Source: a phage
Length of the DNA stretch: 64,000 bases
Strand: one strand, 5' to 3'
Assembly: GCA_012455605.1 (NCBI GenBank)
Contig: GCA_012455605.1_3618.1
The number at the start of each line of letters is the position of its first letter. Position 1 is the stretch's first letter. The notes under the pieces are model-generated. The model did not search any database. It was not told the origin of the DNA and saw only the letters and a list, made by a program, of their open reading frames with translations. Shown here one piece after another: positions 1 through 64,000 of the stretch. The position numbers and the translations under genes were made by a program.

Positions 1-108
1 TCGCTGGCGCTCTTTCCCCTTATGGTTAGATATGTGCTGATCGGTATTGTCCTGGCAGTCAGTGATCTATTGGAAACGGTTGGCACCTTGTTTTAAAGAG
101 CGGTAAAA

Positions 109-300
109 ATGAATATCGAACAAGTTAGAAAGGTATTGGCGGTACTGCGTTATCATAATCATAGAAAGGTTATAGACGATCCTGATTATGTTGATTCAAG
201 TCTGGAAGAGGATACGCTACAAGCCATAAGTAACATGCAAGAATTGCTAAAGCGCATGACAGAGAAAAACCGACCGGACTACATAGGCGAAAAAATATAA
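109..300 (+). CDS. hypothetical small protein (63 aa)
   Basis: ORF in track; followed by hairpin plus T-run terminator at 315-346. Confidence 0.4.
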   Translation: MNIEQVRKVLAVLRYHNHRKVIDDPDYVDSSLEEDTLQAISNMQELLKRMTEKNRPDYIGEKI

Positions 301-314
301 TATTTATAAACTAC

Positions 315-346
315 AAAACAGGGCTTGCTATGGTCCTGTTTTTTGT
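315..346 (+). terminator. rho-independent terminator-like hairpin
   Basis: aaacagg...cctgtt stem followed by TTTTTT. Confidence 0.5.
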
Positions 347-428
347 TATACTTATTACACGGCAGGCACCTGGCGACGGGTGGAGACAATCACCGGGCCT
401 GCCTGTCATATAAGAACTATAAAAACCG

Positions 429-457
429 TTGACATCTGCCAGGTGGTGGGGTAACAT
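429..457 (+). promoter_or_regulatory. sigma70-like promoter (TTGACA-17-TAACAT)
   Basis: TTGACA at 429-434, 17 bp spacer, TAACAT at 452-457, upstream of the 511 gene. Confidence 0.5.
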
Positions 458-510
458 TATCTTGAAGGGGCAAAAGTGCCCACACAACAACCAGAAGAGA
501 GGAAAACATC

Positions 511-783
511 ATGTCAAGCTGGATTAATCAAGAAGTCGAATCACGTTTTAATGCTATTTGGGATCTCATCGAAAAAGAGGACGGAACATCAAGCCCTTAC
601 CTCAATAATCTTGAATTCCATTTTGTGGAAGCGATGAACGCAGAACATGATCACGAAGGTGGCGCGGATGATTTCGCTAAAGGTTATGGCTTTAACAATG
701 CCAACGAAATGATCGAGGCGGTCGTACTCCAGGCTGAGGAAGATTATCAATTAAAAACGCTTGAATTCTGCCGCCATAAGTAA
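511..783 (+). CDS. hypothetical protein (90 aa, acidic)
   Basis: ORF with SD-like gagaggaaaacatcATG; same RBS context recurs at the 844 and 1252 starts. Confidence 0.5.
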   Translation: MSSWINQEVESRFNAIWDLIEKEDGTSSPYLNNLEFHFVEAMNAEHDHEGGADDFAKGYGFNNANEMIEAVVLQAEEDYQLKTLEFCRHK

Positions 784-843
784 TAAGATAATGACACGGG
801 CCAAAAGGCCCGCTAATCAGAACCGCATAAAGAGGTAAACATC

Positions 844-1107
844 ATGAAACGTCTTGATCAGCTCAAACTAGTTCAGTACATGGCCTACAAAGTTCTTGAA
901 GTCCAAAAAGGTAGCAAAAAAGAGGTTTGCGAGAAAGCATATAAGATCTTTACCCGTAAAAAAGATGATTGGATGTTACGCCAGACCAAAAAAGCCGATA
1001 TCCTGGGGTACCTGGAAGAAGAGATCCGACTTGAAGAGCAAGAAGAGATCCGCCGCAGTGAAGCAGATTATCAGGCAGCTTGGGAAAACTGGATGAGTAA
1101 CAAATAA
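844..1107 (+). CDS. hypothetical protein (87 aa)
   Basis: ORF with RBS aagaggtaaacatcATG; hairpin after the stop. Confidence 0.5.
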   Translation: MKRLDQLKLVQYMAYKVLEVQKGSKKEVCEKAYKIFTRKKDDWMLRQTKKADILGYLEEEIRLEEQEEIRRSEADYQAAWENWMSNK

Positions 1108-1173
1108 TACAACAAGTTGCACGATCAGGGGGCAATAAAGCCCCTTGATCACATAAAAATTATGCTATCCTTA

Positions 1174-1202
1174 TTGACAAGGATCGGCAGTTTTGCTATA
1201 TT
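1174..1202 (+). promoter_or_regulatory. near-consensus sigma70 promoter (TTGACA-17-TATATT)
   Basis: TTGACA 1174-1179, 17 bp spacer, TATATT 1197-1202, about 50 bp upstream of the 1252 start. Confidence 0.6.
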
Positions 1203-1251
1203 CTTTTTTGAAGGGAAGTTGTAAAAAAATTAACTAAGAGGTAAAAACACC

Positions 1252-1671
1252 ATGAACATTAAATCTAATAATCCGGCATATAGCTTTGATAACGCTTTTT
1301 GTCACGGCCCGGCGGCGAAAGGATTCGAAATCGATGGTAAACTAATTATTGTCAATGTTGACGGGGAAGAGGTTGCAGTATATCCGGTGGCAGACGTAAA
1401 AAGCCGTTTACAATGCCGCATTGATGTTACCGCCTATCAGCTTGATCCGGTCCGCATAGTTGCCCTGGTCCTGGAAGAAGAAATTAAAGCCATGCACCAT
1501 AGCAACAGGTTTATTGGTGACGCCCAGGATAATATGAAGGTATGCCGCCATAAAGTTAATGAAGTGCTTAAAGAATATGGCTTTAAAGATCTGATGATCA
1601 AACGTGAGGAAAAATTCCGCTACCGTAACGACCTGGCAAATCGAATCTATGAAATATACGAATCATTATAA
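1252..1671 (+). CDS. hypothetical protein (139 aa)
   Basis: ORF with RBS aagaggtaaaaacaccATG, preceded by consensus promoter and followed by terminator. Confidence 0.55.
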   Translation: MNIKSNNPAYSFDNAFCHGPAAKGFEIDGKLIIVNVDGEEVAVYPVADVKSRLQCRIDVTAYQLDPVRIVALVLEEEIKAMHHSNRFIGDAQDNMKVCRHKVNEVLKEYGFKDLMIKREEKFRYRNDLANRIYEIYESL

Positions 1672-1689
1672 TTTCTTAACTAAACTATC

Positions 1690-1717
1690 AGGGGCTTTAA
1701 AAGGCCCCTTTCTTTTT
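1690..1717 (+). terminator. rho-independent terminator
   Basis: GGGGC...GCCCC hairpin followed by TTTCTTTTT. Confidence 0.6.
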
Positions 1718-2324
1718 GTCTGTATTTCTCCTACCACAAACGGCCCAGCCTGGCAAGTGGAATAATTGACTAGCCATCAATCCCACACACTGTACAAACA
1801 TACATGTAAAATAACTATTGCATAATTTTTCATTGTGTGGTAGCAGGGCCATTTTTACCCGTTTTCTCTCTCAAAATTGCACGTAATGCCGCTATTGCAC
1901 AAAATTTAACCTGATGCACATCTTCAATATCTTGTCAACAACTAAAAATCTTTATAAGTCATACACTTACACACTCACAAAAGCGTGTTCTACGTGAAAA
2001 ATCGAGTATAACTATAGCCGCCAGATCTCAGAATTTACGTACGCTCACCATTCTATAGTCTGCTAAGTATTTATTCCAACCATAGAATAACGGAATAGTC
2101 AATACCTGCATAAAATAATTATTCGTGTAAACTGCATAACATAAATCAGCTTATGTGTCAACATTCTTGGTAAACAGTCCGAAATTGTAATGGTAAGTTA
2201 TAATAAACAGAGAAATCTTTAGTCGTCTAATGTTTACTGTACATAACTATACTGACTGGAATCATTAGATGACTAAGAGAAAGATAAGAAATCATTAACA
2301 ATGCAATTGTTTTATTCGTAACAA

Positions 2325-2700
2325 TAAGGCAACTATGCAAACGAATGGCATGGCGCGACGGAGTCGCGACATAATATAAAAGCAGTAACCATCACCCCCG
2401 TGATAGTTTGTCTGCAAACTATTAATCAGATCATAGTTGCCTTGTATTTAGTTAATCATGACATAACAAGCAAGGCAACTATAGATCTTCTAATAGTTGC
2501 CCTGCTTTTATATTATGTCATCTATTGTAAACAAGTTAATTATTGTCATGCAAACGAATGTCATGGCTTATCATTTTTGAGTAAACAATCTATGCGTGAA
2601 CAGTTAGCTATGTAAACTATTAGACATGTAAACTATTGAGAATGTAAACAGTAAAGGGAGTGAATAGTGATAGCGTAAACAGTCAGGCATGTCAATTATG
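2325..2700. repeat. iteron-like cluster of short direct and inverted repeats
   Basis: AAGGCAACTAT in 4 copies (2 forward, 2 inverted: about 2326, 2433, 2471, 2493); TGCAAACGAATG(G/T)CATGG twice (about 2335 and 2548); TGTAAAC(T/A) words at about 2525, 2580, 2609, 2626, 2642, 2672; many ATGTCA words 2687-2750. Confidence 0.5.
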
Positions 2701-3255
2701 TTCAGTGTCACCATTATGTCATATTGTGTCACAGTATGCCCAGTATGTCAGACAAGTTTTTCTCCTCTTTGTCAAGTGCTGCATGAAAAATTTACAATCT
2801 GGTATGGTAGCATTTTTGCGGCCCTGTTTACATTCAGTTGTGTATGTATAAGCCTTGTTGTGTGGGCGTTTAGACGTCTAGACGGTTGGAAGTCTACAGG
2901 TCAATATCTAATCTATTGGTTGCTAACTATATCCCACACAAATAGTAAGAAATATAATTGTTATGTGTGTAAACTGTAACTCATGTTATCAATCCCTGTA
3001 TGGATCGCCAGTGGTGCGCATAATGGGTATTATGTTAAATTGCCCGTAATGATAACAGTTCTCACAATGATAGGTATTCTCATTCAATCCCACAAGATAG
3101 GTTGCAAATGTTGTGCCACTGTGTGAACGGCCTCACCTATTAATTTGCCACACTGCCCCGATATTTGAGAATTGTTATAAGAATGAGAATGATTCCCATT
3201 TCGTCCGCCTGGCAGCACTCCAGTCGCTACCGCTCATAACAGGGCAGAACTAGAC

Positions 3256-3794
3256 CCTCTTCAGATATTTCTGGCTGACTCTTCAGGTCTGTGTGGGAAA
3301 AGCCAACCTCTCCGGCGGGAAGGGGGGGTCAATTAAAAAATTTACGGGGTATATGAAGCGCTCTTCAGGTAAGGCATGTATTATGGGATGAAACCCTCTT
3401 CAGGCAATGATATTTGTGGGTGTGATATTTGCTGGAAAGCCAGATATGACGGGACTCCCGGCGGGGCAGGGGTAGTACAGGAAGGGAAAATATGGGGATG
3501 TAGTTGGGGAAATTGATCAGACAGGTGGAGTATAGTATATGTTACAAGTATGTTAAATATGGATGGTGAATATCTATAGGATTTGTGTGTAAAATCAAAG
3601 ACTTAAGTGGTGTTGTGGTATTTTCTATAAATAATTCAAGTTTAATAGGGAATATTTGTCAGAAAGGTAGGTTCAGGTTATTTAAAGTTGTATTTCAGAT
3701 GCATGTTTACAGAAGCAGGTAACCCCCCTCCCCCTTCGGCTACCATTCACCTTTTCCTCTAACTGGTACTTAAACACTTATTCAGACTCTTCAG
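3256..3794. repeat. dispersed CTCTTCAG(G) 9-mer repeats with G-rich CGGCGGG-A-GGGG motifs
   Basis: CTCTTCAG(G) at about 3256, 3289, 3361, 3394, 3786 and again at 4435; CTCCGGCGGGAAGGGGGGG at about 3310 and CTCCCGGCGGGGCAGGGG at about 3466; no ORF over 60 aa in 2980-3930. Confidence 0.45.
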
Positions 3795-4146
3795 GTTATC
3801 ACCCATATATCATATGGCAGTGACTGGTGTCCTCAGGCCCCTCTTTCGTCACCCGTCCGCTTCGCCATGCTAATGCCATAGCCAGTGGTTCGGTTGTTCA
3901 CCCTGTTCACTCAGGTGTATCTCCATACCCCTTCAAACCGAAGAGAACAGAAAACCCGAATTACTCGGTAAAAGAAAAGAGAAGAACTTAATTTTATCAG
4001 GATAGGCAAGAATGTCAAGGCATGACTGCTCACTAAACAAGCAAACAGTCATGTGTGGGAGGTAAGTGATTGTGGTGGTAGGAAATTTAGTTGAAAGATG
4101 TGTTATAGGTGCTCCCAGCACTTTTAGCCGGGCAGCTAGTTGTGTG

Positions 4147-4362
4147 TCAGTCCAGCGGTTCATCCCCTACTTCACTGAAATCGATGTTCATGGTCTCCTC
4201 CCAACCATCGATCTCAGCACAAGAGTGGAGATCTTTAGGACTTACTCCCAAAGCCTCAGCAACAGCGTCTATATTTAACACCTCTGGCAGGTATGATTCA
4301 TCGAATTCAAGGTAAATCAGGCCACGAGTGTTGTCAGCTCCACCAAATATTTCTATCTTCAT
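4147..4362 (-). CDS. hypothetical acidic protein (71 aa)
   Basis: ORF; last gene of the minus-strand block. Confidence 0.4.
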   Translation of the reverse strand: MKIEIFGGADNTRGLIYLEFDESYLPEVLNIDAVAEALGVSPKDLHSCAEIDGWEETMNIDFSEVGDEPLD

Positions 4363-4483
4363 AAAATCTCCTCTGGAAATGAGAGTGTGAACTGGGTTTT
4401 ATACGTTCCAATACGTTGGAATTATGCACGTTTGCCTCTTCAGGCCATGCTTTAGCATGAGGAACCTGTGTGGGCTCGGTGCT

Positions 4484-4897
4484 TCATAGTCTACCACCTC
4501 TGAACTCTTCGTGCTCCGGCATGATAGAGAACCAGATATCTACGATGTCTTCCCACGTTAGGTCATCAGCCTCAGGATCTACCTGGAGCGAAGATGGAGA
4601 ATATTCAGAATCGAAGTTTTCCTCTTTCACTGGCTCAGCCAAGGGACATATAGTCACTCCTTTGGATGTCTCTTCAGATGCATGTGTGTTTATCATGTTC
4701 CACCCGTGAGTATTCCGGCAACAGCCGCTATGGACGTAATGATCATCAGGATCACCACTAAAACTTCGGACAATGTTCTCATTGTGTATCCTATATTCTC
4801 TAAACGATGTGTGGATAATATCACGAGGGCGGTAATGTGTCAACAGAAACGCCGCGAGGGTTTGGTTAAAATCCGAGCGTATGGTGATTTGGGTCAA
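4484..4897 (-). CDS. hypothetical protein
   Basis: ORF in track; start uncertain. Confidence 0.3.
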   Translation of the reverse strand: MTQITIRSDFNQTLAAFLLTHYRPRDIIHTSFREYRIHNENIVRSFSGDPDDHYVHSGCCRNTHGWNMINTHASEETSKGVTICPLAEPVKEENFDSEYSPSSLQVDPEADDLTWEDIVDIWFSIMPEHEEFRGGRL

Positions 4898-5056
4898 AAC
4901 GGACGTGCGTTCTCGCTACGCTCGAAAGAGAGACTTGTTTGTAGAAAGCTCTTAAACGCTCTGTAACGAGATTAACTACCAGAGGTATGCAATCGTGCAC
5001 CAGATAAAGAAAAGGACGCCATAGAGCGTCCTAGGTGTCTTAAATTTGATATTTTG

Positions 5057-5368
5057 CTATACCCACGAGGGCTTATCAAGGTTGGAGTAGCTGAAAGGTG
5101 TCAAAAGGTGACTGTCAAAATCTCTCAAACTATCCAGATCTTTTTCCTCGTCCTGACACCATCTGTGCCTACATTTATTGTTGTAGTGCATAGAATGCAT
5201 AGCGTTCTGCAACTTAACAGGCACAAGTGATTCGGGAGTAGATAGTATTGTTGGGTATGCCAGAACCACTTCAAACAGTGGAAACACATCGAAACTAAAG
5301 TCTACCTCTGCAGAGGTTGATGGCATGTAGGAGTATTTAGCCGCCTTTGTAGACATAATCCACCTCAC
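5057..5368 (-). CDS. hypothetical protein (103 aa)
   Basis: ORF, overlaps upstream stop by 4 nt. Confidence 0.35.
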   Translation of the reverse strand: MRWIMSTKAAKYSYMPSTSAEVDFSFDVFPLFEVVLAYPTILSTPESLVPVKLQNAMHSMHYNNKCRHRWCQDEEKDLDSLRDFDSHLLTPFSYSNLDKPSWV

Positions 5369-5691
5369 ACAGGTTTGATAATACCTTTACCGAATAACTC
5401 TTCGTATCTAATCTTATCCGGATCCCACTCCTGGATAATTTCGAAGACAATATCCAACCCTGGGATAATCACTTCTCCAGTGTCAAGTTTGGCAAGAACA
5501 AAACCAGAAGGTTGAATGGTTTCCCAGTTGCGACGATTGGAATAGAAGACCTCGAAAATATCACCGACCTTGATCTGTTGATCAAGATGTTCAAGGTTCT
5601 CTTTCATGTAGACGCAGCGTATTTTTCGTGCAGGCCATAGACCACCTGCATCACGTTCATTCAATTCTTTTACAGTGATCGGTATACCCAT
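5365..5691 (-). CDS. hypothetical protein (108 aa)
   Basis: ORF in tight minus-strand array. Confidence 0.45.
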   Translation of the reverse strand: MGIPITVKELNERDAGGLWPARKIRCVYMKENLEHLDQQIKVGDIFEVFYSNRRNWETIQPSGFVLAKLDTGEVIIPGLDIVFEIIQEWDPDKIRYEELFGKGIIKPV

Positions 5692-5710
5692 CTCAAATCT
5701 CCTTCATAGA

Positions 5711-5740
5711 TAGTAAAAAGAGGGGCCCAAGCCCCTCTCT
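5711..5740 (-). terminator. rho-independent terminator/attenuator (minus strand)
   Basis: AGAGGGGC-ttgg-GCCCCTCT hairpin followed by TTTTT on the minus strand, directly after the 5747-6052 gene. Confidence 0.5.
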
Positions 5741-5746
5741 TTGTCA

Positions 5747-6052
5747 TTATTCTACAGAGCGTTTGAACAGAATGTCTGCCTCGGACATGTGCTCAACCTC
5801 TTCTTCGATTTTAGCTCGACGTTTTTCAGCCTCATATCGAATATCGAACTCGGTAGCCACCAGAGATTTGATGAATTTAGGAGAATACAGATGATCCTGC
5901 TTCTCAACAAGAATGATATCCTTGATGGCATCTTTCAGATCTTTAATCTGAAGTTGGAGTTCCACCAGTTCTTCGATTGTTTTGCGAAGGCGATCACGCT
6001 CTGCAGTGTCAGAAGGAAGAGAGGTGAACAGTTCAACTTTAGATTTAGCCAT
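5747..6052 (-). CDS. hypothetical coiled-coil protein (101 aa)
   Basis: ORF; charged heptad-like composition. Confidence 0.45.
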   Translation of the reverse strand: MAKSKVELFTSLPSDTAERDRLRKTIEELVELQLQIKDLKDAIKDIILVEKQDHLYSPKFIKSLVATEFDIRYEAEKRRAKIEEEVEHMSEADILFKRSVE

Positions 6053-6080
6053 AGTAAGAGTCTCCTTATGTTGTTTTAAA

Positions 6081-6398
6081 TTAACGTTCTACAAAAATAC
6101 CGTTCAGTTCAATAACCAGGAATTTCTGGTCTTCACTATCGTCTCGTGCCAGCACCTCACAGACGTATCGGTCATCCCCATCATCATCGCAGTCAAATAC
6201 AAGACTGAGGACTTTATCATGGTAAACCTTCGCCACTACCGCCTCGTAAGTATTGCCGATTGTGAATCCAAGATAATCTCCGATGCATTTGACAACAACA
6301 TGGTCTCCAGCATTTAAGTCAATCTTCGTCATTACTGCGCTCCTTGGGTAATAATACTGTATGTAAAACTTTAACCAGAGATGTGAATAACGCCCCAA
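6081..6398 (-). CDS. hypothetical protein
   Basis: ORF in array. Confidence 0.4.
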   Translation of the reverse strand: MGRYSHLWLKFYIQYYYPRSAVMTKIDLNAGDHVVVKCIGDYLGFTIGNTYEAVVAKVYHDKVLSLVFDCDDDGDDRYVCEVLARDDSEDQKFLVIELNGIFVER

Positions 6399-6487
6399 AA
6401 CACACCGATAGCGCTAAAACAGACAAGGCCATCATTAAAGCTTCAGTAAAATCAGTCATTCCTCACCTCTTGTTAGTCACTATACTA

Positions 6488-6751
6488 TCATTTATCCTCG
6501 CCGTCAAGAACTTTTTTAAATCTTTCAGGTATATCACCCGTTCTTAGATAGTTCATGACCTCACAAGGTTCCCACTTGAATTTCTTACAGAGCAGGGCGG
6601 CTGAGATTGTTTCATTGCGAAAAGAAAGGATATTAATATCCCACTCTGAGAACCCCAACTTCCGAAGGGTAGCTACAGAAATCCTCACCGCAACCCAGCA
6701 GCAAAAACATGCAACAAACGCCACTGCTACAACCCACATCGGGATGTTCAT
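6488..6751 (-). CDS. hypothetical membrane protein (87 aa, N-terminal TM segment)
   Basis: hydrophobic N-terminus WVVAVAFVACFCCWVAV. Confidence 0.4.
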   Translation of the reverse strand: MNIPMWVVAVAFVACFCCWVAVRISVATLRKLGFSEWDINILSFRNETISAALLCKKFKWEPCEVMNYLRTGDIPERFKKVLDGEDK

Positions 6752-6840
6752 ATAAGCACCTTACTGAAATACAAGACATAGGGTTAAGGTTACTGACCAG
6801 CAAATAATTAACAGTGCCGTTGCAACCTTGGCAAGATTTA

Positions 6841-7128
6841 TCATAGTGCCTCTAAGATTTCATACCCTTCGGGTCGGAATACAAGCCACTCCGTGGCTCC
6901 GTTTGGTCGATATGCTTTATACAAAACAACCTGATCTCGGCACATGCACATAGCTACATAGTTTTCATCCACACCTGCAGCCTGCATTGCATCTTCTTCT
7001 CCGGCAACTGCTTTGCTTACAACCTCCTTGGTAGGCAGGTGTGCGATCAGCTCGTCACCATCATTAATTCCAAAATGGCTGAGTTCTCCATTGGTATCTT
7101 TAATCTTAATCTTAACCAGATCTTTCAT
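6841..7128 (-). CDS. hypothetical protein (95 aa)
   Basis: ORF; stop-start overlap with neighbour. Confidence 0.45.
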   Translation of the reverse strand: MKDLVKIKIKDTNGELSHFGINDGDELIAHLPTKEVVSKAVAGEEDAMQAAGVDENYVAMCMCRDQVVLYKAYRPNGATEWLVFRPEGYEILEAL

Positions 7129-7457
7129 TAGTCTTCCTCCAGGTTCAAAGGTCCTAAGATTTCATATGCCAGATTAGAAGTTACCAGAGGGTCTTCTGCG
7201 TCTTTAGTATTATACCACCCGTGAATAACCAGAGTCCCACTTTGTTTCATGTCCAACTGGAACTCTTCTGCCGTTTCCTCATCCAGCTCCAAGATTTCCA
7301 TAAGGTATTTGATGTTAGGGAGGTATGCAGCTGTTACAGTCCCCTCTACCAGACCTTCAGGCCAACCTACATCTGGATGACAAGTAGGAACCAGGTTGGT
7401 CAGCTTAATGGTGTACGCTTTTTCTGCACGAGCCTTCAGTAACGGGTCAATCTTCAT
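7128..7457 (-). CDS. hypothetical acidic protein (109 aa)
   Basis: ORF; acidic C-terminus. Confidence 0.45.
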   Translation of the reverse strand: MKIDPLLKARAEKAYTIKLTNLVPTCHPDVGWPEGLVEGTVTAAYLPNIKYLMEILELDEETAEEFQLDMKQSGTLVIHGWYNTKDAEDPLVTSNLAYEILGPLNLEED

Positions 7458-7807
7458 TATTCGTCCTCCTCTTCGGTACCTGCTTCCAGTAATAAGTTAA
7501 GAATATCTTCTGCACAAGGTTCATAGAACTCTTGGCCTTCATTATCGATGATTTTGTAGTCATCTCCACGAATAATCAGGGGATCACTCTCAAAATTATC
7601 GAGACCTTTAACAACGACAACACGATCGATTGCCATCATTGTAAGAACTTTATCGACATCTTCCTCTGCTACACCATACTGCAGCAGAATGTCTTTGGTA
7701 GGAGGAACAGCATCCACCACAACGCCGTTACCAAAACCTTCTGGAAGTTTAGCTAAAATATCTTCCGGAACCACATTCACATCAAAACCGGTAATTTCTA
7801 CTTTCAT
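7457..7807 (-). CDS. hypothetical acidic protein (116 aa)
   Basis: ORF; C-terminal EEEDE tail. Confidence 0.45.
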   Translation of the reverse strand: MKVEITGFDVNVVPEDILAKLPEGFGNGVVVDAVPPTKDILLQYGVAEEDVDKVLTMMAIDRVVVVKGLDNFESDPLIIRGDDYKIIDNEGQEFYEPCAEDILNLLLEAGTEEEDE

Positions 7808-8068
7808 TTACAGCACCTCTTCGTCAACTACTTCATAAAAATGGCCTGGGATTGCAATAGCGTTCTCACCTTCACCTACAAACACAGTTCCGTCAAGAAT
7901 CAACATCATAAGAATTTCTGTAATATCCTCTTCCGGAACGTTGCCAAAACCTTTAATCAGCTCGTAGGTTGGAATATTTACCTCTAAGATGTCACCATCT
8001 TTAGAACGGAAATCAACACCGTCCTGAATCTCTGCCGTTTCAAGGTTTTTCAATTTAATCTTCATCAA
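7808..8068 (-). CDS. hypothetical protein (86 aa)
   Basis: ORF with RBS. Confidence 0.45.
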   Translation of the reverse strand: MMKIKLKNLETAEIQDGVDFRSKDGDILEVNIPTYELIKGFGNVPEEDITEILMMLILDGTVFVGEGENAIAIPGHFYEVVDEEVL

Positions 8069-8099
8069 TCGGTCCCCCTGTCTTATTAAGATGAAGGTA

Positions 8100-8128
8100 T
8101 TATTTCACACAGGGTTGGCGTTGTCAAC
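8100..8128 (-). promoter_or_regulatory. sigma70-like promoter (minus strand, TTGACA -35)
   Basis: TTGACA (plus 8123-8128 reverse complement) with a weak AATAAT-like -10; upstream of the 8068 start. Confidence 0.35.
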
Positions 8129-8145
8129 ACCTGTGTGCAAGAAAA

Positions 8146-8541
8146 TTACTGAAACAGTGCGGATAAATTACCTTCTGGTGGGAACTTATCTGCCAAAAAC
8201 GGTGTTAGCACAGTAGCCTTCTGAAGATCTGGGGTCCACTCGTTGTTCAGAACATCCCAGTAGTACGCAATGTTGCTGTGTGGGTGCCGCATTACGAACT
8301 TTTTCCCTTCGTAGTCATCTGAAACCTCTACAGAAGAAATAACAACAGAATCTTCAAGGGTTTCTTCATAGAAAGATCCACCTTCAAATTTCCAACGAGA
8401 TGCAAGAGCCCCTGCCTTGAACGCTGCAGATAACGGACTGTCGGCAAGAACATACATTTCTTGCACTCTGTCGCTGCGATCTTTGCTTCTTACGTTGTAT
8501 ACAGTATCTGAGCTATACTCAACACGGTATAGGCTTACCAT
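8146..8541 (-). CDS. hypothetical protein, paralog family B (131 aa)
   Basis: shares the FVMRHPHS..YYWD...EWTPD...ATVLTP block with the 10353-10751 product. Confidence 0.5.
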   Translation of the reverse strand: MVSLYRVEYSSDTVYNVRSKDRSDRVQEMYVLADSPLSAAFKAGALASRWKFEGGSFYEETLEDSVVISSVEVSDDYEGKKFVMRHPHSNIAYYWDVLNNEWTPDLQKATVLTPFLADKFPPEGNLSALFQ

Positions 8542-8900
8542 TACCGCACCTCCTCAATAACTTCCACATCTGAACCTACCACAAATGCAAAAGGACAGGT
8601 TTCATGAAAGATATCCGGATCGCCGCCAAGCTTGCTAACAATTTCTCCACCACTAATAAACACAAGCTCACCGATATTCATCAGATTGCTGAAATAGTAC
8701 CCATAATGATTAAAGAATGCAGCAGGGTCAGGTAGACTAGTAGCCTCAAGCACTACATCGGTTGAGGTTACTTTCTTATCATAACCTCTCGCCTTTTGAG
8801 ATGCAAGATCTGCAGAATCCTCAGGCGACCGGAGATGCACAGGAATTGTTTCACCAATAAAGCGTACTTTCATATTATCACCCAACAACCATAGCTTCAA
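8541..8900 (-). CDS. hypothetical protein, divergent member of paralog family A
   Basis: C-terminal FISGGEIVSKLGG...VGSDVEVIEE resembles the DLIAAGA...EVVE family. Confidence 0.45.
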   Translation of the reverse strand: MKLWLLGDNMKVRFIGETIPVHLRSPEDSADLASQKARGYDKKVTSTDVVLEATSLPDPAAFFNHYGYYFSNLMNIGELVFISGGEIVSKLGGDPDIFHETCPFAFVVGSDVEVIEEVR

Positions 8901-9141
8901 AAGGAGTCATGAACGAATAAACGGCATCATCATCTGCTTCAGGGAATGCTCCCAAAGACTTCATATCCGAGCCCTTGACAAATACAAGGTTTTGATCAAA
9001 GGCTTCTTGGGGGTCAATCCGATACATATTTCGTAAAATATCGCTTACCTCCTCATCAAGAGGTGAGTATGCTGTGCACGTTTTTCCGATCAAGCTTTGA
9101 GAATCAGGGTATCCACCTGAAGTTTTAAAATAAACAATCAT
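8878..9141 (-). CDS. hypothetical protein (87 aa)
   Basis: ORF. Confidence 0.4.
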   Translation of the reverse strand: MIVYFKTSGGYPDSQSLIGKTCTAYSPLDEEVSDILRNMYRIDPQEAFDQNLVFVKGSDMKSLGAFPEADDDAVYSFMTPFEAMVVG

Positions 9142-9232
9142 ATAGTATCACCTCTGGTAAGAGATTGGGACTCCTTTCCCACAAATAATTACAAATCTTC
9201 CTTAGCGAGGAAGTATGCTAATCCAAGCAGGA

Positions 9233-9502
9233 TTATTCCTCTACAATCTCATACACATCGGGAGTTACAATCAACTCTTCTCCGTTACCCGGTGCAACAA
9301 ACACCACCAAACCTTCAGGTGTGTGCTTTTTAGCCATCTCGATAACATCTTCTCGCAGAGCTGGCTCCATCAGATCAAAACCTTCACCTAGGGCATCACG
9401 AACCACCTTCATATAGTCCACTGGTTGTGCTTCAACAATCATGCCTTCAACCAGTCCACAATTTTTGTCTGCCAGCTCAGTTTGGAATAATTTAATTTTC
9501 AT
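9233..9502 (-). CDS. hypothetical acidic protein (89 aa)
   Basis: ORF. Confidence 0.45.
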   Translation of the reverse strand: MKIKLFQTELADKNCGLVEGMIVEAQPVDYMKVVRDALGEGFDLMEPALREDVIEMAKKHTPEGLVVFVAPGNGEELIVTPDVYEIVEE

Positions 9503-9639
9503 TTAGAGGTCTCCTCAATTATTTGATATTAATAGCCGTAACCTAACACATTAACTACAACTGCGATTGCAAACATAATTTCAAAGCATGCAATCTCTAC
9601 ATTTGGGACTAATTTCTTAATCACACCCATTGTAGCACC

Positions 9640-9960
9640 TCATTCTCCAAAGTCAATCTTTACTTTGCCTTTCCCCTTACCTTTCTTTCCACCGCATTTA
9701 GCCAGCTGACGTGCTGCAACATCTACCATACGGTCAGTTGCCTCGTAAGCATCACTGCCTTTAGCCTTGGCAATAACTTCTTTTCCAGAATTGTCAAAAA
9801 TGAACGCCATAACTTCCTGGTGATCATTTTCAACTTTTACACTCACACGTGCATAGTTAACAGAGGGATGTAAACGCTCCAGCTTGGACATTTTGCGGGA
9901 AATAAAAGATACCATACCTTCTGTGATTTCTACATTGTTGCCAGTGATTTCAATTTGCAT
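9640..9960 (-). CDS. hpf: ribosome hibernation promoting factor / RaiA-family protein
   Basis: N-terminus MQIEITGNNVEITEGM and central SDAYEA...ARQL match the HPF/YfiA family as recalled from E. coli HPF (MQLNITGNNVEITEAL); basic Lys-Gly tail. Confidence 0.75.
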   Translation of the reverse strand: MQIEITGNNVEITEGMVSFISRKMSKLERLHPSVNYARVSVKVENDHQEVMAFIFDNSGKEVIAKAKGSDAYEATDRMVDVAARQLAKCGGKKGKGKGKVKIDFGE

Positions 9961-10009
9961 AACGTGTTCCTTTTAAGGAAGAGGGAATAACTATCTCTCT
10001 TTGAAAACA

Positions 10010-10038
10010 ATGATACTAAATCTGAAGCGTTGTGTCAA
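10010..10038 (-). promoter_or_regulatory. sigma70-like promoter (minus strand, TTGACA-17-TATCAT)
   Basis: reverse complement of plus 10033-10038 is TTGACA and of 10010-10015 is TATCAT; directly upstream of hpf. Confidence 0.5.
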
Positions 10039-10044
10039 CAGTTT

Positions 10045-10335
10045 TTACAGCTTGTTGTCGATAGTTTTTAAAATATCCACAGCAAGATCTGCCATTTTTC
10101 GAACATACTCTGCAAACTCAACAGGATCCTTGATCAAAGAATTCACAGGGTCGTACCCTAGAGCGTTTAAAATGGCTGCAGCATCTACAACCTTCTCATC
10201 ATTTGCGAAGATCTCTCCGTCAAACTTGTAGGTCCATTTTGAGTCAACCTTAGCAGAGCAGGGTTTGTCCATGCTTGTTACACCATCGTCTTTAAACTCT
10301 CCTGCGTTATCAATATTTAGAATTAAATCCATCAT
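10045..10335 (-). CDS. hypothetical protein (96 aa)
   Basis: ORF. Confidence 0.45.
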   Translation of the reverse strand: MMDLILNIDNAGEFKDDGVTSMDKPCSAKVDSKWTYKFDGEIFANDEKVVDAAAILNALGYDPVNSLIKDPVEFAEYVRKMADLAVDILKTIDNKL

Positions 10336-10352
10336 GGTGACACCTCACTGTT

Positions 10353-10751
10353 TCAGTTTAGCTTTTCTTCAACAACCCCATAACTTGGGGCAGAGTCAAG
10401 AGCTTTCTGGTTTAAAAGTGGCGTAGCAGAATCTGCAAACGGTGTCCAAGTTTTTGTTCTGGCATTCCAGTAATGCTTCACTCTGGAGTCTGGATGCACT
10501 ATAACAAAAACTTTTTCACTTGTCAACACATTAATTTCTTCTACACCCTTGCTGATAATTTCTCCGTCATAGCCCCCAGTCTGGTATCCTTCGTACCAGG
10601 TTCTTGCATAGGCATAGCCAGCCTGCCAGCATGCAGCCTCCTCCGAGGTGGAGACTACGTAGAAGTCTTTCTCAAATTCTGGAATACGCCCTTGCTTTAC
10701 GCTCCAAGCCCCGCGAATTTTCATTGTAACTTTAAACAGTTTATTTTTCAC
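10353..10751 (-). CDS. hypothetical protein, paralog family B (132 aa)
   Basis: FVIVHPDSRVKHYWN...TWTPF..ATPL block shared with 8146-8541. Confidence 0.5.
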   Translation of the reverse strand: MKNKLFKVTMKIRGAWSVKQGRIPEFEKDFYVVSTSEEAACWQAGYAYARTWYEGYQTGGYDGEIISKGVEEINVLTSEKVFVIVHPDSRVKHYWNARTKTWTPFADSATPLLNQKALDSAPSYGVVEEKLN

Positions 10752-10763
10752 AACGGTTACCCA

Positions 10764-11018
10764 TCACAGCTCTACAATATCTGCATCTGACCCTACCCCA
10801 AAGGCATAGTAGGACTCTTCCCCGAAATAATATTCAGGTGCACCAGCGGTGATCAGGTCTGATCCCAAGATAAACACCACGTTGTGGCCTACATAACTGT
10901 GATGTTGCCGCACAGGATCATCCCACGGCAACCCTTCAAAGTATACCGCAGGAACGACCTTTCCATTCAGGAAGGATTGTCCCAAGTAGACGTTAGAATC
11001 AAGAATTTTAACCTTCAT
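10764..11018 (-). CDS. hypothetical protein, paralog family A (84 aa)
   Basis: MKVKILD...GSDLITAGA...SDADIVEL pattern shared with 11008-11235 and 14561-14794. Confidence 0.5.
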   Translation of the reverse strand: MKVKILDSNVYLGQSFLNGKVVPAVYFEGLPWDDPVRQHHSYVGHNVVFILGSDLITAGAPEYYFGEESYYAFGVGSDADIVEL

Positions 11019-11235
11019 GATCGTCCTCCACTACCTCTACATCCTCACCTAGGGCAAAGTTATAGGTCCACTGACTGTCAAAGCATTCCTGAGATGCACC
11101 AGCGGCAATAAGATCTGCTCCTTTTATTTTTAAAAGGTCAGGGTAATCTTCGTTAGGGACAGCAGTAAACACTTTTCCTACTAAAGGCTCCTGACCAATA
11201 TAGAAGCTTGAATCTAAAACTTTAACTTTCATCAA
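11008..11235 (-). CDS. hypothetical protein, paralog family A (75 aa)
   Basis: MMKVKVLD...KGADLIAAGA...EDVEVVEDD. Confidence 0.5.
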   Translation of the reverse strand: MMKVKVLDSSFYIGQEPLVGKVFTAVPNEDYPDLLKIKGADLIAAGASQECFDSQWTYNFALGEDVEVVEDDHEG

Positions 11236-11519
11236 CGGTCTCCATCAGGTGGTTGTGGGACGTAAACACTGTTACGAATATCGTCAGCAGTGTAGTAATA
11301 AGTGGTTCCAACCCTGTCTCGGGCTGCAATGTACTCTGCTATACCAATAAGTGCCATTGATTTGGTGGCGTATCTTCCCAACTCGTTAGCTCCCCAGTAG
11401 AATTTAGACCAGTAGGGAATAAGACCGAACAAATATACCTTTTGACGAACTTCCCAGTAAGTGCCTTTTCCGACAAGTTTAAACTCTACTTCACTACTGT
11501 TAATCTTTTTCATTATCAA
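11232..11519 (-). CDS. hypothetical protein (95 aa)
   Basis: ORF with 4 nt overlap. Confidence 0.4.
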   Translation of the reverse strand: MIMKKINSSEVEFKLVGKGTYWEVRQKVYLFGLIPYWSKFYWGANELGRYATKSMALIGIAEYIAARDRVGTTYYYTADDIRNSVYVPQPPDGDR

Positions 11520-11812
11520 TCTCCCTCTACCGTGGTCGGATTGTCAGTAAGAAATTGAGCATTGGCTGGAGGCACGCCTGACATTTTCCACACAACCATA
11601 AGTTTGTAACCAGGCACTCTATTAAGTGCAGATCGAGTAGAGTTTGTGCACGTATACTTTCGCTTTCCAAACCCGTTCTCCATCATAATCCAGTACCCAG
11701 TATCTTTGTCACCAGGTATCGGTAGACCACCTTCATCAACCCACTGAATGGACCACGGCACGATGGCTACAGCTTTATATTTAAACTTTTTAAACCACTC
11801 AAAAAGTTTCAT
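11516..11812 (-). CDS. hypothetical protein (98 aa)
   Basis: ORF. Confidence 0.4.
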   Translation of the reverse strand: MKLFEWFKKFKYKAVAIVPWSIQWVDEGGLPIPGDKDTGYWIMMENGFGKRKYTCTNSTRSALNRVPGYKLMVVWKMSGVPPANAQFLTDNPTTVEGD

Positions 11813-11997
11813 AATTCAGCCTCGCTTGGCAACTCTTCTACCTTAACATGCCGAAAAGTGTTACCGTAATGGTTGATCCATGACATCAGCTCGCTTTCTT
11901 GCTCTTCCTCTGGGATGAACTCTCGAATGCTGACAAGTTTTAAGAAAACCCAATCACAATCTGCACCCATTCTACCAGACAGGCAATAGTGCTTCAT
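11809..11997 (-). CDS. hypothetical protein (62 aa)
   Basis: ORF. Confidence 0.35.
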   Translation of the reverse strand: MKHYCLSGRMGADCDWVFLKLVSIREFIPEEEQESELMSWINHYGNTFRHVKVEELPSEAEL

Positions 11998-12015
11998 AAA
12001 ACCCTCCTGCCTGGT

Positions 12016-12210
12016 TTAGAATATTGCTTCTTCCATTGCGCCTGAGAGCAACAAAGAGGTGATCTGGCTAACATTCATCTCAGACTCTACTTCCTCCCCT
12101 TTGAAAGGTTCGCGGCAGAATAGGACTGTTTCAGGACTTTTACTTCGAACAATATAATACAAATCATTCAATGTGTTGTAGTAATAAGTGTTAAAACGTA
12201 AGTTTTTCAT
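12016..12210 (-). CDS. hypothetical protein (64 aa)
   Basis: ORF. Confidence 0.35.
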   Translation of the reverse strand: MKNLRFNTYYYNTLNDLYYIVRSKSPETVLFCREPFKGEEVESEMNVSQITSLLLSGAMEEAIF

Positions 12211-12494
12211 TTTCTAGTCCTCTTCTTAGATTTTTGGGGAGAAACGCTTTCTGCAATACGAGACAGACGTTCTTCTGAAGCCTTACCTACTCCAGGTTTT
12301 TTAAGTGGATTATCTTTATGACCACAATCCAACTGGATATTGGATACCTCTCCAACTTTGTAAGTCAATTCTAGTAAAAGGTTGTCGTCCTTGTCAAATG
12401 TTTTTACGATAAATTTTTTATCGTTCTCCTGAACTTCATATCTGGTACCTGCAGTATACAGCATGGTGCCATCAGCATAGGATATCCAGATCAT
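12207..12494 (-). CDS. hypothetical protein (95 aa, basic C-terminus)
   Basis: ORF. Confidence 0.4.
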   Translation of the reverse strand: MIWISYADGTMLYTAGTRYEVQENDKKFIVKTFDKDDNLLLELTYKVGEVSNIQLDCGHKDNPLKKPGVGKASEERLSRIAESVSPQKSKKRTRK

Positions 12495-12838
12495 TGAGCC
12501 TCCTTTTGCTGCAACAGCATTAACTCTTTGTTAGAGATCTTTACTGCTGTTTTTATTGTTCCATCTTCACGAAACCACGACCAGAACTCTACAGTGTCAC
12601 CACTATCAAGTAAAGCATGCCCATGGTAAAAATCTTTGTCCTTAGACAGTTTCTCATCTATATCTGCATCAACACATTCGTGATCCATAGCATTTTGCCT
12701 GAACGCATCGGTTATGCCAATGCACGCCTTGCTCTCAAGACTGGTATATCCGATATCTTTTAATTCAGTTTCCCAAGTCCAGTACCCTATAAAAGCTAAA
12801 ACAGCTACCCACAGTAATAACGTTTTAATCTTTGGCAT
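12491..12838 (-). CDS. hypothetical membrane-anchored or secreted protein (115 aa)
   Basis: N-terminal hydrophobic segment LLLWVAVLAFIGYW. Confidence 0.4.
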   Translation of the reverse strand: MPKIKTLLLWVAVLAFIGYWTWETELKDIGYTSLESKACIGITDAFRQNAMDHECVDADIDEKLSKDKDFYHGHALLDSGDTVEFWSWFREDGTIKTAVKISNKELMLLQQKEAQ

Positions 12839-12900
12839 TCTCTCTACCTCTCTCTTAGTTTATTTCACTATGGCACATCCTTTGTGCCATATCTCAACTA

Positions 12901-13371
12901 CTACTTAAATAGTAGTTCAAAATAGTGCAAAATTAACAGAAGTTGAACTACACCTAGTGCAACGGCGAGTATGTTAATCTTAGAATCGAAAAACTTCTTA
13001 ACTTTTACTCTAAAAGGTTCCTTAATGTCCTTTACGATCCTATCTATAGATGACCTCATATCTCTGATTACCATCCTGAACATTAAAGACGGATGCTCCC
13101 CCATCTCTGTAACGGAATCGAAAACATACTCTCTTCGGTCATAAGGGCCGCCAGCTCTGCGTATTAACCTCTCCACAGAGACCTCGAACGTCACACCTGT
13201 AACGTAATCATCTATAACAAGTCGTGACGGGTCTTTACCTTTACTATCAAGAGGTATCAAAGTTATCTTTCCAGATTTTGTTAAAATTTCCCCTTTTTCA
13301 AGCAAGGTGTACCAATGCTCTCTGCCAAGACTGTTGAGGCACGTTTTTACATATTTAACAAACATCGTCAC
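12901..13371 (-). CDS. hypothetical protein with C-terminal TM anchor (156 aa)
   Basis: C-terminal ILAVALGVVQLLLILHYF. Confidence 0.4.
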   Translation of the reverse strand: MTMFVKYVKTCLNSLGREHWYTLLEKGEILTKSGKITLIPLDSKGKDPSRLVIDDYVTGVTFEVSVERLIRRAGGPYDRREYVFDSVTEMGEHPSLMFRMVIRDMRSSIDRIVKDIKEPFRVKVKKFFDSKINILAVALGVVQLLLILHYFELLFK

Positions 13372-13571
13372 CCCTCATCGCACGTCTGATATAACCACTC
13401 TATAAAATCTTGATACCATTCGCCCTCTGAGCGCTCCGTAGGCCAATAATCTTCACCCTCTCGTGCATTAAAATCTGAGTATTCAACTTTCCACTCCTTT
13501 ACCAGCTCGTGGAGAAGGTTTTCAGCCTGCTCTAAAGATTTATTTTTTACCATTGCTGTCTCCTTTTTCAA
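13368..13571 (-). CDS. hypothetical protein (67 aa)
   Basis: ORF. Confidence 0.4.
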   Translation of the reverse strand: MKKETAMVKNKSLEQAENLLHELVKEWKVEYSDFNAREGEDYWPTERSEGEWYQDFIEWLYQTCDEG

Positions 13572-13772
13572 GATAGTTATACATCAGAACTGCACCACCT
13601 AAGATGGCTACCAGTAACAATATCCCAGATAGCATCTCAATAAACATGGCTTGAAACACTGGAAGGTCTCCCTAAATTAACGCACCATTTTAAATACATG
13701 CTCTTTTCCCATAAAGGTGCCTGGCTAAGATCTGCGTAGAACGCAATCTCTTTAAGAACAGTATAGATAGTT

Positions 13773-14000
13773 TTAGGTGCGGTCTCCATCCCTACTCTCC
13801 TTCCTGATATTCTTGTAGTAATCAACTAGGCACATTATTACGATGAAGATAACAACAGGCCAAAAAGGTGCAGCAGTGATGATGGTGATAAAATCATCAA
13901 ACTTCACCCTTCGTCTGGACACGATGCATACACCTGTCAAGAATACCGCTGTTATAACGGATATTACCAGGTAACCTATTAACACAACATTTATACTCAT
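13773..14000 (-). CDS. hypothetical small membrane protein (75 aa, two predicted TM segments); possible holin-like
   Basis: two hydrophobic stretches and a charged C-terminus; holin assignment is speculative. Confidence 0.35.
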   Translation of the reverse strand: MSINVVLIGYLVISVITAVFLTGVCIVSRRRVKFDDFITIITAAPFWPVVIFIVIMCLVDYYKNIRKESRDGDRT

Positions 14001-14030
14001 TAGCCTTCCCTTTATAGGTTAAATTGTATA

Positions 14031-14564
14031 CTACAGATGGTTGCTTATGGTGTCAAGAAAAGTATCCCGTTCTTTCTTGGAGTTTTCACAGGTGTAGCTG
14101 AAAAACATATCTAGAATAACCTTATTGATATATTCCAGCTCCTCCGTGTTCAGGTACTTAGCAGGATCTACAATGACATCCCAAGTCTCATACAGACCGC
14201 ACTCATGATACCCCCAACGCTGCTCAATTGTCAAGCTGAGCGGCAAATCTTTACCGTCACAAACAACCTTCCATCTACAAATGCTGGTATCTGGGCGCAA
14301 CTGTGTACGGTATACCTGTACAAAATCCAATCTGAATTTGAGGTACTCGTCATACAATTTAAGCACAAAGCTCTCAATTTGTGGAGACACTTTTGCAGCA
14401 AACTGTGCGTATTTATACTTGCACTGGATGATCTTTCTGCGTTTCGCAGTTAAATTTTTTGCAGCCAGTTGTTCTTCAGTATATCTCCATCTACGATCAA
14501 CAAACGCAACAGGGTCTTTGTCCCCATAGAGGTCTTCCCAGTTAATAAGAAGCATACCTGTCAC
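14031..14564 (-). CDS. hypothetical protein (177 aa)
   Basis: ORF. Confidence 0.45.
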   Translation of the reverse strand: MTGMLLINWEDLYGDKDPVAFVDRRWRYTEEQLAAKNLTAKRRKIIQCKYKYAQFAAKVSPQIESFVLKLYDEYLKFRLDFVQVYRTQLRPDTSICRWKVVCDGKDLPLSLTIEQRWGYHECGLYETWDVIVDPAKYLNTEELEYINKVILDMFFSYTCENSKKERDTFLDTISNHL

Positions 14565-14794
14565 TCCTCCACAACTTCAAGGCCTTTGCCGCCTCGTTCT
14601 GGTAGATTACTTAAAGATAGGTAATATGTATAGTCAGGAGAGATCCTGCCAGACTCTGCACCTGCAGCTAATAAATCTTTTCCCTTAACCATGACAACAT
14701 TATCGTTTGCAGATAGCCGTTTTGCTTCCACAATTTTACCAATGCAGTCAACCAAAGAAGGGTACCCTAAATCTGTAAGAAATTTAACTTTCAT
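14561..14794 (-). CDS. hypothetical protein, paralog family A (77 aa)
   Basis: MKVKFLTD...KGKDLLAAGA...LEVVEE. Confidence 0.5.
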   Translation of the reverse strand: MKVKFLTDLGYPSLVDCIGKIVEAKRLSANDNVVMVKGKDLLAAGAESGRISPDYTYYLSLSNLPERGGKGLEVVEE

Positions 14795-14833
14795 GCTACC
14801 TCCTACTTCTACCGTCCCTGGTAAGATAAATTA

Positions 14834-15232
14834 TTACTGAACAGAGCGCGGAGCCGGGAAGGATAACTCTTCTAAAGAGAAGATTTCATTTCCCACAATC
14901 CATGTTGCCGGATCATCCGGGTTGACTGGATAGATAATCATCACCTCGTCCGTGCTACATACCCGCTTTTTACCTGTAGAGTTATCAGCAACTAGCATAC
15001 GAGGCTCTTCAGAGATACACAGGTATCCGCCACGTCCAACTGTCCCTTCTACAGGGTCCTGGCCTTTTATTACGATGATTATCTTCTCTCCTGAGACGAT
15101 ATTACCTTGCACACTAACAGTTTGACCAACTTTAGATGTGCCGAACTTGGTGGTTTCAAACATTAAATCTCGAATTACTGTTGCATAGTCTCCAGACACT
15201 TTCTTACCTTCTTTAGTGATCTCAATCTTCAT
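14834..15232 (-). CDS. hypothetical protein (132 aa)
   Basis: ORF. Confidence 0.45.
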   Translation of the reverse strand: MKIEITKEGKKVSGDYATVIRDLMFETTKFGTSKVGQTVSVQGNIVSGEKIIIVIKGQDPVEGTVGRGGYLCISEEPRMLVADNSTGKKRVCSTDEVMIIYPVNPDDPATWIVGNEIFSLEELSFPAPRSVQ

Positions 15233-15504
15233 ACACTGGGCTCCTTAAATGAATCTATATAGTCAATTAAATCCCAAGCATCCCTATGGCCTGTCATAGG
15301 GTATACTTCTCCGAGAGGGATCATAGCAATAAGTCTATCAAAAACCCAGTCTGGACGCAACATTTTATGGTGATATTCCCACTCACCTTCCACAGATTTT
15401 TTCTGAGTGATCAGGATCTCTGTGTAGTGTTTCGCCTGTCTTGAGTAGATTGAAAATGACTTGTACATAAATGACCCCCTCTTGTTGAAAACAACAATAC
15501 ACAA
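15229..15504 (-). CDS. hypothetical protein (91 aa)
   Basis: ORF. Confidence 0.4.
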   Translation of the reverse strand: MCIVVFNKRGSFMYKSFSIYSRQAKHYTEILITQKKSVEGEWEYHHKMLRPDWVFDRLIAMIPLGEVYPMTGHRDAWDLIDYIDSFKEPSV

Positions 15505-15858
15505 CTACCAGGTTACTGTCAAGTAGGCAACCGTATTATTTTTCTCTGGGGAGATGCCAACAACATCTACCTGCAGACCTCCTGCCCTTAAATCTCCAAC
15601 AATGTGCGGGAAGTAATCTGAGAGATGCGAGGGTAGATTTATCGAAAATCCGCACCCCAGAAAGCCTGCTAACGCTTTATTTTGTATCTCCCCCACAATC
15701 GCATCATAAATGGAGTTAAGCTCGTCAGGAAGCGTTACAGGACGTTTTAGCGCTAACTGGTGTAATTTGTCCTTAGCACTCATTTTCATTTCAGGTCTAC
15801 CTCTGGAGGTGCCAACCACATAAATGGCGGCAGGTCTAAACGGTTCTTCTTGTCCCAC
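15505..15858 (-). CDS. hypothetical protein
   Basis: ORF; start uncertain, overlaps the downstream methyltransferase ORF. Confidence 0.35.
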   Translation of the reverse strand: MGQEEPFRPAAIYVVGTSRGRPEMKMSAKDKLHQLALKRPVTLPDELNSIYDAIVGEIQNKALAGFLGCGFSINLPSHLSDYFPHIVGDLRAGGLQVDVVGISPEKNNTVAYLTVTW

Positions 15859-16319
15859 ACAAAATATGCATATGCTTGCCCGTCAGTTCTGCCATTCGAT
15901 TGGAATGATGGACGCTTAGATATTGTGATCACAGTGGTAGGTGCATTATCAAGCCACCATTCAAATCTGGCTTTGCTTTCCAAAAAATTAAGACGCAAAA
16001 GCATAATAACTACGTCAGCATCTTTCAACGCCTTGTCTACAAACTCACGAGCCAGGCTGTACGGTGGGTTGGTGATAATACAGTCAACATGGTTGTATTC
16101 TGTATTCAGATAGTCAACACCTTCTTGGATTTCTCCCCATGCAGATCCTAACGGCATACGGGAGTAGAACACACCTGAGGCGCTATTCCTGCAAGGCTCT
16201 AGGTAGGTCCAGTCTTCTGGGAACGGAATAAGGTCATACAGCCCTTCTGCACACCACTCCGGTGTCACATACTCATCGTAGGCGTTACGTTGTTCATCAG
16301 GTTTTCTAGCACAAGTCAT
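15786..16319 (-). CDS. DNA N6-adenine methyltransferase
   Basis: ITNPPYS (NPPY catalytic motif) plus LEPCRNSASG SAM-binding-like motif. Confidence 0.65.
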   Translation of the reverse strand: MTCARKPDEQRNAYDEYVTPEWCAEGLYDLIPFPEDWTYLEPCRNSASGVFYSRMPLGSAWGEIQEGVDYLNTEYNHVDCIITNPPYSLAREFVDKALKDADVVIMLLRLNFLESKARFEWWLDNAPTTVITISKRPSFQSNGRTDGQAYAYFVWDKKNRLDLPPFMWLAPPEVDLK

Positions 16320-16332
16320 GCAAATCTCCAGA

Positions 16333-16360
16333 TCATAAAAGCCCTCCGAAGAGGGCTTTA
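16333..16360 (-). terminator. rho-independent terminator (minus strand)
   Basis: AAAGCCCTC-ttcg-GAGGGCTTT hairpin followed by T-run, after the 16371 stop. Confidence 0.55.
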
Positions 16361-16370
16361 GAATTAATGT

Positions 16371-17420
16371 TTAAGCTTCTTCGACAATTCCTGCACCCAG
16401 GATTTTTTCATTGAGCTCTTTTGCTGTTTTAATAATATTGTCCACCAGACGCTTGCGGGTCTTATCTTTAACCTGAACTTCTTCACCTCCGTTCAGGGTG
16501 GTTTTCAATTGGGACAAAATGTCCTGAAGCTCTACCACAGAGAACCGCTGCAGATCTTCCGAGGTAATCTCACCCAGTGCAATCTTAATGGTCTCACCGC
16601 TCTCCATCTGCAGATTCAGGAACACAGTGTGAACATCACCTTTCATACCATTTGCTTTTGCAGACTCAACAGCATGAACCAGCTCGTCCAGAGATGTGCA
16701 TTGGTGAATCTCTGGCAGGCCTGCTTCACCTAGCACGCCTTCTTCATCACTTTTTGCCAAAAGCTTTTTCGGTTTCTGTCCATTCTGAATGCGCTGAATG
16801 TTTTCATCGTCCAGAATAATAGCACCAGTTCGAGATGCCAGCTCTTCCCCATCTAACCACACTTCGCCGCCAGCTGTGATGGATGCGATCTCATCTTCTG
16901 TTAGCACTCCACCGTAGTATTTTTCGATCAGGCGTTCAAAACGTTTCTTCCAGTAGTTGACCTGGGTATTCATGTTCACACCGTTACCATAGGTGCCACC
17001 TTGATAGTAGTGGAACATAAATTCTGTGTCCGGAGCCACAGTTCGTTCTTTGCAACCCAGCCATAAGATTGTTCCTGCCGAGCAGCACATCCCTTCAGCG
17101 TGTACAACAACGCTTGCCTGAGACTCGCGGAATGCCTGCAAATACGCCATAGCGATGTGAACGCAACCACCAGGACTGTTAATAATCACCCGAATGCTTT
17201 CTTCCGGCTGAGCCATACGGATCGTCTGCAGACGAGACATATGATCTTGTAAGTCTTCCAAATCGTCGATATAAAGAACGTGGTCAACAACAGGTGTTGG
17301 GTAGCTGTATGTTTCCATAATACCACCCGGCATACCGAACATTTTATTACTCATAGGTTCGAAACCGTTCTGTTTTTCTTTCGTGCCGTGTACCATGGTG
17401 CTGCGATGTGTTAAATTCAT
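16371..17420 (-). CDS. ClpP-family serine peptidase with long C-terminal extension
   Basis: VIINSPGG, MCCSAG and FMFHY resemble the ClpP Ser/His motifs; about 150 aa charged C-terminal domain. Confidence 0.6.
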   Translation of the reverse strand: MNLTHRSTMVHGTKEKQNGFEPMSNKMFGMPGGIMETYSYPTPVVDHVLYIDDLEDLQDHMSRLQTIRMAQPEESIRVIINSPGGCVHIAMAYLQAFRESQASVVVHAEGMCCSAGTILWLGCKERTVAPDTEFMFHYYQGGTYGNGVNMNTQVNYWKKRFERLIEKYYGGVLTEDEIASITAGGEVWLDGEELASRTGAIILDDENIQRIQNGQKPKKLLAKSDEEGVLGEAGLPEIHQCTSLDELVHAVESAKANGMKGDVHTVFLNLQMESGETIKIALGEITSEDLQRFSVVELQDILSQLKTTLNGGEEVQVKDKTRKRLVDNIIKTAKELNEKILGAGIVEEA

Positions 17421-17480
17421 GAGAAATCCTTAATATTGGAAGTTGAAAGCTGTTTATTTAAACCTGATTCACATTTACCT

Positions 17481-17792
17481 TTATTTAGCAATCACTATGG
17501 AATACTTACGATTGTCAGAAGCATCACAGCTCAGTGATTGCCAGTCTACCACATACCACGTATCATTGTCAACAATTACTTTATCGCCTGTTCTGTAGCA
17601 GGTGCTGCTTTCAATAATCCGAGACTCGATAAAGAATCTGTGTCGGCGCTCACGTAGCAACGCTAAGTTGATTATATTACCACCACTGTCCTTGATCCAT
17701 ACATTCTTGGATCCTTTATATGCCAGAATTGTCTCGCCGTTATAGACAAACAGGCAGTATATTTTATTCAGTTTCTCTTGTACTGTAGCCAT
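17481..17792 (-). CDS. hypothetical protein (103 aa)
   Basis: ORF with RBS ggagaaggagatagtATG and an upstream promoter. Confidence 0.45.
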   Translation of the reverse strand: MATVQEKLNKIYCLFVYNGETILAYKGSKNVWIKDSGGNIINLALLRERRHRFFIESRIIESSTCYRTGDKVIVDNDTWYVVDWQSLSCDASDNRKYSIVIAK

Positions 17793-17817
17793 ACTATCTC
17801 CTTCTCCTTGTCCGATA

Positions 17818-17846
17818 ATAATATCTAAAGCTTACCTGTTTGTCAA
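17818..17846 (-). promoter_or_regulatory. sigma70-like promoter (minus strand, TTGACA-17-TATTAT)
   Basis: reverse complement of plus 17841-17846 is TTGACA and of 17818-17823 is TATTAT. Confidence 0.5.
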
Positions 17847-17890
17847 CAAATGTTTTAGATATCTAAGGGTGGAATAACCACCCTTCTGTG

Positions 17891-18679
17891 TTACTCGGAA
17901 ACAGGGGTCCAAATATGATTTGCACGATCCTCAATAAGATTGAGTGCAATCTGACGACCCAATCCGGAACGAACGACATCGTCTGGACTATCAAAGCTGA
18001 TCATTCCAACCTCAGGATCTGGATGACGAGTAAAGAAATCCGTCACCCATGCAAGTCCAGATTTACCAGGGATGTCACGTTGGCTATTATCGCCCATGAT
18101 TACAAGGGTGGCCTGATCAGAGATCCTTGTGATAATTGACAACATTTCTTCAGGGTTAGTTTGCTGTGCCTCGTCAATCAGGACAAAGCATCGCTCATCG
18201 AAACTACGACCACGAATGCTTTCAACCTCACAAATCTCGATACGGCTGTTCTGACCATCTCCCAGCATTGCGGCAAAAGCACCTTTGCCAACACGACGAC
18301 AAATAGTGTCCATCATGCTTCGAAGATAAGGCCACAGTTTCTGCATTGCATTACCGGGTTTAAATCCTGAAGTCTTTCCTGTCTGAACGTAAGGACGTGC
18401 AACAATGATCTTATCAATCTCGTTCTTACGCAGAAGATCACCTGCATATGCAGATGCCATGAATGTCTTACCGGATCCAAACACACCGTTTACAATAATA
18501 ATCTTACGTGACCCTAGATAATCAAGATACTTTTGCTGCTTCTTATTCATTGGTCGGAGAGCTGGAGCGGTGTGCTCTCGTTCGTCAGCAAATTTCTCAG
18601 CAGCCTTACGCAGGCGATCAGATTTGCGAGCCTCTCTAGCTTCATCACGCATGCGTTTTGTTTCTTTAGCTCGACCCAT
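17891..18679 (-). CDS. phoH: PhoH-like ATPase
   Basis: Walker A GVFGSGKTF, Walker B CFVLIDEAQ and overall PhoH layout. Confidence 0.8.
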   Translation of the reverse strand: MGRAKETKRMRDEAREARKSDRLRKAAEKFADEREHTAPALRPMNKKQQKYLDYLGSRKIIIVNGVFGSGKTFMASAYAGDLLRKNEIDKIIVARPYVQTGKTSGFKPGNAMQKLWPYLRSMMDTICRRVGKGAFAAMLGDGQNSRIEICEVESIRGRSFDERCFVLIDEAQQTNPEEMLSIITRISDQATLVIMGDNSQRDIPGKSGLAWVTDFFTRHPDPEVGMISFDSPDDVVRSGLGRQIALNLIEDRANHIWTPVSE

Positions 18680-18717
18680 GTTGGGACTCCTTTCAGATTG
18701 AGATGTGCCAAGTACTT

Positions 18718-19068
18718 TTACTGCAACAGTTTTTCAATAGCCGCTTCCATGCTGCTTGCAACAGCCTGAACTCGGATATTCATCTCTTCTTGGTGGATCA
18801 GCTCCTTAAGCTCTTTAATGGTAAATTCTTTAGAGAAACCTTCCACCATAATCTTGTGTAAGGCTTCTTGCGTGCCTACTTGCAAGAACTTTTCCAGTTT
18901 GTTGGCAGAGGCTTCTAAATCAGCCCGAATACGAGGGTCATCTGTGCGATTCAGCATTAGGCGTAAGCCATCAAGATTAGTAGAAATAGCGTCTGCATGT
19001 TGAGTAACTAACCGTGGCAAAATGAGATCTACAAACTTATTAGCCAAATCGATACGTTCTTGTGTCAC
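18718..19068 (-). CDS. hypothetical protein (116 aa, GTG start)
   Basis: ORF; GTG start overlaps the stop of the upstream small ORF (GTGA). Confidence 0.4.
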   Translation of the reverse strand: MTQERIDLANKFVDLILPRLVTQHADAISTNLDGLRLMLNRTDDPRIRADLEASANKLEKFLQVGTQEALHKIMVEGFSKEFTIKELKELIHQEEMNIRVQAVASSMEAAIEKLLQ

Positions 19069-19178
19069 TGTTGCACCCCCTCTTCATCCTCATGATATTT
19101 CTTTTCACGCTTGTGTTTTTTCTTAAGCTCAAGCGCAATTTCTTTTTTGTACGCCTTCTTCAAGGCTTTTTTAGCCAT
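19068..19178 (-). CDS. small lysine-rich ORF (37 aa: MAKKALKKAYKKEIALELKKKHKREKKYHEDEEGVQQ)
   Basis: strong SD GGAGGAGGTG 5 nt upstream of the ATG; below the 60 aa track cutoff. Confidence 0.3.
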
Positions 19179-19209
19179 TTGGCACCTCCTCCGCTTTCAT
19201 TTTACGATA

Positions 19210-19239
19210 ATTATACCTATCTAAACAAAACTTTGTCAA
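19210..19239 (-). promoter_or_regulatory. consensus sigma70-like promoter (minus strand, TTGACA-18-TATAAT)
   Basis: reverse complement of plus 19234-19239 is TTGACA and of 19210-19215 is TATAAT. Confidence 0.55.
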
Positions 19240-19242
19240 CAA

Positions 19243-19716
19243 CTAGTCTACCTGAACCCAACCGCCTGGTACTTTTTTAAACATTCTTTGGTTATCACTG
19301 CCTCGGAACGGTTTCTTGGTTGGTAAATCTTTTACATACTTACCGTCAATGATGATATCAGCCAGTTTAAGAACATCACTAGAGATATGGTCAAATGTGA
19401 ACCCAGTATATACAAGAATAGTTTTCTTGTCACCAAATTTTTCCTTAATTTTCTCCATCAAGCTAATAATATCTGGCTCATTATAGTATGCTAAGGGTTC
19501 TCCCCCCAGCAGAGAGATACCGCACACAGATGGGTTATCTAAATCTGACAAGATTTTTTGTAAATCTTCTTCAGTGAACTCTCTCCCCTTATCTTTTGAC
19601 CAAAATGCCTGATTAAAGCAACCAGGGCAAGCGTGTGGGCACCCAGATACCCACAAGGCAGTTCTAATACCTGGCCCTTCGGTGTAAGATATTTCTGCGT
19701 ATCCGACAATATTCAT
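19243..19716 (-). CDS. nrdG: anaerobic ribonucleotide reductase activating protein (radical SAM)
   Basis: GPGIRTALWVSGCPHACPGCFN (CxxxCxxC cluster); start placed at the second in-frame ATG (MNIVGY...), which fits the usual NrdG N-terminal length. Confidence 0.8.
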   Translation of the reverse strand: MNIVGYAEISYTEGPGIRTALWVSGCPHACPGCFNQAFWSKDKGREFTEEDLQKILSDLDNPSVCGISLLGGEPLAYYNEPDIISLMEKIKEKFGDKKTILVYTGFTFDHISSDVLKLADIIIDGKYVKDLPTKKPFRGSDNQRMFKKVPGGWVQVD

Positions 19717-19829
19717 AGATACTCCGCATCGCATTCAGGGCAATGCCAAATAAAATCGTCCAGTGCCTTGCACCAACGAAGATTGCAACGACAACCGCAC
19801 TTGCAAATTTTATAAATACCTGTAGACAT
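19716..19829 (-). CDS. small Cys-rich zinc-ribbon-like ORF (38 aa: MSTGIYKICKCGCRCNLRWCKALDDFIWHCPECDAEYL)
   Basis: hand-translated ORF between nrdD and nrdG; its TGA overlaps the proposed nrdG ATG. Confidence 0.35.
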
Positions 19830-19890
19830 ACTGTACCTCCTAGCTCGCTGTGCCAACAATATGCCACATCCTTGTGGATTTTGTCAAGTA

Positions 19891-22014
19891 TCAGCAACCA
19901 CAACTTCCGTAGTGCTTAACCCGTTCTATAACTTCCGCTTGCTTACCTTTATTGTAAGGACGGGAGTTTGGACTAGACAGGTACCCGGATACACGTCTGA
20001 TCACACTGATCGTTCCCTCTTCATGGTTTCCACACTCTGGGCATACAAAGCCTTTAGCTGTTGCACTAAACTCACCAGAGAAACCACACTTGAGACATTT
20101 ATCCACAGGTTGGTTAATACCAAAATACATAATGTGTTTATACCCGAAGTCAACAAGAGCCTCTAAAGCATCTAAATTGTTTTTCAGATTTGGTGTCTCT
20201 ACGTATCCGATGTTGCCGCCAGAGGAGATCATAGCAAAACCCTCCTCATACTCCCACTTATCAAAAGGAGAGCTATTGATCCACACTGGCTGATGGAAAC
20301 TGTTGGTGAGATATTCATGCTCGTGCTTCAACACTTCAGGATATTCACGATCCAGACAGGTTGCAGCTTTATAGCATAGACTCTCAGAAGGGGTGCCGTA
20401 CAAGCTAAACGCTAGTCTACTTTCCTTCTTGTATCGCTCACAAGCATCTCTCATGTGCTGAAGTATTCCAAGAGCTAAAGCCTTGTCACCCTCCCTGCCC
20501 AAAATCTGACAGGTTTCATACACACCAATATACCCAATACTGATGGAAGCGTACCCGTCATAGAAGAGTTTATCAATACTCTCTTCAGGATCCAGGCGAG
20601 CAAGAGCGCCTTCACACCACATGATAGGGTTCTGCCCTGCTTTGGTGCCTTTCAGACGGTTAACCCTTACAAGGTGAGCTTCATATGCCAAATCCAGATA
20701 CTCGTCAAGAACGGCAAAGAAATCAACACCTTCCGTCTTAGCTTTTGCCGCAATCATTGGCAGGTTAAGACTAACAACACCCAAGTTGAATCTGCCGAGG
20801 TATTTCTCCTCACCTGTTTCCAAGTCATTGTATTTGCTAAGAAAACTCCGGCAACCCATGCTCGTTACTTTGCCATCTGTCGAGCCTGTCACTTTACGAT
20901 TTAGTGGAACAGAAACAAAGTCAGGATAAATCCGCTCTGCAGAGCATTCCAGAGCTAATCGTTTCAAATCATAGTTGGGATCTCCAGGGCTCATGTTGAC
21001 ACCCTCTTCTAGGAAGAACAGCACTTTAGGGAACACAGGTGTGATACGTTCTTCACCAAGACCCATTTTGTGGACTTTCAAATAGTTTTTGGTAATCATT
21101 CTACCAAAGACCGAGGTATCCAGTCCTAAACTTAATGTGATGAATGGAGTTTGCCCGTTGACAGAGGTTAACGTATTGATTTGATAGAGCAAAGTCTGCA
21201 TGCTGTCAAATACGTCTTTATCTGTCATTTGCATTGCAACAGTCTCAGCATCTGGCAACCAATGTTCCTGGCAAAATTTAAGGTTCTTCTCATAGGTTGC
21301 TTCAGCATACTGTGCCAGATAATGATCAATATGGCTCATAGTCTGACCACCATATTGAGCACTAGCTACCGCACTAGAGATTTGGCTAAGGATTGTTGTT
21401 GCAACCCCTATTGACTTCGGCTTACTGACATGGGCGTTACCAATGTTGAATCCGTTTTCCAACATATCTGGATAATTTACTAAACAACAGTTTGTTAACG
21501 GACTGATCAAATAGTCAAGGTCATGCACATGGATGAAGCCTTTATTGTGCTCTTCGGAGACACGGTCTGGCAGGATCTGTGTCGATGCAAGGTGTTTGCT
21601 AAGGATGCCTGCAAGCAGGTCACGATGAGTGTGTACATGATTGGTAGGCTTATTTGCGTTTTCTTTTGTAAATTCATCACAAGTGCGATCCAGGAAGCCA
21701 CTAATATCTGCAAGCAGTTTTCCACCTGCCTCTCTGTTATTATCTCTTGTCTGCCTATACTGGATGTATTCTCTGGCTGCACATTTTAAACCCATATCCA
21801 TAAGAGCGTCTTCAACAAGGATATGGATATTTTTTACAGAGATCGTGCACTGGTCGGTTGGTAGATTGTTAGCAACAACTTCATTAACCGCGCAGGCGAT
21901 CCGGTAAGCTTCTTCTTCAGTATGTCCAGACTCAAGTAAGGCGGACTCTGCCGCCTTGATCACCTTAATTCCGTTATAGAACTCTTCTCTACCGTCCCGT
22001 TTTACAACTTTCAC
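19891..22014 (-). CDS. nrdD: anaerobic ribonucleoside-triphosphate reductase (class III)
   Basis: N-terminal ATP-cone-like MKVVKRDGREEFYNGIKV; C-terminal glycyl-radical motif RRVSGYL and Cys-rich zinc site. Confidence 0.85.
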   Translation of the reverse strand: MKVVKRDGREEFYNGIKVIKAAESALLESGHTEEEAYRIACAVNEVVANNLPTDQCTISVKNIHILVEDALMDMGLKCAAREYIQYRQTRDNNREAGGKLLADISGFLDRTCDEFTKENANKPTNHVHTHRDLLAGILSKHLASTQILPDRVSEEHNKGFIHVHDLDYLISPLTNCCLVNYPDMLENGFNIGNAHVSKPKSIGVATTILSQISSAVASAQYGGQTMSHIDHYLAQYAEATYEKNLKFCQEHWLPDAETVAMQMTDKDVFDSMQTLLYQINTLTSVNGQTPFITLSLGLDTSVFGRMITKNYLKVHKMGLGEERITPVFPKVLFFLEEGVNMSPGDPNYDLKRLALECSAERIYPDFVSVPLNRKVTGSTDGKVTSMGCRSFLSKYNDLETGEEKYLGRFNLGVVSLNLPMIAAKAKTEGVDFFAVLDEYLDLAYEAHLVRVNRLKGTKAGQNPIMWCEGALARLDPEESIDKLFYDGYASISIGYIGVYETCQILGREGDKALALGILQHMRDACERYKKESRLAFSLYGTPSESLCYKAATCLDREYPEVLKHEHEYLTNSFHQPVWINSSPFDKWEYEEGFAMISSGGNIGYVETPNLKNNLDALEALVDFGYKHIMYFGINQPVDKCLKCGFSGEFSATAKGFVCPECGNHEEGTISVIRRVSGYLSSPNSRPYNKGKQAEVIERVKHYGSCGC

Positions 22015-22289
22015 TTTTTCTCTCCAAAACCATTCTTAACAAAAGAGATGAAATCGTCGGCACCGCCTATATGGACACTGTCAAGATCGCTTTCTAAGAA
22101 GATCTGCGGCAACGTTCTGGGGACAATTGGACTGCACTTCTCAATAAGCTCTTCTTTTGTGTAGCCCTCGCCAAGTGTCTTATATACAAAAGGCAGACCT
22201 TTGCTGATTGCAAATTCTTTTGCTCTGACACAATGTGGGCAGTTATCCTTACCGTAAATGATGATGAAAAAAGATTTTTCGCAGCTCAT
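22011..22289 (-). CDS. glutaredoxin-like redoxin (CPHC active site)
   Basis: YGKDNCPHCVRAKEF thioredoxin-fold motif; sits between nrdD and nrdB. Confidence 0.75.
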   Translation of the reverse strand: MSCEKSFFIIIYGKDNCPHCVRAKEFAISKGLPFVYKTLGEGYTKEELIEKCSPIVPRTLPQIFLESDLDSVHIGGADDFISFVKNGFGEKK

Positions 22290-22292
22290 ATA

Positions 22293-23381
22293 TTAAAACT
22301 CCCAAATTTCTTCTTCAGCGTCGTTAACAGTTGTGTTGACGCGGTAGTCAGTGTTCGACATTTCTTGGTTCGCCGTCTGTTGTAATGAAGGTTTCATCCA
22401 CACCTGCATAAACGGTAGCGGGTCCTTTGTTGGCGGCACAAAGTCTTTGTCGATGTCGTAGTAATCATAAATCGGTGAGCAGTTATAGTCAACCCACTCT
22501 TTAAGCAACGGTGAGTTAAGACCTATAATCGCTCTTCCTTCGCTGAAAATATAGTCACTCCAACCGTACTCTTTGGTTCGTACTTCATCAAGAATCTCTT
22601 TTAACTCCCCCTTTATCTCAAGGAAGCTTTTCTCCCATGCGGGATCATTAAGCAAGATATCAATGATGGCAAAATCACCTTTCGAATGTAGCATTTCGTC
22701 AAGCATGATTTTTTGAACAAGCTGCGCCACCTGAACAAAGATACCCTGTTCAGCTACTGCGAAAGTGCATGCAAAACTTGCAATAAACTCAATACTTTCC
22801 AGAGCTAAAAGCGCAAAAAGCGCTCTAAGAATGCATTTCCGCACAATATCTTCTTCAACACTAGAAGGATCCAGGCGGTATTTTGCACCAATAACCTCAA
22901 GCTCTTGCATGTATTTGACAATAACGCCGGATCTGCTCAGAACGTTTTGGTTTTCCTGAATCTCTTCTATAATCTCACGGGCATTGGGGAGGCATTGTCT
23001 AACAATCTCTGAGTAAGTTAGTGCGTGAAGAACTTCAATCTCTGACTGTTTCATCAATAGAGTGAAAAGCTCACTATTAGTGATGAATGGTGAAAAGAGG
23101 CAGATGATCGATCTTGCCGCAACGCTATCAGCCTCCCATTGCCACATCAAGGTCTGCACCATCACGTCATAAGTTGACTTTGAGCATGTTACAAAATCTG
23201 AAATAGATTGCGACAAATCCACTTCATCCTCTGCCCAATCTTGCTCTTTTTGTTTTTTGTATAGTTCAAACAGTTGTGGATATTTTTTGTTGATAGAGTC
23301 GTACATACCCATTTGCTGTCCCAGAAACAGCGGATAGTCACCAGTTTTATGAGCGGTGTTCTCAGCATTAAATACAGCCAT
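22293..23381 (-). CDS. nrdB: ribonucleotide reductase small subunit (class Ia beta)
   Basis: start at internal ATG gives MAVFNAE...PLFLGQ, like E. coli NrdB MAYTTF...PMFFGQ; adjacent to nrdA. Confidence 0.8.
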   Translation of the reverse strand: MAVFNAENTAHKTGDYPLFLGQQMGMYDSINKKYPQLFELYKKQKEQDWAEDEVDLSQSISDFVTCSKSTYDVMVQTLMWQWEADSVAARSIICLFSPFITNSELFTLLMKQSEIEVLHALTYSEIVRQCLPNAREIIEEIQENQNVLSRSGVIVKYMQELEVIGAKYRLDPSSVEEDIVRKCILRALFALLALESIEFIASFACTFAVAEQGIFVQVAQLVQKIMLDEMLHSKGDFAIIDILLNDPAWEKSFLEIKGELKEILDEVRTKEYGWSDYIFSEGRAIIGLNSPLLKEWVDYNCSPIYDYYDIDKDFVPPTKDPLPFMQVWMKPSLQQTANQEMSNTDYRVNTTVNDAEEEIWEF

Positions 23382-23392
23382 TATTCTACCTC

Positions 23393-23420
23393 TAAAATGG
23401 GGCCGAAGCCCCTTTAAAAT
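23393..23420 (-). terminator. intercistronic hairpin/attenuator between nrdA and nrdB
   Basis: AAAGGGGC-ttcg-GCCCC hairpin plus short T-run on the minus strand, between the nrdA stop (23420) and the nrdB start (23381). Confidence 0.4.
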
Positions 23421-25735
23421 TATAGTGCACAGCTTTCGCAATACGGATCTTCAACTGAACTATCTGCAATCAAAGGATAGTTCTTTCTGGTTTCATCTTC
23501 AGCCTGTTTCTTGGCATGAAGTTCCTCTGCCAAGGAGTCACCAGCACCAACCCTAGAGTTTAAATAATACCATGTCTTCATCCCGAATTTAGTGGCACGG
23601 ATAAGGTACCCTAACTGCTCCTTCATTGAAATTTTACCATCTTTCAACTTGGTGTAGTCTATGTATAAATCCGCGCTGATTGCCTGACCTGTGAATTTTT
23701 GAATCACGGCATACATATCGATCATGTCGTTAGTATCAACGTCCCAAGCCGAGGTGTAATACTCTTTCAACTCATCATAGTCAGGAACGATAAACAGCAC
23801 CTGCCCTTGTGGCGACTTTTTAAAGATAATGTGCTCACGGACAGGATAAACCCCGTTAGTGGTGTTTGTTGCCAGCGAAGAGCTTTCATTAGGCATATAT
23901 GCTTCAAGAACGCTATTACGTAGCCCACCATTCTCAATGATTTCTTTACGTAACCCTTCCCAATCCTGTTTAAGAGAAGGATCTTTCACCACGCTATCGA
24001 CCTCTTTGTTATAGGTGTCGATTGGTAACCAACCTTCTGGATATTTTGTTTTATGCATCCACTCGCAGACACCACGCTCTTTTGCCAACCGTAAACTTGC
24101 CTTATGCAAGCTGTAGCTGTGAAGTTCTGCAAGATCGTGAACGAGCTGTTTACTTTCAGGAGACCCGTAAGTAACCTTGTGGCTGGCAATAAAATGTGCA
24201 ACATTGGTAAGGCCAACCCCGATGGATCTGCGTTTTTTAACTGTGCTTTCCATATTTTCATACGGATATGTCATGATTTCCATAACATTGTCAATCATAA
24301 GCACCGTATAGTATGCAACATCCTCATACTCCTCTGGAGTAACCCTCCCAGCTACAAGAGATGACAGGAAGCACAATGCAACCTCTCCATCATCAGCATC
24401 GTACTTGAAGATATTACGCATATCTGAATAGCCTTTTGTCGGGAGGGCTATTTCTGCACACAGGTTGCTTGAATAGATCACATCTTTAAAAGGTGTATGT
24501 CTATTCATCTCATCTGTCCAGTATACGTACAGCCTTCCCACCTCAGTGCGCTGCGTGATCAGTTCAACAGCAAGATCTCTAGCTCGGATCCATGTTTTAG
24601 GAATACTGTCATCTTTAGCAATACGATCAACCTCTGCATCAAACTCCTCCATAGACATGGTGAAGATACCCTCATGCAGTTGAGGCGCGTGCTTATAAGA
24701 AACAAGCATCCAATCTAAATTCTTAGCCACACGGTTGATAAACGACCTATTAATACCGATGGAGTAGTCCATGGTGTTGATTCTTTTTGAAGCAACAGTC
24801 ATAGGGTTTCTCAAACGGATTAGCTCATCAATCTGCGGGTCCAGTGCAAGGAATGATACTGTTGCAGAACCACCACGTGATTGTTGTCTGTTCTCCTTAA
24901 CCCCAGCATCAATACCTCGATAATATGGAATCTTACCCATATGTTTAATAGTGTTACCACGAACACCATCGCCTGCAGATCTTGAGGATAAGTAGTAGCC
25001 GATACCTGCTTGGTTAACCGTCATTGTGTACGCAACTTCACGTGCCACACCAATAGATTTTGCTGTATCGTCAGCTTTTATTACACAACAAGATGCATAC
25101 CCTGTCTTACCTGTGCGCAGCCCGTTTAAGTACGGTGTTGGGGCATTGATCTTTAAGTCGGACAGATAAGTGTATAATTTTACAACATCGTTGATACGAC
25201 GTTCTTTCGGCATATTCTTCATGACAGCCATTGCTATCCCCATAAACATCATCTGGGGAGATTCAAACAAGGTGTCTTTAAGAGTATCCTTGATCCCGTA
25301 TTTGTCGCGAAACTGTTTAAGGACTGCATAGCCATAACCGAGATCTTTACTGTGGTCAATAACAGCGCCTAAAGTGTTTAGCTCGGTAAAGCTATAACCC
25401 ATATCCTCCCAATAACCTTTCTCAACCATGTCATTGTAAAATGATGGTAAGGAAGGGATCTTTGTAAACCCTCCAAAAGCCTCTTTATAGATCTGACCAA
25501 TAAGAACACGACCAGCCATACGGGAATGTGCTTCGTCTTTACGGCTAACACAAGAGTCTATAATAGCTTGGTTAACTTCTTTGGTTGTACATCCATCATA
25601 CAACCGCTTGTAGGCATCCAGTGCAATATGTGACCAATTGCCGTTACCATCGTCACCGAAAATAGCTGCCTTATTTAAACGTTCTGGATCGAATGCCACT
25701 TCACATCCGTTGCTTTTAATTACCTTGGTGATCAA
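23420..25735 (-). CDS. nrdA: ribonucleotide reductase large subunit (class Ia alpha)
   Basis: 771 aa; NLCAEIALPT active-site-like motif and C-terminal CESCAL cysteine pair. Confidence 0.85.
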   Translation of the reverse strand: MITKVIKSNGCEVAFDPERLNKAAIFGDDGNGNWSHIALDAYKRLYDGCTTKEVNQAIIDSCVSRKDEAHSRMAGRVLIGQIYKEAFGGFTKIPSLPSFYNDMVEKGYWEDMGYSFTELNTLGAVIDHSKDLGYGYAVLKQFRDKYGIKDTLKDTLFESPQMMFMGIAMAVMKNMPKERRINDVVKLYTYLSDLKINAPTPYLNGLRTGKTGYASCCVIKADDTAKSIGVAREVAYTMTVNQAGIGYYLSSRSAGDGVRGNTIKHMGKIPYYRGIDAGVKENRQQSRGGSATVSFLALDPQIDELIRLRNPMTVASKRINTMDYSIGINRSFINRVAKNLDWMLVSYKHAPQLHEGIFTMSMEEFDAEVDRIAKDDSIPKTWIRARDLAVELITQRTEVGRLYVYWTDEMNRHTPFKDVIYSSNLCAEIALPTKGYSDMRNIFKYDADDGEVALCFLSSLVAGRVTPEEYEDVAYYTVLMIDNVMEIMTYPYENMESTVKKRRSIGVGLTNVAHFIASHKVTYGSPESKQLVHDLAELHSYSLHKASLRLAKERGVCEWMHKTKYPEGWLPIDTYNKEVDSVVKDPSLKQDWEGLRKEIIENGGLRNSVLEAYMPNESSSLATNTTNGVYPVREHIIFKKSPQGQVLFIVPDYDELKEYYTSAWDVDTNDMIDMYAVIQKFTGQAISADLYIDYTKLKDGKISMKEQLGYLIRATKFGMKTWYYLNSRVGAGDSLAEELHAKKQAEDETRKNYPLIADSSVEDPYCESCAL

Positions 25736-26040
25736 TTTGCTTCCTCCACTTCACTAACGTATTTATCAAGGCAGGTATCAGTATCTTGCTGGATAAAAGT
25801 ATCCTCTTCTACAGAGATATTTATAATTTTACCTGTATACTCGTCATAATAGACATCATCATACATTTTAATATCGTTTGTCAGGCCATTGAACCAAAGC
25901 CAACCAACATACTCTGCCCGACTTGCAAAACCAAGATCCTTCCACTTGGAGTTATGACTCATCTTCACCACCTTAGCTTTCAATACCGAATAATTTTTCC
26001 AGGCGATGCAGATCTTCAAAATTGAAAGGTTCATCAACAA
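25732..26040 (-). CDS. hypothetical protein (102 aa)
   Basis: ORF; ATGA overlap with the nrdA start. Confidence 0.4.
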   Translation of the reverse strand: MLMNLSILKICIAWKNYSVLKAKVVKMSHNSKWKDLGFASRAEYVGWLWFNGLTNDIKMYDDVYYDEYTGKIINISVEEDTFIQQDTDTCLDKYVSEVEEAN

Positions 26041-26434
26041 TATGAATATCTTCAGCCTTTTCAGATTGTTTTGTATACTTTCTTACATTAACACGATCTT
26101 CTACAGGGATATCATACGGGAGATCTTGAACAAGCATTGCCTCACCAGGTGCTTTATCTACATCTAAAATATCTACACCGTTATACATTTGTGGGTATCT
26201 AAAGTCTGCACGCATGACACCAGCAAATACATCTGCCTTTCGATAATGTGTTGGCTTATTTTTGCATCGAACGTTTTTTCCACGAAGAACATCAATACTT
26301 TTTAAATCAAACCCTACGGCAAAGAGTGCAGCTCGGAGACCGTTTCGTGTGCGAACGTTAAACCCGGGGACGGTAGATAGAAAATCTAAAGTAACTGAAA
26401 TAAATGTCTTTTTAGGAATCATAACATTACTCAT
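25973..26434 (-). CDS. hypothetical protein
   Basis: ORF; start moved to the internal ATG (MSNVM) with RBS ggaga, because the promoter -10 abuts the first ATG. Confidence 0.4.
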   Translation of the reverse strand: MSNVMIPKKTFISVTLDFLSTVPGFNVRTRNGLRAALFAVGFDLKSIDVLRGKNVRCKNKPTHYRKADVFAGVMRADFRYPQMYNGVDILDVDKAPGEAMLVQDLPYDIPVEDRVNVRKYTKQSEKAEDIHIVDEPFNFEDLHRLEKLFGIES

Positions 26435-26474
26435 ATCTGTCTCCATTTCTGGCTCACCAACAAAGTGAGCCATT

Positions 26475-26503
26475 ATTATAGATTATCTAATACTATTAGT
26501 CAA
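26475..26503 (-). promoter_or_regulatory. sigma70-like promoter (minus strand, TTGACT-17-TATAAT)
   Basis: reverse complement of plus 26498-26503 is TTGACT and of 26475-26480 is TATAAT. Confidence 0.5.
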
Positions 26504-26532
26504 CACAAAAGTTACCTATCGCTGTGATAGGA

Positions 26533-27516
26533 TTAACCTTTCACGAAGTGGTTATTAAGCAGTTGTCTGTGCTGAACCCACCCACAAAAGTTGGCAGACC
26601 AGAATTTACCATCACGGTCTTGATGGGTTACACCTTCCTGCCAAGTACTGATGTCTTGTGTGATTTCACATGAAGACAGGTAGTAGTTTAAACGTTCCAT
26701 TGCGTTATCGTGATCCATAGGTGTTGCCTGGTGCTCGTAAGGGCTTGCATGAATACGATCCCCACCAATCAATTTTTTAGCCACACTATCTGCCTTTTCA
26801 AACGTGCTGTCAATATTTCGATAAGATACTTGTGCACAGCAACTAGCACTGATAGACAGAGCTTCTTTAGTATCGAGAATGCAGAGCTTTCCTTCTGTGT
26901 CACGTACAGCGTAGTTAAACTCTCCGTCCAAATAAACGTGCTCTACATATGGGGTGTGCCATTGACCCGGTTTAAGGATTTCAGGAGTGCTATTCTCAAG
27001 AGCCTCCCACATACAATTAGCTAACATCTGAATCGTAGGATCCGCATCGTGCCAGCAACGGAGGTGGAAAAAATTATTCCACTCGGTGCTTGTTACAACT
27101 GTTTTCATGCGCTGGAACGGCTCCACTAAGCGGTTACATACTTGCTTATGGTAACCAGCAAGGGCGAACTTCTCTGCATGCCAAGCGGCGTTTTTTGCAG
27201 CTTCTTTCCAAAACTCTTCAGGAGTTAGCTCCATGTCAGTGTACTCTACACGGATCTTTTGATCGTGTTCCCCACCATCTTCCATTCCTCGCTTATTTAC
27301 ACCGAAGCGAACTGGCATTGCCGGATTCTCCACAATCTGTTGCAGCATCTTGCCGACAGGTACTGCACGGGAAGACATGGCGTTTCGGCTGAACACTCGG
27401 TGCGTCATAAGCTCTGAGTGAATAATTCGAGGATACTCTAGTTCAAAAGTGGTGATACGCTTACCTTTCTCGGAAATGCTGTCAGCAATAATCTTTGCAG
27501 TGCACAGTTTTAGCAT
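26533..27516 (-). CDS. thyX: ThyX-like flavin-dependent thymidylate synthase (tentative)
   Basis: THRVFSRNAMSSRA resembles the ThyX RHR-x7-S-x-R signature; sits in the nucleotide metabolism island; longer than typical ThyX. Confidence 0.5.
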   Translation of the reverse strand: MLKLCTAKIIADSISEKGKRITTFELEYPRIIHSELMTHRVFSRNAMSSRAVPVGKMLQQIVENPAMPVRFGVNKRGMEDGGEHDQKIRVEYTDMELTPEEFWKEAAKNAAWHAEKFALAGYHKQVCNRLVEPFQRMKTVVTSTEWNNFFHLRCWHDADPTIQMLANCMWEALENSTPEILKPGQWHTPYVEHVYLDGEFNYAVRDTEGKLCILDTKEALSISASCCAQVSYRNIDSTFEKADSVAKKLIGGDRIHASPYEHQATPMDHDNAMERLNYYLSSCEITQDISTWQEGVTHQDRDGKFWSANFCGWVQHRQLLNNHFVKG

Positions 27517-27716
27517 TATTTAGCTCTCCTTGTTTTAATTTTGGAAATTTCGTCTGGGTTTATGTTGGCCTTAAATGCAAGGTATCTGTTGAACATGTCA
27601 GAGCACATATCTTGGGTGATCCTAGAGGCATACACTAGCTTACCTCCTAGATCATACACCTCTAGCCAGTCACCGTATCTGACTACAGGATCGCCACCTT
27701 TAGAACATCTGCCCAT
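27516..27716 (-). CDS. hypothetical protein (66 aa)
   Basis: ORF. Confidence 0.35.
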   Translation of the reverse strand: MGRCSKGGDPVVRYGDWLEVYDLGGKLVYASRITQDMCSDMFNRYLAFKANINPDEISKIKTRRAK

Positions 27717-27717
27717 T

Positions 27718-28311
27718 TCAAATACCTTCTAAAAATTTTCCTATTTTATACCAGCTATTAGCGGTATAGTCAACACTGACCTTTAACTCCTCGAATTGCT
27801 CATAAGGCGTATCTTTTAGGATTTTAATAACTTCAGGTCGTGAAGCGAATTGGTTCAGGTATTCATGCCTGTCGTCAATTATAACATCTACAGCCACATT
27901 CCCTTTGAAATGTGTGGCGTAGAAGCCGTGGCCCTGGGTGTGATCGTCCAGATCCATAAAATCACTGGTCCAACGCTTTAAGAACCTTGATTTAGATGCA
28001 AGGTGACCTTTCTTGCATACCGAGATAAATGCAAGCTTGTGACCACGAGCCACCAAATCTTTCATAACCTCAATAGCCCCCTCTTCAGGCTTAAGGAAGT
28101 CGTAGAGGAACGGATCACTCCAGAAATCAAAAGGTCCTATGATGTTTTCTTTGGGACGATCAGGCCAATACTTTGACAGATCGTAATACATTAGCCCATT
28201 AGAAGGTTTAGCTACTGTCTTACTGGCTGGACCATACAAACGCTCCAACCACTCCCACCATGCTGTTCCTGAATCTACCAGTGTCAGATCTACATCAATT
28301 CCGATTAACAT
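27718..28311 (-). CDS. HAD-superfamily phosphatase (possible 5-prime-deoxynucleotidase)
   Basis: N-terminal IGIDVDLTL (DxDxT motif). Confidence 0.5.
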   Translation of the reverse strand: MLIGIDVDLTLVDSGTAWWEWLERLYGPASKTVAKPSNGLMYYDLSKYWPDRPKENIIGPFDFWSDPFLYDFLKPEEGAIEVMKDLVARGHKLAFISVCKKGHLASKSRFLKRWTSDFMDLDDHTQGHGFYATHFKGNVAVDVIIDDRHEYLNQFASRPEVIKILKDTPYEQFEELKVSVDYTANSWYKIGKFLEGI

Positions 28312-28919
28312 TCTTCTTGGGCCTCTTTAGCATCAATATACTTGCACACAATCTCCGATGCACACTCCCAAGGTGCACCTTCAGGGTTTACAACATCAAA
28401 CTCAACCCCTTTTATTCCGTTCTTTTCCAGACTTAGATAGGTTCTGGAATCATTTCCCCAGTCATATCCTGCACGGTGAATACGGAACAACAACAGATCT
28501 CCACCTGTGCTGTATGCGTACTCGCTAAGGCATGCCAGCTCCTCTTTGAATCCCCCATCGGAGTAAACAATAACCCCTTTACCTTCAGGGAAATCTTTCT
28601 TCAAAGATGCGACTGCGGCTTTACCGAAAGCATCTTCACCAAAGATAGGTTTAATCAGATTTTCACTACAATGGATCATCCATTCTCGCGGAGAAACATG
28701 CTTGCCGTCTATCATTAAGAAAGGGCAAGGCTCTTCTTTGTAGTGGCGGTCATAAAGTGCATTCCAGAGTTGAGGAGTTACACCAGCTGCCTTAATTGCC
28801 ACACTGAAGAGCATTTCCTTAACCTCACGGTGGTGTGAGTTAGGAATAGCTTCCAACAAGAGATCTGCAATGTGATCCTTACCACTGCTGGGTGGGGCGT
28901 TAAGAACAATAATATCCAT
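28305..28919 (-). CDS. P-loop nucleotide kinase (dNMP kinase-like)
   Basis: MDIIVLNAPPSSGKDH Walker A at the N-terminus, like T4 gp1 ...GVKRSGKDT as recalled. Confidence 0.45.
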   Translation of the reverse strand: MDIIVLNAPPSSGKDHIADLLLEAIPNSHHREVKEMLFSVAIKAAGVTPQLWNALYDRHYKEEPCPFLMIDGKHVSPREWMIHCSENLIKPIFGEDAFGKAAVASLKKDFPEGKGVIVYSDGGFKEELACLSEYAYSTGGDLLLFRIHRAGYDWGNDSRTYLSLEKNGIKGVEFDVVNPEGAPWECASEIVCKYIDAKEAQEEC

Positions 28920-29122
28920 TAAAAACCTCCGTGGTATTCTTCAACTGCATCAATAATACTTTTACACTTATCTACCAGCTCGTTAGCCACTACAGCATCG
29001 TCTTCCCAAACAGCCTCCTCAATCTGATCAAGCAATGATCGCATCTTACTCATCATTTCTGGGATAAAGTTTTCTGAAAAGCTGTCTGGAATTGTTAACT
29101 CTAGTGTCATTTCGGTCTCCAA
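28919..29122 (-). CDS. hypothetical acidic protein (67 aa)
   Basis: ORF. Confidence 0.35.
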   Translation of the reverse strand: METEMTLELTIPDSFSENFIPEMMSKMRSLLDQIEEAVWEDDAVVANELVDKCKSIIDAVEEYHGGF

Positions 29123-29137
29123 TCATACTATGCGTTA

Positions 29138-29596
29138 TTAGAAGTTTGTTTTTACACGTCCCTTCTCATCAACCTCGTTGTTAGCTAAAAGCGTTACAAA
29201 GTCTGTGAAACGAACATGAAGAACCCTTTTCTTATCAAGGTATCCTAAAGCCACCCCTGAGAAATTTAGCATCAAAGGGGCTAAAGAAGCTCTGGCACTG
29301 AAATGCTGTTGTTCTACCCTTCCAACACCCTTAGTGTAGGATGGGTTAAGATTGTAAGTTCTGAATCCCAGTTTTGTTGGAGCTTTAGAATTAAAAACGA
29401 CTTTATAGCGTTTCTTACTCAACTTATGCTCCAGGATAAGCATTCCCTTATCACCTTTGATAAGTTGAAAATCTGTAAAGTGCTCTTTTAAGACGAAAGG
29501 TAGTGCCAGTCCCATCGCCTGTCCTCTTTGTACCGCTGTCTCACCAAAAGCTTTTGCATCAGTAAGTTCTTTGGTCAAGTCTATGCTTTTGATCAT
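29138..29596 (-). CDS. hypothetical protein (152 aa)
   Basis: ORF. Confidence 0.4.
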   Translation of the reverse strand: MIKSIDLTKELTDAKAFGETAVQRGQAMGLALPFVLKEHFTDFQLIKGDKGMLILEHKLSKKRYKVVFNSKAPTKLGFRTYNLNPSYTKGVGRVEQQHFSARASLAPLMLNFSGVALGYLDKKRVLHVRFTDFVTLLANNEVDEKGRVKTNF

Positions 29597-30407
29597 ACCT
29601 GGTCTCCAAAATGTATTGTAGTTCTTTCTTACCTATACTCTTCATTCCAGCAGTCTTACCTGCTTCTTCTTGAAAAGAAGAATAGCATTCAGCAAACACT
29701 CTGTCAACACCGTTAACTAAAGATTTTATGAAATATGTTGATTCTTCAGATTTTGGGTCATCATCCCCCAATACTTTTCCAGCATTATACCCAACACGTC
29801 TTACACAGAAGTCGTAGTCATCTGGTGTGCTAAAAGAAAATAACTTATTCTCTCCAATCTCTACAGGATCCCTATTGCACGCCTTTTTCTCCCAAATTTG
29901 GAAAACACATGGCACGTCATAAGGTTTGCCATTAAGTAAAAACGAATTCTTAGGGCACCTTTCGCTGTAGACAAGGTGCATCGACATGTCCAGTTTGTTT
30001 GCAAAAAATATTTTTTCAAATGTCCGTGGCAAGATGAAGGCTATAGCCCCTCCAAGCTCTAGCAATGATGCACAATGGTTAAAGAATTTGCAAGCTAAGG
30101 ATGAATTCTTGCCAAATGGTGGGTTACCTATGAAGACATCTGCCTTGGGATGCACCTCCAAGAAGTTTGCCTGAATGCACGGTGTTGGTCCTTCAAATTC
30201 AGGATCTGGTACTAAATCGTACGACAGTATCTCTGAAAATAGTTTTGAAAAAGAACCCCTTCCAGCAGAAGGCTCAACGTATGCACAATTCCCATACTTA
30301 TCTTTTACTTTACCAACAAGATATTCTGCATACTCAGGGTTTGTGTAGTATTTGTCGTTGGACTCTTTCTTGCTCAAAGTGCCTCCAAAAGGAAAAGGGA
30401 GGCGCAA
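29559..30407 (-). CDS. DNA N6-adenine methyltransferase
   Basis: VEPSAGRGSF (SAM binding) then FIGNPPFG (NPPF catalytic motif). Confidence 0.65.
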   Translation of the reverse strand: MRLPFPFGGTLSKKESNDKYYTNPEYAEYLVGKVKDKYGNCAYVEPSAGRGSFSKLFSEILSYDLVPDPEFEGPTPCIQANFLEVHPKADVFIGNPPFGKNSSLACKFFNHCASLLELGGAIAFILPRTFEKIFFANKLDMSMHLVYSERCPKNSFLLNGKPYDVPCVFQIWEKKACNRDPVEIGENKLFSFSTPDDYDFCVRRVGYNAGKVLGDDDPKSEESTYFIKSLVNGVDRVFAECYSSFQEEAGKTAGMKSIGKKELQYILETRYDQKHRLDQRTY

Positions 30408-30422
30408 GCCTCCCTATAATTG

Positions 30423-31406
30423 TTAGATTATCTGAATCAGGGTATTTTTCATTTCTTCTCTGGTGCGGATGTTGTTACGGTCACGAACAACAGATCCACA
30501 ACCTTCGCAGCGGTATGTTTTAAATGCACTCAGTTGAGTATATGCCAAAGCTTCTTCCTCGTGAAGGTGTTCTCCACCACATCGTGGGCAACGAACCTTT
30601 GGCTCCTCGTCCTGGTAGTACAATGACATGTTTGGGTGCTGCTTAGCAAACGGGCGAGCCAGCAAATACAGTCCTTCCAGAGACAGGATATCACCAACAT
30701 TATACTCCCGCATCTGTTTAAATGCCTCAAGATCGCCATGGACACACTTGATCCACATTTCAAATGTGTGATCAATCAGTTTCTGTCGGGCCAGTTGGAA
30801 GTATTTGCATGCATACTCCAAAGTGTTTGCATTCAAACGGAATGCCTTCTTGATCATTTTAAGGGTGTCAACCTCTTTGTAGGGGCTTGTTGGAGGCAAC
30901 CCGTGAAATGCAAATCGTTGGTTGGCCCACCCGCAGTCAAAACCTGAATTGTGGGCTACTGCGACATCGCATTTATCCAGATAATACCACAAATCCTGAA
31001 TCAATTCGAGATCATTGTGAATATCCTCATCCCACATTTTGTAATCGGGAAGAGCGCAGTCAACCACACTAGGGCTGTCTAACCACTTACCTGCGAAAGT
31101 TAGCATATAAGGCATAACTTCAATACCACAGGTTTGAATGTTGGTCTTATAGTGCCCAAAGAACCAGCCGTTTGTTGGGGATGTCTCTGTATCATACACC
31201 CAAACTTTAGCGCCTTTGTGCTCTTCAAGGAAGCGCTCCGTTGCTTCTCCTACAATCTCTGACATATTCTCTTGTGCACGTTTAAGCTGTAGTCGGATCC
31301 AGCTCTCACGTGACTCACGACCTAAAAATTCACGAGCAATTTGTCTATTAGTGTATCCCTGTTGCTTTAGTGTTAAAATTTGCTCAAGAGTTAACTTTGT
31401 CATCAT
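30423..31406 (-). CDS. DEDD-type 3-prime to 5-prime exonuclease with N-terminal HTH and C-terminal zinc ribbon
   Basis: VWVYDTETSP, VAHNSGFDCGW and YNVGDILSLEG match Exo I/II/III motifs; C-terminal CPRCGG...CEGCG. Confidence 0.6.
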   Translation of the reverse strand: MMTKLTLEQILTLKQQGYTNRQIAREFLGRESRESWIRLQLKRAQENMSEIVGEATERFLEEHKGAKVWVYDTETSPTNGWFFGHYKTNIQTCGIEVMPYMLTFAGKWLDSPSVVDCALPDYKMWDEDIHNDLELIQDLWYYLDKCDVAVAHNSGFDCGWANQRFAFHGLPPTSPYKEVDTLKMIKKAFRLNANTLEYACKYFQLARQKLIDHTFEMWIKCVHGDLEAFKQMREYNVGDILSLEGLYLLARPFAKQHPNMSLYYQDEEPKVRCPRCGGEHLHEEEALAYTQLSAFKTYRCEGCGSVVRDRNNIRTREEMKNTLIQII

Positions 31407-31418
31407 CGTTAAGATTCC

Positions 31419-31640
31419 TTAGTAAAACTGAAGAATGTCTTTTAAAGCGAAGTCACGATATTCGCCCTTGTCTACATCGAAGGCACGCATCAACCACTGC
31501 TCTTCTTTATGATACTCTGTAGAACCAAACCATAAATTAGGCTCAGTAACGCAGCGATCTGCAACAACACCTTTCCAGTTACGGTATTTCATCCTGATCA
31601 GGACCGAGTCGCAAGGATTGAATACCTTTTTCATCCCCAT
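31419..31640 (-). CDS. hypothetical protein (73 aa)
   Basis: ORF; overlaps the downstream gene, start uncertain. Confidence 0.3.
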   Translation of the reverse strand: MGMKKVFNPCDSVLIRMKYRNWKGVVADRCVTEPNLWFGSTEYHKEEQWLMRAFDVDKGEYRDFALKDILQFY

Positions 31641-32184
31641 AGAAATCTCTCTCCTCAGTTTTCTTTATAAACTCCTGCATGTAGAACTCAATAGCCTCAT
31701 GCTTGGTGCACTCCGGATCAATGACAAGATTGAGATCTGATTCTGCTCGTGCAATAATCGTAGCTTTAGAGCATCGCCTCAAGAACTTTGTCATATCATC
31801 TCTGTAGTTTTTGTGGAGCGGGAAGTCGCTGTAGTCTTTCTCCAAATAGTCAGCAATCCGGCGCAACGCCTCTGATAAACTGCAATCTGTATACTCGTTA
31901 CAGTATTTCATCCAGTATTTAAGCACATACCCCTCAAAGGTATTAGTGCATTGAGACAAAACACCCCTGCAACGACCAGTCAGATGATCATGATCTAAAC
32001 AAGGCTTACGAAGTGGCTCGCACAAGATCGGATCAAGACCATCCTGCTCCTCTGACAATTCTTTTCGAAAGTTGGCTATGTCCTTAGAATCTTTTAACCA
32101 CCCGTTATGAACTGGGGCTTTGACAGCTTTCTTTCTTATTTTACGCTTTGCGATAATCCCTCCAGATGAGCCCTGCCTATCCAA
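31579..32184 (-). CDS. endonuclease VII-like junction resolvase
   Basis: CEPLRKPCLDHDHLTGRCRGVLSQC matches the T4 endonuclease VII zinc/DHDH motif. Confidence 0.6.
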   Translation of the reverse strand: MDRQGSSGGIIAKRKIRKKAVKAPVHNGWLKDSKDIANFRKELSEEQDGLDPILCEPLRKPCLDHDHLTGRCRGVLSQCTNTFEGYVLKYWMKYCNEYTDCSLSEALRRIADYLEKDYSDFPLHKNYRDDMTKFLRRCSKATIIARAESDLNLVIDPECTKHEAIEFYMQEFIKKTEERDFYGDEKGIQSLRLGPDQDEIP

Positions 32185-32765
32185 TAAGCATCTGCGAGAT
32201 CGGCCTTACCTTGTACCAAATTGATCCCGTCTAGGAACCCAGGTTCAGATACTTCGCAGGCCTTAACCATCAACTTTTTATCCATTGTAACAGGTTTCTT
32301 CACAGTATGCTCTTTACCTGTCTTTTTGTCAAGCTTTTTCTTCTCCTCAAAAGCAAGTTCTTCAGGAAGATGACTACGAGCAAACTTTTTGGCAGTTGTT
32401 GGTGTCACTGTGTGGACCTTAAACAGGCCGTCATTTTCACAATCAGCTAAGGCATCCCAAAGCATAATTTCAAGACCGTAAAACAACCCAGCCAGTTCAC
32501 GTGTGGCATCCCCGCGTGATCCAAAGGAAAGCCCTTCCATAACCACGGTGTCAACGTGATGCGTGTGGATATAATATCTGACCTGTTTGCAGATCCAGTC
32601 AATACGCTCAGCAGCTGTTGCAAAAGAAACCGTCCCTGGTTTCTTCTCTTTTGCAGATGAGCTTTGAGTTCGTAACACAACCTTATGAACAGGCTTTCCA
32701 TCGTCCCATACAACGCAAGCTGTGTGTGTCAACGACTGGTCTATGGATAATAGACGCTCTCTCAT
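32136..32765 (-). CDS. RuvC-like Holliday junction resolvase (tentative)
   Basis: SIDQSLTHTACVVWDDG RuvC-like N-terminus, MEGLSF, C-terminal ADAYWIG. Confidence 0.45.
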   Translation of the reverse strand: MRERLLSIDQSLTHTACVVWDDGKPVHKVVLRTQSSSAKEKKPGTVSFATAAERIDWICKQVRYYIHTHHVDTVVMEGLSFGSRGDATRELAGLFYGLEIMLWDALADCENDGLFKVHTVTPTTAKKFARSHLPEELAFEEKKKLDKKTGKEHTVKKPVTMDKKLMVKACEVSEPGFLDGINLVQGKADLADAYWIGRAHLEGLSQSVK

Positions 32766-33097
32766 GCTTCCTCATCCTCCTCTCCTTCATCAGGAGCATA
32801 AGCCTTATCTTTGAACAAGACGAGAGAGCAAAGCTTAACATCTGTTTCCACACTGGTGAACATGCATAACCGCTCGCCCTCAATCAACTCACAATCCTCT
32901 TTTAAAACAGCAGACCATACACGGTCATCTGCGTAATCATCTGTGTACAGGATGTATGAAATAGTGTCATCTTCATACAACCGCCACATACCTGTGGCAA
33001 CAATAAATGTATTTTTTGTTTTAATGGTCCCTGTTGTATGATCATCCTCAAAAACAGCTTCCATAATTGCACTATCTACAGAATTTTTAGTCATCAA
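32762..33097 (-). CDS. hypothetical acidic protein (111 aa)
   Basis: ORF. Confidence 0.4.
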   Translation of the reverse strand: MMTKNSVDSAIMEAVFEDDHTTGTIKTKNTFIVATGMWRLYEDDTISYILYTDDYADDRVWSAVLKEDCELIEGERLCMFTSVETDVKLCSLVLFKDKAYAPDEGEEDEEA

Positions 33098-34233
33098 ATT
33101 GCTCCAACATTTCTAAGAACGTTAACAAGTTTTGTTTGATCATTGAATGTTCGCTTCATATACAAACAGTCAAAAATTATACTCATCCATTGACCTACGG
33201 AAATTCTACGATCAACACCATTGAAGTCAGTATACTTAACAACACCTTTCGGGAACCACTTCTTGTACTGATCAATAATAGCCACCCACATCTCCTTTGG
33301 AGTGCTGCACTGAGACAGTAGGTAGAATGCTGAGGCATCCCCGAACTTACCCTTACCGATAAGTCCTTGATACGGCTTGATGTTGTCAGCAGAGTCACCA
33401 CACAGCATTTGGTATCCGAAGAACAGCATTCCGTAACCACCAACCTCTCCATTAGGCTTCATGAAGATGTTACCCATACCGTTATCGATCAGCATAGGGG
33501 TTTCCCTTACAAAATCTCCCTTATCGTTTCGCATGGGATCGAACACAAGCCCCGGTAGTGTTCTTTGGTCCTTATCAATAGAGATAATAAACTTGTTGAA
33601 CTTACCTGTTTTTTGGTAGTGGTTCCAACCTTCAAATTGCTGGATAGCTAACCAGTCATCAGCCTCTATACCGTTGATCACTTGAGCATTATACTGCTTT
33701 TGGAGATACTGTCTTGCATCTCCAAGCAGCAGTGGTCGAAGAGTATTGTTACGGTTGGCTTTATATCTTTCCGGCATGGGAAGATCTAGTCTGAAATTAC
33801 CTGTGCCCCCAAGTACCCCCACGCACCGATCTTCCGGAATACCGAGATAATTAAGGACTGCATTAGCTTTACACTTAATTGTGTGCAAGCAGTTCTCTAC
33901 AGGATCAGGGGTTTGGATATCCAAGACATCGAAATCTTCCCGTGTCCACGGAATAAACTCCTTGCCAGCCTTTTTACATGCAGCTTCACGGTTGGTATTC
34001 TCAGCTTTTAACCAACCACCAACGGTGTTCTTCTGCCGCCCCCAGAACTCTGTTCGTGTTTTAAACATCTTCTTACGTCCGGAGGCTTTGTGTGTTACCT
34101 CAATTGTCCTTTTTTCACAACTTGCTGCAGCTTGATATGCAACCTGATCGAAGTCATAATAAACTATAGCGTCAGGTTCAAGAAGATCAGCCAGACAATC
34201 TATGGACTCAATAAGTGGATATTCTCTACTCAA
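33094..34233 (-). CDS. 5-prime to 3-prime exonuclease / flap endonuclease-like (tentative)
   Basis: YKANR and GDSADNIKP resemble FEN/RNase H family motifs. Confidence 0.5.
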   Translation of the reverse strand: MSREYPLIESIDCLADLLEPDAIVYYDFDQVAYQAAASCEKRTIEVTHKASGRKKMFKTRTEFWGRQKNTVGGWLKAENTNREAACKKAGKEFIPWTREDFDVLDIQTPDPVENCLHTIKCKANAVLNYLGIPEDRCVGVLGGTGNFRLDLPMPERYKANRNNTLRPLLLGDARQYLQKQYNAQVINGIEADDWLAIQQFEGWNHYQKTGKFNKFIISIDKDQRTLPGLVFDPMRNDKGDFVRETPMLIDNGMGNIFMKPNGEVGGYGMLFFGYQMLCGDSADNIKPYQGLIGKGKFGDASAFYLLSQCSTPKEMWVAIIDQYKKWFPKGVVKYTDFNGVDRRISVGQWMSIIFDCLYMKRTFNDQTKLVNVLRNVGAI

Positions 34234-34534
34234 AGACCCTCCTGTTAGTTATTCTGCAAGATGGTTGGATGCTGTAATGGAATGCATCATCACTTTCTGC
34301 AATAAGTGACTCAACATCCCAATACTTTTCAAAAAGGAACGGATTAGAACCCCAGTGATGAGTTATTTTCATCAAGGAGTCTGGTATCAGATAACCAGAG
34401 ATCTTAACTACATCGCCAGGTTGAATTGTGTTTTCATGAAGGTTGCTTGCCTTCTTCAGGATCATACCTTTATGATTCTCGTTTGCATACAACTGGACAA
34501 TATCTTTATCTTCAACAATAAAAATTTTAAGCAT
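34226..34534 (-). CDS. hypothetical protein (102 aa)
   Basis: ORF. Confidence 0.4.
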   Translation of the reverse strand: MLKIFIVEDKDIVQLYANENHKGMILKKASNLHENTIQPGDVVKISGYLIPDSLMKITHHWGSNPFLFEKYWDVESLIAESDDAFHYSIQPSCRITNRRVFE

Positions 34535-34593
34535 ATCTAGTTCTCCTGGTTTATAAATATCTGAACGATAATATCAGATTAATAACACTTTTG

Positions 34594-34887
34594 TCAAGAC
34601 TTTTTAGTCTTTCTTGGAGAGCTTTTTGTTGATCTTTTCCTTTTGTGGTAGATTCCAAGTGCAGCGTTTTCTTGGGCGCACGTTTTAACAGTTCTCAGAC
34701 AAGAACTTTCAGCTTTAGGCAGGTTTAACTCCCACCAACCAAGCCAGTAAAGTTCTGATTCAGACAACTGCTCAGATTCAGCCTTCCGATACAAGGCTTG
34801 CATACCTCTGATGATATCGTCCAGAGGTGTATCGAATACAAAAGCTGTCTTATCGAATTTCTCTTTTACAGGTCTCTTAGCCATCAA
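34594..34887 (-). CDS. hypothetical basic protein (97 aa)
   Basis: ORF. Confidence 0.35.
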   Translation of the reverse strand: MMAKRPVKEKFDKTAFVFDTPLDDIIRGMQALYRKAESEQLSESELYWLGWWELNLPKAESSCLRTVKTCAQENAALGIYHKRKRSTKSSPRKTKKS

Positions 34888-35392
34888 GGTAACCCTCTAT
34901 CCACGAAAAGTCAGTCTTCCATTCTGGAACTTTACTAAGCTCACGCCACTCTGCAAAGCAGTCTCGGTAATACGCCTCTGCCATACCTTTAGTGATCTTA
35001 TTCACCTTAGCCAACTGATTAACTGCCTGAGCATACTTTCCACGGATATTTGCTAACCCAGGATGCACCGATGTGTGACAATCTGGGCATAATGCTATCA
35101 GTCCGACAAGCCGGATCACTCCCTCTTCGAAAGTGTAAAGTTCATGACACTCCACTGGGTGTTTGCTGCCTTTACCGCCGCACACCTCACAGGTGTAGTT
35201 GGCTTCTCTATAGCACTTCTTGCGGATCTTATCCCACTCACTCTTCTTCACAGCGTTTCGGAGGTTATTATACCAAGCTGTTTCTGGGATCAGTTGCACA
35301 ATAAGCCTTCGTTCAGACTTCATTAAACGTCCGTCTTCCACGTGTTCTCCCTCATTCAAAGAAATGGGTGCGAGGGCAGGAACCTGCCTCAC
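34877..35392 (-). CDS. HNH/zinc-finger nuclease-like protein (tentative)
   Basis: CEVCGG...HPVECHE...CPDCH cysteine/histidine pattern. Confidence 0.4.
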   Translation of the reverse strand: MRQVPALAPISLNEGEHVEDGRLMKSERRLIVQLIPETAWYNNLRNAVKKSEWDKIRKKCYREANYTCEVCGGKGSKHPVECHELYTFEEGVIRLVGLIALCPDCHTSVHPGLANIRGKYAQAVNQLAKVNKITKGMAEAYYRDCFAEWRELSKVPEWKTDFSWIEGYLDG

Positions 35393-35558
35393 CTTGTTTC
35401 ACAAGCTCGTAGAGCTCACCTTGGCTTGTCTCATAAAGGCAAATACGTTTACCATTGTCACGATATACATCGACAATATACGCTGTTTCACCTGCAAACA
35501 CGACACCACAGGCCAGACATGCCGCCATGAACAAAATTGCCAACAGAAAATCTTTCAT
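35352..35558 (-). CDS. small putative lipoprotein (68 aa)
   Basis: signal peptide with lipobox-like FMAACLACG. Confidence 0.35.
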   Translation of the reverse strand: MKDFLLAILFMAACLACGVVFAGETAYIVDVYRDNGKRICLYETSQGELYELVKQGEAGSCPRTHFFE

Positions 35559-35621
35559 GGTTAAACCCCCTCAAACATTTTATGAGGTAACAATACCACG
35601 TCCGTGTGGTTATGTCAATGA

Positions 35622-36383
35622 TCAATCCTCAACACAAGGTCTTGGATAGCCTCTGGATAACTTCCACTCAGTTAGTGACATCCCTCCGTAGAGACAGTTT
35701 ACTTCCCAAGACTTTCTTGCACAAACTGCCTCCCACCACGGATTTAGCCACTTCCTGTCGTTGAAGCATCTTAAGTTTCTTCCTTTGTTATCTCGTGCCC
35801 TCCAACAGGTATCTTTCTTAGACCAATCAATACCTGGCAGGATATTATTCTTGTGCGGGTTTGGAACTATCTTTAAAGCCTCTTCCGGGTTGGCTATTGA
35901 CCATTCAACCCTAGACTTAGCCTCTTCGAAAGTGTCAAAATCTCCCAACCTAACATTTACCCTATTTATCCTTCTACTTGCCCTCCACTTACCCTCTCTT
36001 TTCAGCCATACCACACCAGTCACTGTAGAGGTGTTATTGCTTTGCACATTTTCCAAGGCTCTCTTACAGTAGTTATCCCAAGGCTTCAACATTTGAAGGT
36101 TTTCTATCTTGTCTACAGGCACTCCGTTAGTAGAATTTTTCTTAGAGACGATATGATCGATATGCCAAGTATCTGTGACACATCCGTAAAACATGTCAAA
36201 AATTTCCCTATGTCTGCCACGTTTAACATTTGTCAGCTTATTGTACACTTGGAAATATCCAGTCTTTTTGTTGTAGTGTCCAGCCCTATTTCCATTCCTA
36301 CTGTAGCCAGGTTTCCAAAAGATTAGATCACCATCCTTGTACCAATAAGGATAGTAATCATTAAAAAAGAAATGTATCTTCAT
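35622..36383 (-). CDS. HNH homing endonuclease with AP2-like DNA-binding domain
   Basis: HIDHIVSKKNSTNG HNH motif plus WRASRRINRVNVRLGDFDTFEEA AP2-like segment. Confidence 0.65.
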   Translation of the reverse strand: MKIHFFFNDYYPYWYKDGDLIFWKPGYSRNGNRAGHYNKKTGYFQVYNKLTNVKRGRHREIFDMFYGCVTDTWHIDHIVSKKNSTNGVPVDKIENLQMLKPWDNYCKRALENVQSNNTSTVTGVVWLKREGKWRASRRINRVNVRLGDFDTFEEAKSRVEWSIANPEEALKIVPNPHKNNILPGIDWSKKDTCWRARDNKGRNLRCFNDRKWLNPWWEAVCARKSWEVNCLYGGMSLTEWKLSRGYPRPCVED

Positions 36384-36437
36384 ATCTCAACACACCTCTG
36401 GTGTAGAAAGGTAGGCGAGTGGCCTACCTTTTGATCA

Positions 36438-36935
36438 TTAATCCAGAACAACACCTCCAAACTCTACAAATTTCTTAAGCAACTTGTCAATGGTTTTTGG
36501 ATTTTGGTCGTACTGGTTGTATGGGAACGAAGCCCAAATATTTGAGGTCTTACGTATAGCAGATTTAATATGACCGTTATCTATGTCTTCAAGTGCTTTA
36601 CGTTCCCTGATCAACTGGATTGCCCACTTATCCTGGCTATCTGGTCCAAAATCCGGCAACTTAAGCTGTTTTTTGTAGTGTTCCCAGTATTTGACAAGAA
36701 ATTGATATTTACCGCAGGCTGTAGTTCTTTGCCCTTTTGAGTTAAACACTTTACCAGGGCGACCGTTTGCAAAAGGGTGCGTAGAAAAATCTGTAAAGAT
36801 TTCAGGTTTTCCGTCCATCCCGTATGCTACAACATCGTATCCTCCACATTTGGTGGCAGGGTGGGTTGTTGTTCCCTCTGCCCAGCCAATAAGATCCAAG
36901 AAAGCTTTTCGTTGAATATTTTTATCAAGTTTCAT
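36438..36935 (-). CDS. endolysin, lambda R-type lytic transglycosylase
   Basis: NIQRKAFLDLIGWAEGT, CGKYQF and IWASFP align with lambda R (NNQRKAFLDMLAWSEGT, AGRYQ, IWASLP) as recalled. Confidence 0.85.
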   Translation of the reverse strand: MKLDKNIQRKAFLDLIGWAEGTTTHPATKCGGYDVVAYGMDGKPEIFTDFSTHPFANGRPGKVFNSKGQRTTACGKYQFLVKYWEHYKKQLKLPDFGPDSQDKWAIQLIRERKALEDIDNGHIKSAIRKTSNIWASFPYNQYDQNPKTIDKLLKKFVEFGGVVLD

Positions 36936-37060
36936 TTTTCATACTCTCCAGTTTACTCATAACTAACCCGATCAACAACACTGCATAGTGTGGTTATGTA
37001 GGTGCCAATTGAAAAAACCTTCATTCAATTGGCTACCGTTACCTACTAAACCTTCCTACA

Positions 37061-38344
37061 TCATTCCAGAACCTCCCAAGTATCTGGGTTAACATTTCGG
37101 ACGCAGATACCGACAGGGAATTGGTAGTTGTTGTCTTCTGTCCTTGCTTGATATTTGAAGGTGACAAACTTGCCGATCATTTCCTGCATCCTGTCATAGC
37201 TACGCTCCTCGTGCGTGCCTTTCATCTTCATTTTAACAACAACACCTTCCTTGTCAACACAGATAAGAACACCTTCATCATTCTTATCTTTCTCAACGTC
37301 AATAACTTTCACCTCTGCGTCGTTGAACTTTTTCCATTTCAATGCTTCAGATGTTCGCTGACCATACTCATATTTACCACAGAAGTTACGCATAATGGTA
37401 CCTTCATATCCTTCAGACATAAATATACCAACAGACTCTTCGCACCGATCAACCGTATATGCAAGCTCTGCGTCAACAACCTTGATATGGTCAAGCATCA
37501 GAGTGGTAACGGTATCCTCTGCATCCATAAGATCCTTGCAGCGTCCAGACTCTGTTTCTGGATCCCACCACACCTTGTCGCTAGGAATATCAAAAATGTG
37601 GTACTCCAGATCGTAGCTACAGTACCCACCGTAACGCAAATCATCACGAACAGGCTCAACATCGACAGGAATATCTACCTTGTTGAAGTTTTTGTATGTT
37701 GATAAGCCTGCCTTAATTGCGGCATGACGGCGTTTTTTATCTGCCTCATAGTCTTTATCGATCTCGGCCTGAATCTCTTCCTGTGTGCGCCACCGTTTAG
37801 CAAGAGACACTATTTTCTGCAAAGGAAGACCATGAATGTATAGTTCCCCATCAAGTTGTTTAATCCCAGTGGTAGAATGGAAAGAACGAAGTTGCTCTAA
37901 AAGCTTTCCTTGAATAGGGTAGGACTTATTACCACGGGAAATAAATTTAGGCTCACCATTTTGGAAAACAACAAGCAGACGAAGGCCATCTAACTTACGC
38001 AAGATCCAGCAAGGTAATTTAAGTGCCTTGCCACGCTTCAGATAGTCATGCACCAGCATGGGTAAAAGGTCAACACCCTGCTCGCAATCTTCCATGTTTT
38101 CAACATACCCCAGACGGACTTGTTTTTCCCACTTGCTGATAGCCTCAAGCTCGGCCTGTTGCTCAGCTGTAGTCTCATTGGCACGACCTACGTTCTTAGG
38201 TGTGCATACCGTCTCTTTGTACTGCAATTTACCGTCAAGCTTGCCAAACTCTACGATAACCTTTTCGCCATCAGTGAATACTTTCCACTGTTGGTAGCTG
38301 CCATCTTTGTTCAGTGCGTACAGTGTTGTTTTGATTTGATGCAT
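37061..38344 (-). CDS. ATP-dependent DNA ligase (nucleotidyltransferase superfamily)
   Basis: motif I KLDG (ILRKLDGLR), DGELY, EGTIMR, KWKKF. Confidence 0.6.
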   Translation of the reverse strand: MHQIKTTLYALNKDGSYQQWKVFTDGEKVIVEFGKLDGKLQYKETVCTPKNVGRANETTAEQQAELEAISKWEKQVRLGYVENMEDCEQGVDLLPMLVHDYLKRGKALKLPCWILRKLDGLRLLVVFQNGEPKFISRGNKSYPIQGKLLEQLRSFHSTTGIKQLDGELYIHGLPLQKIVSLAKRWRTQEEIQAEIDKDYEADKKRRHAAIKAGLSTYKNFNKVDIPVDVEPVRDDLRYGGYCSYDLEYHIFDIPSDKVWWDPETESGRCKDLMDAEDTVTTLMLDHIKVVDAELAYTVDRCEESVGIFMSEGYEGTIMRNFCGKYEYGQRTSEALKWKKFNDAEVKVIDVEKDKNDEGVLICVDKEGVVVKMKMKGTHEERSYDRMQEMIGKFVTFKYQARTEDNNYQFPVGICVRNVNPDTWEVLE

Positions 38345-38613
38345 TACTCGGCCTCTTCCTTAAAAATTTTAAACATCTCTTCTTTACTCATTACCAACCA
38401 GTCTCCCATAAAGTCAACTAGCCAATCCCCCTGGTACAAGACAAGGTTACCAAAAGGCTCGACAAGCTCACACATGCGACGAAGATCTCTGGTCCGAACA
38501 GGTGACGATGTAAACACACCTGTATCAATCCACCGTTGCAGATCAGATACTGATGAAGAGCTTCCGTCAAACTGGTGGGCTTCTACAGGTTTAGCAAGAT
38601 TAAATAACGGCAT
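38344..38613 (-). CDS. hypothetical protein (89 aa)
   Basis: ORF. Confidence 0.4.
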   Translation of the reverse strand: MPLFNLAKPVEAHQFDGSSSSVSDLQRWIDTGVFTSSPVRTRDLRRMCELVEPFGNLVLYQGDWLVDFMGDWLVMSKEEMFKIFKEEAE

Positions 38614-38938
38614 TGCAGTCCTCCTTCTGTAGTAGGTCTTTTATAGGATAAACAAGTAAGTGTGGATCGGAATAACGTATAGTCTTATTCTGCCACACTA
38701 TGAACTTAATTACAACTAAATTTACAACATCTTTATCTCCATGTAGTCCAACACACAGATTTGTCCATATTTTGTGGTTGAATACTTTGCTGTCGATGTA
38801 GATCTTAGTGTCAAACTTATCCTCTATCCTGCCTATGAGTTTAACCAACTCTTTCATCTGATCCCCAAACACAGCATCGTTTTCAAGATCTCTAGAGTGC
38901 TTGTACATAACTATCTGCCTCACTTGCATACTTTCCAC
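38600..38938 (-). CDS. hypothetical protein (112 aa)
   Basis: ORF. Confidence 0.4.
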   Translation of the reverse strand: MESMQVRQIVMYKHSRDLENDAVFGDQMKELVKLIGRIEDKFDTKIYIDSKVFNHKIWTNLCVGLHGDKDVVNLVVIKFIVWQNKTIRYSDPHLLVYPIKDLLQKEDCNAVI

Positions 38939-38971
38939 AACAAGTAAAGCCGGGTGATCCCGGCTATGTTG

Positions 38972-39685
38972 TTAAATATACTCTGTTACATCCTTGAAGC
39001 TTGAAGGCTTCATGATCTTACCTTTACTGTCAATGAATATGATAACTTTATTACCGTTGTAGAATTCTTCCTTAGCAACAAAACCTTCATATCGACCATC
39101 AAAGCGTCGCTCAAGATCTTTAATCTCCAACTCGATGAGTTGTTCAGCAGGCATATCTGCACTGGCACCGTGTGAATGCCGTAGATGGTTGACCCGTGCA
39201 AACTTGCTGTCATTCGATTTGAGAACCTTACGCATCATCCCGCACACATCGCCGCGAAGCTGGAACAGCAAAGCTGTTGACAACTCTGCTAAGCGGTAAG
39301 CAGACGCTCTTTGCTTAGAGGTGTTTTTCGCAGCGATCAGTGTATCATAGAACTCACCAATCTTGAACTTAATACCTCGTGGATTATCAAACAGGTTTGA
39401 CCACTTTTCGTGATTGTCATTAACAAGATAAGCGGCATAACTTGTGACAACATGAAGATCGCAGGCCTCTTTTAGCAAGTGATCTCCACCATCACCTTTC
39501 TCCAGCTCTTCCAAAACTTCATTGAACTCTTCCTCAATGAAGCTAAGCTGTAATTCGAATGGCGTGTATGATTTTTTCACCTTAGCTGCCACACGGTTCC
39601 AGTTTTCCACCCAGTTGGCAGACCAAAGGTAGTTTTCAGGCTGAGACAGTTTTTCCAAGTTGTCGATCAGTTTAGTATTCAGCAT
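38972..39685 (-). CDS. MazG-like nucleotide pyrophosphohydrolase (tentative)
   Basis: SFIEEEFNEVLEELEKGDGGDHLLKEACDL resembles the MazG/HisE EExxE...E..D metal-binding helix. Confidence 0.4.
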   Translation of the reverse strand: MLNTKLIDNLEKLSQPENYLWSANWVENWNRVAAKVKKSYTPFELQLSFIEEEFNEVLEELEKGDGGDHLLKEACDLHVVTSYAAYLVNDNHEKWSNLFDNPRGIKFKIGEFYDTLIAAKNTSKQRASAYRLAELSTALLFQLRGDVCGMMRKVLKSNDSKFARVNHLRHSHGASADMPAEQLIELEIKDLERRFDGRYEGFVAKEEFYNGNKVIIFIDSKGKIMKPSSFKDVTEYI

Positions 39686-39698
39686 TAAAGGTCTCCTT

Positions 39699-40460
39699 TT
39701 AAAGTTCCATAAAGTTTTCTACAGTTTCAATAAATACTTTATCAGAGAAAGCGTCAACAGCACCGTTAAACCATACAGGGATCCCGCGATCCTCATATTG
39801 ATAAAGGTCGCTACGTGAAATGCCACTTCCATCTGCACTCTGCGAATCATACTTGTTTACAATCAGCAGTTTTGTGCCTTTACAAGTAGCAGGAAACAAT
39901 TCCCAGTTAAAATTAATAACTGTGTTAGAACAACCTACCAGGATCACCATATCATTGCTTGTGAGAGATGTCAACAGGTCATACATGTCTGTATACTTAG
40001 GAGCAACCTCACCGAAGAACACTACATTGGGCTTAACCCAGGTATACTTGCCTGTATCTACCTCCGTGTATCCGATATTTTTAATTACATCATTACCTTC
40101 AGCATCTTCGTAGGTGATTTCAGGCAAATACCCGTGGACATGTAAAATATCTTCATGTTTTACACCAGCACGCTCCAGCAAATCATCTACATTGGTGGTA
40201 AGGTTGATCACACGACCAGACCAGCGGGAATACCACTCAGCGATCCGAAGATGTGCAAGGTTAGGATCAACACTGCCCAGAGCTACACGACGTGCATTGT
40301 AAAAGTCATGCACCTTATAGTAGTTCTTGGCAAAGGTGTGGATGTTGCACACCTCATCGATGCTGAAATTCTCCCACATTGCAGTGCTACCAGATCGGAA
40401 AGTGGGAATACCAGATTCAGCGCTCAAACCAGCACCGGAGATAATAATCAGTCGTCGCAT
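39699..40460 (-). CDS. Sir2-family NAD-dependent protein deacylase / ADP-ribosyltransferase
   Basis: ISGAGLSAESGIPTFR (sirtuin Rossmann motif), TTNVDDL, VHG. Confidence 0.8.
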   Translation of the reverse strand: MRRLIIISGAGLSAESGIPTFRSGSTAMWENFSIDEVCNIHTFAKNYYKVHDFYNARRVALGSVDPNLAHLRIAEWYSRWSGRVINLTTNVDDLLERAGVKHEDILHVHGYLPEITYEDAEGNDVIKNIGYTEVDTGKYTWVKPNVVFFGEVAPKYTDMYDLLTSLTSNDMVILVGCSNTVINFNWELFPATCKGTKLLIVNKYDSQSADGSGISRSDLYQYEDRGIPVWFNGAVDAFSDKVFIETVENFMEL

Positions 40461-40468
40461 AAGTGTCC

Positions 40469-40819
40469 TCAGTAGATGTTTTGTTTAATCTCTATTCCAA
40501 ACTTTTTAAACGAGTCAGCTGCAAGCATGAATTTACGAGCCGCTGATGGATTAGAAGTATGTACGAAAATCTTCACGTTGTCAACCACGGGAGGCTTACC
40601 GAATACAAATTTTTCCTCCAACATGGATAGGCAATCATATCCTTCGAATACTTCTCCTAGGTCGTTGTCCATATGCCACTCAGAAACGCGTCTGTAGAGC
40701 TTTCCCTTATCGTTAATAAAATCCATAAACTCGGAGGAATTCTTCAGCCAAACAGCGTCTGGGAGTCCATAATTTGACGGATCTCTCAAATCATCCAGCC
40801 ACACAATCAACTTCTTCAT
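40469..40819 (-). CDS. hypothetical protein with receiver/Rossmann-like N-terminus (MKKLIVWLDDLRDP)
   Basis: ORF; ATGA overlap with the RNA ligase stop; start placed at the internal ATG. Confidence 0.4.
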   Translation of the reverse strand: MKKLIVWLDDLRDPSNYGLPDAVWLKNSSEFMDFINDKGKLYRRVSEWHMDNDLGEVFEGYDCLSMLEEKFVFGKPPVVDNVKIFVHTSNPSAARKFMLAADSFKKFGIEIKQNIY

Positions 40820-41751
40820 TGCATATAGTCCTCGTTGTGGAAATAGTGGTCGAGTATCTCCCTGCGTTCCTGCTCCAGTAGGCAGTTCCACACATCTTCT
40901 GTGTAATTGCTACGAATGAAGTTTACCATGCCGTAAAACTCTTCGTCAACACGTTTAAAGATATCATCATCCCAAATCTTCCAAGCTTTACCCCTCATTA
41001 CGGCCTTCCGTGCCAGATAGTATGGAGACTTGATCTTCAGCTGCAGATCATAAGGGTAGTAAGGCTTACGAATCATATACCCTTCACCTCTTGTTTCTGC
41101 AGCTAATTCTTTTGCATAGCTGAACGGAATTTCACGCACAGTGTGAGGACGTTTTGCACCAAGGTATTTGGCAATCCCATCTAAAGCTGCCTCTGGGAGC
41201 ATTATTCCAGAATCATTATATCTGCAACCTATCAAATATGCGCCATGATCTTCCTGAACAATATGCGGATCTGAAGGGTGACAAATTTCAAACATGAATG
41301 TCATGTTTTCATTGCCCATAACCTTCTTGATAAGATCTAAATTACCACATTGCTCCTGGATGGTTTTCTTTGCGAGGTTACAATATGGGGAATCAAGAGA
41401 TCCGGTTGTTGAGAACAATAGTTCACCTTTATGAGATGATACCACACCGAGGAATCCGTTCTTTTTCTCTACCGCCGTCACAAGCTTATTGTCAGGCAGG
41501 TTGGTGGAATTTTCTCCCAAGTTAAACACTTTTGTGAAGGGCCATGCCACAACATTCCCTTCATTACCGACAACAATGCCTCGGCACTCCAGTAATCGAG
41601 GAGACAAATGCCATAAGTTGTTGTAGAATACTTTTCTGGCATATTTATAGATCTTTAACCCAAGATCTGGGTAATATCTGCTGGTTACAAGACCTTTGTC
41701 AACTAGGTCGTCTGCATTAAAATACTTCATCATACGTTCCTCATTTGTCAT
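40816..41751 (-). CDS. RNA ligase-like nucleotidyltransferase (tentative)
   Basis: EKKNGF (motif I Lys), EGYMIRKP (motif IV), LKIKSPYY (motif V). Confidence 0.5.
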   Translation of the reverse strand: MTNEERMMKYFNADDLVDKGLVTSRYYPDLGLKIYKYARKVFYNNLWHLSPRLLECRGIVVGNEGNVVAWPFTKVFNLGENSTNLPDNKLVTAVEKKNGFLGVVSSHKGELLFSTTGSLDSPYCNLAKKTIQEQCGNLDLIKKVMGNENMTFMFEICHPSDPHIVQEDHGAYLIGCRYNDSGIMLPEAALDGIAKYLGAKRPHTVREIPFSYAKELAAETRGEGYMIRKPYYPYDLQLKIKSPYYLARKAVMRGKAWKIWDDDIFKRVDEEFYGMVNFIRSNYTEDVWNCLLEQERREILDHYFHNEDYMQ

Positions 41752-41794
41752 TTTGTCCCTTTATCCTGCCACACAAATAACCCAGTGTCAACAC

Positions 41795-41823
41795 TTGAAA
41801 TTAACAAAACAGTTAGGTATACT
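41795..41823 (+). promoter_or_regulatory. sigma70-like promoter (TTGAAA-17-TATACT)
   Basis: in the divergent intergenic region upstream of the kinase gene. Confidence 0.5.
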
Positions 41824-41851
41824 ATCATTGAAATTAAAACGGAGGGTTACT

Positions 41852-42259
41852 ATGTCTAAAATGCTATATATCGTGCGTGGTCTACCAGGGTCTGGCAAAT
41901 CAACACTGGCAAATGCGCTATCTTTAGAAGGTCTGTACCCACATTTTGAGAACGACATGTTCTGGTACGACGATGACGGCAATTACAACTGGGATGCAAG
42001 TAAAGTAACACTTGCAGCAAAATGGTGCAAAGATAACGTAGAAGATATGATGCGTATGGGATACGACCGTATCGTGGTAAGTAATACGTTTACAAAAGAA
42101 AAATACGTGCAAAAATATATTGACATGGCAATCAGCTATGGGTATAGTTATACCGTAATCGTGGTTGAAAACCGCCACGGTAATAAAAGCATTCATGCTT
42201 CAGACGAGGTTGTGGATCGTATGGAGCGCCAGCTTAAAAACTGCATCAAACTTAAATGA
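41852..42259 (+). CDS. polynucleotide 5-prime-kinase-like P-loop kinase
   Basis: MLYIVRGLPGSGKST resembles the T4 Pnk kinase N-terminus (ILTIGCPGSGKST); start at ATG after RBS ggaggg. Confidence 0.55.
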   Translation: MSKMLYIVRGLPGSGKSTLANALSLEGLYPHFENDMFWYDDDGNYNWDASKVTLAAKWCKDNVEDMMRMGYDRIVVSNTFTKEKYVQKYIDMAISYGYSYTVIVVENRHGNKSIHASDEVVDRMERQLKNCIKLK

Positions 42260-42266
42260 GGAATGT

Positions 42267-42821
42267 ATGAAATACTTTGTAACAAGCGACACACACTTTC
42301 TCCACCAGCGGGTCATGGAGTTTGATTCATGTCAAAAACACAGATCTCAATATGATCACAATCTTGACAGTATGAATGCGGGAATCATCACCAAGTGGAA
42401 CTCTGTTGTGTCACCTGCAGACACTGTGTTCCACCTGGGAGATATTGCGTGCACTAATGATAAGAATATCAACAACTTACTTCCAGATATTCTAAATATG
42501 TTGAACGGACATATTATTCTTGTTCGTGGCAACCATGACACAAGGACGACTGTCAGAATTATGAAAGAGTTCGGTCATGAGGTTGTAGATTATTACGAGC
42601 TTCGCCACAACAAGAATTTGATCTGTATGAGCCATTACCAGTTTGCAAAGTGGAACAGAAAGCCTCACGGATCAGTCCAACTGTTCGGTCATGCTCACGG
42701 AACCACACAACAGTTGTTTGGCAGACAGCTTGATGTCGGTTGGGATGTGTGGGGGAGACTCTTACCATTAGAAGAGGCATACCGTATTGCAATGAGTTTT
42801 GCTATTGACAGCGGGGAGTAA
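42267..42821 (+). CDS. calcineurin-like metallophosphoesterase
   Basis: SDTHF, GDIA, GNHD and GHAHG metallophosphatase motifs. Confidence 0.65.
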   Translation: MKYFVTSDTHFLHQRVMEFDSCQKHRSQYDHNLDSMNAGIITKWNSVVSPADTVFHLGDIACTNDKNINNLLPDILNMLNGHIILVRGNHDTRTTVRIMKEFGHEVVDYYELRHNKNLICMSHYQFAKWNRKPHGSVQLFGHAHGTTQQLFGRQLDVGWDVWGRLLPLEEAYRIAMSFAIDSGE

Positions 42822-42868
42822 TCCCTGCTATTTTAAAGAAAATTGCCACACAAGGAGAATCAGGAGAT

Positions 42869-43219
42869 ATGAAAGATGGGGATAAGCTGCTATATCTTAA
42901 AGTCCCCCTTGAAATACTGTCTATGTCAAAAGTTTTGAATGACACAACTGGGGAGGTTGTTGTTCTTGACTTGTATGACAAGATCGTATACTGCTACCTG
43001 CACAACTGGTATAAACTTAGAGGAAATTCACGCTTCACACCCAGCACAAGGAAAATTGCAGCAGATGTTGGGATAAAGAAAACAAAAGCAGCAGCGTGCG
43101 TTAAAACTTTAGAATGTGCAGGAGTGGTTGAAACATCCACACAAGGGAGAGGTAAAAGATGCACATTTTCCAAAGTTTTGCCACCAGAAGAAGTTATTCG
43201 GATGTCAACAACTGGTTAG
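42869..43219 (+). CDS. hypothetical protein with HTH-like segment
   Basis: STRKIAADVGIKKTKAAACVKTLECAGVVE looks like a winged-helix/HTH. Confidence 0.4.
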   Translation: MKDGDKLLYLKVPLEILSMSKVLNDTTGEVVVLDLYDKIVYCYLHNWYKLRGNSRFTPSTRKIAADVGIKKTKAAACVKTLECAGVVETSTQGRGKRCTFSKVLPPEEVIRMSTTG

Positions 43220-43294
43220 ACCAGTAAAAACTTAAATATCTGTACTATAAGGATTCGTATGTTTTATGTTCGCCATGGAACGGATACTATTAAC

Positions 43295-43353
43295 TGTCCG
43301 TAATACGGACACTACTGTCCGTCACGCGGACACATCTGCCCGTAATACGGACA
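43295..43353. promoter_or_regulatory. three tandem palindromic operator-like sites at 21 bp spacing
   Basis: TGTCCGTA-A-TACGGACA (43295-43311), TGTCCGT-cac-GCGGACA (43316-43332), TGCCCGTA-A-TACGGACA (43337-43353). Confidence 0.55.
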
Positions 43354-43489
43354 CATAAAGAATATAACTAAAATAACTAAATAATAAAAAATAAAAGATC
43401 TAGTACTTATGGTACTAAGTACATATACTTAACTTATGTAGAATATACTAGATCCTAAGTACCATGTTTTAAATTTATTACTTACTATG

Positions 43490-43740
43490 GGCAGTGTCGG
43501 CCCTTCATTGGCACTCGCCTACGAGGGGCGAGATGCCGGGCCTCCTTGGTGCACACAATAACAGAAGTGCACACATGCAGGTCTGTTAACATGTGTGGGA
43601 GCGAAGCTATAGCGCAGGCCAAAGGCCGAGCACTGATGTGGACCACCGACGAAAGCTTGCCAGCGCCGTAAGGAGTCGGTTGAGAGTCTCCCGCGCGAGC
43701 TTGGATGAAGTTTATGTGTGGAAACTGACAAGAAGGTCCC
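43490..43740 (+). ncRNA. GC-rich structured element, candidate non-coding RNA or regulatory structure (strand unknown)
   Basis: local GC spike in an AT-rich genome; nested hairpins GGCA-CTCGCC...GGCGAG-TGCC, GTGCACACA repeated, CACATG...CATGTG, GGCC-aaa-GGCC; only a low-complexity antisense ORF. Confidence 0.3.
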
Positions 43741-43857
43741 TAAATCGCTCCACAGCTATATAAACTATACCAGGTAATGCAATCGCACCAGTTTGATAGA
43801 AAAGCTCGTTACAAAGCGATACAGTGAGTTTTTCTATAACTTGAAGAGGAGGCAGCT

Positions 43858-44436
43858 ATGGGTTCACGCAAAGATGACCGTGAAAAGATTGCAAAACGTT
43901 ATCAGAATGAAGAACAGATGGAGAAAACTTTCAAGTGGAAGCCAGGTTTCCAGCGTAATCATTCTAACGCTCGTGATCGTAAGCATCCGGATAAGTGGCT
44001 AACACCGCCAAATGATGGCATGCAGGTTGGGGATGAGAAGGAGATGTCGCCTGGAAAAGATGGCAACTACATTCGCACTAAGGACGCTGGTCCAAAGGAT
44101 GACAGCTATCTTGTAGATAAGGTTCTTGATGGTATCAATGTAGATGTTGACACTGCACGAAACCTTTTTCTTGGGTGGTATCGCACAGGTTTTTTCGACA
44201 TCAAGGCTATTCGTCGTGTTTGTGATATTAAAAAGTCTGCATATGATGACGACTCGTTACATCGCACCCTGAGACAATATTCAGAAAGATATGGTCATCC
44301 GGTTATCACTCTTGACGATGTTAACGAAGTGATGTATCATGCAGATGTTGTTGCAGGAAGATTTGGTGATGCATATCTTGATATCCTTTCTGCAAAGGAT
44401 GAGGTAATGTTAAATAAGATTTACTATGAACGCTGA
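43858..44436 (+). CDS. hypothetical protein (192 aa)
   Basis: ORF with strong RBS gaggagg. Confidence 0.5.
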   Translation: MGSRKDDREKIAKRYQNEEQMEKTFKWKPGFQRNHSNARDRKHPDKWLTPPNDGMQVGDEKEMSPGKDGNYIRTKDAGPKDDSYLVDKVLDGINVDVDTARNLFLGWYRTGFFDIKAIRRVCDIKKSAYDDDSLHRTLRQYSERYGHPVITLDDVNEVMYHADVVAGRFGDAYLDILSAKDEVMLNKIYYER

Positions 44437-44446
44437 GGGGTGATTA

Positions 44447-44635
44447 ATGAACAATCCGGTAGCAAAGAACTGTAATAAATTCAACAAGTCTGCTATTCAC
44501 ACTGACAGGAAAAAGAGTTGGTTTCCTGACATTGACGAGGAGCTTGAGAGTTACTTTGAAGATTTAGTCACCAATGCGGATGAGGTTGCGATTAAAGAAT
44601 ACGCAGACAGGCGAGATAAGGCCGGAATCTGTTGA
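44447..44635 (+). CDS. hypothetical protein (62 aa)
   Basis: ORF with RBS gagggg. Confidence 0.4.
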   Translation: MNNPVAKNCNKFNKSAIHTDRKKSWFPDIDEELESYFEDLVTNADEVAIKEYADRRDKAGIC

Positions 44636-44660
44636 CAAAAATAATGTTACCTGATAAGAT
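44632..44660 (+). promoter_or_regulatory. sigma70-like promoter (TTGACA-17-TAAGAT)
   Basis: consensus -35 with 17 bp spacer. Confidence 0.5.
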
Positions 44661-44711
44661 CTGCAATATGATGTGATACAATTTTAACTTACGAGGTCTA
44701 CAGGTAATGCT

Positions 44712-44954
44712 ATGTTTAAGGTTAAGCTCGTTTTTCGTTCCATGAATGAGGATTATTTAGAAGATGAAGGTGAATTTCGTGCACTGGATGATGCAATAGA
44801 TTTTGCCAACGACTTAGCTTGTATGAATACGGGTTATGGGCTATGCTGTTGGGATGGTGGTGTTCAGATCGGTGATAGCAAGATCTTCTACTTCTACCCT
44901 GAGCCTGATAACAAACAAATTAAGTATGTTTTATTTATTTGTGCTTTACAATGA
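44712..44954 (+). CDS. hypothetical protein (80 aa)
   Basis: ORF downstream of promoter. Confidence 0.4.
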   Translation: MFKVKLVFRSMNEDYLEDEGEFRALDDAIDFANDLACMNTGYGLCCWDGGVQIGDSKIFYFYPEPDNKQIKYVLFICALQ

Positions 44955-45241
44955 GGTTGTTTTCGTGTATCATGATGAATATCCAATTTAAAGATGAATT
45001 TGATGGCTTTATCTCTGGATGCTTTGAAACAGGGTTCGGAGAAGACTGAGTTCCCCTTAGAGGGCTTGATAGTGCACCACACTTAAAATGGTAGGGGCAG
45101 CCAGCACATGACGATGTGACCCAAGCCAACCTGTAATAAGGTCGAGCCAAAGTGCGGTAATGGGCTCTGGTAACCCACTTGTTGGGTCTTGCTGGTCCAG
45201 GACGCTGGACAAGTCGCAGGGAATACCACCCTGCGGCGAAC

Positions 45242-45270
45242 TTGACAATCAGTATTTGCTATGATAAAAT
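45242..45270 (+). promoter_or_regulatory. sigma70-like promoter (TTGACA-17-TAAAAT)
   Basis: consensus -35, 17 bp spacer. Confidence 0.55.
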
Positions 45271-45298
45271 CCACCTATCACGTGATAATGGAGGAAAC

Positions 45299-45637
45299 AT
45301 GGCGGATACAACTAAAAAGCGTCGCCGTAGAGGCAGACCTCTGAAAGAGGAGTCCAACGCCATTCAGCTAGAGAAGAACATCCTTGATATGAAGGAATCT
45401 TTTATAGCGATGGTTCCAGAAGCTCACAAAGTTTTAAGAGAGCTGATGTTGGACCCGAAAACCAAACAAAATATTCGTCAAAGCATTGCAGAGTATGTTC
45501 TTGATAAGGCAGACCGAATGCAGGAAGAATATGATGAGATGTTTGGTGAAGAGGAAGAGGTGGTAGTGGAAGAGGCTGAAAAACCAGCACCTTTTATGCC
45601 ATTTACTACAGAAATACAGCCTGTTAGCAATAGCTAA
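45299..45637 (+). CDS. hypothetical protein with basic N-terminus and acidic C-terminus (113 aa); possible DNA-binding protein
   Basis: KKRRRRGRPLKEE N-terminus; RBS ggagg. Confidence 0.4.
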   Translation: MADTTKKRRRRGRPLKEESNAIQLEKNILDMKESFIAMVPEAHKVLRELMLDPKTKQNIRQSIAEYVLDKADRMQEEYDEMFGEEEEVVVEEAEKPAPFMPFTTEIQPVSNS

Positions 45638-45646
45638 AATATTTTC

Positions 45647-45675
45647 TTGACAAACTTTGCTTAACAGTGTAATAT
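45647..45675 (+). promoter_or_regulatory. sigma70-like promoter for the tRNA cluster (TTGACA-17-TAATAT)
   Basis: consensus elements about 60 bp upstream of the first tRNA. Confidence 0.55.
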
Positions 45676-45733
45676 TGTAAACATGGTCTCCCACCTTTTC
45701 TGGCGGCTAAGGTGTAAAAGAAAGCCACCCAGT

Positions 45734-45805
45734 GCCCTGTTAGCTTAGTGGATAAAGCAGCGGCCTTCTAAGCCGTTGACACTGGTTCGAGTCCAGTACG
45801 GGGTG
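45734..45805 (+). tRNA. tRNA-Arg (anticodon TCT)
   Basis: hand-folded cloverleaf: acceptor GCCCTGT/ACGGGGT, anticodon arm GCGGC-cttCTaa-GCCGT, T-arm ACTGG-ttcgagt-CCAGT, encoded CCA. Confidence 0.75.
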
Positions 45806-45812
45806 CCAAATT

Positions 45813-45896
45813 GGGGAGTTATCCCGTAGAGGTAGCGGTGTAGACTGTAAATCTATTGTCATTGCGACTCGGGTGGTTCGACTCCACCACTCCCCA
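45813..45896 (+). tRNA. tRNA-Tyr (anticodon GTA)
   Basis: acceptor GGGGAGT/ACTCCCC, anticodon arm with CTGTAAATCT as in E. coli tRNA-Tyr, long variable arm, encoded CCA. Confidence 0.7.
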
Positions 45897-46013
45897 CCAA
45901 ATTTATATTTTTAGATGCATAAATAATACAGATAATGGCATTGATATTTATCGTCGTTTATACTAGTCACTAACTGCTCGAAAATCAGTGTCATTATCAG
46001 TATAATTTATAAA

Positions 46014-46101
46014 GGAGGGTAGGGAGCAATGGTGCTCAAGCGGTCTTGAAAACCGTCCCGTTGAGGATGACTCGATGATGGTTCGATTCCATTACTCTCC
46101 G
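46014..46101 (+). tRNA. tRNA-Ser (anticodon TGA)
   Basis: acceptor GGAGGGT/ACTCTCC, anticodon arm GCGGT-cttgaaa-ACCGT, long variable arm, discriminator G, encoded CCA. Confidence 0.7.
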
Positions 46102-46202
46102 CCACATTGTTGACCTTGTAATTAAGCGAAAGCCGGAAGCAGAACCGGATTATCAAATGTTACAGTCGTCATCGCCGACTAGCAACATGGTCAACATACT
46201 GA

Positions 46203-46299
46203 GCTAGGTAAGCCCTTTGGCAAGGGCGAGGATTTTTAATCCTGAAAATAGACGAGGTAGTCGTTGAATACATAGGTGGTTCGATTCCATCACCTAGCA
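46203..46299 (+). tRNA. aberrant tRNA-like gene (Leu-type body, non-canonical anticodon loop; possible pseudo-tRNA)
   Basis: acceptor GCTAGGT/ACCTAGC, D-arm GCCC-tttggcaa-GGGC, T-arm GGTGG-ttcgatt-CCATC, discriminator A; anticodon region AGGAT-tttta-ATCCT has a 5-nt loop (or UUU in the alternative fold); over-long variable region; no encoded CCA. Confidence 0.4.
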
Positions 46300-46306
46300 C
46301 CTTTTT

Positions 46307-46379
46307 GCTGATGTAGCACAATCGGTAGTGCAATTGATTTGTAATCAATAGGTTGTAGGTTCAAGTCCTGCCATCAGCA
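46307..46379 (+). tRNA. tRNA-Thr (anticodon TGT)
   Basis: acceptor GCTGATG/CATCAGC, anticodon arm ATTGA-tttgtaa-TCAAT, encoded CCA. Confidence 0.75.
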
Positions 46380-46383
46380 CCAA

Positions 46384-46455
46384 GGCCCTGTAGCTGGAAG
46401 GTTCAAGCAAGCGACTCATAATCGCCAGACGGTGGTTCAATTCCACCCAGGGCCA
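46384..46455 (+). tRNA. tRNA-Met or Ile2 (anticodon CAT)
   Basis: acceptor GGCCCTG/CAGGGCC, anticodon loop ctCATaa, T-arm GGTGG-ttcaatt-CCACC, encoded CCA. Confidence 0.7.
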
Positions 46456-46469
46456 CCAAATAATAAATA

Positions 46470-46543
46470 CTCCGCGTAGCTCAGCTTGGTAGAGCGCCTG
46501 ATTTGGGATCAGGAGGTCGAGTGTTCGAATCACTCCGTGGAGA
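46470..46543 (+). tRNA. tRNA-Pro (anticodon TGG)
   Basis: acceptor CTCCGCG/CGTGGAG, anticodon arm CCTGA-tttggga-TCAGG, encoded CCA. Confidence 0.75.
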
Positions 46544-46592
46544 CCACTTTCAGTTATACTTTAAACATATACAAACAAAAGGAACCTTTAAA

Positions 46593-46862
46593 ATGTATAC
46601 ACTTAAAATTGTAGAGCGTGTAAATCCAACCCATACCGTAGATTTTCGTGACGATTTCAATCCTCTGGCTGTAAATCTTCGAGAGTCATATCATGAACTC
46701 AGCTGCGATGCAGTGGTGGTCTTTTTTGAAGACAACTCTGAAGGGGCGGTAGCTTGTGTTGTTGATAGTGAGCAGAAGTTTTATATTTACAGAGATGTAG
46801 ATGCATACTTGATGAATGAAAACGCAGTTACTGTTAGAATCATCCACCGAGTGCCTCGATAA
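46593..46862 (+). CDS. hypothetical protein (90 aa)
   Basis: ORF starting at ATG 46593 with RBS aaaagga; the track ORF start at 46503 overlaps tRNA-Pro. Confidence 0.45.
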   Translation: MYTLKIVERVNPTHTVDFRDDFNPLAVNLRESYHELSCDAVVVFFEDNSEGAVACVVDSEQKFYIYRDVDAYLMNENAVTVRIIHRVPR

Positions 46863-46914
46863 GTATTAGTCTCCTTTTAGTTAGTTTCGATCTATTTAGG
46901 TTACTCAATTTTAA

Positions 46915-46950
46915 CCCGCCCCGTTAGCTGTATAGCTGCGGGGTTTTTTC
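46915..46950 (+). terminator. rho-independent terminator
   Basis: CCCCG...CGGGG hairpin followed by TTTTTT. Confidence 0.55.
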
Positions 46951-46967
46951 GTTTCTGGAGCCTTAAA

Positions 46968-47366
46968 ATGATTTCAGGTTTAACATGGCTGAGTAGATAT
47001 AGAGGGATCATAAAATGTTTAGTTTTTGCAGCTGCTATAGGTACAGCTTATCTTGGGGCCGTGTATTGGTTTAACTCTAAGCTTAATGAAGCCTACCAAG
47101 AAGGTGTGTTAGCAACAGAGTTGAAGTGGGAACGGATCCTTGATCAGCAACAAAAGCAGGCCGACAAAGTTAAAATGGGCCACGCAGAGGAGGTTAAAAA
47201 CCTTGAAAAATCCCTTTCTGACCTACAGGATAAATTAAATATGGCTGAGAAGGCAGGTAAAGAAAAGCAGATTATTTACCTCCAATCCACTGAGGGTAAG
47301 AAGTCAACACTCCCTGATCAGCTTATAGATATTTATAATGAGAGTATCAATCAGGAGGGTCGATGA
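46968..47366 (+). CDS. i-spanin-like (Rz-type) membrane protein
   Basis: N-terminal TM anchor then charged coiled-coil periplasmic domain; stop overlaps the next start (ATGA). Confidence 0.5.
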   Translation: MISGLTWLSRYRGIIKCLVFAAAIGTAYLGAVYWFNSKLNEAYQEGVLATELKWERILDQQQKQADKVKMGHAEEVKNLEKSLSDLQDKLNMAEKAGKEKQIIYLQSTEGKKSTLPDQLIDIYNESINQEGR

Positions 47367-47650
47367 GAGTTGCTACACTGTTTATTGTGTGCTTGTTATT
47401 ATGTGGGTGTGCAACCAGTGTTGAGAAAGAATACAAGATTGACCCTCCAGATGTAGGAAGGTTGATTGTTAAACCCCCAGAAGGTGCCATGAAACCACCT
47501 GCTAAAGCTATGCCTTTGAAGAAAGGTGCGCCAGATGCAGTAAATTCTGGCATTATGAGGGATAATAATCTGTCTTGTAGCAATGATAGAGCTAAATTGA
47601 TCATTTTGCAAGACTATATTAGAACACTTTTTCCAAAGGAGAGAGGTTAA
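47363..47650 (+). CDS. o-spanin-like (Rz1-type) outer membrane lipoprotein
   Basis: signal peptide with LLLCGCA lipobox-like motif; Pro-rich mature part. Confidence 0.5.
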   Translation: MRVATLFIVCLLLCGCATSVEKEYKIDPPDVGRLIVKPPEGAMKPPAKAMPLKKGAPDAVNSGIMRDNNLSCSNDRAKLIILQDYIRTLFPKERG

Positions 47651-48075
47651 TGTCTAAGATTTACGGACCGTGTTCTGAAAAGCAGAAGATGATCCTCGAA
47701 AACGATGCAGATATTTTGGTAATCGGCGGTGCCGCAGGGTCTGGCAAGTCGTTCCTCTTGCAGTTGATGCCACTTAAAATTATTGATGACCCCCACAGCT
47801 CTGTGGTTATGTTCCGAAGAACAACCCCACAGTTGGAAGGTGAGGGTGGACTATGGCCTAAAGCAGTAGCTATTTATAGTGATCTGCCTGAAAACATTAA
47901 GCCAAAGTTCAGAGAGAAGGATCATAAGTTCATTTTTCCACGGTTTGATCCGAACACTGGCAAGTGGGATAGAAGCAAAAAGGGAGCTGTTGTAAAATAC
48001 TGCCACATGGAGTATGTACAAGATAAGCTTAACCATCAGGGGCTTGAGTACACCATGGTTTGCTTCGATGAGGGT
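47650..48075 (+). CDS. terL: terminase large subunit, exon 1 (ATPase N-terminus: Walker A to Walker B)
   Basis: Walker A GGAAGSGKS; ends with YTMVCFDEG (Walker B-like) just before the stop; downstream ORF supplies the rest of the protein. Confidence 0.7.
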
Positions 48076-48394
48076 TAATTTGTAGCTCTCGTAAAACCTC
48101 CCTAATTGCGGGGAAATCTTTATTATTGACACCACCAGCCTGTTATGGTAACATAATAGAGGCTTCGAAGAGAGATCGAAGGTATGGTAACAGTGTGTTA
48201 ATTTAGATAATCCGCAGCGAAGCATCCGAGAGGATGAACGTTCAACGACTAGTCGAAAGACGTAGAATCAAGCGATTCGAAACGGGAGGGTAAGCGGTTG
48301 TTGTCGCTTATAAGATATAGTCTGGTCTGCATGGAGACATGCAGCTGCCTGAAAATGGCGGGGCAAGACTAGCGACCTTGCCCGAACATGAACG
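48076..48394 (+). mobile_element. group I self-splicing intron (IA2-like, no ORF) in the terminase large subunit gene
   Basis: core elements present in canonical order: P AATTGCGGGGAAA (48104-48116), Q AATCCGCAGC (48209-48218), R GTTCAACGACTAGTCGAAAG (48240-48259), S AAGATATAGTC (48312-48322); P1 pairing of exon GAGGGU (48070-48075) with intron GCUCUC (48085-48090) including U-G at the splice site; 3-prime boundary inferred from frame (alternatives to about 48430). Confidence 0.8.
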
Positions 48395-49516
48395 ACACAA
48401 TTCGAATGGGAGCAGATAGACTATCTGATGTCTCGTCTGCGATCTCAGTCAAAGTATCCATCAAGAATGGTTATCAGCTGTAACCCCGATTCAGAACACA
48501 TGCTTGCCAAACTGGTTAGATGGTGGTTGGACGATGAAGGGTATCCAGATCCGGAGAAATGCGGTAAGAAAAGATATTTTATCCGACGCGACGGTGAATT
48601 TATCTGGGGAGACTCTAAAGAAGAGTTGATAGAGAAATACACCACGGTTAACGGACTGGGTGTGGAGATCAAGCCAAGACCGTTGTCATTCTCGTTTATA
48701 GGCGCAACAATATTCGATAATCCTGTCTGCTTAAGAGACAACCCAGAATACCTTGCTTTCCTTGAAGGTCTGCCGGAACTGGAAAAAGCTCAGCTTCTTC
48801 ATGGTAACTGGTTTGCAAAGCCTGAGGGTGCAAACTATTTTCAAAGATCTTTCCTTCGTGATGCCGATAGAGTACCCATTGGATCAGTATCTTGCAGGGC
48901 ATGGGATAAGGCAGGAACCGAGAGAACTTCCGGTAATAAATTTCCTGACTTTACCGCCAGTATTAAGGTAAGTAAAGATAGCGACGGCTTTTATTACCTG
49001 TCCGGTGATTATTGTCCTGAGAACGTGGATGACGGGAGGTATTCCACAGGTCTGGAAGGCAAGTTCTGTAAAAAGGCTGGTGAACGAGATGTGATCATCA
49101 GGAAACAGGCGCAGTTTGATGGTGATGATTGCATAATCGTATTCTCTGTGGACCCTGGTCAGGCAGGTAAGAGTGAGTTCTTAACCTCATCCAGATCCTT
49201 GCTCGCCGAAGGGTTCAGGGTTGAAGAAGACCCAATGCCTTCCAACAAATCTAAACTGACAAGGTTCTCACCTTTTGCCAATCTTGCACAACAAGGAATG
49301 GTGAGGATTGTAAAATCCAGTTTCCATCCTGATACTCTGGAAGCATTTCTGACTGAACTTGAAAAATTCAACGGAGAAAGATCAACATTTAACAGAAAAG
49401 ACGACTGGGCAGACTGTGTAGCTTCTGCGATTAATTTCCTGGAGAAAGAGGAGGTAGCACTTCCTTGTGTGATTCCATCAATCTCATCACCTTCTATGTT
49501 CAAGCGTTTTATCTAA
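48395..49516 (+). CDS. terL: terminase large subunit, exon 2 (coupling motif and nuclease domain)
   Basis: frame open from 48392; contains RMVISCNPD (like T4 gp17 IIITTTPNG); exon start inferred. Confidence 0.65.
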   Translation, partial: TQFEWEQIDYLMSRLRSQSKYPSRMVISCNPDSEHMLAKLVRWWLDDEGYPDPEKCGKKRYFIRRDGEFIWGDSKEELIEKYTTVNGLGVEIKPRPLSFSFIGATIFDNPVCLRDNPEYLAFLEGLPELEKAQLLHGNWFAKPEGANYFQRSFLRDADRVPIGSVSCRAWDKAGTERTSGNKFPDFTASIKVSKDSDGFYYLSGDYCPENVDDGRYSTGLEGKFCKKAGERDVIIRKQAQFDGDDCIIVFSVDPGQAGKSEFLTSSRSLLAEGFRVEEDPMPSNKSKLTRFSPFANLAQQGMVRIVKSSFHPDTLEAFLTELEKFNGERSTFNRKDDWADCVASAINFLEKEEVALPCVIPSISSPSMFKRFI

Positions 49517-49519
49517 GTG

Positions 49520-49548
49520 TTGCCAATCTTAATTAGATGTGGTAGAAT
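49520..49548 (+). promoter_or_regulatory. sigma70-like promoter (TTGCCA-17-TAGAAT)
   Basis: between terminase and portal. Confidence 0.4.
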
Positions 49549-49565
49549 AGAGTAATCGGAGATAC

Positions 49566-49594
49566 TAGCCCTCTAACACGAGGGCTATTTTGTT
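49566..49594 (+). terminator. hairpin plus T-run, terminator/attenuator-like
   Basis: TAGCCCTC-taacac-GAGGGCTA followed by TTTTGTT. Confidence 0.45.
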
Positions 49595-49618
49595 ATACTG
49601 TTTTGAGGGGTAAAGCTT

Positions 49619-51175
49619 GTGTCCAAAAAGAACCGCAGGAAACACAACGCCACAGCCAAAACTGTGAATAAATCTGGGAACGCAGGCGCACCAACTCATA
49701 ATGTTCGTATGAGTGAGATCGGTTCTGGCGCACTTTCCCAAATTATGGCAGAATCGCAATCTATGATGGTTGAGGAATTGCGTTGGCCTCAGCTGATTGC
49801 TACAGTGGAGACTATGAAATGTGATTCCACAGTTGCTACTGCCTTAGATACAAAATATGTTTTCATCACGAAAGCATTCAATGATTTTAAGATCCTTTAT
49901 AATGTTAAAAGTGAAGACTCTAAGAAAGCTGCAGAGCTTATAGAGTATTCTTTGCGTAATTTGGCAAACCAACAAACTCTTCGAGATATTGCAAGAAGCG
50001 CAGCTACCTTTAACGAGTATGGTTTTTCACTGTTTGAGAAAGTATACCGCAGAGAGAAAGAAGGTAAATATGCCGGGATGCTTCTTATTGATAAAATTGC
50101 ATTCCGACCTCAGGCCAGCCTGTCCAGATCAGAGCCGTTTGTTTTTGACAAGAATAGTAGAACACTGACAGGTATTTATCAGTCACCTAATGCATTTCTA
50201 AACACTCAGAATGCACGCTGGGCTGGACCTCTTGCTGCAATGCCTTCAAAAGGCTTTAATGAGCCTGAAATTTTCATCCCTGCTAAAAAGCTTATGCTCA
50301 TGACCCTGTCAGGAACAGAATCTAACCCTGCAGGTGTGTCGCCGATGATAGGTTGCTACAGATCTTTCCGTGAGAAAGTTCTGATTGAAAACCTTGAGGT
50401 TGTTGGCTGTTCCAAAGACCTTGGTGGTGTGCTTGAGCTGAAAATTCCTTCCAATATTTTGAACAAGGCCAGCATTGACCCGAATTCAATGGAAGGGAGA
50501 ATGGTTGCAGATCTTATGCTTGACGCAGCAAACGCCCATAGTGGTGAGCAAAGTTTCTTTATACTTCCGTCTGATAGAGATAAGTCTGGTAAAGAGCTTT
50601 ACTCCATGACCCTGAAGGGGGTTGACGGTATGGGTAAGCAGTATTCCACTAAAGATTTGATTGATGCCCGTAAGAAGGCGATTCTTGACCGTTTCGGTGC
50701 TGGATTTATTAACCTCGGTAACGATAACGTTGGATCCTTCTCTCTGTCTGAATCAAAACAGTCTATCCATGGTCATTTTGTTCAGCGTGATATAGATATT
50801 ATCACTGAAGCCTTCAATAAGGATCTTATTCCACAGCTTTTGGCATTGAATGGTATCATCCTTGAAGATGATGATATGCCTAAACTGAAACCTGGTCTGA
50901 TTGAAGAGGTGGACATGGAGAGCTTCTCCAAATTTGTCCAGAGGATCGGTGCTGTAGGTTACTTGCCAAAAACTCCTGCAGTAATTAATAAGATTCTTGA
51001 AGTAGGCGGGTTTGATGAAAGATTTGACGAGGACATGGACCAGGAAGAGCTGATGAAGCTCTTGGGCCAGGACATCAGTAGGGCTGGTGATGGAATGGCT
51101 GCAGGATCCACTGGTAACGGCACTTCTAAGATGTCATCAACCAGAGATAATTCCATATCCAACATGGAAAATTAA
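49619..51175 (+). CDS. portal protein (putative, GTG start)
   Basis: 518 aa ORF immediately downstream of terminase; size and position typical for portal. Confidence 0.5.
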   Translation: MSKKNRRKHNATAKTVNKSGNAGAPTHNVRMSEIGSGALSQIMAESQSMMVEELRWPQLIATVETMKCDSTVATALDTKYVFITKAFNDFKILYNVKSEDSKKAAELIEYSLRNLANQQTLRDIARSAATFNEYGFSLFEKVYRREKEGKYAGMLLIDKIAFRPQASLSRSEPFVFDKNSRTLTGIYQSPNAFLNTQNARWAGPLAAMPSKGFNEPEIFIPAKKLMLMTLSGTESNPAGVSPMIGCYRSFREKVLIENLEVVGCSKDLGGVLELKIPSNILNKASIDPNSMEGRMVADLMLDAANAHSGEQSFFILPSDRDKSGKELYSMTLKGVDGMGKQYSTKDLIDARKKAILDRFGAGFINLGNDNVGSFSLSESKQSIHGHFVQRDIDIITEAFNKDLIPQLLALNGIILEDDDMPKLKPGLIEEVDMESFSKFVQRIGAVGYLPKTPAVINKILEVGGFDERFDEDMDQEELMKLLGQDISRAGDGMAAGSTGNGTSKMSSTRDNSISNMEN

Positions 51176-51243
51176 AAAATTATCAACACAGGGGGTTGCA
51201 AAACCTCCTTTGGCGTGATAAAATAATCCACATGGGGAATAAG

Positions 51244-51663
51244 ATGCCACAGGAAGAAATGATTTCCTACGAAATCATCTACGAGCCTGACACTAAAGAT
51301 GCTCACGGTGAGTGGATGAGTAAAGACACCATCAAAAAGGCTAAAGATAACTGGGACGCAGCATACGCCGCAGGCCTAGTTTCTGAAAACCTTTTTCACT
51401 TGACCTCTACAGATGCTTTCACTATTGAAAAGACGTGGATTCAAGAAGAGTTTGATGTTGTAGTAATTGGCACTGAGCAGGTCATCAAGGCTGGCTCTTG
51501 GGTTGCTAAAGTTAAATACAATAATCCTGAACTATGGGAAGCTAAGAAGGCTGGCATTGTTGGTGGCCTAAGCATTCAGGCAACAGGTAATGTTGATGAA
51601 GAAACTGGTGAAATTACCAACGTAAACTTCGGGATCAGTGTTGTAGAAGAGGGCAATGAATAA
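51244..51663 (+). CDS. hypothetical head morphogenesis protein
   Basis: ORF between portal and scaffold; start at ATG with RBS gggga. Confidence 0.35.
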   Translation: MPQEEMISYEIIYEPDTKDAHGEWMSKDTIKKAKDNWDAAYAAGLVSENLFHLTSTDAFTIEKTWIQEEFDVVVIGTEQVIKAGSWVAKVKYNNPELWEAKKAGIVGGLSIQATGNVDEETGEITNVNFGISVVEEGNE

Positions 51664-52640
51664 TGTCTGAAAAAACGATTACTATTAAAGAGAAGGGGAT
51701 TGCCCTGTGCCATAAGGCGCAAGGCTATAGCGCTAACAACAGACCTGTATCTCTTTTGATGAAGAGTGATCTTAAGCCTGAGCAGTTAACAGACGACATT
51801 GTTAAGGCACTTCGCCAAGTTACTGTGGAGCTTAGTTTTGAAGAATACCTGCGTCGTTTCTTCGATATGTGGTATGATGATGCTAAAGCACTTGCACACA
51901 TGCTTGGTTTTGAGATTGAAGAGGAGGCTTGGGCTAAAGAGCATCCTGATTGGGAATGGGCGCAAGCTGACGCAGAGTCTTGTATTGCATGGCTGGAAGA
52001 GCGTTGTGATAACGTGACCATTCATAAAGCTGCAAAAGAAGGCAAGCAGCTTAGTGTGGTAGATCAGTACAGTCTGTTAAAAACACAACAGATTTTTGAA
52101 CAAGTAACCGCTGATCTCTTCGATAAAGAAGGGAACCTGATCAAGGCGGTACAGGAACCTGCTGAGGTGGATAAAACTACCGAGGTGGATGATGTTGCAA
52201 AATCCGCAAATACCGAGGAGAATCCGGTGGACGTAACCAAAACTAAAGAGTATCTGGATCTGCTGAAGCAAGTAGAAGAGCTGAAAGCAACCCAGAGTAA
52301 AGCTGAAGAAATCATCAAGGCCCAGGTTGAAGTTGAAAAAGCTAAAATGCTGACTAAGGCTCAAGCTTTAAGCTTTGTTGGTGAAGAAGATCATGCAACC
52401 CTGGTTGACTTCATGCTGGAAAAAGCTAACGAACCTATCGTAGCTATGCTGGAGAAAGCTCAAGCAAAAATTGAAGAGCTGGAAGCAGAGGTGCATAAAA
52501 CCAAAGAAGAGTTTGCCACCACTGAACATGGTAATGATGGCGAACCTGTTGTGGATGATATTGCAAAATCCGCAGAAGAAATTCTTGCTGAAAACGTTGC
52601 AAAAGCACTTGCTCGTGCACGTGCAGAATCTAACAAATAA
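51663..52640 (+). CDS. scaffolding protein (putative)
   Basis: 325 aa, acidic, coiled-coil-like (KEYLDLLKQVEELKATQSKAEEIIKAQVEVEKAK); position before capsid gene. Confidence 0.45.
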   Translation: MSEKTITIKEKGIALCHKAQGYSANNRPVSLLMKSDLKPEQLTDDIVKALRQVTVELSFEEYLRRFFDMWYDDAKALAHMLGFEIEEEAWAKEHPDWEWAQADAESCIAWLEERCDNVTIHKAAKEGKQLSVVDQYSLLKTQQIFEQVTADLFDKEGNLIKAVQEPAEVDKTTEVDDVAKSANTEENPVDVTKTKEYLDLLKQVEELKATQSKAEEIIKAQVEVEKAKMLTKAQALSFVGEEDHATLVDFMLEKANEPIVAMLEKAQAKIEELEAEVHKTKEEFATTEHGNDGEPVVDDIAKSAEEILAENVAKALARARAESNK

Positions 52641-52660
52641 GACATTAACGGGGGAAATAA

Positions 52661-53050
52661 ATGATTACCGCTCAATATTCTGATATCGTGCTCGGCAAAG
52701 TTGATTCTAGCGATGCTGGCTACAATTTTAAAGAGATGGAAATTACACTGACAGAGCACCATCATGCTGGCACGGTTGTGACCAAAGATGGTAGCATTGC
52801 CAATCAGGACGGTTCAGACGCCTATGGCGTTCTGGTGGATCGTGCTTTAATTCCGGACGCTGCTGGTAAAGTACATATCGCTGAACCTCTTGGCACAAAG
52901 AAATATAAACTGGTTGTTGCTGTGCGTGGTGTTACTTTTGCCAAGGATAAATTGCTGGCAACTGGTGGTGCTAAAGCAGAACAGGCTGTGTTAGACAAGC
53001 TTGAGGCTCTGGGTAACAAGGTTCAGGTCCAGACTCTTGGTGAAGAGTAA
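52661..53050 (+). CDS. hypothetical head protein (129 aa)
   Basis: ORF with RBS; strong codon bias like neighbours. Confidence 0.4.
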   Translation: MITAQYSDIVLGKVDSSDAGYNFKEMEITLTEHHHAGTVVTKDGSIANQDGSDAYGVLVDRALIPDAAGKVHIAEPLGTKKYKLVVAVRGVTFAKDKLLATGGAKAEQAVLDKLEALGNKVQVQTLGEE

Positions 53051-53098
53051 GCCCTAAATTGTTCGGGAAAATATTTAAGTTTTACTTTGGAGAAATAA

Positions 53099-54106
53099 AT
53101 GATTACTCGTAAAGATGAATTTGGCATTGTTGATTTAGGTGCTACTCTGGACCTTGTTCCGCGTCAATTCCGCCTGATTACTGGTATGGATCTGTTCGAA
53201 ACCCGTCTCGGCACCTCAACAATTGCTCAGATTGAGCGTGTTGATGAAGTTGTAACCGACATTCCGGCACGCCGTCGTGGTGGTGAGCGTAACTACGTTG
53301 GTAGTGAACGTGCTCAGGTTAAAAACCTGAACATCCCGTTCTTCCCTCTGGACAAAGGCATCACCGCAGCAGATGTTCAGAACTTCCGTCGTTACTTCAC
53401 CCCTGATGCTCCGAAAACTGTTCAGGATGTAGTAACCCGCGTTGTTCGCCGTATCCGTGTTTCTCATGAAGCACTGCGTGAGAAAGCGCTGTTCCAGGCT
53501 ATTCTTGGTAAATCCTATGCACCTGGCGACACAACCTGTCAGTATGACTACTACACTCTGTGGGGTGTGTCTCAGAAATCTGTTGAGATCGATCCTGCAA
53601 AAGCAGATCAGGACCCGATGGAAGTTCTGGAAGACGCTCGTCTGCATATCGCCCTGCAAGCTGGTGACAACGCTGCTGGCTACCGTATCGTGGCTCTGTG
53701 CTCTCCTGAGTTCTTCAGTGCAATCACTCACCACCCGCTGGTAGAACTGGCATACACCTATTACGGCTCTGCTCAGGAACCTCTGCGTCGTCGTCTGGGT
53801 GCTGGCGGTCAGGACAGCGTTTATCGTGTGTTCGAACATAAAGGTATCACCTTTATCGAAGATATCTCTGGCAATATTCCTAAGAAAGAAGCTCGCATTC
53901 TGCCGATGGGTATTGATCAGATGTTCCAGCTGCACTTTGCTCCGGCAGATGATGTTAACGAAGCAAATACCCCAGCACAGGAACTGTATATGTGGTATAA
54001 ACACTCTGCATACCTGCGTGAAGAGAAGATTGAATCTGAAACTTCTATGCTGGCAGTTAACACCCGCCCAGAGCTGGTTGTTAAAGCAACTCTGAAAGGT
54101 GACTAA
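53099..54106 (+). CDS. major capsid protein (putative)
   Basis: 335 aa ORF after scaffold with marked high-expression codon usage (cgt, ctg, ggt) and a strong terminator downstream. Confidence 0.5.
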   Translation: MITRKDEFGIVDLGATLDLVPRQFRLITGMDLFETRLGTSTIAQIERVDEVVTDIPARRRGGERNYVGSERAQVKNLNIPFFPLDKGITAADVQNFRRYFTPDAPKTVQDVVTRVVRRIRVSHEALREKALFQAILGKSYAPGDTTCQYDYYTLWGVSQKSVEIDPAKADQDPMEVLEDARLHIALQAGDNAAGYRIVALCSPEFFSAITHHPLVELAYTYYGSAQEPLRRRLGAGGQDSVYRVFEHKGITFIEDISGNIPKKEARILPMGIDQMFQLHFAPADDVNEANTPAQELYMWYKHSAYLREEKIESETSMLAVNTRPELVVKATLKGD

Positions 54107-54130
54107 TCACTAAGGTGATTCATCCCATAT

Positions 54131-54160
54131 GGGGAGGGGGTTCTCCCCCTCCCCTTTTTA
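54131..54160 (+). terminator. rho-independent terminator
   Basis: GGGGAGGGGG-ttct-CCCCCTCCCC followed by TTTTT. Confidence 0.65.
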
Positions 54161-54187
54161 TTTATTAGGGTTTAACAGGAGTGTCCC

Positions 54188-55012
54188 GTGAAGAGAGCCG
54201 TATATCCAGTTGAGTATGATCCTCTATTAAGAGTTTTCAACAATCAGTTAAGTTTTTATCAATTTTTAGCACAATATAACCCAGAAATCAATGTTGGTTT
54301 ATCAGCCCTGCTGCCACCAACAGAATTCGTTATTGGCAGTGTTCACTATCCGTGCAGAACGATTGTAGACTTCTTCGAGAAGATTGCAAAACATACAGGC
54401 CTGCCAATTGATACTGGTATTTCAACTATCCGTATGGGTGTTATTCTTCTGTTCTTCACAGAGAACCTTGATGAAAGCACTTTAACACTTCGAAGTGGTG
54501 ATGTCAACATTACACTTACCCCTTCAGTGTTTAAAGAGGTAGATGCTGCTTTCAAGGTTTCCGTGGCAGAGGGCTATCTATGGGACCCTGCAGGAATGCC
54601 TAAAAAAGTGACCATAAACGATGAGCAATGCAACATTGTTTATGAAGAAGATACCCAAACTTTCACCATTGAGTGGCCTAAGAAACGTTCTCAGGTTATA
54701 AATCTGGGTTTGACTTCTACAGTAGCACCTGAACCAGAACCTGAGCCTGAACCAGAGCCTGAGCCGCCTGGAGAGGGTGACGGTGAAGGTCCTGTAGCAG
54801 ATCCACAAGATGTGGCTGTAGCCTCTTTCGCATCTGCAGCTGTTGAGAATAAGGATGAAATCCTTAAACAGGCCGCAGCTCTTAACAACGAAGATGACAA
54901 AAGTGGTTCAAAAGATGCACTCCAAACCTTCGCTAAAGAGCACGGTGTTACCTTAAGTAAGGCAAAAACTTTCCAAAATATGATGAAAGATTTTGAGGCT
55001 GCACTGGCATAA
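54188..55012 (+). CDS. hypothetical structural protein with (PE)n linker (GTG start)
   Basis: 274 aa; APEPEPEPEPEPEPPGEGDGEG linker encoded at about 54728-54769. Confidence 0.4.
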   Translation: MKRAVYPVEYDPLLRVFNNQLSFYQFLAQYNPEINVGLSALLPPTEFVIGSVHYPCRTIVDFFEKIAKHTGLPIDTGISTIRMGVILLFFTENLDESTLTLRSGDVNITLTPSVFKEVDAAFKVSVAEGYLWDPAGMPKKVTINDEQCNIVYEEDTQTFTIEWPKKRSQVINLGLTSTVAPEPEPEPEPEPEPPGEGDGEGPVADPQDVAVASFASAAVENKDEILKQAAALNNEDDKSGSKDALQTFAKEHGVTLSKAKTFQNMMKDFEAALA

Positions 55013-55022
55013 TTTTGTTAAG

Positions 55023-55055
55023 GCCCCTTCCAAATCAGGAATGGGGCTTTATTTT
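55023..55055 (+). terminator. terminator-like hairpin
   Basis: GCCCC...GGGGC followed by TTTATTTTT. Confidence 0.45.
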
Positions 55056-55071
55056 TACGAGGTATTTTCAA

Positions 55072-55692
55072 ATGGCATGGTATGAAGATGAAGATATTAT
55101 CCCGTCCCCGCCTAACCATGATGGTGTAGTCGATACCCCAGAAGAGCCACCAAAAGAAGATCCTGTACCTCCGGAACCTGATCCAGACCAACCTCTTATT
55201 GATATTATGAGGTTATTGCTTGGCAATGTTGATGAGGAAACACTCCCTGATGAGGTAATTAAAACATTCCTTGACATGGAGAAGCTGAAACTAAATTATC
55301 CGGCAGACCCTGATAAGCTACCACTGCTTAAGTACAATGTGCTTGTGCAGCTTGTGCGATGGCTGATGATGCAGGAAGTTTCCAGCGGTAATGCAAGTAT
55401 AACTTCCCGTCTGGAAAAAATAGGTGATGAGACGATAGAGATTCGTGGTGGATCTTCCTACGCCCAATGGAAAGATTTCCTTGATTGGCTGCTGGCACAC
55501 CCAGACTATGTAGATTCTGAGCTAGATGCTTACAGCAGAATGATTATCATTGGTGGTGTTCGTGTAGATGAAGGAATTCGGGTTAAATTTAATGAAAACA
55601 GCAACGGGCCGTTCGATGTCCAGGGTATTACACCTATCAGTGGTCTAAATAACCAACCTCCTCGCCACCCAAGACGCAAACGCAGTTTTTAA
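55072..55692 (+). CDS. hypothetical structural protein (206 aa)
   Basis: start at ATG 55072 (MAWYEDED) after the terminator, RBS gagg. Confidence 0.4.
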   Translation: MAWYEDEDIIPSPPNHDGVVDTPEEPPKEDPVPPEPDPDQPLIDIMRLLLGNVDEETLPDEVIKTFLDMEKLKLNYPADPDKLPLLKYNVLVQLVRWLMMQEVSSGNASITSRLEKIGDETIEIRGGSSYAQWKDFLDWLLAHPDYVDSELDAYSRMIIIGGVRVDEGIRVKFNENSNGPFDVQGITPISGLNNQPPRHPRRKRSF

Positions 55693-55745
55693 AAATTGTT
55701 GCTTTTGATGTATCTTTGTGGTAAAATACATTAGTGAGGGATATA

Positions 55746-56204
55746 ATGCTAAAGGTTAAATGTCAAACAAGGTTCAACCTAAAGCGTTTAGATAGCTTCT
55801 ACAAAGAACTTGTGAGACTTGAAAGTAAAACAATAACCTACGGCTTTTATGACGAACCTCACCCGTCAGGCTTAAATATGGCAACATTGGCAGCCATTCA
55901 CAACTTCGGTTGGAACGGGCTGCCTGTTCGCAATTTCATGGAGACAGCCTTTGCATTTCACAGCACTCAACTACAGACCTTGACAGAAAAATTGTTGAGA
56001 GCTATGGCTAGAGGATCAAGTGCAGAGGCTATTCTTAAGCAGATGGGGGACACAGGGGCCAAAGCTATCCAGTTTGTTATTGAGGCTGGTCAGTTTAGTA
56101 ATCCTACTGTTAGTGAGCAGTGGGCACAAGAAAAGGGCTTCAACGAGGCTATGCGGCATTACGATGTGCTGCTTGAATCTGCAACCTTTAAAATCGGACA
56201 GTAA
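55746..56204 (+). CDS. hypothetical head-tail connector/completion protein
   Basis: ORF; RBS gaggga. Confidence 0.4.
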   Translation: MLKVKCQTRFNLKRLDSFYKELVRLESKTITYGFYDEPHPSGLNMATLAAIHNFGWNGLPVRNFMETAFAFHSTQLQTLTEKLLRAMARGSSAEAILKQMGDTGAKAIQFVIEAGQFSNPTVSEQWAQEKGFNEAMRHYDVLLESATFKIGQ

Positions 56205-56219
56205 AAATAAGGGGGTTGA

Positions 56220-56645
56220 GTGGCAGCAGGTTATAAGCTGATAGGAAAGAACAGACTAATACCTCGTAAAACATTCAAAGGTCGCCACAGAGTGTATAAC
56301 AAAACAGTTGGTGGTCCTTTTGTCAACGAGGGGTTAGAGCTTGAGTATGAAGAGTTTGATGTCTTAGAGTGTGTTGTGCAGCCGTTGACAGGAAGGGCAG
56401 CTAAAGATTACTCCTCTCAAATAAACCCTGAAGGTGACAGACAGTACGAGGCTTTTACAGTTTACTCCTCAACCAAGTTGTATAGTCCGGACGAAGGAAC
56501 ATATGCAATGGCTGACCAAATTCAGCTGCCTGACATCCGTGGTGACTTGAAATGGTTTACCGTTTTAAAATGCGATGCATATGTTACCTCTGGTGGCGGG
56601 AGATATAGATTTTTTGTGGTAGAAGAGCCTGAAGGAGAGAACTGA
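56220..56645 (+). CDS. hypothetical head-tail connector/completion protein (GTG start)
   Basis: ORF; RBS aggggg. Confidence 0.4.
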   Translation: MAAGYKLIGKNRLIPRKTFKGRHRVYNKTVGGPFVNEGLELEYEEFDVLECVVQPLTGRAAKDYSSQINPEGDRQYEAFTVYSSTKLYSPDEGTYAMADQIQLPDIRGDLKWFTVLKCDAYVTSGGGRYRFFVVEEPEGEN

Positions 56646-57196
56646 TGGAAGCTTTCGAAAAAGTTTTTTCTGATCTTGAAACAACCATTGCTAAGCTCGT
56701 CAAGGTTGCCACAGGAAGAACTGTAGTTCTGGCAGAAAGCTCTACCATACCGAAGCCGGAAGGTGAGTTTGTACTTTTACAAACCTTGGCGATCAATCCC
56801 ACCACTTGGGAAGATAATGAGTTTCAAGATGCGGAGGGTAATGCTTACGTCACCCACAGCTACACTGTTACTTATCTATTAACAGCTTATCGTGGCAGGG
56901 CATATGCTGCACTTAGCAGAGTATTGCAAGCAATAAACCTTCCAATGTTTTATGACAAGTATTTCCCTCTGGGATCGTGCTTTGCCTACTCTAACAATTC
57001 AACAATCTCACCTCAAAGAGTGCCGTTGAATAAGCAGACGTATGAAAATAGAGCCACTGTGATGCTGACATTTAACGTAAGGTTTGTTGAAACAGACATT
57101 GGGGCTTTTGAGGATCTTCAGGGAATTAAGGCTGAAATAACCACACACTTCCCTTCACCCAATTCTGGTAAAGCGGTTACAGACAGTGGTCAGTAA
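56645..57196 (+). CDS. hypothetical tail completion-like protein
   Basis: ORF overlapping previous stop. Confidence 0.4.
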   Translation: MEAFEKVFSDLETTIAKLVKVATGRTVVLAESSTIPKPEGEFVLLQTLAINPTTWEDNEFQDAEGNAYVTHSYTVTYLLTAYRGRAYAALSRVLQAINLPMFYDKYFPLGSCFAYSNNSTISPQRVPLNKQTYENRATVMLTFNVRFVETDIGAFEDLQGIKAEITTHFPSPNSGKAVTDSGQ

Positions 57197-57268
57197 TCGT
57201 TATAATTGTGTAGTGTAATGATTACACTGCGTGTTTGATATCCGTGCACAGATATTAAGAGGAAACAA

Positions 57269-58645
57269 ATGCCATATTTAGATAAAGTGGTAGATGTTAC
57301 AGTTAACCTCGGAACCCAGCCTATTGACACTGTAGGTTTCGAAACTCCCCTGTTCATCGCTATCCACAATAACTTTACTGAGCGAGCTCGCGTATATGCT
57401 GAGCTGGATCAGATGGTGGAAGATGGTTTCGCACAAGGCTCTGCAGCGTATGAGTTTGCAGCAAAAGCTTTTGGTGGTGTATTCCCTCCACAATACGTTA
57501 TGATCGGCAGACAGGCCAAAGAAAAGACCACTGTAGATTTTAAAGGTATTGCTGCCGCAGCTGATACCGATGTTGTAATGACTATTGCAAAAGGTGACTA
57601 CAATACTGCCTTGATAGTCCCTATCTCTGGTGGAACAGGGGCAACTCAGATCGCAGAGGCAATGAAGGAAAAAATTGAGGCGGATGATAGCTTAGACGGT
57701 ATCACCGTACAGGCCGACGAAGGTGTTATCACCATCACTGGTGACTGCACTGTAGGTTATCATACTGGTAACTATACAATTAAAAATATCGCCAATGCTG
57801 AAAAACCTTCTACAGTAGTTGATAAGATCAATGCTGAGCGGGACAATTGGTACTTCCTGTGCCATGAAGACCACACCGACATTGAAGCATGTGCTAAGTG
57901 GGCTCAGGCCAACTACAAGCTGCACGTCTACTCTACTGCAGAAGATGTGACTGGCAAAGATAGTAACATCGCTACCAAACTGAAAGCTGCACAATATGAC
58001 AGTGTTGGCATGTACGATCCTCGTGCAGATAAGGACTTCCCGGAGGGTGGTATCATAGGTGCTATGGCATCCAACGATCCGTCCTACGGCGACAGCTTGC
58101 ACTTAAAACAGATGCCAGGTGTGATTGCACCGTCTCTGACTTTAACTCAGCGTATGGCTATTTGGGAAAACCACGTTAACTTCTACAGAATGATTAACGG
58201 TGTTGGCGCTTTCTGGGAAGGTAAGTGTGCTTCAGGTCAGTATGCAGACGCTATTCGTTTTGCACACTGGATCAAGTTCAGATCTGAAGAATCTATGTTT
58301 GGGTACATGCATCGTCGCTCCAACATGGGTTTAAGCATGAAGATGTCTGATGATGATCTTCCGGTTATCAAGTCTGTCCTGATGAACAACCCAATCAACA
58401 CTGGCATTAAGAATGGTGCGATCCTGACAGGTTTTGACGAAGACAACAATGTGTTCTACGACCCGATCATCACAGTTCCTAAACGTGCAGAGATTCCAAC
58501 CAATCAGTTGGCTGCTCGTGTTCTGGAAGGTGTGAAAGTAGAACTGGTGTATAACAACGCCCTGCACTTCGTTCGTATCCGGATCAACGTCCTTCTGGAC
58601 AAAGTTGGTTCTAAATCCACCAATGCTGTTGCAATGACTGAATAA
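57269..58645 (+). CDS. tail sheath protein (putative)
   Basis: 458 aa, high-expression codon usage, followed by a 157 aa tube-like gene, chaperone pair with frameshift, and tape measure. Confidence 0.5.
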   Translation: MPYLDKVVDVTVNLGTQPIDTVGFETPLFIAIHNNFTERARVYAELDQMVEDGFAQGSAAYEFAAKAFGGVFPPQYVMIGRQAKEKTTVDFKGIAAAADTDVVMTIAKGDYNTALIVPISGGTGATQIAEAMKEKIEADDSLDGITVQADEGVITITGDCTVGYHTGNYTIKNIANAEKPSTVVDKINAERDNWYFLCHEDHTDIEACAKWAQANYKLHVYSTAEDVTGKDSNIATKLKAAQYDSVGMYDPRADKDFPEGGIIGAMASNDPSYGDSLHLKQMPGVIAPSLTLTQRMAIWENHVNFYRMINGVGAFWEGKCASGQYADAIRFAHWIKFRSEESMFGYMHRRSNMGLSMKMSDDDLPVIKSVLMNNPINTGIKNGAILTGFDEDNNVFYDPIITVPKRAEIPTNQLAARVLEGVKVELVYNNALHFVRIRINVLLDKVGSKSTNAVAMTE

Positions 58646-58655
58646 GGAAGACTAG

Positions 58656-59129
58656 ATGGAAACTCAAATTTTAACTCCTTATGCTTATGATCCTAAAAAG
58701 GTCAAACTGTATCTGATGCAGCAGCGTGTCACTGGCTTCGCTGCTGACACCAAGATCGTTGTTTCAAGAAACGAAGACAACATCTACCCTCACGTTGGTG
58801 TGGATGGCGAAATGTCTGCTGCCCTGTCTCGTAACCAATCTGGTGTTATGACTGTATCTTTGCAGAACACTTCTGTATGGAACGCTTACCTTTCTGACTG
58901 GCAGAAACAGGCATCGATTACTGGCCTGGTATTCTTCCCGGTTCTGCTGGAAGGTAGCCAGGGCCCTGGTATTTCCACAATTGGTTGGATCCAGAAACAG
59001 CCTGACCTGACTTACGGAACCGAAGTAGGTCAGCTGGACTGGGATATCGGTATTCTGGATGCATGGCTCAACCGTGATAACATCACTGGTGCTCTTACTG
59101 GCCTCGCAGGTCTTGCAGGTATTATCTAA
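58656..59129 (+). CDS. tail tube protein (putative)
   Basis: 157 aa ORF directly after sheath; terminator follows. Confidence 0.45.
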   Translation: METQILTPYAYDPKKVKLYLMQQRVTGFAADTKIVVSRNEDNIYPHVGVDGEMSAALSRNQSGVMTVSLQNTSVWNAYLSDWQKQASITGLVFFPVLLEGSQGPGISTIGWIQKQPDLTYGTEVGQLDWDIGILDAWLNRDNITGALTGLAGLAGII

Positions 59130-59148
59130 GGGCACACTTTAGCATAAG

Positions 59149-59178
59149 CCTCACCTTCGGGTGGGGCTTTTTGCTTTT
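59149..59178 (+). terminator. rho-independent terminator (UUCG loop)
   Basis: CCTCACC-ttcg-GGTGGGG then TTTTTGCTTTT. Confidence 0.6.
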
Positions 59179-59219
59179 ATGGTTTTGACACACGTTCTTG
59201 AATTGCTTGAAAGGTTAAA

Positions 59220-59248
59220 TTGACAATGCACCATAATCATGGTAAAAT
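59220..59248 (+). promoter_or_regulatory. sigma70-like promoter (TTGACA-17-TAAAAT)
   Basis: inside the tail module, upstream of the chaperone gene. Confidence 0.5.
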
Positions 59249-59291
59249 ACACAAATATGGTGCACAACATGACTAATAAGGATGCTATAAA

Positions 59292-59765
59292 ATGGCTATA
59301 AACTTTAGACCTACAACAGAGATTGATTTAGCAGGGCACAACTTTGTGATCACCCACTGGGGACCGATGAAAGCAATGAAAAACATGCCTAAAATCGGTA
59401 AGATTGTGGCTGTCCCGCTAGGTGCTATCGGTGGATCTATTATCTCAGGCGGTCAGAACATGGCAGAGGTCCTTCCTACAGCTCTGGCTTACCTGTTCCA
59501 AGAACTTGATGATAACTCTATTGAAGAGCTATTTAAAATCTTGTTCGAAGATATTACCGTAGATGGTGTGGATAAGCTTAACCCGGATGTTGTGTTTGCA
59601 GGGCATCTGCTGGAGATGATTAAGCTGGCAGGTAAGGTTCTGGAGGTTAACTACGGCTGTTTTTTCACACAAGACGGTTTAGGAAGCCTTCTGGAGATGT
59701 TACAGCAGATGGGTATGATTCAGCAGGTGAACAACCTGGATCAGACTCCGGAAGAGCAGGAATAA
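59292..59765 (+). CDS. tail assembly chaperone (G-like)
   Basis: 157 aa ORF upstream of tape measure; contains the slippery site. Confidence 0.5.
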   Translation: MAINFRPTTEIDLAGHNFVITHWGPMKAMKNMPKIGKIVAVPLGAIGGSIISGGQNMAEVLPTALAYLFQELDDNSIEELFKILFEDITVDGVDKLNPDVVFAGHLLEMIKLAGKVLEVNYGCFFTQDGLGSLLEMLQQMGMIQQVNNLDQTPEEQE

Positions 59766-60025
59766 GCAAGGTTGTTGTGAGGGCCAGTGAGTGGGCAGCC
59801 AAGAACAGTTCACTCAACTGGTTCGACTTTCTTTGGTGCAGGGTGCTCAAGAATTTCAAAGGGGAAAATTTTGAATCGCTAAATCTTGCAGATATGGCGT
59901 ATTTCCTGAAGCTCTGTGAGTATCTTGATATCGAAGAATTCCTAGATACCGTCCAAAACAGGGAAATGGAGCGGGAGCAGAAGGCTGCCGCAGCTGCTGC
60001 GAAAGCTAAGCGCAGGAGAGGATAA
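59651..60025 (+). CDS. tail assembly chaperone -1 frameshift extension (GT-like)
   Basis: -1 frame open through the overlap; track ORF 59777..60025 is its GTG-initiated part. Confidence 0.45.
   Translation, partial: LRLFFHTRRFRKPSGDVTADGYDSAGEQPGSDSGRAGISKVVVRASEWAAKNSSLNWFDFLWCRVLKNFKGENFESLNLADMAYFLKLCEYLDIEEFLDTVQNREMEREQKAAAAAAKAKRRRG
59660..59666 (+). other. -1 programmed ribosomal frameshift slippery heptamer T-TTT-TTC
   Basis: X-XXY-YYZ heptamer in the 0 frame (tgT TTT TTC); the -1 frame is open from 59651 to 60025. Confidence 0.5.
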
Positions 60026-60030
60026 TCTAA

Positions 60031-60066
60031 GGGCCGGATTCCTTTTCTGGGATCTGGCCCTTTTTA
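60031..60066 (+). terminator. hairpin plus T-run, terminator/attenuator-like
   Basis: GGGCCGGAT...ATCTGGCCC followed by TTTTT, between chaperones and tape measure. Confidence 0.4.
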
Positions 60067-60079
60067 TTATGAGGAAACC

Positions 60080-62416
60080 ATGGCTACAAACAAAATAGTT
60101 GCCACAACAGTCAACAAGATTGGCTTTGAGATAGAGAACTCCTCCTACAAAAAAGCTGTAGAGAAAATTCGCAGTATTGGGAGGGAGTTCAGGAAACTGG
60201 GCGAGGATTTTAACTCAGCCAACCCCATGAGTAGATGGCAGGCGGTAGCTGTTAAAACCCAGCAGACAATGCAGAGGGTTGCCAGACAGCAATCTCAGGC
60301 AAATGCTAAACTGCACAGAGAGAGCGTAGCACAGGCCAAGAAAGAGGCTGCAGTAAGGGCTGCAATAGAACGTAGGGAGAATGCGAGACGTAAACAAGCT
60401 GTAGGTAATCTTACCGCTAAAAATCCAGAAATGGCTAGGATGCGTAAGTTCTACCAGCAGCAAGCTAAAGAGGCCAAAAAGGCTGCCAAATCTGCACCAG
60501 TGTCTTACGGTGGTTATAAGGCACCTAAGGCAAGAGTTTTGGCTAATGCCAAATCTTTCAAATATATCCCCGGTAACCCTAATATGGGTGGTGTGGCTTC
60601 CGACCCTAACCTTGTGAAAGCTCAGACAGCCGCTATGAATCGTTATCATAGACAGCTAAGAAGAGACAGTAAAGCTGGTATGGATAATAGGCTTATGTCG
60701 GATCGTGAGGCAAGGAGAACCCACCTCTACAACTCCGCGATAAGACTTTCTGCCAAGTATGGGGCCGGATTCCGTGGAAGCTTGCCAGGATACTCAGAGT
60801 TAGAGTCCAGGTTTGCTCGCGGGGAGATGAAGAAGTCAACCTTTAACGCCCACCTGTCAGCGCTGCAGTCTGGGTTTAAAAGCGCCACCAGTCAAACGCT
60901 TACACTAGGCGATGCCATGAGAGACTTACGTAGATCTGTTATTAATGCAACAGCTGCGTATACAGCTTTTTCTGGATTTGCTGCGGTTAACAGATCTGGT
61001 CACATGATGGAGGGGGCAAGTGCTGCTCTTACTGCTGTTACTGGAGATCCAAACAAAGCCAACAGTGAGGTTGCGTTTGTCCAGCAAGAGGCTATGCGTC
61101 TTGGTTTTGATCTCAAATCTGGTCTTCAAGGTTACGCCCAGATGTCGGTAAACGCCAAAAACCAGATGACAAATCAGGAAGTGCATGAGCTGTTTTCTGC
61201 ATACTCCCAGTATGCTGCTGCTTATGGTGCCGATGAGGTAAAATACCAGCGCGGTATTATGGCAATCCAACAGATGCTTGGCAAGGGACAAGTAATGTCC
61301 GAGGAACTGAAGCAACAGCTTGCTGAAGCATTGCCTGGTGCATACGAACCTTTTATCAAGGCCACCAAAGAGGCTTTTGGTCTTTCTGAACTCTCCATGG
61401 ATCAGTTCATGGATATGATGAAGAAAGGCGAGGTTAAAACAGCCAAGATCATGAAGTATGTGGCTAAGTACATGAACGAGGCATCTGCAGCTGGTTATGA
61501 AAGAATGCAGAAGTCTAACGTGCTGGCAGAAAACAGACTGAAAACCTTTATCGAACTGACTCGTCAGAAACTGTTCACCCGTTGGTCTGACGAACTAACA
61601 GAGTTCTATTATACACTAATCCGCACTGGTGAGACTCTGCAATTTGTGTGGGATGCCTCTGGTGATTTTGTTAGCGGGTTTGTGAGAGGCCTTAACTGGG
61701 TAGTTGGTGAACTAAACAACACTATAGTCAAGATCCGCATGTTTTTCCTTGAATGGGGGATTAAATGGGGGTTCATAACAGCCAAGACGAAGGAATATTC
61801 TGAAGAGCTTCATGACACCTTTAGCTATGCTAAATGGGCAGGGTTTGCTGCTGCCATCATGCTGGTCGTCAACGCCCTAACAAAAGGTTTTGTCATGGCA
61901 TCTATGCTTGTAAAAACCTTTAAATTCCTTAACTCTCTAAGGGGTGCAGCTGGAGCAGCGGGTGCCGCTACTACAGAAGGATCTGGTGGTGGAGCTCCGG
62001 CAGGAAAAGGTGGAGGTGGCCTCAAGACACCTGGTGGCAAAGTTGGTCTGCTCGGTAAGCTGGGCATTATCGGTACAATACTGAGCGCCGGGGAATTATT
62101 TAATGACCGTTACAACCCACTAAGTGAAAGAAATCAGCAGCTGGATACTATCAGCGATATGATTCGCAAAGATATCATATCGGGAGGTAACGGGTTTGTT
62201 AATCCTTTGGACACCTTACCGGGCGGGACTCTTCCGTTGCCGGGTGGCCCTGGTTTTGCTTCTCAATTAAGAACTATGGAAATGCTACCTTTAGAGATCA
62301 GTGATGGGAAAATCACGATTTCAATAGATGAGGGTGAGTTTAACAAAATATTTGATGCAAAACTTGAGTGGGAGAACAATAAAGATATCAACTTCATGTC
62401 TACCGACCTTTGGTAA
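60080..62416 (+). CDS. tail tape measure protein
   Basis: 778 aa; N-terminal basic coiled coil, central hydrophobic and Gly-rich (GAAGAAGAATTEGSGGGAPAGKGGGG) segments; follows frameshifted chaperones. Confidence 0.7.
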   Translation: MATNKIVATTVNKIGFEIENSSYKKAVEKIRSIGREFRKLGEDFNSANPMSRWQAVAVKTQQTMQRVARQQSQANAKLHRESVAQAKKEAAVRAAIERRENARRKQAVGNLTAKNPEMARMRKFYQQQAKEAKKAAKSAPVSYGGYKAPKARVLANAKSFKYIPGNPNMGGVASDPNLVKAQTAAMNRYHRQLRRDSKAGMDNRLMSDREARRTHLYNSAIRLSAKYGAGFRGSLPGYSELESRFARGEMKKSTFNAHLSALQSGFKSATSQTLTLGDAMRDLRRSVINATAAYTAFSGFAAVNRSGHMMEGASAALTAVTGDPNKANSEVAFVQQEAMRLGFDLKSGLQGYAQMSVNAKNQMTNQEVHELFSAYSQYAAAYGADEVKYQRGIMAIQQMLGKGQVMSEELKQQLAEALPGAYEPFIKATKEAFGLSELSMDQFMDMMKKGEVKTAKIMKYVAKYMNEASAAGYERMQKSNVLAENRLKTFIELTRQKLFTRWSDELTEFYYTLIRTGETLQFVWDASGDFVSGFVRGLNWVVGELNNTIVKIRMFFLEWGIKWGFITAKTKEYSEELHDTFSYAKWAGFAAAIMLVVNALTKGFVMASMLVKTFKFLNSLRGAAGAAGAATTEGSGGGAPAGKGGGGLKTPGGKVGLLGKLGIIGTILSAGELFNDRYNPLSERNQQLDTISDMIRKDIISGGNGFVNPLDTLPGGTLPLPGGPGFASQLRTMEMLPLEISDGKITISIDEGEFNKIFDAKLEWENNKDINFMSTDLW

Positions 62417-62425
62417 TAAACTGTG

Positions 62426-62452
62426 CAGGGGGGCTCCGGCCCCCTTTATTTT
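62426..62452 (+). terminator. rho-independent terminator
   Basis: GGGGGC-tccg-GCCCCC followed by TTTATTTT. Confidence 0.6.
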
Positions 62453-62459
62453 ATCGGTG

Positions 62460-62488
62460 TTGTAAAAACGGCTATTTTATGATACAAT
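62460..62488 (+). promoter_or_regulatory. sigma70-like promoter (TTGTAA-17-TACAAT)
   Basis: directly after the tape measure terminator. Confidence 0.45.
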
Positions 62489-62521
62489 ATCTAGATGGTA
62501 TCGGAGTGTCCTGGAGAGGTT

Positions 62522-63406
62522 ATGCCAAGCAATATAGTTGATGAAAAAGACCTGTACAAGCCTCAAGAGGTTAAATCTCCAAAGGCTGAAAAGGCAGAGC
62601 AGCAAACTGAAAGCGATGTAAAGTACACTATGTTTGTCAGCGGTCTTAACTATGGCGGTCGCAATACGGAGATGAAGGGTAAAAACTTTACTAACGATCT
62701 TGCCATTATCTTCGATCAGGTTGAGAATTACTCTTTCAAACATTCTGTTGATAAGACTGGGTTTGCGGTGGAAGATAAATCTACCCTGTCAGACCACGCT
62801 GTAATTAAAGATGGTGTATTTTCTTTTACTGGTAGGGTAAATACATCCCCACACATAATTTATGAGCAAAACTACATTGATAGGAATACTGACTCTAAAA
62901 ACCCTGCAGCATCTATGCGACCAGGCGCTGCATTGGAGGCTTTGACTGAGATTATCAATAAGCGACAGTTGGTTTCTTTGGTTACCGAGGAGAGACTTCT
63001 TGAGAACTACATCATAACCAGTCTTTCTGCCAACAAGTCTGTTGGTGAAGGCGCTGCAATGGTGTTTGATGTAGAGCTTACAGAGTTCCGCACATTCTAC
63101 TTGAATAAGGTTGTTAATGCAACTGTATACAGCAATCCTAAGAAAGTAGGCAAAACCCAGCAAAAAGGTGCTGTCAACGACTGTAAGAATGGCAGTAACG
63201 TGGGTAACAAGAGGGACACAGGAGCATTCGCAGACACTGCATCCACAAACGCTGCAGAGGAGTGGCAGCCATACAAATCTATGATGTGGACAGATGAAAA
63301 CGGTGTTACCCAATCGGCTGCGGATTGGTATTATCAGGAATATGGAAGACCTTCTACCATAGTCCCCTCTGAGCAGGGAAACTACAACAAAGTTAACGGG
63401 AAATAA
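62522..63406 (+). CDS. hypothetical tail/baseplate protein
   Basis: ORF after tape measure; start at ATG with RBS ggagagg. Confidence 0.4.
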   Translation: MPSNIVDEKDLYKPQEVKSPKAEKAEQQTESDVKYTMFVSGLNYGGRNTEMKGKNFTNDLAIIFDQVENYSFKHSVDKTGFAVEDKSTLSDHAVIKDGVFSFTGRVNTSPHIIYEQNYIDRNTDSKNPAASMRPGAALEALTEIINKRQLVSLVTEERLLENYIITSLSANKSVGEGAAMVFDVELTEFRTFYLNKVVNATVYSNPKKVGKTQQKGAVNDCKNGSNVGNKRDTGAFADTASTNAAEEWQPYKSMMWTDENGVTQSAADWYYQEYGRPSTIVPSEQGNYNKVNGK

Positions 63407-63418
63407 GGAGAGCGTATA

Positions 63419-63799
63419 ATGGAGCTTAAAGATTGGTGCATAATTACCTTTGTGTGGGACATTGACGGCTTTCCTGATCAAACCATGCGTGTTGTTTTAG
63501 ACAATGAAACGTATGAAATGCGTATGCAATGGAATGAGAGGGATGAGTCCTGGTGGTTATCTCTTGGTCCAGTAGGTGACAGCCCTTTAGTAACCAGAAA
63601 AGTAACAGCTTGTCAAGATATTTTAGACGGACTGCATTACAGAGATGATTTACCGAAAGGTAGACTGATGGCGCTGTCGTTTAAAGACGATCAATATTGG
63701 GGTAGGGTTGGAAGATATAACCTTGGGGCGAGATCTGAGCTACAACTTGTATACGGCACCCCGGTTGATCTTTACAAGGAACAGCAAGGGTTAGAATAA
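63419..63799 (+). CDS. hypothetical tail/baseplate protein (126 aa)
   Basis: ORF with RBS aaggagag. Confidence 0.4.
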   Translation: MELKDWCIITFVWDIDGFPDQTMRVVLDNETYEMRMQWNERDESWWLSLGPVGDSPLVTRKVTACQDILDGLHYRDDLPKGRLMALSFKDDQYWGRVGRYNLGARSELQLVYGTPVDLYKEQQGLE

Positions 63800-64000
63800 T
63801 GGCAGAGTACAGACGTAGAACATGGCGATTATTGTTTGGTCGTCCGGTAGAGCATGGCGGTAAATCAAAAACCAATATCCCAAAATCTGTTGAAAAGAAA
63901 GGGGAGAGTGATTCCGGAGTTTATGAAGTTAGCTCAGACACTGGTGCCGCCAATATAGAGTTTGACATACAAAAGGACAATACCAAAGAGCCAAACAAAG
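63799..64000 (+). CDS. hypothetical protein (partial, runs off the window)
   Basis: ATG overlapping previous stop (TAATG); open to window end. Confidence 0.3.
   Translation, partial: MAEYRRRTWRLLFGRPVEHGGKSKTNIPKSVEKKGESDSGVYEVSSDTGAANIEFDIQKDNTKEPNK

Follow-up and report, generated by a model that had tools for sequence, protein, structure and literature searches.

A dif-like XerC/XerD site at the centre of the putative direct terminal repeat of a Vequintavirus genome

Short terminal repeats and elements that exploit Xer recombination are each well known. In phages T7 and T3, the ends are fixed and share a repeat a few hundred bp long, which appears once per junction in assemblies, and they are made at specific sequences. 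T7 reportedly also has short-repeat arrays, SRL and SRR, directly outside the repeat, and a promoter, phiOR, reading into it. In P1, two direct copies of loxP on the injected linear DNA recombine to give a circle, independently of RecA. The plasmid sites cer (ColE1) and psi (pSC101) are extrachromosomal XerCD sites with dif-like arms and a central region unlike that of dif, which limits the reaction to plasmid by plasmid. Both are FtsK-independent; on the XerC side they depend on some 180 bp of accessory sequence, to which PepA binds together with ArgR or ArcA. The IMEX elements (CTXphi, VGJphi, TLCphi, gokushoviruses, GGI) are 4-57 kb long, carry a dif-like site that is used by host XerCD, and occur as prophages, integrated into the host dif. 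Finally, the bacterial chromosome terminus has a 28-bp site of 11-6-11 architecture, with KOPS enriched alongside and transcription units converging on it.

The locus described here lies in a 64-kb window of DNA from a Vequintavirus (rV5-like coliphage). We suggest that the gene-free interval at 1700-4140 of the window is probably the cis-acting end region, or concatemer junction, of the genome, with ends of the T7 type and with recombination of dif-like sites by XerCD and FtsK. It appears to resemble T7 and T3 in the features given above, but it belongs to a 137-kb myovirus that has no RNA polymerase of its own, transcription of the gene blocks on either side runs toward the ends, and there is about 1 kb of non-coding DNA on each side. 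To our knowledge, there is no Xer site in the T7 repeat. As in P1, a site-specific recombination site, here a putative one, is located inside the terminal redundancy. However, P1 is temperate, packages by headful, and has its own recombinase, and only a fraction of its virions contain loxP twice, whereas here no recombinase is annotated, the site is that of host XerCD, and every virion would carry it twice. The dif-like arms, the distinct central region, and the flanking DNA on the XerC side are shared with cer and psi; unlike these, the phage locus has KOPS, a hallmark of the FtsK-dependent chromosomal reaction, and we recognised neither an ARG box nor a similar accessory signature. Like an IMEX, the phage carries a dif-like site, but it is a large virulent myovirus in which the site is duplicated by the terminal repeat. 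The likeness to the chromosome terminus extends to arms identical to those of the host, although the phage KOPS are not uniformly convergent and the virion genome is linear.

The interval corresponds to the box labelled "non-coding" in the rV5 paper. The nearest genes end at 1671 (plus strand) and 4147 (minus strand), and transcription units converge on it; both flanking genes are without an assigned function. An earlier note on this DNA had seen no convincing coding sequence here, and this is confirmed by an alignment of 13 genomes (the window and twelve relatives). Substitutions have no 3-base periodicity in any 180-nt segment of 1700-4140 (P 0.16-1.0); by the same test, both flanking genes are periodic (P = 2e-9 and 9e-7). 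In the records of relatives, the interval is either empty or annotated with small ORFs. A protein-coding reading was rejected, since there is no periodicity in any frame and the annotated mini-ORFs differ between records. Nor is the interval a free-drifting spacer, as most of it is 90-100% identical among relatives. The blocks at 2330-2500 and 3744-4093 are more conserved than the adjacent genes.

Every repeat word named in the earlier note was found where that note had placed it, and the words are 15-20 times denser in the interval than in the remainder of the window. TGTAAAC has 8 of its 17 window copies in the interval (0.74 expected, binomial P = 2e-7), CTCTTCAG has 6 of 13 (P = 9e-6), and GGCAACTAT has 4 of 6 (P = 5e-5). 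The copies outside the interval lie within genes. Most of the repeat families fall outside the direct terminal repeat (DTR). The positions of these words and of the other features are collected in Table 1.

Table 1. Features in and around the gene-free interval (positions in the window; the caret marks the cut).
Feature	Position	Strand	Remarks
Intrinsic terminator	1690-1709	+	Closes the plus-strand gene block; 8-bp GC-rich stem, then T run
Distal left arm	1700-2325		Non-coding; C-rich on plus strand, GC skew -0.25 to -0.30
AAGGCAACTAT	2326, 2433, 2472	+, -, +
GGCAACTAT	2493	-	Additional to the AAGGCAACTAT copies
18-mer TGCAAACGAATG[GT]CATGG	2336, 2549
TGTAAAC	2126-3705		8 copies; three at 16-bp period (2611, 2627, 2643)
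Imperfect palindrome, about 150 bp	2368-2519		Outer arms 2368-2385 and 2502-2519 complementary at 18/18
Hypervariable short-repeat array	2521-2745	+	G(T)RAAC units at 16-bp period, then TGTCA half-sites
Left cut motif TGTCA^GAC	2746-2753	+	Predicted cut between 2750 and 2751; conserved across genera
DTR, 459 bp	2751-3209		Single assembled copy, by homology to Gotham and HdK5 repeats
Putative sigma-70-like promoter TTGTCA-N18-TACAAT	2769-2798	+	Just inside left end, directed inward
dif-like site GGTGCGCATAA-TGGGTA-TTATGTTAAAT	3013-3040	+	XerC arm, centre, XerD arm; at DTR centre
GAGAAT/ATTCTC palindromic boxes	3045-3203		At 3045, 3063, 3179, 3185
Right cut motif TGCCA^GGC	3205-3212	-	Bottom strand; predicted cut between 3209 and 3210
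Second indel hot spot	3225-3256		Directly outside DTR
Four CTCTTCAG(G) units	3257-3404	+	TGTGGG often next
CTCTTCAG	3257, 3279, 3361, 3396, 3787, 4436	+	The last two are the further copies
Strongly G-over-C stretch	3300-3700	+	GC skew +0.36 to +0.63
G-rich CCGGCGGG	3312, 3458
KOPS octamer GGGAAGGG	3317-3324	+	Within first G-rich motif
KOPS octamer GGGCAGGG	3464-3471	+	Within second G-rich motif
KOPS octamer GGGGAGGG	3726-3733	-	Points at XerD arm, 686 bp off
Ultra-conserved non-coding block	3744-4093		Genus-specific
Predicted near-consensus sigma-70 promoter TTGACA-N16-TAAAAT with TG	3991-4018	-	11/12 matches

The left arm begins with a terminator, whose counterpart is annotated as such in the records of Murica, HdK5, and Alma. 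In the distal part of this arm, about 30% of the columns are variable, without codon periodicity. The palindrome that follows has only 8% variable columns and fold z-scores of -9.6 on the plus strand and -8.6 on the minus strand. Its inner long stem holds GGCAACTAT copies, and rV5 and phita32 have a 33-nt insertion exactly at its apex. Every other genus has a perfect inverted repeat of 18-24 nt on the same side of the DTR. The hypervariable array is next, and its TGTCA half-sites, about 10 bp apart, extend to the left cut. Among 13 isolates the array is 97-307 nt long and contains 0 to 9 GTAAAC-type units, with none in V18. The TGTAAAC "iterons" of the earlier note are dispensable.

An origin of replication was among the readings offered in that note. 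Could the interval be one of the iteron type, in which an initiator would bind TGTAAAC and TGTCA and melting would take place in the palindrome or in an AT-rich segment? The tandem short repeats are regularly spaced, the large palindrome has an extreme folding energy, and the non-coding DNA is under purifying selection, all of which speak for an origin. However, the number of array units varies down to zero in viable isolates, and the 16-bp period puts the units out of helical phase. Furthermore, there is no DnaA box with at most 1 mismatch in the region, compared with 36 in the window. A single IHF core is present, a marked AT-rich unwinding element is absent (GC falls no lower than 23% over 60 nt), and no initiator-like gene adjoins the interval. 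Converging, rather than diverging, transcription units are also the expected setting of a terminus and not of an origin. Another part of the arms could still hold an origin, such as one that is primed from the promoter at 4018-3991. These results do not support the proposal, and we consider an origin here unlikely.

The right arm starts with the second indel hot spot, where 6 of the 12 aligned relatives have insertions of up to 50 columns. The CTCTTCAG(G) motif is also found in the right arm or the DTR of A5-4 and KPP-1-type phages. The ultra-conserved block has an identity of 95.7-99.1% among 118 records, compared with 86.7-97.1% for the adjoining 350 coding bases, and positions 3944-3993 are invariant in the 13 genomes. 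The predicted promoter lies within this invariant block and is directed toward the DTR. The RNA fold z-scores of the conserved block are -1.4 and +0.2.

A near-consensus promoter inside an invariant block raises the question whether regulatory or anti-defence RNAs, one or several, have their genes in the conserved blocks, for which the pseudo-ToxI RNA of the related phage phiTE is a precedent. The strong predicted structure at 2310-2530 would fit such a locus. On the other hand, this structured element is a DNA palindrome with equal scores on both strands, 3715-4140 has no better fold than shuffled sequence, and no Rfam 15 family is found at E <=1 within 1700-4140. A direct link to the pseudo-ToxI locus was rejected, since it occupies a different place in the phiTE genome (the escape locus is at 106.7 kb, while the dif region is at 50 kb). 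A non-coding RNA locus is thus, in our view, quite improbable.

The earlier note had also mentioned packaging or a genome terminus, and this reading is strongly supported, since the 459-bp DTR of relatives maps to the middle of the interval, with conserved cut motifs at its edges. The Gotham repeat aligns with the window without gaps at 93.5% identity, and its copies at both record ends are identical. HdK5 has an exact 459-bp repeat at both ends of its record; Korf et al. 2019 (PMC6563267) give 458 bp. The left cut coincides with the opening of the Aya and ECP2303 records and with the end of the HdK5 and Gotham repeats, and the right cut with the start of the HdK5, Gotham, and bov10K2 records. 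The ECP2309 record starts at about the right cut, as judged from BLAST coordinates only. The Aya, ECP2303, bov10K2, and ECP2309 records were deposited by other groups. Through these relatives, the ends of the window's own phage can be placed by homology, and it would have a repeat at both ends within the 100-1000 bp of short exact DTRs (T7 type). A first-step-transfer or injection-stop region of the T5 type, with a repeat of about 10 kb that contains pre-early genes, does not match this gene-free repeat of 459 bp. The terminase gene lies beyond the window; in HdK5 it is found near 90 kb. The TGTCAAG and AAATTTACAA elements near the putative promoter inside the left end are kept in Mydovirus and Seunavirus.

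The two DTR edges form an inverted pair of the motif TGYYA^RRC, each copy read 5'->3' into the repeat. Measured from the central site, the two copies are found at -200 to -289 and +196 to +241 in almost every lineage. Between genera, a change in the left motif goes with a change in the right one, so that both edges have either CTA^ or YCA^G. Reported or recorded termini coincide with the motifs in four lineages: Vequintavirus, Mydovirus KPP-1, Certrevirus PBES 02, and one IMG genome. The pair reproduces the published 514-bp DTR of KPP-1, for which doubled read coverage over the repeat has been published. It also matches, to the base, the PhageTerm termini 200 and 642 of PBES 02, which are read-based on both strands; the right-motif homologue is the read-mapped right terminus of that phage. 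Both KPP-1 and PBES 02 are classed by PhageTerm as short DTR (T7 type). Finally, the pair delimits the exact 519-bp terminal repeat of the IMG genome, whose contig ends at the right motif. The conserved inverted pair argues for sequence-specific cleavage at both repeat boundaries, presumably as nicks of the polarity given in Table 1.

Circular permutation has been claimed for rV5, bov10K2 (by PhageTerm), BpE1AUH, and PVP-SE1, and for phiTE it was shown by Bal31 digestion, with a sub-molar fragment. These reports would be explained if the motifs were a headful pac with a single initiating cut, the virion DNA redundant and permuted, and the "DTR" of the records a convention of assembly or annotation. 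However, independent records share two fixed boundaries, not one. Furthermore, these boundaries agree with the PBES 02 termini on both strands and with the doubled coverage of KPP-1, and the same motif is present at both, inverted and co-varying. We therefore regard headful packaging from this locus as very unlikely. Note that phiTE carries the same cut motifs though it is reported to be permuted; phiTE and PVP-SE1 have been published as circularly permuted, yet both have this end signature, a conflict that deserves to be resolved.

At the centre of the DTR is a 28-bp site with two 11-bp arms and a 6-bp centre, within the architecture of XerC/XerD sites (two 11-bp arms and a centre of 6-8 bp). 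Both arms are identical to those of E. coli dif, GGTGCGCATAA-TGTATA-TTATGTTAAAT, and only 2 central bases differ. Beside hipA, the MG1655 chromosome carries GGTGCGCATAATGTATATTATGTTAAAT, which PMC2731167 gives as the dif sequence of E. coli. Among 19 Vequintavirus sequences, neither arm shows any change and only central position 2 varies, which is the most variable position of bacterial dif also. Across all genera the XerD arm is invariant, despite flanks that cannot be aligned, while the XerC arm varies at 2 positions and the central hexamer is lineage-specific. This is the conservation pattern of a functional Xer site, with the XerD arm most conserved and variation mainly central. Each Vequintavirinae lineage that was sampled has the site, without exception between the cut motifs, and HdK5 has two copies in direct orientation, one per repeat. 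The host hexamer TGTATA was never seen in the phage sites of any genus sampled. The earlier note had overlooked both this site and the KOPS identity of its G-rich motifs.

The central 27-mer had also been considered as a promoter of the sigma-70, late, or extended -10 kind. On inspection, its hexamers misfit and there is no conserved -35, and this reading was dropped once the identity with dif was recognised. On the XerC side there are 262 bp of conserved DNA (2751-3012), in which no convincing match to an ARG box or to ArcA accessory sites was seen by eye; PepA has no usable consensus. There is no integrase or recombinase among the annotations of HdK5, and no FtsK-gamma-like activator was found in Escherichia phages. 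A neighbouring 87-aa gene, labelled "DNA translocase FtsK" in some records, was rejected as such an activator of Xer, since it has no similarity to FtsK gamma, no Pfam domain, and only close homologues. The pattern of the site also matches chromosomal intergenic positions in Pseudomonas, Pantoea, and Dechloromonas. A tRNA-derived attachment site was rejected there, since no tRNAs were found beside the matches and the context is ordinary chromosomal genes.

The G-rich motifs of the right arm contain KOPS octamers (GGGNAGGG). Of the 11 KOPS in the window, 3 fall in 3317-3733. Across loci, the KOPS density is 0.62/kb within 1 kb of the site, compared with 0.096/kb elsewhere, and 21 of the 25 KOPS near sites are on the XerD side; since the loci are related, these counts are not independent. 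Of the 56 ways to arrange six G, one A, and one N, GGGNAGGG is the commonest in the window and likewise in the whole HdK5 genome. The orientation in the window is mixed, with one octamer pointing toward the site and two away from the nearest site, and the orientation beside the site varies between genera. Genome-wide KOPS polarity, with 14 of 19 pointing toward the ends, is suggestive, but it was rejected as proof of FtsK use because it is confounded with gene orientation.

These observations suggest that a lytic phage may borrow host XerCD and FtsK to circularise or resolve its own genome. In the proposed mechanism, terminase or an associated nuclease would nick the two cut motifs on opposite strands, and the 3' ends would be extended through the repeat, as in the T7-type mechanism, to give each packaged genome a full copy. 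Because each genome would receive a full copy, each virion DNA would then hold a directly oriented pair of dif-like sites. Once the DNA is injected, these would be recombined by host XerCD, and FtsK that has loaded at the neighbouring KOPS would activate XerD. The product would be a circle with one repeat, similar to that of Cre-loxP cyclisation in P1, although no recombinase of the phage would take part. Replicated multimers could be turned into monomers at the same site. The phage-specific central hexamer would confine the reaction to phage by phage and disfavour crossover with the host dif. What is the function of the flanking arms? The palindrome, the variable array, the CTCTTCAGG units, and the conserved block with its promoter facing the repeat are candidate accessory parts. 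Against this scheme, chromosomal dif needs septum-bound FtsK, which may be out of reach of phage DNA, and homologous recombination alone could act on the 459-bp repeat without the Xer site.

More tentatively, it is possible that the mechanism extends to the whole of the Vequintavirinae. All members would have a competent host dif in mid-repeat, and XerCD-FtsK, with no recombinase of the phage, would circularise the injected genome and resolve its replicated forms. The genome would then be a miniature chromosome, whose gene blocks and KOPS point toward a dif-bearing terminus that is also the packaging cut site, and phiTE and PVP-SE1 would share this end structure.

Our literature search on Xer together with rV5, Vequintavirinae, or PVP-SE1 returned no paper making the link, nor did we find a strictly lytic 137-kb phage described as having a dif site within its terminal repeat. 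If functional, it would explain how linear virion DNA becomes a replicating form without a recombinase of its own, and virulent tailed phages would join the clients of XerCD and FtsK. It would also predict a dependency on host xerC, xerD, and the ftsK C-terminal domain, a point of interest for phage therapy, in which rV5-like phages find wide use. The TGYYA^RRC pair around dif would give an exact rule for the true ends of the roughly 120 deposited genomes, which at present begin at arbitrary positions, and the region would provide a defined cis element for engineering or packaging assays.

Alternatively, the sites and KOPS could act without any recombination of phage DNA, either by titrating XerCD and FtsK or by recruiting the FtsK motor, and so disturb host chromosome resolution and division. 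The site copies would reach hundreds during replication, and KOPS, the FtsK loading sites, are over-represented genome-wide. However, a decoy has no need for a position within the repeat or for a lineage-specific centre, and both arms and the 6-bp spacing are kept exactly, as catalytic competence requires. Such a role is very doubtful for these reasons. Least probable of all is integration into the host dif in a hidden lysogenic or carrier state, as for CTXphi, VGJphi, TLCphi, and the gokushoviruses: although the known phage-borne dif-like sites are all used for integration, an E. coli "plasmid" record of 137,565 bp consists of a whole Vequintavirus, and phage-length contigs occur in several E. 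coli assemblies, these phages are described as strictly lytic, the central hexamer is never that of the host, the region has no match in 5,426 complete E. coli genomes, and a site that lies in the repeat, and would be present twice per virion, suits an intramolecular reaction.

The DTR also contains GAGAAT/ATTCTC boxes between the XerD arm and the right cut. As Fur boxes, the palindromes of the window reach only 13/19, which is no better than background, and they were rejected. Near-consensus Fur boxes are found only in Certrevirus, where the related boxes reach 17-18/19.

A sequence search with window 1500-4400 matched 122 phage records at 86-96% identity, nearly all from Escherichia Vequintavirus, rV5-like myoviruses of about 137 kb. 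Nineteen GenBank 'Campylobacter phage' records (MG0656xx), with C. jejuni given as the host, are 88-96% identical to the coliphage region, and this host label looks doubtful. In rV5, the counterpart of the interval 1700-4140 lies between ORF163 and ORF164 without annotation. The rV5 paper (2013) drew it as a grey "non-coding" box, in which bidirectional terminators were expected and none found, and reported a skew change at 104.4-105.5 kb. The earlier note had called the interval ORF-poor, and a substitution periodicity test agrees that it is non-coding. In an alignment of 13 genomes, extending from the 87-aa gene to the 71-aa gene (see table), these two flanking genes show strong third-position periodicity (P=2e-9 and 9e-7), and none was found in any 180-nt window or candidate ORF of 1700-4140. 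The alignment indicates that this DNA is nevertheless under constraint. The bulk of the interval is 90-100% identical among relatives, with just 8% variable columns at 2330-2500, and indels are abundant in two stretches, 2521-2745 and 3225-3256. About 60 nt of the window at 3660-3720 are unlike all 12 aligned relatives, with a replaced segment and deletions of 15 and 6 nt; the relatives have CTATCCACTTTGTGT at this position. The short repeat words that the earlier note listed were all found where it had placed them, and they are 15-20 times denser in the interval than in the other 61 kb (binomial P 2e-7 to 2e-3). Their copies elsewhere in the window are located within genes.

A genome terminus had been one of the suggested readings of these repeats, and the repeats and starts of published records converge on 2751-3209 in its favor. 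The Gotham record has a repeat_region annotated at 1-459 and 136567-137025; the two copies are identical to each other and align without gaps to 2751-3209 at 93.5%. The HdK5 record has an exact 459-bp repeat at each end, and its authors described "short terminal redundancies of 458 bp" in both HdK5 and EdH4 (PMC6563267). The records of Aya and ECP2303, from other laboratories, have their first base exactly at 2750/2751. That of bov10K2 starts exactly at 3209/3210, a start point that may have been chosen by homology, since this phage was originally published as circularly permuted. ECP2309 and bov22_2 start near 3209/3210, approximate positions taken from BLAST coordinates alone. The two indel-rich stretches adjoin these boundaries, both on the outer side. 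From these sequences, we conclude that the interval is a genome terminus, with one assembled copy of a direct terminal repeat (DTR).

The edges of the DTR carry an inverted pair of TGYYA^RRC cut motifs. The motifs were compared across 22 IMG/VR stretches and GenBank A5-4, KPP-1 and PBES 02, anchored on the invariant dif-like site within the repeat. In almost all lineages compared, the anchor has a top-strand TGYYA^RRC on its left, at 200-289 bp, and an inverted bottom-strand copy on its right, at 196-241 bp. For KPP-1, the motifs predict a DTR of 274+240 = 514 bp, equal to the 514 bp published from coverage and PhageTerm. The published PhageTerm termini of PBES 02, 200 and 642, coincide exactly with TTGCCT^GGC and bottom-strand TGCCA^GGC, and one IMG genome has an exact 519-bp repeat with both ends on cut motifs. 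Furthermore, the left and right motifs co-vary: most genera have CTA^ on each edge, and Vequintavirus has YCA^G on each. This co-variation is compatible with a single nuclease acting in inverted orientation, whose nick chemistry we infer.

Features of the terminus and its flanks (window coordinates unless a locus is named; ^, cut)
Feature	Position	Strand	Sequence or remark
87-aa gene	844-1107	+	labelled 'DNA translocase FtsK' in the pangalan, nimi, UPEC06 and inoa records
Palindrome, about 150 bp	2368-2519		contains inverted GGCAACTAT copies
DTR, 459 bp	2751-3209
Left boundary	2750/2751	top	TGTCA^GACAAG, 5'->3' into repeat
dif-like site	3013-3040		GGTGCGCATAA / TGGGTA / TTATGTTAAAT (XerC arm / central / XerD arm)
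Right boundary	3209/3210	bottom	TGCCA^GGCGGAC, 5'->3' into repeat
KOPS	3317		GGGAAGGG
KOPS	3464		GGGCAGGG
KOPS, third octamer	3726-3733	minus	GGGGAGGG
Conserved non-coding block	3744-4093
Extended -10 promoter (predicted, near-consensus)	4018-3991	minus	within 3744-4093, aimed at repeat
71-aa gene	4147-4362
Fur box, L037 (phiTE)	2527-2550		consensus GATAATGATAATCATTATC
Fur boxes, L033 and L046 (Certrevirus)	-23 from dif site		consensus GATAATGATAATCATTATC

What is the anchor at the centre of the repeat? Its sequence has the signature of a dif site. The 27-mer is essentially invariant between genera, with flanks that cannot be aligned. A scan of bacteria with the anchor pattern, one genome per species, gave matches in Pseudomonas, Pantoea, Dechloromonas, Azospira and others. 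Here too the flanks are unrelated, and the context at the one locus examined was ordinary chromosomal genes. Neither a tRNA in the bacterial match loci nor an Rfam family at the site was found. It is this invariance amid unrelated flanks, in phages and bacterial chromosomes, that argues for dif. In E. coli MG1655, GGTGCGCATAATGTATATTATGTTAAAT lies beside hipA, and it is listed as the dif of E. coli and Y. pestis (PMC2731167, table). In this dif, 11-bp arms for XerC and XerD flank a 6-bp central region. The phage site matches E. coli dif at every base of the two arms and departs from it at 2 central bases. Between genera, the XerD arm does not vary, and the XerC arm reads (A/G)GTGCG(C/T)ATAA. 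The central hexamer is TGGGTA, CGTGTA, CGTGTT, GGTGTA or GTTGTA depending on the lineage, and the host TGTATA occurs in none. Among 19 Vequintavirus sequences, the site varies at central position 2 only, which is the most variable position of bacterial dif too (PMC2731167). The site is always between the two cut motifs in the lineages compared. Because it is inside the repeat, every virion DNA has two copies in direct orientation, seen in the HdK5 record at 170 and 139,039.

The two motifs that the earlier note described as G-rich are present, and their description can be made more specific, as they contain octamers of GGGNAGGG, the FtsK-orienting polar sequence (KOPS). The FtsK gamma domain, which also activates XerD, recognizes KOPS. 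With the third octamer, on the minus strand, three of the 11 KOPS of the 64-kb window fall in 420 bp (3317-3733). Over all loci, there are 0.62 KOPS per kb at distances up to 1 kb from the dif-like site vs 0.096 per kb elsewhere. KOPS are on the XerD side in 21 of 25 cases (P=9e-4), counts that are not independent, as the lineages are related. Of the 56 possible ways to arrange six G, one A and one N, GGGNAGGG is the most frequent, both in the window (11 vs a mean of 4.9) and in the whole HdK5 genome (19 vs 9). Certrevirus and Septuagintavirus have a KOPS on the minus strand, at a distance of 170-190 bp, that is directed at the XerD arm. Orientation in the window is mixed, with one octamer toward the site and two away; in HdK5, 14 of 19 point toward the genome ends, a polarity inseparable from gene orientation. 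The 87-aa gene has neither a Pfam domain nor FtsK-gamma similarity, so its translocase label is unsupported. FtsK-gamma homologues were found in 375 other phage records (Vibrio, Mycobacterium, Pseudomonas, Gordonia and others), often annotated as recombination-associated protein, and may be a separate route to engaging Xer.

We propose a mechanism that builds on the observed DTR, its cut motifs, the two dif-like sites per virion and the KOPS enrichment. The ends would be formed at the cut-motif pair in the manner of T7. XerCD would recombine the two terminal sites into a single-repeat circle, much as Cre-loxP does in P1, and would also reduce multimers. KOPS would recruit FtsK, which would activate XerD, and the non-host central region would block productive exchange with the chromosome. 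This proposal is consistent with the lack of any annotated integrase or recombinase among the HdK5 genes, with the lack of a copy of the region in 5,426 complete E. coli genomes, and with our finding no FtsK-gamma homologue in Escherichia phages. A PLSDB entry from E. coli of cattle faeces, CP057073.1 (H251), is a 137,565-bp 'non-mobilizable plasmid' that is a complete Vequintavirus genome, and several E. coli assemblies have contigs of phage length, about 135-139 kb, with a gene for the 87-aa protein. These could reflect a carrier state or contamination.

The convergent ORF-poor layout with the repeat at its middle was seen directly in KPP-1 and A5-4. In loci long enough to test, the anchor lies in a gap of at least 1.2 kb without an ORF of at least 80 aa. 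In at least 7 loci, with several other genera among them, an ORF of 264 nt, matching the 87-aa gene in length, is 1.2-1.5 kb to the left of the anchor. Two loci were identified at 100% identity as phiTE (L037) and PVP-SE1 (L036), for which terminal redundancy and circular permutation were published. The end signature of two cut motifs plus dif is complete in both, and the published permutation conflicts with this fixed-end signature. In PBES 02, congeneric with phiTE, the end signature coincides with read-mapped fixed termini.

The palindrome to the left of the repeat has fold z values of -9.6 and -8.6. Every genus has a perfect inverted repeat of 18-24 nt on the XerC/left-cut side, 195-430 bp outside the terminal repeat, with arms 61-188 nt apart whose sequence drifts with complementarity complete. 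A hairpin primer has been proposed for repeat duplication in T7, and the palindrome may be such a primer, a back-to-back terminator pair, or paired protein-binding sites. The TGTAAAC/TGTCA array spans 97-307 nt and has 0-9 units among isolates, with none in V18, so it is dispensable; CTCTTCAGG units are also found in A5-4 and KPP-1-type phages. The block 3744-4093 is 350 bp of non-coding DNA, nearly invariant in the 13-genome alignment. Over 118 records, its identity is 95.7-99.1% (median about 98.6%), compared with 86.7-97.1% in the 350 bases of coding sequence next to it. The block is specific to the genus and has no special RNA structure, and its predicted promoter, which faces the repeat, recalls T7 phiOR. 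Host-type origin signatures are absent from the region. The GC skew is -0.25 to -0.30 in 1600-2100 and +0.36 to +0.63 in 3300-3700, and in either arm, transcription running in from the neighboring gene block would yield RNA rich in C and poor in G, as Rho-dependent termination requires.

The non-coding box (2013) and the short DTR (2017, 2019, 2023) are already in the literature. In the open-access literature, no paper was found to locate the DTR within the non-coding box or to define the cut motifs, and none to mention dif, Xer or KOPS in these phages. We rate the element as a combination of two known kinds, a T7-type terminus and a Xer-exploiting element. A broader dif pattern matches more than 120 IMG/VR contigs. 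The majority are 4-40 kb long, as known Xer-exploiting elements are, and the large ones are mostly 120-155 kb, the size of Vequintavirinae.

In two IMG/VR contigs unrelated to Vequintavirinae, L030 and L044 (261,806 and 43,922 bp), a dif-like site with central TGTGTA has perfect DnaA boxes in tandem, TGTGGATAA, at a distance of about 20 nt, and a copy that is rearranged and inverted follows about 90 nt downstream. In the 154,976-bp contig L064, a dif-like site with a different central region is 277 nt from one contig end, which suggests that more lineages have dif in a terminal repeat. Certrevirus has near-consensus Fur boxes beside the dif-like site (18/19 and 17/19 matches), and the related Vequintavirus palindrome GAGAAT-N-ATTCTC scores just 13/19.

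Follow-up and report, generated by a model that had tools for sequence, protein, structure and literature searches.

A host-specific, probably counter-defence, A-A-B gene module with a diverged paralogous copy in a Vequintavirus

Introduction

The counter-defence genes bas54_0140 and bas54_0063, directed against DS-28, as well as T4 dmd, rIIA/B and acb1 (bioRxiv 10.1101/2025.11.20.689424) were recognised through conditional essentiality and are, like the genes considered here, small genes of unknown function. Repeated small accessory genes are also found in gene-amplification "accordions" and in counter-defence evolution driven by recombination in large phages, such as at the T4 tifA/dmd locus (eLife 2022;11:e79549). 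Here, we analysed 64,000 nucleotides (the window) from the genome of a Vequintavirus (rV5-like), a phage of Escherichia coli, for which an earlier note had described a tandemly duplicated two-gene cassette encoding two families of small proteins, A and B, with a suggested role in host takeover or anti-defence. The locus carries two old A-A-B copies, and we consider it reasonably probable that they form a host-specific, probably counter-defence, module and its diverged paralogous copy.

Results

Two A-A-B cassettes in a paralog-rich accessory block

The cassettes belong to a paralog-rich accessory block of the Vequintavirus genome, which also encodes a phage ribosome-hibernation factor, a ClpP-like protease and PhoH. 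All 6 open reading frames (ORFs) listed in the earlier note are present on the minus strand at the coordinates given there; a further gene, at 8878–9141, belongs to family A, so that both cassettes (11232→10353 and 9141→8146) consist of 3 genes in the order A-A-B, rather than of 2. With the solitary A gene located upstream of the cassettes, the census of the window comprises 5 family A and 2 family B genes:

14561..14794, minus strand: A3, solitary family A gene, 77 aa, pI 5.4; ortholog of bas54_0166
11008..11232, minus strand: A2, family A, 74 aa, pI 4.1; cassette 2, gene 1; ortholog of bas54_0159
10764..11018, minus strand: A1, family A, 84 aa, pI 4.5; cassette 2, gene 2; ortholog of bas54_0158
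10353..10751, minus strand: B2, family B, 132 aa, GTG start, pI 7.8; cassette 2, gene 3; ortholog of bas54_0157
8878..9141, minus strand: A5, family A, 87 aa, pI 4.1; cassette 1, gene 1; ortholog of bas54_0152
8541..8873, minus strand: A4, divergent family A, 110 aa, pI 4.7; cassette 1, gene 2; ortholog of bas54_0151
8146..8541, minus strand: B1, family B, 131 aa, pI 4.7; cassette 1, gene 3; ortholog of bas54_0150

The A-then-B order does recur in 2 places, but the cassettes are not in tandem, because 4 other genes, including that for the ribosome-hibernation factor, occupy the 1.2 kb between them. For a random order of 29 genes, 2 A genes would stand immediately before both B genes with a probability of approximately 2e-4, an estimate assuming independent positions, which tandem duplicates do not have.

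The 7 genes are real and either tightly packed or translationally coupled. Each start is preceded by a GGAG/GAGG ribosome-binding site, and annotations by other groups call all 7 as coding sequences. The annotated start of A4 is the ATG at 8873, yielding 110 aa, and A2 starts at 11232, sharing 1 nt with the stop codon of the upstream gene. A1 and A2 overlap by 11 nt, whereas the co-oriented A5, A4 and B1 are joined by a 4-nt gap (A5-A4) and a 1-nt overlap (A4-B1); at the latter junction, TAATG, the ATG of B1 overlaps the A4 stop codon, and the GAGGAGG ribosome-binding site lies within A4. The long form of B2 is supported by its N-terminal L-F/Y-K/R-V motif, which is also conserved in B1 and in a further protein (P0013). 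The dN/dS ratios, computed against a relative with 83–96% identity, range from 0.036 to 0.14 (A1, 0.14; A2, 0.05; A4, 0.064; B1, 0.039; B2, 0.036), indicative of purifying selection; gene-wide, the signal is not one of diversifying selection.

Cassette 1 is adjoined downstream by a run of very acidic proteins (pI 4.05–4.7) of a third family, C, a fifth member of which lies between the cassettes. Two putative regulatory signals flank cassette 1:

6841..8065, minus strand: run of 4 consecutive family C genes (6841–7128, 7128–7457, 7457–7807 and 7808–8065)
9233..9502, minus strand: fifth family C member (C9233); hhalign probability 95.1% to C7808 and 93.0% to C6841
9197..9213, minus strand: terminator-like hairpin and T-run, a consensus match only, in the 92-nt gap just 5' of cassette 1
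8099..8127, minus strand: putative sigma-70-like promoter (TTGACA, 17 nt, AATAAT, with extended −10), matching 11 of 12 consensus positions

The putative promoter is located just past B1, where cassette 1 ends and the family C run starts. Ortholog profiles of family C match each other with hhalign probabilities of 82–96% and display no similarity to A, B or 10 control families. Given that C9233 belongs to this family, a C gene follows each A-A-B set, immediately past B1 and 3 genes past B2.

Families A and B are groups of ancient paralogs

Similarity within both families exceeds chance by pairwise, profile, shuffle and profile–profile tests, and the members are true paralogs. When the 387 ORFs from all six frames of the window were searched with phmmer, A2/A1, A3/A2 and B1/B2 were paired with E values of 1.4e-11, 1e-5 and 1e-9, respectively. 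Pairwise scores of A4, which the earlier note had placed in family A at 8541–8900, are borderline (E of 7e-4 and 2.4e-3, with unrelated pairs reaching ~3e-3); its membership is supported by profiles, as is that of A5, which had been missed. Against a hidden Markov model of A1–A3, A4 and A5 obtained E values of 5.8e-5 and 1e-6, with scores of 18.2 and 23.4 bits compared to shuffle maxima of 9.9 and 8.4, respectively; none of 2,000 shuffles attained the score in either case. Comparison of ortholog profiles with hhalign linked A1-A2 (98.9%), A1-A4 (93.9%), A2-A4 (79.6%), A5 to A1–A3 (73–88%) and B1-B2 (98.6%), with no direct similarity between A4 and A5 (4%). Consistently, PHROGs already groups A1, A2 and A3 (phrog_5009; E of 3.7e-32, 1.7e-38 and 6e-36) and B1 and B2 (phrog_7379; 2e-66 and 4e-74); A5 matches phrog_5009 weakly (1.2e-4) and A4 falls into a separate group, phrog_13661. 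Searches of Pfam, NCBIfam and PADLOC yielded no match for any of the 7 genes, and none is related in sequence to a named anti-defence family.

The paralogs share 25–40% amino acid identity and almost no DNA similarity. Being ancient and under purifying selection, these duplications do not represent recent amplification. A1 and A2 are closest to each other rather than to their positional partners A4 and A5: their N-terminal blocks are 59% identical, compared to 14–38% in other pairs, and in the C-terminal block A1 matches A4 at 14 of 39 positions and A2 at 15 of 39. Thus, of the proposed cassette duplication and divergence, ancient paralogy holds, whereas duplication as one unit is plausible but not demonstrable, A1 and A2 being mutually closest and relatives carrying A2-A1 or B2 without the other (see below).

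Family A is confidently predicted to be a small, acidic, cytoplasmic SH3-like β-barrel. The AlphaFold2 model of A2 (pLDDT 91.2, pTM 0.79) is a 5-stranded barrel. Members share the motif G-x-D-L-x-x-A-G-A at a strand-to-helix transition and can accommodate variable insertions past strand 2; that of A4 comprises ~35 residues and separates the N-terminal strands from the conserved core. A helix with this motif following strand 3 is not known as a feature of SH3/KOW-like families. In BFVD, the A2 model matches an 87-aa protein of Shigella phage CM1 (TM 0.81), which, given its length and a genome identity of 97.7%, we infer to be the A5 ortholog. Family B has the conserved core HP-x-S…YW…W-T-P within a protein of ~131 aa, and its structural model is unreliable (pLDDT 54).

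Gene content varies among relatives

Families A and B were found only in Vequintavirus and close metagenomic relatives; in one Seunavirus and one Mydovirus, the syntenic region lacks both. Cassette 1 is present in all 119 genus members (119/119), which is more core-like than is typical of an arms-race gene. Of 2 diverged relatives, L014 carries A2-A1 without B2, the slot of which is filled by unrelated gene(s), and L011 carries B2 with unrelated gene(s) in place of A2-A1; A5, A4 and B1 are kept together in the former and missing together in the latter. A3 is the most conserved A gene across these relatives, with orthologs 74% (L014) and 67% (L011) identical. Parts of the cassettes have thus been gained or lost independently, and because A and B do not lie side by side in every relative, an A-B partnership is not a requirement for each paralog.

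In contigs L017 and L018, which are independent of each other, a single A2::A1 hybrid gene takes the place of the A2-A1 pair. In the hybrid proteins (P0006 and P0007), the sequence switches from A2 to A1 exactly after the G-S-D-L-I-T-A-G-A-P motif, encoded by the only DNA-level repeat remaining between the paralogs, D7, which is the likely crossover site:

10836..10865: 30-nt repeat D7, A1 copy, encoding G-S-D-L-I-T-A-G-A-P
11092..11121: 30-nt repeat D7, A2 copy, 80% identical to the A1 copy

In the near-identical phage Bas54, cassette 1 is required on a clinical isolate and dispensable on K-12

The 7 proteins are 95–100% identical to their orthologs in phage Bas54 (6 of the 7 at 99–100%), for which transposon-sequencing data are available in supplementary tables of a preprint, the text of which does not discuss these genes (bioRxiv 10.1101/2025.11.20.689424). 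On K-12, all 7 genes are non-essential or "intermediate", with insertions at 25 of 25 TA sites in bas54_0150, 18/19 in 0157, 14/15 in 0158 and 16/18 in 0159, and with 0151 and 0152 classed as "intermediate". By contrast, on the uropathogenic clinical E. coli isolate CFE311, mean insertion counts dropped to 0.0 in A5 (from 142.2; log2FC −7.16), A4 (from 71.0; −6.17) and B1 (from 108.3, at 24 TA sites; −6.77), all with an adjusted p of 0. B2 was depleted four-fold (−2.14, adjusted p 0), whereas A1 (−0.30, not significant), A2 (+0.98) and A3 (+0.72, not significant) were not. There was no effect for the flanking genes 0149, which comes next after B1, and 0154–0156; the family C run was not required and C9233 was not significantly depleted (−2.78, p 0.30) (bioRxiv 10.1101/2025.11.20.689424). 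Accordingly, in this single comparison of K-12 with a single clinical isolate (in the sheet labelled CFE303, the command is again that for CFE311), A5, A4 and B1 are each indispensable, B2 is partly required, and A1, A2 and A3 are not required. The earlier guess of host takeover or anti-defence gains experimental support from this loss on CFE311 of insertions that are tolerated or "intermediate" on K-12. Furthermore, the counterpart of bas54_0140, a validated anti-DS-28 gene (bioRxiv 10.1101/2025.11.20.689424), lies in the same small-gene block at 5057–5368, 2.8 kb downstream.

Alternative explanations

The possibility that the similarity is fortuitous or that the ORFs are not genes, which could draw only on the borderline pairwise scores of A4, is negligible: it is refuted by the profile, shuffle and profile–profile tests, as well as by purifying selection, ribosome-binding sites, the confident structure prediction and the insertion phenotypes. 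Rather unlikely, in our estimation, is that no cassette was duplicated and that A-A-B arose twice, through local tandem duplication of an A gene and separate insertions of B. Such an origin would account for A1 and A2 being nearest relatives, the lack of direct A4-A5 similarity and the separate variation of the parts in relatives, but it leaves the A-A-B-then-C order at both places to an adjacency improbable by chance. Moreover, the best profile partners of A4 and C9233 are A1, its positional counterpart, and C7808, respectively. Because A1 is as close to A4 as to A2 in its C-terminal block and A2/A1 recombinants exist, gene conversion could explain the A1-A2 similarity.

As for function, it is unlikely that B1 alone matters, with the loss of A5 and A4 insertions reflecting polarity onto the coupled B1, the A-A-B arrangement being a by-product of duplication and family A having a separate role. 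The close coupling of the 3 co-oriented genes fits this explanation, as do the occurrence of B2 without an adjacent A in L011 and of A2-A1 without B2 in L014, and the preprint authors caution that transposon insertions can be polar. However, the same authors observed little polarity overall, insertions upstream of essential genes being usually tolerated (bioRxiv 10.1101/2025.11.20.689424), and A5, A4 and B1 are retained or lost together in relatives. A purely polar effect is further disfavoured because A2 and A1 insertions, upstream of B2 in an operon of the same layout, do not reproduce the B2 defect. Alternatively, the module might fit the phage to its host's physiology by modifying or replacing a housekeeping factor that differs in CFE311, rather than inhibit immunity; transcription, translation, proteolysis and envelope stress are candidates, with host takeover needed in a strain-dependent manner. 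Conditional essentiality by itself fits this explanation equally well, and the universality of cassette 1 in the genus, strong purifying selection and the neighbouring ribosome-hibernation factor, ClpP-like protease and PhoH genes are in line with it. Nevertheless, we regard it as quite unlikely, given that growth on K-12 does not need the genes, sister genera with the same core machinery lack both families, the block includes a neighbouring gene validated in counter-defence and relatives carry unrelated genes in these slots.

Under the preferred counter-defence reading, A5, A4 and B1 would cooperate as one complex or pathway against a strain-specific intracellular barrier, most probably a CFE311 system for defence against phages. 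Family A, with its SH3-like barrels, would supply the probable binding or adaptor subunits and family B the probable partner bearing the activity. Cassette 2 and A3 probably represent diverged specificities retained for the barriers of other hosts, and copy number and composition may have been reshaped via homologous recombination between paralogs and gene replacement at fixed slots.

Comparison with known systems

At the level of structure, family A resembles SH3-like and KOW-like barrels (Spt5 KOW, PsaE and eukaryotic SH3 domains) in fold only, with 4–23% identity, and profile searches matched none of the solved chains. Barrels of Citrobacter phage Merlin, Cronobacter phage CS01 and Escherichia phage RB49 in BFVD have the same predicted fold (TM 0.7–0.89); these coliphage proteins, none of known function, are 13–26% identical to the A2 model, and their sequence-level relation is limited to weak PHROG matches of A3 alone (phrog_8603 and phrog_13367, ~9e-4). 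Near-consecutive BFVD accessions among the matches suggest that such families are multi-copy in other phages too.

Similar to the counter-defence genes bas54_0140, bas54_0063, dmd, rIIA/B and acb1, cassette 1 is dispensable on K-12 and strongly depleted on the clinical isolate in the same experiment. Unlike in those cases, a set of 3 adjacent genes is needed instead of one, and a diverged paralogous set is also present. With the accordions, the locus shares the alteration of copy number by homologous recombination between copies, exemplified here by the A2::A1 hybrids; unlike in accordions, the copies are ancient, retain a single 30-nt DNA remnant, evolve under purifying selection and are fixed across the genus.

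Two paralogous families recur as A-A-B cassettes

The proposal of the earlier note that two families of small proteins, A and B, recur in repeated cassettes proved genuine, although the real extent is larger: seven genes, three per cassette, with a neighbouring third family, C. All six of the open reading frames (ORFs) that it named exist as described. In the order of transcription, the block contains the following features.

14561-14794 (-), A3, solitary family A gene
11008-11232 (-), A2, cassette 2
10764-11018 (-), A1, cassette 2
10353-10751 (-), B2, cassette 2
9640-9960 (-), ribosome-hibernation-factor homolog
9233-9502 (-), family C gene
8878-9141 (-), A5, cassette 1
8541-8873 (-), A4, cassette 1
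8146-8541 (-), B1, cassette 1
6841-8065 (-), four family C genes (7808-8065, 7457-7807, 7128-7457 and 6841-7128)

When the whole window was translated in six frames and its 387 ORFs of 45 aa or longer were compared all against all with phmmer, the core members of both families recognized each other (A2/A1, E 1.4e-11; A3/A2, E 1e-5; B1/B2, E 1e-9). A4, previously described as a divergent family A copy, matched A1 at E 7e-4 and A2 at E 2.4e-3, and because two plainly unrelated ORF pairs scored approximately 3e-3 in the same search, its membership is insecure by pairwise evidence alone. By contrast, profile evidence secures it. A hidden Markov model of A1-A3 brought just two other ORFs of the 387 below E = 1, namely, A5 (1e-6) and A4 (5.8e-5), and none of 2000 composition-preserving shuffles reached the real score of either (A5, 23.4 versus a maximum of 8.4 bits; A4, 18.2 versus 9.9 bits). 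Consistently, hhalign comparison of ortholog profiles, for which the window was combined with three diverged relatives, linked A1-A2 (98.9%), A2-A3 (97.3%), A1-A4 (93.9%), A3-A5 (88.3%), A1-A5 (86.6%), A2-A4 (79.6%) and A2-A5 (73.4%), as well as B1-B2 (98.6%), with the negative controls, ten neighbouring small-gene families, at 36% or less and mostly below 5%. Judging from these profiles, A5 is a fifth member of family A, which had been overlooked.

Existing profile collections capture the relationship in part. A1, A2 and A3 match the 74-position profile phrog_5009 significantly and over its full length (3.7e-32, 1.7e-38 and 6.3e-36, respectively), A5 matches it weakly (1.2e-4) and has its own family, phrog_13920, and A4, assigned to phrog_13661, does not match it; A4 and A5 are thus tied to family A solely through the profiles built here. 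B1 (2.1e-66) and B2 (4.3e-74) match the 131-position phrog_7379 over its full length. PHROGs lists no assigned function for phrog_5009 and 'unknown' for phrog_7379. None of the seven A/B proteins matched a family in Pfam, NCBIfam or PADLOC, including the curated defence and anti-defence families of these collections.

The recurrence of the A and B genes in a fixed order in two places also stands, with the amendment that the unit is A-A-B rather than A-B: transcription runs through A2-A1-B2 from 11232 to 10353 and through A5-A4-B1 from 9141 to 8146. The cassettes are not, as had been suggested, in tandem, since four genes intervene, namely, 10045-10335, the hibernation-factor homolog, a 33-codon ORF and 9233-9502. 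The hibernation factor (RaiA/HPF, PF02482) is also present, at 64% identity, in the diverged relative contig L014, is missing from the lineage of another, L011, and is non-essential in phage Bas54 on both hosts discussed below.

Genomic setting

Megablast with window positions 8000-15000 matched 122 phage records, and in 115 of these the match extends over 80% or more of the query. All belong to rV5-like phages (genus Vequintavirus), the best matches (98.7% identity) being phages navn and Murica. Eighteen GenBank records (MG0656xx) titled 'Campylobacter phage', with Campylobacter jejuni given as the host, are up to 98.7% identical (best listed); contamination or mislabelling is a more probable source of these names than the true host.

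The A/B genes lie in a minus-strand block with negative GC skew that extends from approximately 42 kb down to 5.7 kb. Along it, genes for DNA metabolism give way to a succession of small ones, each of which carries the label 'hypothetical protein' in GenBank and RefSeq. Of the approximately 16 genes between 6.8 and 11.2 kb, 12 belong to the three paralogous families. Each of the seven A and B genes is preceded by a ribosome-binding site of the GGAG/GAGG type, and the genes are closely spaced: the A2-A1 overlap is 11 nt, and a TAATG sequence, with GAGGAGG directly upstream, combines the stop of A4 with the start of B1. A4 is annotated to begin with the ATG at 8873, and the resulting MKVRF... 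suits the family A N-terminus. Scans for promoter and terminator consensus sequences gave no overall enrichment, and matches were therefore treated as landmarks only. In the rV5 genome paper, which assigns the genes to transcription unit 82-163 and places sigma-70-like promoters across the genome, paralogs and duplication are not mentioned (PMC3606486).

Compared with the relative L003 (83-96% identical), the five A genes have dN/dS values of 0.05-0.14 and the two B genes values of 0.036-0.039, so that purifying selection on both families is clear. Next to A3 lies a hypervariable gene (14031-14555, minus strand), annotated in BASEL genomes as 'putative glycosidase': its identity between the window and L003 is only 49%, compared with 83-96% for its neighbours.

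Predicted fold of family A and features of families B and C

Family A proteins are acidic (pI 4.1-5.4) and 74-110 aa long. The AlphaFold2 model of A2, based on an 11-sequence alignment, is confident (pLDDT 91.2, pTM 0.79) and consists of five strands and one short helix, on which the conserved family A motif G-x-D-L-x-x-A-G-A is located. The five strands form a partly open barrel superposable on SH3, KOW and PsaE domains, so the model shows family A to have a predicted SH3-like fold, a statement that holds at the fold level only. The likeness to these domains does not extend to sequence: there was no Pfam or NCBIfam match to an SH3/KOW/Tudor family, and the PDB profile search gave no match for family A, the best hit having E 0.19. 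In A4 and A5, extra residues inserted after the second strand account for most of the difference from the minimal barrel. A Foldseek search of predicted viral structures with the A2 model retrieved uncharacterised small proteins from many coliphages, including an 87-aa protein of Shigella phage CM1 (TM 0.81), which we regard as the A5 ortholog on the grounds of its length, equal to that of A5 (87 aa), and of the 97.7% identity of CM1 in this region.

Family B proteins have 131-132 aa. The B2 model is unreliable (pLDDT 54.5) and was for this reason left out of the fold search. A Kelch-like beta-propeller, indicated by matches to designed SAKe proteins, was rejected: the whole-sequence E is 2.3e-8, but no stretch is significant alone and B is a single 131-aa unit. 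Similarly, six long repetitive proteins retrieved from a library of 1.84 billion proteins also match many unrelated Pfam families, again without a significant stretch, and were discarded as spurious. Both kinds of match are regarded as compositional or repeat artefacts.

Family C comprises five members linked at 82-96% by hhalign, all small and very acidic (pI 4.05-4.7, net charge down to -21), and a C gene follows each A-A-B triplet. A single A and C superfamily was considered because proteins of both families begin with MK[VI]K and end with Y-E-[VI]-V-E-E; hhalign links them at 9% at most, and they were kept separate. No relation between families C and B was found by hhalign.

Duplication history and recombination

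Two diverged relatives place the duplications in time. L014, a 124-kb contig from an NCBI assembly with 40-88% amino acid identity, keeps B1 and the five A genes in unchanged order, with an unrelated 96-aa ORF in the B2 slot. L011, a 140-kb IMG/VR contig, has A3 and B2 only; two unrelated ORFs occupy its A2/A1 slot, and A5-A4-B1 is missing together with the hibernation factor. These gene orders mean that the duplications are older than both lineages, that the slots act as exchangeable accessory positions and that A-B adjacency is dispensable for some paralogs. L014 also carries, between B1 and the first C gene, a 98-aa gene (L014:8467-8763; PF27050, Phage_P22_Y8K6; phrog_1273), another sign that cassette boundaries are insertion hot spots.

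Recent 'accordion' amplification, which would leave adjacent copies with high nucleotide identity, is not seen: the sole DNA repeat between paralogs is 30 nt long and 80% identical, and amino acid identity between paralogs is 25-40%. As for duplication of the cassette as a unit, positional counterparts are best or near-best hhalign partners for B1-B2, A4-A1 and the family C genes 7808-8065 and 9233-9502, which counts for it, whereas the closest relative of A2 is A1 rather than its counterpart A5, which counts against it. This closeness differs along the protein. In the N-terminal block, A1 and A2 share 17 of 29 positions (other pairs, 4-11), whereas in the C-terminal block A1 is about as similar to A4 (14/39) as to A2 (15/39). 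The block-wise pattern is compatible with, and may hint at, gene conversion between the adjacent A1 and A2, which the existence of A2::A1 hybrid genes makes possible.

Recombination between A2 and A1 is seen directly in these hybrids. Two proteins (P0006 and P0007) are fusions of an A2 N-terminus and an A1 C-terminus, and on two independent contigs, one of 133 kb and one of 79 kb, a single 70-aa hybrid gene stands in place of the A2-A1 pair (L017:5001-5213 and L018:5001-5213). The switch point lies just after the 30-nt repeat (10836-10865/11092-11121). No hybrid occurs in any of 118 deposited Vequintavirus genomes. Separately, a protein from a 120-kb contig (P0012) consists of B2 residues 58-108 followed by the last 45 residues of the protein encoded at 10045-10335, with a short 'AD-S/A-A' microhomology at the junction, which indicates a deletion across the boundary of B2 and the next gene (compare window 10045-10751).

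Distribution

As far as these searches reach, families A and B are restricted to one phage group. By tblastn, A2 and B2 were found only in 118 Vequintavirus records, word-indexed homolog searches returned only near-identical proteins, and a profile search of 1.84 billion representative proteins yielded just two diverged full-length B relatives, one B2-like (P0013) and one 40% identical to B1 (P0014). Two bacterial contigs recovered with P0014 in the metagenome scan proved unrelated. In one Seunavirus and one Mydovirus, the syntenic 40-kb region surrounding the ClpP-like gene has no member of family A, B or C.

All 119 records of the genus have a complete cassette 1, and 116 of them a complete cassette 2. 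In phage EduardKellenberger (MZ501061, ~98718-98803), only the last 86 nt of B2 are left, fused into the 'putative glycosidase' gene. Phage MaxBurger (MZ501093, 102665-102753) lacks six window genes, from 11516 to 13365. Both are natural deletions in the block.

Host-dependent requirement of cassette 1

MaxBurger, under the name Bas54, is among the subjects of HIDEN-SEQ, transposon-insertion sequencing in phages, in a 2025 preprint that includes a comparison of Escherichia coli K-12 BW25113 with one uropathogenic isolate, CFE311 (bioRxiv 10.1101/2025.11.20.689424). We compared the window proteins with the corresponding region of MZ501093 and retrieved the values for rows bas54_0080-0186 of the supplementary data.

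Table. A and B genes in the Bas54 transposon-insertion data: window gene; Bas54 gene; identical residues; K-12 TA sites hit and class; CFE311 log2FC
A3; bas54_0166; 73/77; 15/17, non-essential; +0.72, not significant
A2; bas54_0159; 73/74; 16/18, non-essential; +0.98, not significant
A1; bas54_0158; 84/84; 14/15, non-essential; -0.30, not significant
B2; bas54_0157; 123/123; 18/19, non-essential; -2.14, adj. p 0
A5; bas54_0152; 87/87; 10/14, intermediate; -7.16 (142.2 to 0.0), adj. p 0
A4; bas54_0151; 110/110; 16/22, intermediate; -6.17 (71.0 to 0.0), adj. p 0
B1; bas54_0150; 130/131; 25/25, non-essential; -6.77 (108.3 to 0.0, 24 TA sites), adj. p 0

All seven A and B genes, mapped by sequence onto the published Bas54 data, are dispensable (non-essential or 'intermediate') on the permissive laboratory host K-12, and the three of cassette 1 are strictly required on CFE311. 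A1, A2 and A3 are not required on CFE311, and B2 is partly required. Within these rows, the three cassette 1 genes show the strongest depletion, beyond that of bas54_0140 (-5.48), a gene validated as needed against the predicted defence system DS-28 of CFE311 (bioRxiv 10.1101/2025.11.20.689424). Its window counterpart (5057-5368, minus strand; 98/99 identical) belongs to the same block as cassette 1, 2.8 kb downstream of it. In the same rows, insertions in the flanking bas54_0149 and bas54_0154-0156 have no effect on CFE311, and family C genes are not required on either host (9233-9502, log2FC -2.78, not significant; other C genes unaffected). The 'selected' defence systems of CFE311 are DS-28 and Gao_Tmn only, and bas54_0150-0152 are neither mentioned in the main text of the preprint nor represented by knockouts among its constructs (bioRxiv 10.1101/2025.11.20.689424).

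The effects of A5 and A4 could in principle reflect polarity on B1. However, insertions in A2 and A1, which lie upstream of B2 in the equivalent layout, fail to reproduce the B2 defect on CFE311 in these rows, and the authors found polarity to be small overall (bioRxiv 10.1101/2025.11.20.689424). We therefore infer that A5 and A4 are each required in their own right on CFE311. In Extended Data Table 8 of the supplement (sheets Data S6 and S7), the sheet entitled 'resampling_K-12_vs_CFE303' carries the command line and header of the CFE311 sheet (B54_2_311), so that the supplement seems either to lack the result for CFE303 or to duplicate another (bioRxiv 10.1101/2025.11.20.689424).

An Aionostat evolution study of Bas54 reported changes at the tail-fibre locus and none in the A/B region, and rV5-like genes are absent from the accessory-gene screen of Silas et al.

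Interpretation

Vequintaviruses, which have a broad host range, are candidates for therapy, and no function is assigned to most of their approximately 230 genes. The linked paralogy of seven 'hypothetical' genes, their A-A-B layout and the transposon-insertion signal provide a handle on infection of a clinical E. coli strain and point to a candidate barrier in CFE311. We infer that A5, A4 and B1 would jointly counter an intracellular barrier specific to the strain, most probably a defence system, with the remaining paralogs providing alternative specificities. Cassette 1 being required and, of cassette 2, only B2 partly so, the two offer a natural comparison for specificity divergence after duplication.

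A bolder version, to which we give rather less than even credence, is that A5, A4 and B1 are the three components of a counter-defence machine built from new protein families, with two different SH3-like adaptors and a genus-specific partner, that disables a uropathogenic E. coli immune system, and that A2-A1-B2 and A3 are a built-in library of specificities which recombine to retarget the machine, as the A2::A1 hybrids suggest. A simple arms-race picture is opposed by the universality of cassette 1 in the genus, the low dN/dS and the single clinical host. The A and B genes were already known as hypothetical genes of a well-sequenced genus, and their kind, diverged accessory paralogs with a host-specific role, is familiar; what is new is the link between their hidden paralogy, their operon layout and a very strong, previously unremarked conditional-essentiality signal.

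Follow-up and report, generated by a model that had tools for sequence, protein, structure and literature searches.

A divergent, long-kept HPF-family protein of rV5-like coliphages and its possible place on idle host ribosomes

The YhbH/HPF and YfiA/RaiA family consists of ribosome-binding hibernation factors, which counts against a historical reading of its phage members as regulators of sigma-54. The gene of this family in phage rV5 was annotated in the 2006 GenBank record DQ832317 as ORF144 (ABI79209), 'sigma 54 modulation factor'. Product names in GenBank now vary between this name, 'ribosome hibernation promoting factor' and 'RaiA', and a few records wrongly name the gene 'ATP-dependent protease La'. 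Taken at its word, the first of these names, which many records carry, would make the product a sigma-54 modulation factor regulating RpoN-dependent transcription. What favours this is a historical product name only, taken over from a homolog in the Klebsiella rpoN operon (note in DQ832317), and all solved homologs found were ribosome-bound factors. True sigma-54 modulation is effectively excluded, its probability being close to nil.

The rV5 protein ABI79209 and its orthologs were listed as virus-encoded HPF by Mizuno et al. (2019, Nat Commun, PMC6375957), who placed viral HPFs of the rV5 type among gammaproteobacterial sequences and carried out ribosome experiments discussed below. The hpf gene of rV5 was mentioned once more as an auxiliary gene, 'as already described', by Mathieu et al. 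(2020, PMC6969025); no functional follow-up after 2019 was found in the literature searched. Given the annotation of 2006 and the experimental publication of 2019, the gene was already known, as were its promoter and its HPF identity, and a first-pass annotation of the DNA studied here had missed both the annotation and the publication. The gene itself thus adds nothing new, and only its role in infection is left of interest.

The window analysed here is a stretch of 64,000 nucleotides of phage DNA (GCA_012455605.1, contig GCA_012455605.1_3618.1). The 3 kb around the gene were 99.9% identical to Escherichia phages navn, SophiaRose, MaxBurger and others and at most 98% identical to most other rV5-like phages listed (97.8% for FFH2, for example), a pattern which identifies the window as belonging to a Vequintavirus (rV5-like) myovirus, a coliphage. 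The first-pass annotation had reported an HPF homolog at 9640-9960. An open reading frame is indeed present there, but its location on the minus strand, with the stop codon at 9640-9642, had been missed. The translation, MQIEITGNNVEITEGM...SDAYEA...ARQL with the C-terminal tail KCGGKKGKGKGKVKIDFGE, is the same as the letters quoted at the time. Features of the locus are collected in Table 1.

Table 1. Features at the locus of the HPF-family gene, in positions of the window.
Feature	Position	Strand	Basis
Sigma-70-type promoter, TTGACA (10038..10033)-17 nt-TATCAT (10015..10010)	10010..10038	minus	Promoter scan, 11/12 matches
Shine-Dalgarno AGGAA	9967..9971	minus	Read from the sequence; 6 nt before the ATG
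CDS, phage HPF-family protein, 106 aa, ATG start	9640..9960	minus	ORF list and profile/PDB matches
Predicted folded part, residues 1-89	9694..9960	minus	AlphaFold2 and Foldseek
Gly/Lys-rich, predicted disordered C-terminal tail, residues 90-106 (GGKKGKGKGKVKIDFGE)	9643..9693	minus	pLDDT <50 for residues 91-106
33-aa hydrophobic ORF, rV5 ORF145 homolog	9529..9630	minus	ORF list; 9 nt downstream of the HPF gene

The gene lies in a run of minus-strand genes extending from about 4 to 42 kb, the first part of which (about 4-16 kb) contains the small genes around it. For rV5, 88 mainly small ORFs in the corresponding part and 33 sigma-70-type promoters have been described (Kropinski et al. 2013, PMC3606486). 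The ten ORFs flanking the HPF gene gave no Pfam match and only PHROGs of unknown function, and an Rfam scan of the gene region returned no RNA family. Opposite-strand ORFs across the gene were of 30-36 aa only and without any support, and were discarded. The small hydrophobic ORF downstream belongs to phrog_15151, of unknown function, and is annotated at the same position in related phages. It may be co-transcribed with the HPF gene. No terminator-like site was reported between the two, and the promoter scan gave a promoter-like 10/12 match at 9656..9629.

The first-pass annotation had proposed a profile search against the S30AE/HPF family as a check. The protein matched Pfam PF02482 (Ribosomal_S30AE) over aa 3-89 with E=4e-15 and 56.7 bits against a gathering cutoff of 23.7, and NCBIfam TIGR00741 (HPF/YfiA family) with 56.8 bits against a cutoff of 40.9. 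The best PDB sequence matches were the E. coli HPF entries 2rql, 4v8h and 6h4n (E ~4e-15), and E. coli HPF itself aligned with the phage protein at 43% identity (E=1e-21). All residues that are near-invariant in the family, taken as those conserved to at least 90% in a 70-sequence alignment, are present in the phage protein (G7, K23, D70, Y72, D76, Q85). Membership of the HPF/RaiA family is therefore close to certain, and the earlier proposal of a 106-aa homolog is borne out by both profiles and these residues, as well as by the predicted fold and the purifying selection described below.

Within the family, the best-scoring subfamily profile was NF007780, the E. coli HPF equivalog. Its score of 65.2 bits stays under the cutoff of 125, so that the protein does not rank as an equivalog, and the RaiA/YfiA equivalog NF007654 gave 22.8 bits against a cutoff of 158. 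The PDB match to YfiA had an E value of 0.02, compared with 4e-15 for HPF. Identity with RaiA was about 25%, an approximate value obtained with a RaiA sequence of 114 aa instead of 113, and the comparison with RaiA accordingly rests on the equivalog scores and PDB matches rather than on this figure. By sequence, short HPF is a far nearer relative of the phage protein than RaiA is, which leaves the RefSeq name 'RaiA' without support at subfamily level and makes 'HPF-family protein' the accurate one. The protein is a single domain of 106 aa with the architecture of a short HPF, for which a length of about 95-100 aa is typical. No long-HPF C-terminal dimerisation domain was found, the Pfam scan giving no second domain and the protein ending at residue 106 in the disordered tail. 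Among phage protein families it was assigned to phrog_12469 (232 bits, against 33 bits for phrog_8990).

The AlphaFold2 model, built from the 70-sequence alignment, had a block-mean pLDDT of 84-94 over about residues 1-90, with predicted elements E2-8, H14-30, E34-44, E47-56, E61-68 and H71-89. A Foldseek search of the PDB returned ribosome-bound E. coli HPF (6h4n_x) as top match, with an rmsd of 1.1 Å over 89 columns, 43% identity and a target-normalised TM-score of 0.88. V. cholerae HPF came next, and numerous N-terminal domains of long HPFs as well as RaiA and protein Y structures followed. On 4hei the model superposed at 1.2 Å. The phage protein is thus predicted to adopt the HPF/RaiA fold.

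The Lys/Gly-rich tail noted in the first-pass annotation stood up as well. The tail carries a net charge of +4 and raises the pI of the protein to 9.0, compared with 6.5 for E. coli HPF, and makes the phage protein 11 residues longer than the latter. Alleles differ in the number of tail repeats and in the very end of the tail, which is basic in all of them; the allele of phage Murica is truncated in the tail. An ortholog from a second phage lineage (cluster P0004, 64-66% identical) also has a basic tail, of different sequence.

The earlier description of the gene as uncommon applies outside the genus, where it is rare: E. coli HPF matched 130 of 50,697 phage records, of which about 118 are Vequintavirus. 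Within Vequintavirus the description does not apply, the gene being close to universal there. The protein was found by tblastn in 119 phage records, and the surrounding 3 kb matched 121. The window allele is a minority one, shared at 99% identity or more by 22 of the 119 records. Bas54 (MaxBurger), a Vequintavirus of the BASEL set, encodes a protein identical to it. In comparisons of 12 Vequintavirus alleles with the window allele, dN/dS was 0.03-0.11 and dS reached 0.74. Purifying selection on the HPF gene is strong.

The evolutionary analysis relied on the GenBank phage records and on an exhaustive HMMER search covering 1.84 billion representatives, in which only one other close cluster was found, P0004. 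It is encoded in a similar same-strand block of small genes in divergent rV5-like contigs of about 126-137 kb. A further hit, P0007 (1160 aa, 8 matched stretches), is without an HPF-like start and was left out of the alignments. A word-indexed protein search gave 5 clusters, all from phages, and an IMG/VR scan 2 loci. Among cellular representatives the nearest, with 44% identity, was an HPF of enterobacterial type whose own identity to E. coli HPF is 87%. In 5,426 complete E. coli genomes the gene had no DNA-level match.

These data bear on whether the gene could be a functionless passenger, a recently captured or decaying host gene with no role in infection. Nothing specific favours this apart from the single tail-truncated allele of phage Murica. 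The low dN/dS, the presence of the gene in a divergent sister lineage besides the 119 records, the distance to the nearest cellular relative, the lack of a DNA match in E. coli genomes and the conserved promoter and ribosome binding site all argue against it. A passenger is likewise effectively excluded, at a very small residual probability. From the dN/dS and dS values, the divergent ortholog and the distant cellular relative it follows that the gene is old in its lineage, host-derived in type and functional, and its age corrects the suggestion made in 2019 (PMC6375957) of a relatively recent transfer. An rV5-like ancestor would have captured the gene long ago from a short HPF of enterobacterial type, and purifying selection would have kept it since.

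The first-pass annotation had also credited the gene with its own consensus promoter. A conserved sigma-70-type promoter is present, beginning a few bases past the stop codon of the upstream gene, but it is near-consensus rather than perfect. Both this promoter and the Shine-Dalgarno sequence were kept in 16 out of 16 homologous loci fetched, divergent uncultured relatives included. In the rV5 record DQ832317, ORF144 is immediately preceded by an annotated 'Sigma70-type promoter; P144', and the Shine-Dalgarno sequence is annotated as RBS in phage Murica. Promoter matches of at least 11/12 were enriched in the window (16, against 1.4 +/- 1.1 expected), 12 of the 16 being on the minus strand within the gene run of about 4-42 kb. 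Most likely, unmodified host RNA polymerase would transcribe the HPF gene from its own promoter, and the block of small genes around it looks like an early, host-takeover region. Early transcription by the host polymerase can reasonably be inferred, with its timing read from the promoter type only. A hairpin in the 5' UTR (AAGAGGG...CCCTCTT) seemed conserved at first sight. It carries a mismatch in the window allele and has only one pair with a double change; because of the mismatch and because it folds no better than shuffled sequence (z = -0.93), it is not claimed as a feature.

Positions that contact the ribosome were taken from two cryo-EM papers (10.1101/2025.10.07.680626 and 10.1101/382572) and mapped through a 106-sequence family alignment. 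In E. coli numbering, G7, K23, K26, R29, E44, D69, Y71, D75, R83, Q84, K87 and K91 are retained in both phage lineages. Nine positions are replaced in both: Y30 by L, R33 by S, T53 by F, H55 by F, H62 by I, K80 by V, and K89, K93 and H95 each by G. Position 30, leucine in the phage protein, is aromatic or His in 80 of 102 family representatives; position 80, valine in the phage protein, is K or R in 86, and position 89, glycine in the phage protein, is K or R in 91. On the basic track of helix alpha2 (80, 83, 87, 89, 91, 93), three of the six residues are kept (R83, K87, K91), and extra lysines are found in the tail. R83 of HPF contacts m4C1402 and has been described as the single essential arginine, while R33 and K93 of E. 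coli HPF touch the E-site tRNA and H95 stacks on G693 (10.1101/2025.10.07.680626, 10.1101/382572). As the changes are common to both lineages and the gene is under purifying selection, they represent a derived state and not decay. This specific set of substitutions, together with the tail, could explain an altered behaviour of the protein in the phage clade.

The rV5 gene has been expressed in E. coli (PMC6375957). The protein was detected in the crude extract and was absent from purified 70S/100S ribosomes, and expression caused no discernible change in 100S. Cells were harvested at OD600 = 1 and ribosomes were pelleted through a sucrose cushion with 500 mM NH4Cl; the 100S result at this density does not come from a complementation test. 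According to the supplementary mass spectrometry data of that study, the crude extract of cells expressing phage HPF (Supp. Data 5) contained host HPF, RMF, RaiA and phage HPF, and all four were absent from the ribosomes of the same cells (Supp. Data 4). Host HPF and RMF were also absent from the ribosomes of cells that expressed other viral proteins, bS21 (Supp. Data 2) and bL12 (Supp. Data 3), where RaiA was present with 1 peptide and with 2 peptides (6 spectra), respectively. The ribosome data are single, non-quantitative runs of different depth (54, 80 and 71 proteins).

The salt wash thus removed even the host's own HPF and RMF. The absence of the phage protein is what a true HPF would show here and is therefore uninformative on binding. 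The first-pass annotation had named a lack of ribosome binding in vitro as an outcome that would count against its proposal. The published co-purification negative comes near to this, yet it leaves ribosome binding unrefuted: a binding test that had no working positive control is not readable as loss of function. Of the three ribosome preparations, only that from cells expressing phage HPF lacked host RaiA, although the extract of these cells contained it; this is weakly suggestive of competition for a shared site. In the runs that detected RaiA, it was seen by 1-2 peptides only, which speaks against this hint.

The same experiment bears on the possibility that the HPF scaffold was kept while ribosome binding was lost, the protein having turned to another host target such as an RNA or an enzyme. 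T7 Gp1.2 offers a precedent, as a phage protein of similar fold that acts on a different target. The negative ribosome result carries little weight here for want of a working positive control, host HPF and RMF having been absent too. The protein has kept R83 and other basic contacts as well as every near-invariant residue of the family, and with 43% identity it resembles host HPF far more than Gp1.2 (13%). Such repurposing of the fold is considered quite improbable.

Binding at the canonical ribosomal site is probable. The phage protein would bind vacant host 30S or 70S particles in the HPF site, the channel between the 30S head and body that overlaps mRNA and the A- and P-site tRNAs, because the fold and the key contacts K23, K26, R29, D75, R83, K87 and K91 are kept. 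Against binding, two of the best-conserved basic residues of helix alpha2, K80 and K89, are gone, as is the stacking residue of position 30, and the interaction could thereby be abolished and not merely weakened.

The first-pass annotation had suggested, in hedged terms, that a phage HPF could modulate host ribosome dimerisation or translation. What the protein would do at this site can be read in opposite directions. As a canonical pro-hibernation HPF it would work with host RMF in the manner of E. coli HPF, which converts RMF-induced 90S particles to 100S, and would stabilise 100S dimers, shutting down host translation or parking ribosomes, for instance in starved cells. This agrees with the greater closeness to HPF than to RaiA in identity (43% against about 25%) and score (65.2 against 22.8 bits), with the short-HPF architecture and with the retention of R83, K87 and K91. 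Overexpression gave no discernible change in 100S, however (PMC6375957), and R33, K93 and H95, which make the E-site tRNA contacts and the stacking on G693, are all replaced. The longer basic tail, moreover, resembles the arrangement in RaiA, whose tail overlaps the RMF site (PMC13152769), and no RMF homolog was found in the 50,697 phage records. A canonical pro-hibernation role is on balance unlikely.

In the alternative direction, the protein would compete in a salt-labile manner with host RaiA/HPF on idle ribosomes, or hold their place, and would be RaiA-like rather than a simple driver of RMF-dependent 100S formation. Several considerations incline the reading this way: the flexible tail of RaiA overlaps the RMF site and prevents dimerisation (PMC13152769); the phage tail is 11 residues longer than that of E. 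coli HPF; the C-terminal contacts of the latter are lost; no phage record encodes RMF; and overexpression brought no rise in 100S. The competitive or anti-dimerisation direction as such is nevertheless speculative, and we hold it only tentatively, at somewhat under an even chance. In its stronger form, the protein would be a derived anti-hibernation factor, a weakly bound HPF mimic with a polybasic tail that evicts RaiA/HPF and blocks RMF-dependent 100S formation. The loss of Y30, K80, K89 and H95 would then tune its affinity so that it gives way to initiation on phage mRNA, and phage translation in hosts that grow slowly or are arrested by defence would find ribosomes still available, or protected. 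This stronger form is doubtful.

Taken as a whole, the protein is best described as a divergent, long-kept member of the HPF family that most likely binds vacant ribosomes and may act there as a salt-labile competitor of RaiA/HPF or as a placeholder, a reading to which we give about an even chance. Against it stand the scores under both equivalog cutoffs (65.2 against 125 and 22.8 against 158) and the sole experiment, in which the phage protein was not found in the 70S/100S fractions and 100S was unchanged (PMC6375957). Phage hibernation factors are among the few direct viral ligands of the ribosomal decoding centre. Whether they favour hibernation or work against it bears on the replication of virulent phages in stationary-phase or dormant bacteria, and hence on gut ecology and phage therapy.

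Among described systems, rV5 ORF144/gp144 (ABI79209) is the same gene, with a 97% identical protein, the same position, the promoter P144 and the same neighbours. Compared with it, the window allele has one more Asn in the loop between beta1 and alpha1, reading ITGNNVEITE like E. coli HPF where rV5 has ITGNVEITE, and carries R22 and V34 in place of H22 and A34. The HPF of Cronobacter phage GAP32 (phrog_8990) belongs to the same Pfam family and also comes from a large myovirus, but it falls in a separate PHROG from phrog_12469. It was placed elsewhere in the tree than the rV5 type (Mizuno et al., PMC6375957), which implies an independent acquisition.

On the host side, E. coli short HPF (YhbH) has the same fold as the phage protein and nearly the same first 14 residues; it differs at Y30, R33, T53, H55, H62, K80, K89, K93 and H95, all replaced in the phage. 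E. coli RaiA (YfiA, protein Y) likewise has the same fold and would share the binding site. RaiA and the phage protein both have a flexible C-terminal extension past helix alpha2, and the two tail sequences are unrelated; in RaiA, dimerisation is blocked by this extension, which overlaps the RMF site (PMC13152769). The phage protein is homologous to the N-terminal S30AE domain of the long HPFs found in Firmicutes and others (S. aureus, B. subtilis) but, with its 106 aa and disordered tail, lacks the C-terminal dimerisation domain that follows in those proteins. T7 Gp1.2, a dGTPase inhibitor (PDB 7u66) and, like phage HPF, a small phage-encoded protein, shows a weak resemblance in fold (Foldseek E=1.7e-3; TM-scores 0.49 query-normalised and 0.59 target-normalised). 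It has 13% identity with phage HPF, differs from it in inter-helix angle and in target, and serves only as a precedent for repurposing of the fold.

The gene for the ribosome hibernation promoting factor (HPF) homolog is flanked on both sides by paralogous small genes, assigned to two families by their PHROG matches. One phrog_7379 member lies on either side, and the two phrog_5009 members are neighbours of each other. A conserved hydrophobic ORF, homologous to ORF145 of phage rV5, starts 9 nt 3′ of the HPF stop codon, and a promoter-like site with 10/12 matches (9656..9629) is located within the 3′ end of the HPF gene itself.

Features in the surroundings of the HPF gene, the tRNA cluster and the large terminase gene
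Feature	Position	Strand	Basis or location
phrog_7379 member (131 aa, first of the pair)	8146..8541	-	PHROG match
33-aa hydrophobic ORF, conserved (rV5 ORF145)	9529..9630	-	phrog_15151
Short hairpin AAGAGGG-loop-CCCTCTT	about 9972..10003	-	5′ UTR of the HPF gene
phrog_7379 member (123-132 aa)	10353..10751	-	PHROG match
phrog_5009 member (84 aa)	10764..11018	-	PHROG match
phrog_5009 member (74 aa)	11008..11235	-	PHROG match
tRNA cluster	45734..46546	+	ARAGORN, Rfam
Odd tRNA-like gene (99 nt)	46203..46301	+	Within the tRNA cluster
Group I intron	48066..48344	+	Rfam RF00028, 84 bits

A short hairpin immediately 3′ of the predicted HPF transcription start is kept across the alleles. The allele of the window carries a mismatch in this hairpin, and its stability was no greater than that of shuffled sequence (z = −0.93). 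At the other end of the gene, the Gly/Lys codon repeat encoding the protein tail is polymorphic in length. The tail is two amino acids shorter in YN3 (L009), its end is altered in an IMG/VR contig (L003), and in the record of phage Murica (L015, 401..700) it is truncated to KKGKGKAK*, which is due either to a frameshift or to a sequencing error.

Published mass spectrometry data (PMC6375957, Supplementary Data 2-5) place host RaiA on ribosomes from cells expressing viral bS21 or bL12; it was not detected on ribosomes from cells expressing viral HPF. The host's own HPF and RMF turned up in the crude extract only.

The HPF ortholog is named ‘ATP-dependent protease La type I’ in OR062525, OR062530, MT884008, MT884009 and MT884011. 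The name ‘sigma 54 modulation factor’ has, in phages nom and S127 BCL3, been given to the gene that follows the small ORF145-type ORF; in annotations that include this ORF, the misnamed gene is the second one 3′ of the HPF gene. Both the protease name and the shifted name are propagated annotation errors. Furthermore, 18 ‘UNVERIFIED: Campylobacter phage’ records (MG0656xx, e.g. MG065646), with Campylobacter jejuni as the stated host, are Vequintavirus genomes, showing 97.8-99.9% identity to this E. coli phage window among the matches listed; mislabelling or contamination of the assemblies is the probable explanation.

The tRNA cluster comprises Arg-tct, Tyr-gta, Ser-tga, Thr-tgt, Met-cat and Pro-tgg. 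ARAGORN assigned a four-base anticodon (atcc) to the odd tRNA-like gene, which scored just 35.5 bits with Rfam.

The large terminase gene is interrupted by a group I intron between two ORFs on the forward strand. The first (47650..48078) matched positions 2-104 of the Terminase_6N profile, the second (48428..49516) positions 117-211 and the nuclease domain. No ORF of at least 50 aa was found on the forward strand inside the intron, the sole overlapping ORF being one of 124 aa on the reverse strand (47851..48225). For the large terminase gene of rV5, introns were reported as three segments, one of them with a homing endonuclease (Kropinski et al. 2013, PMC3606486). In the window, a single intron of approximately 350 nt was seen.
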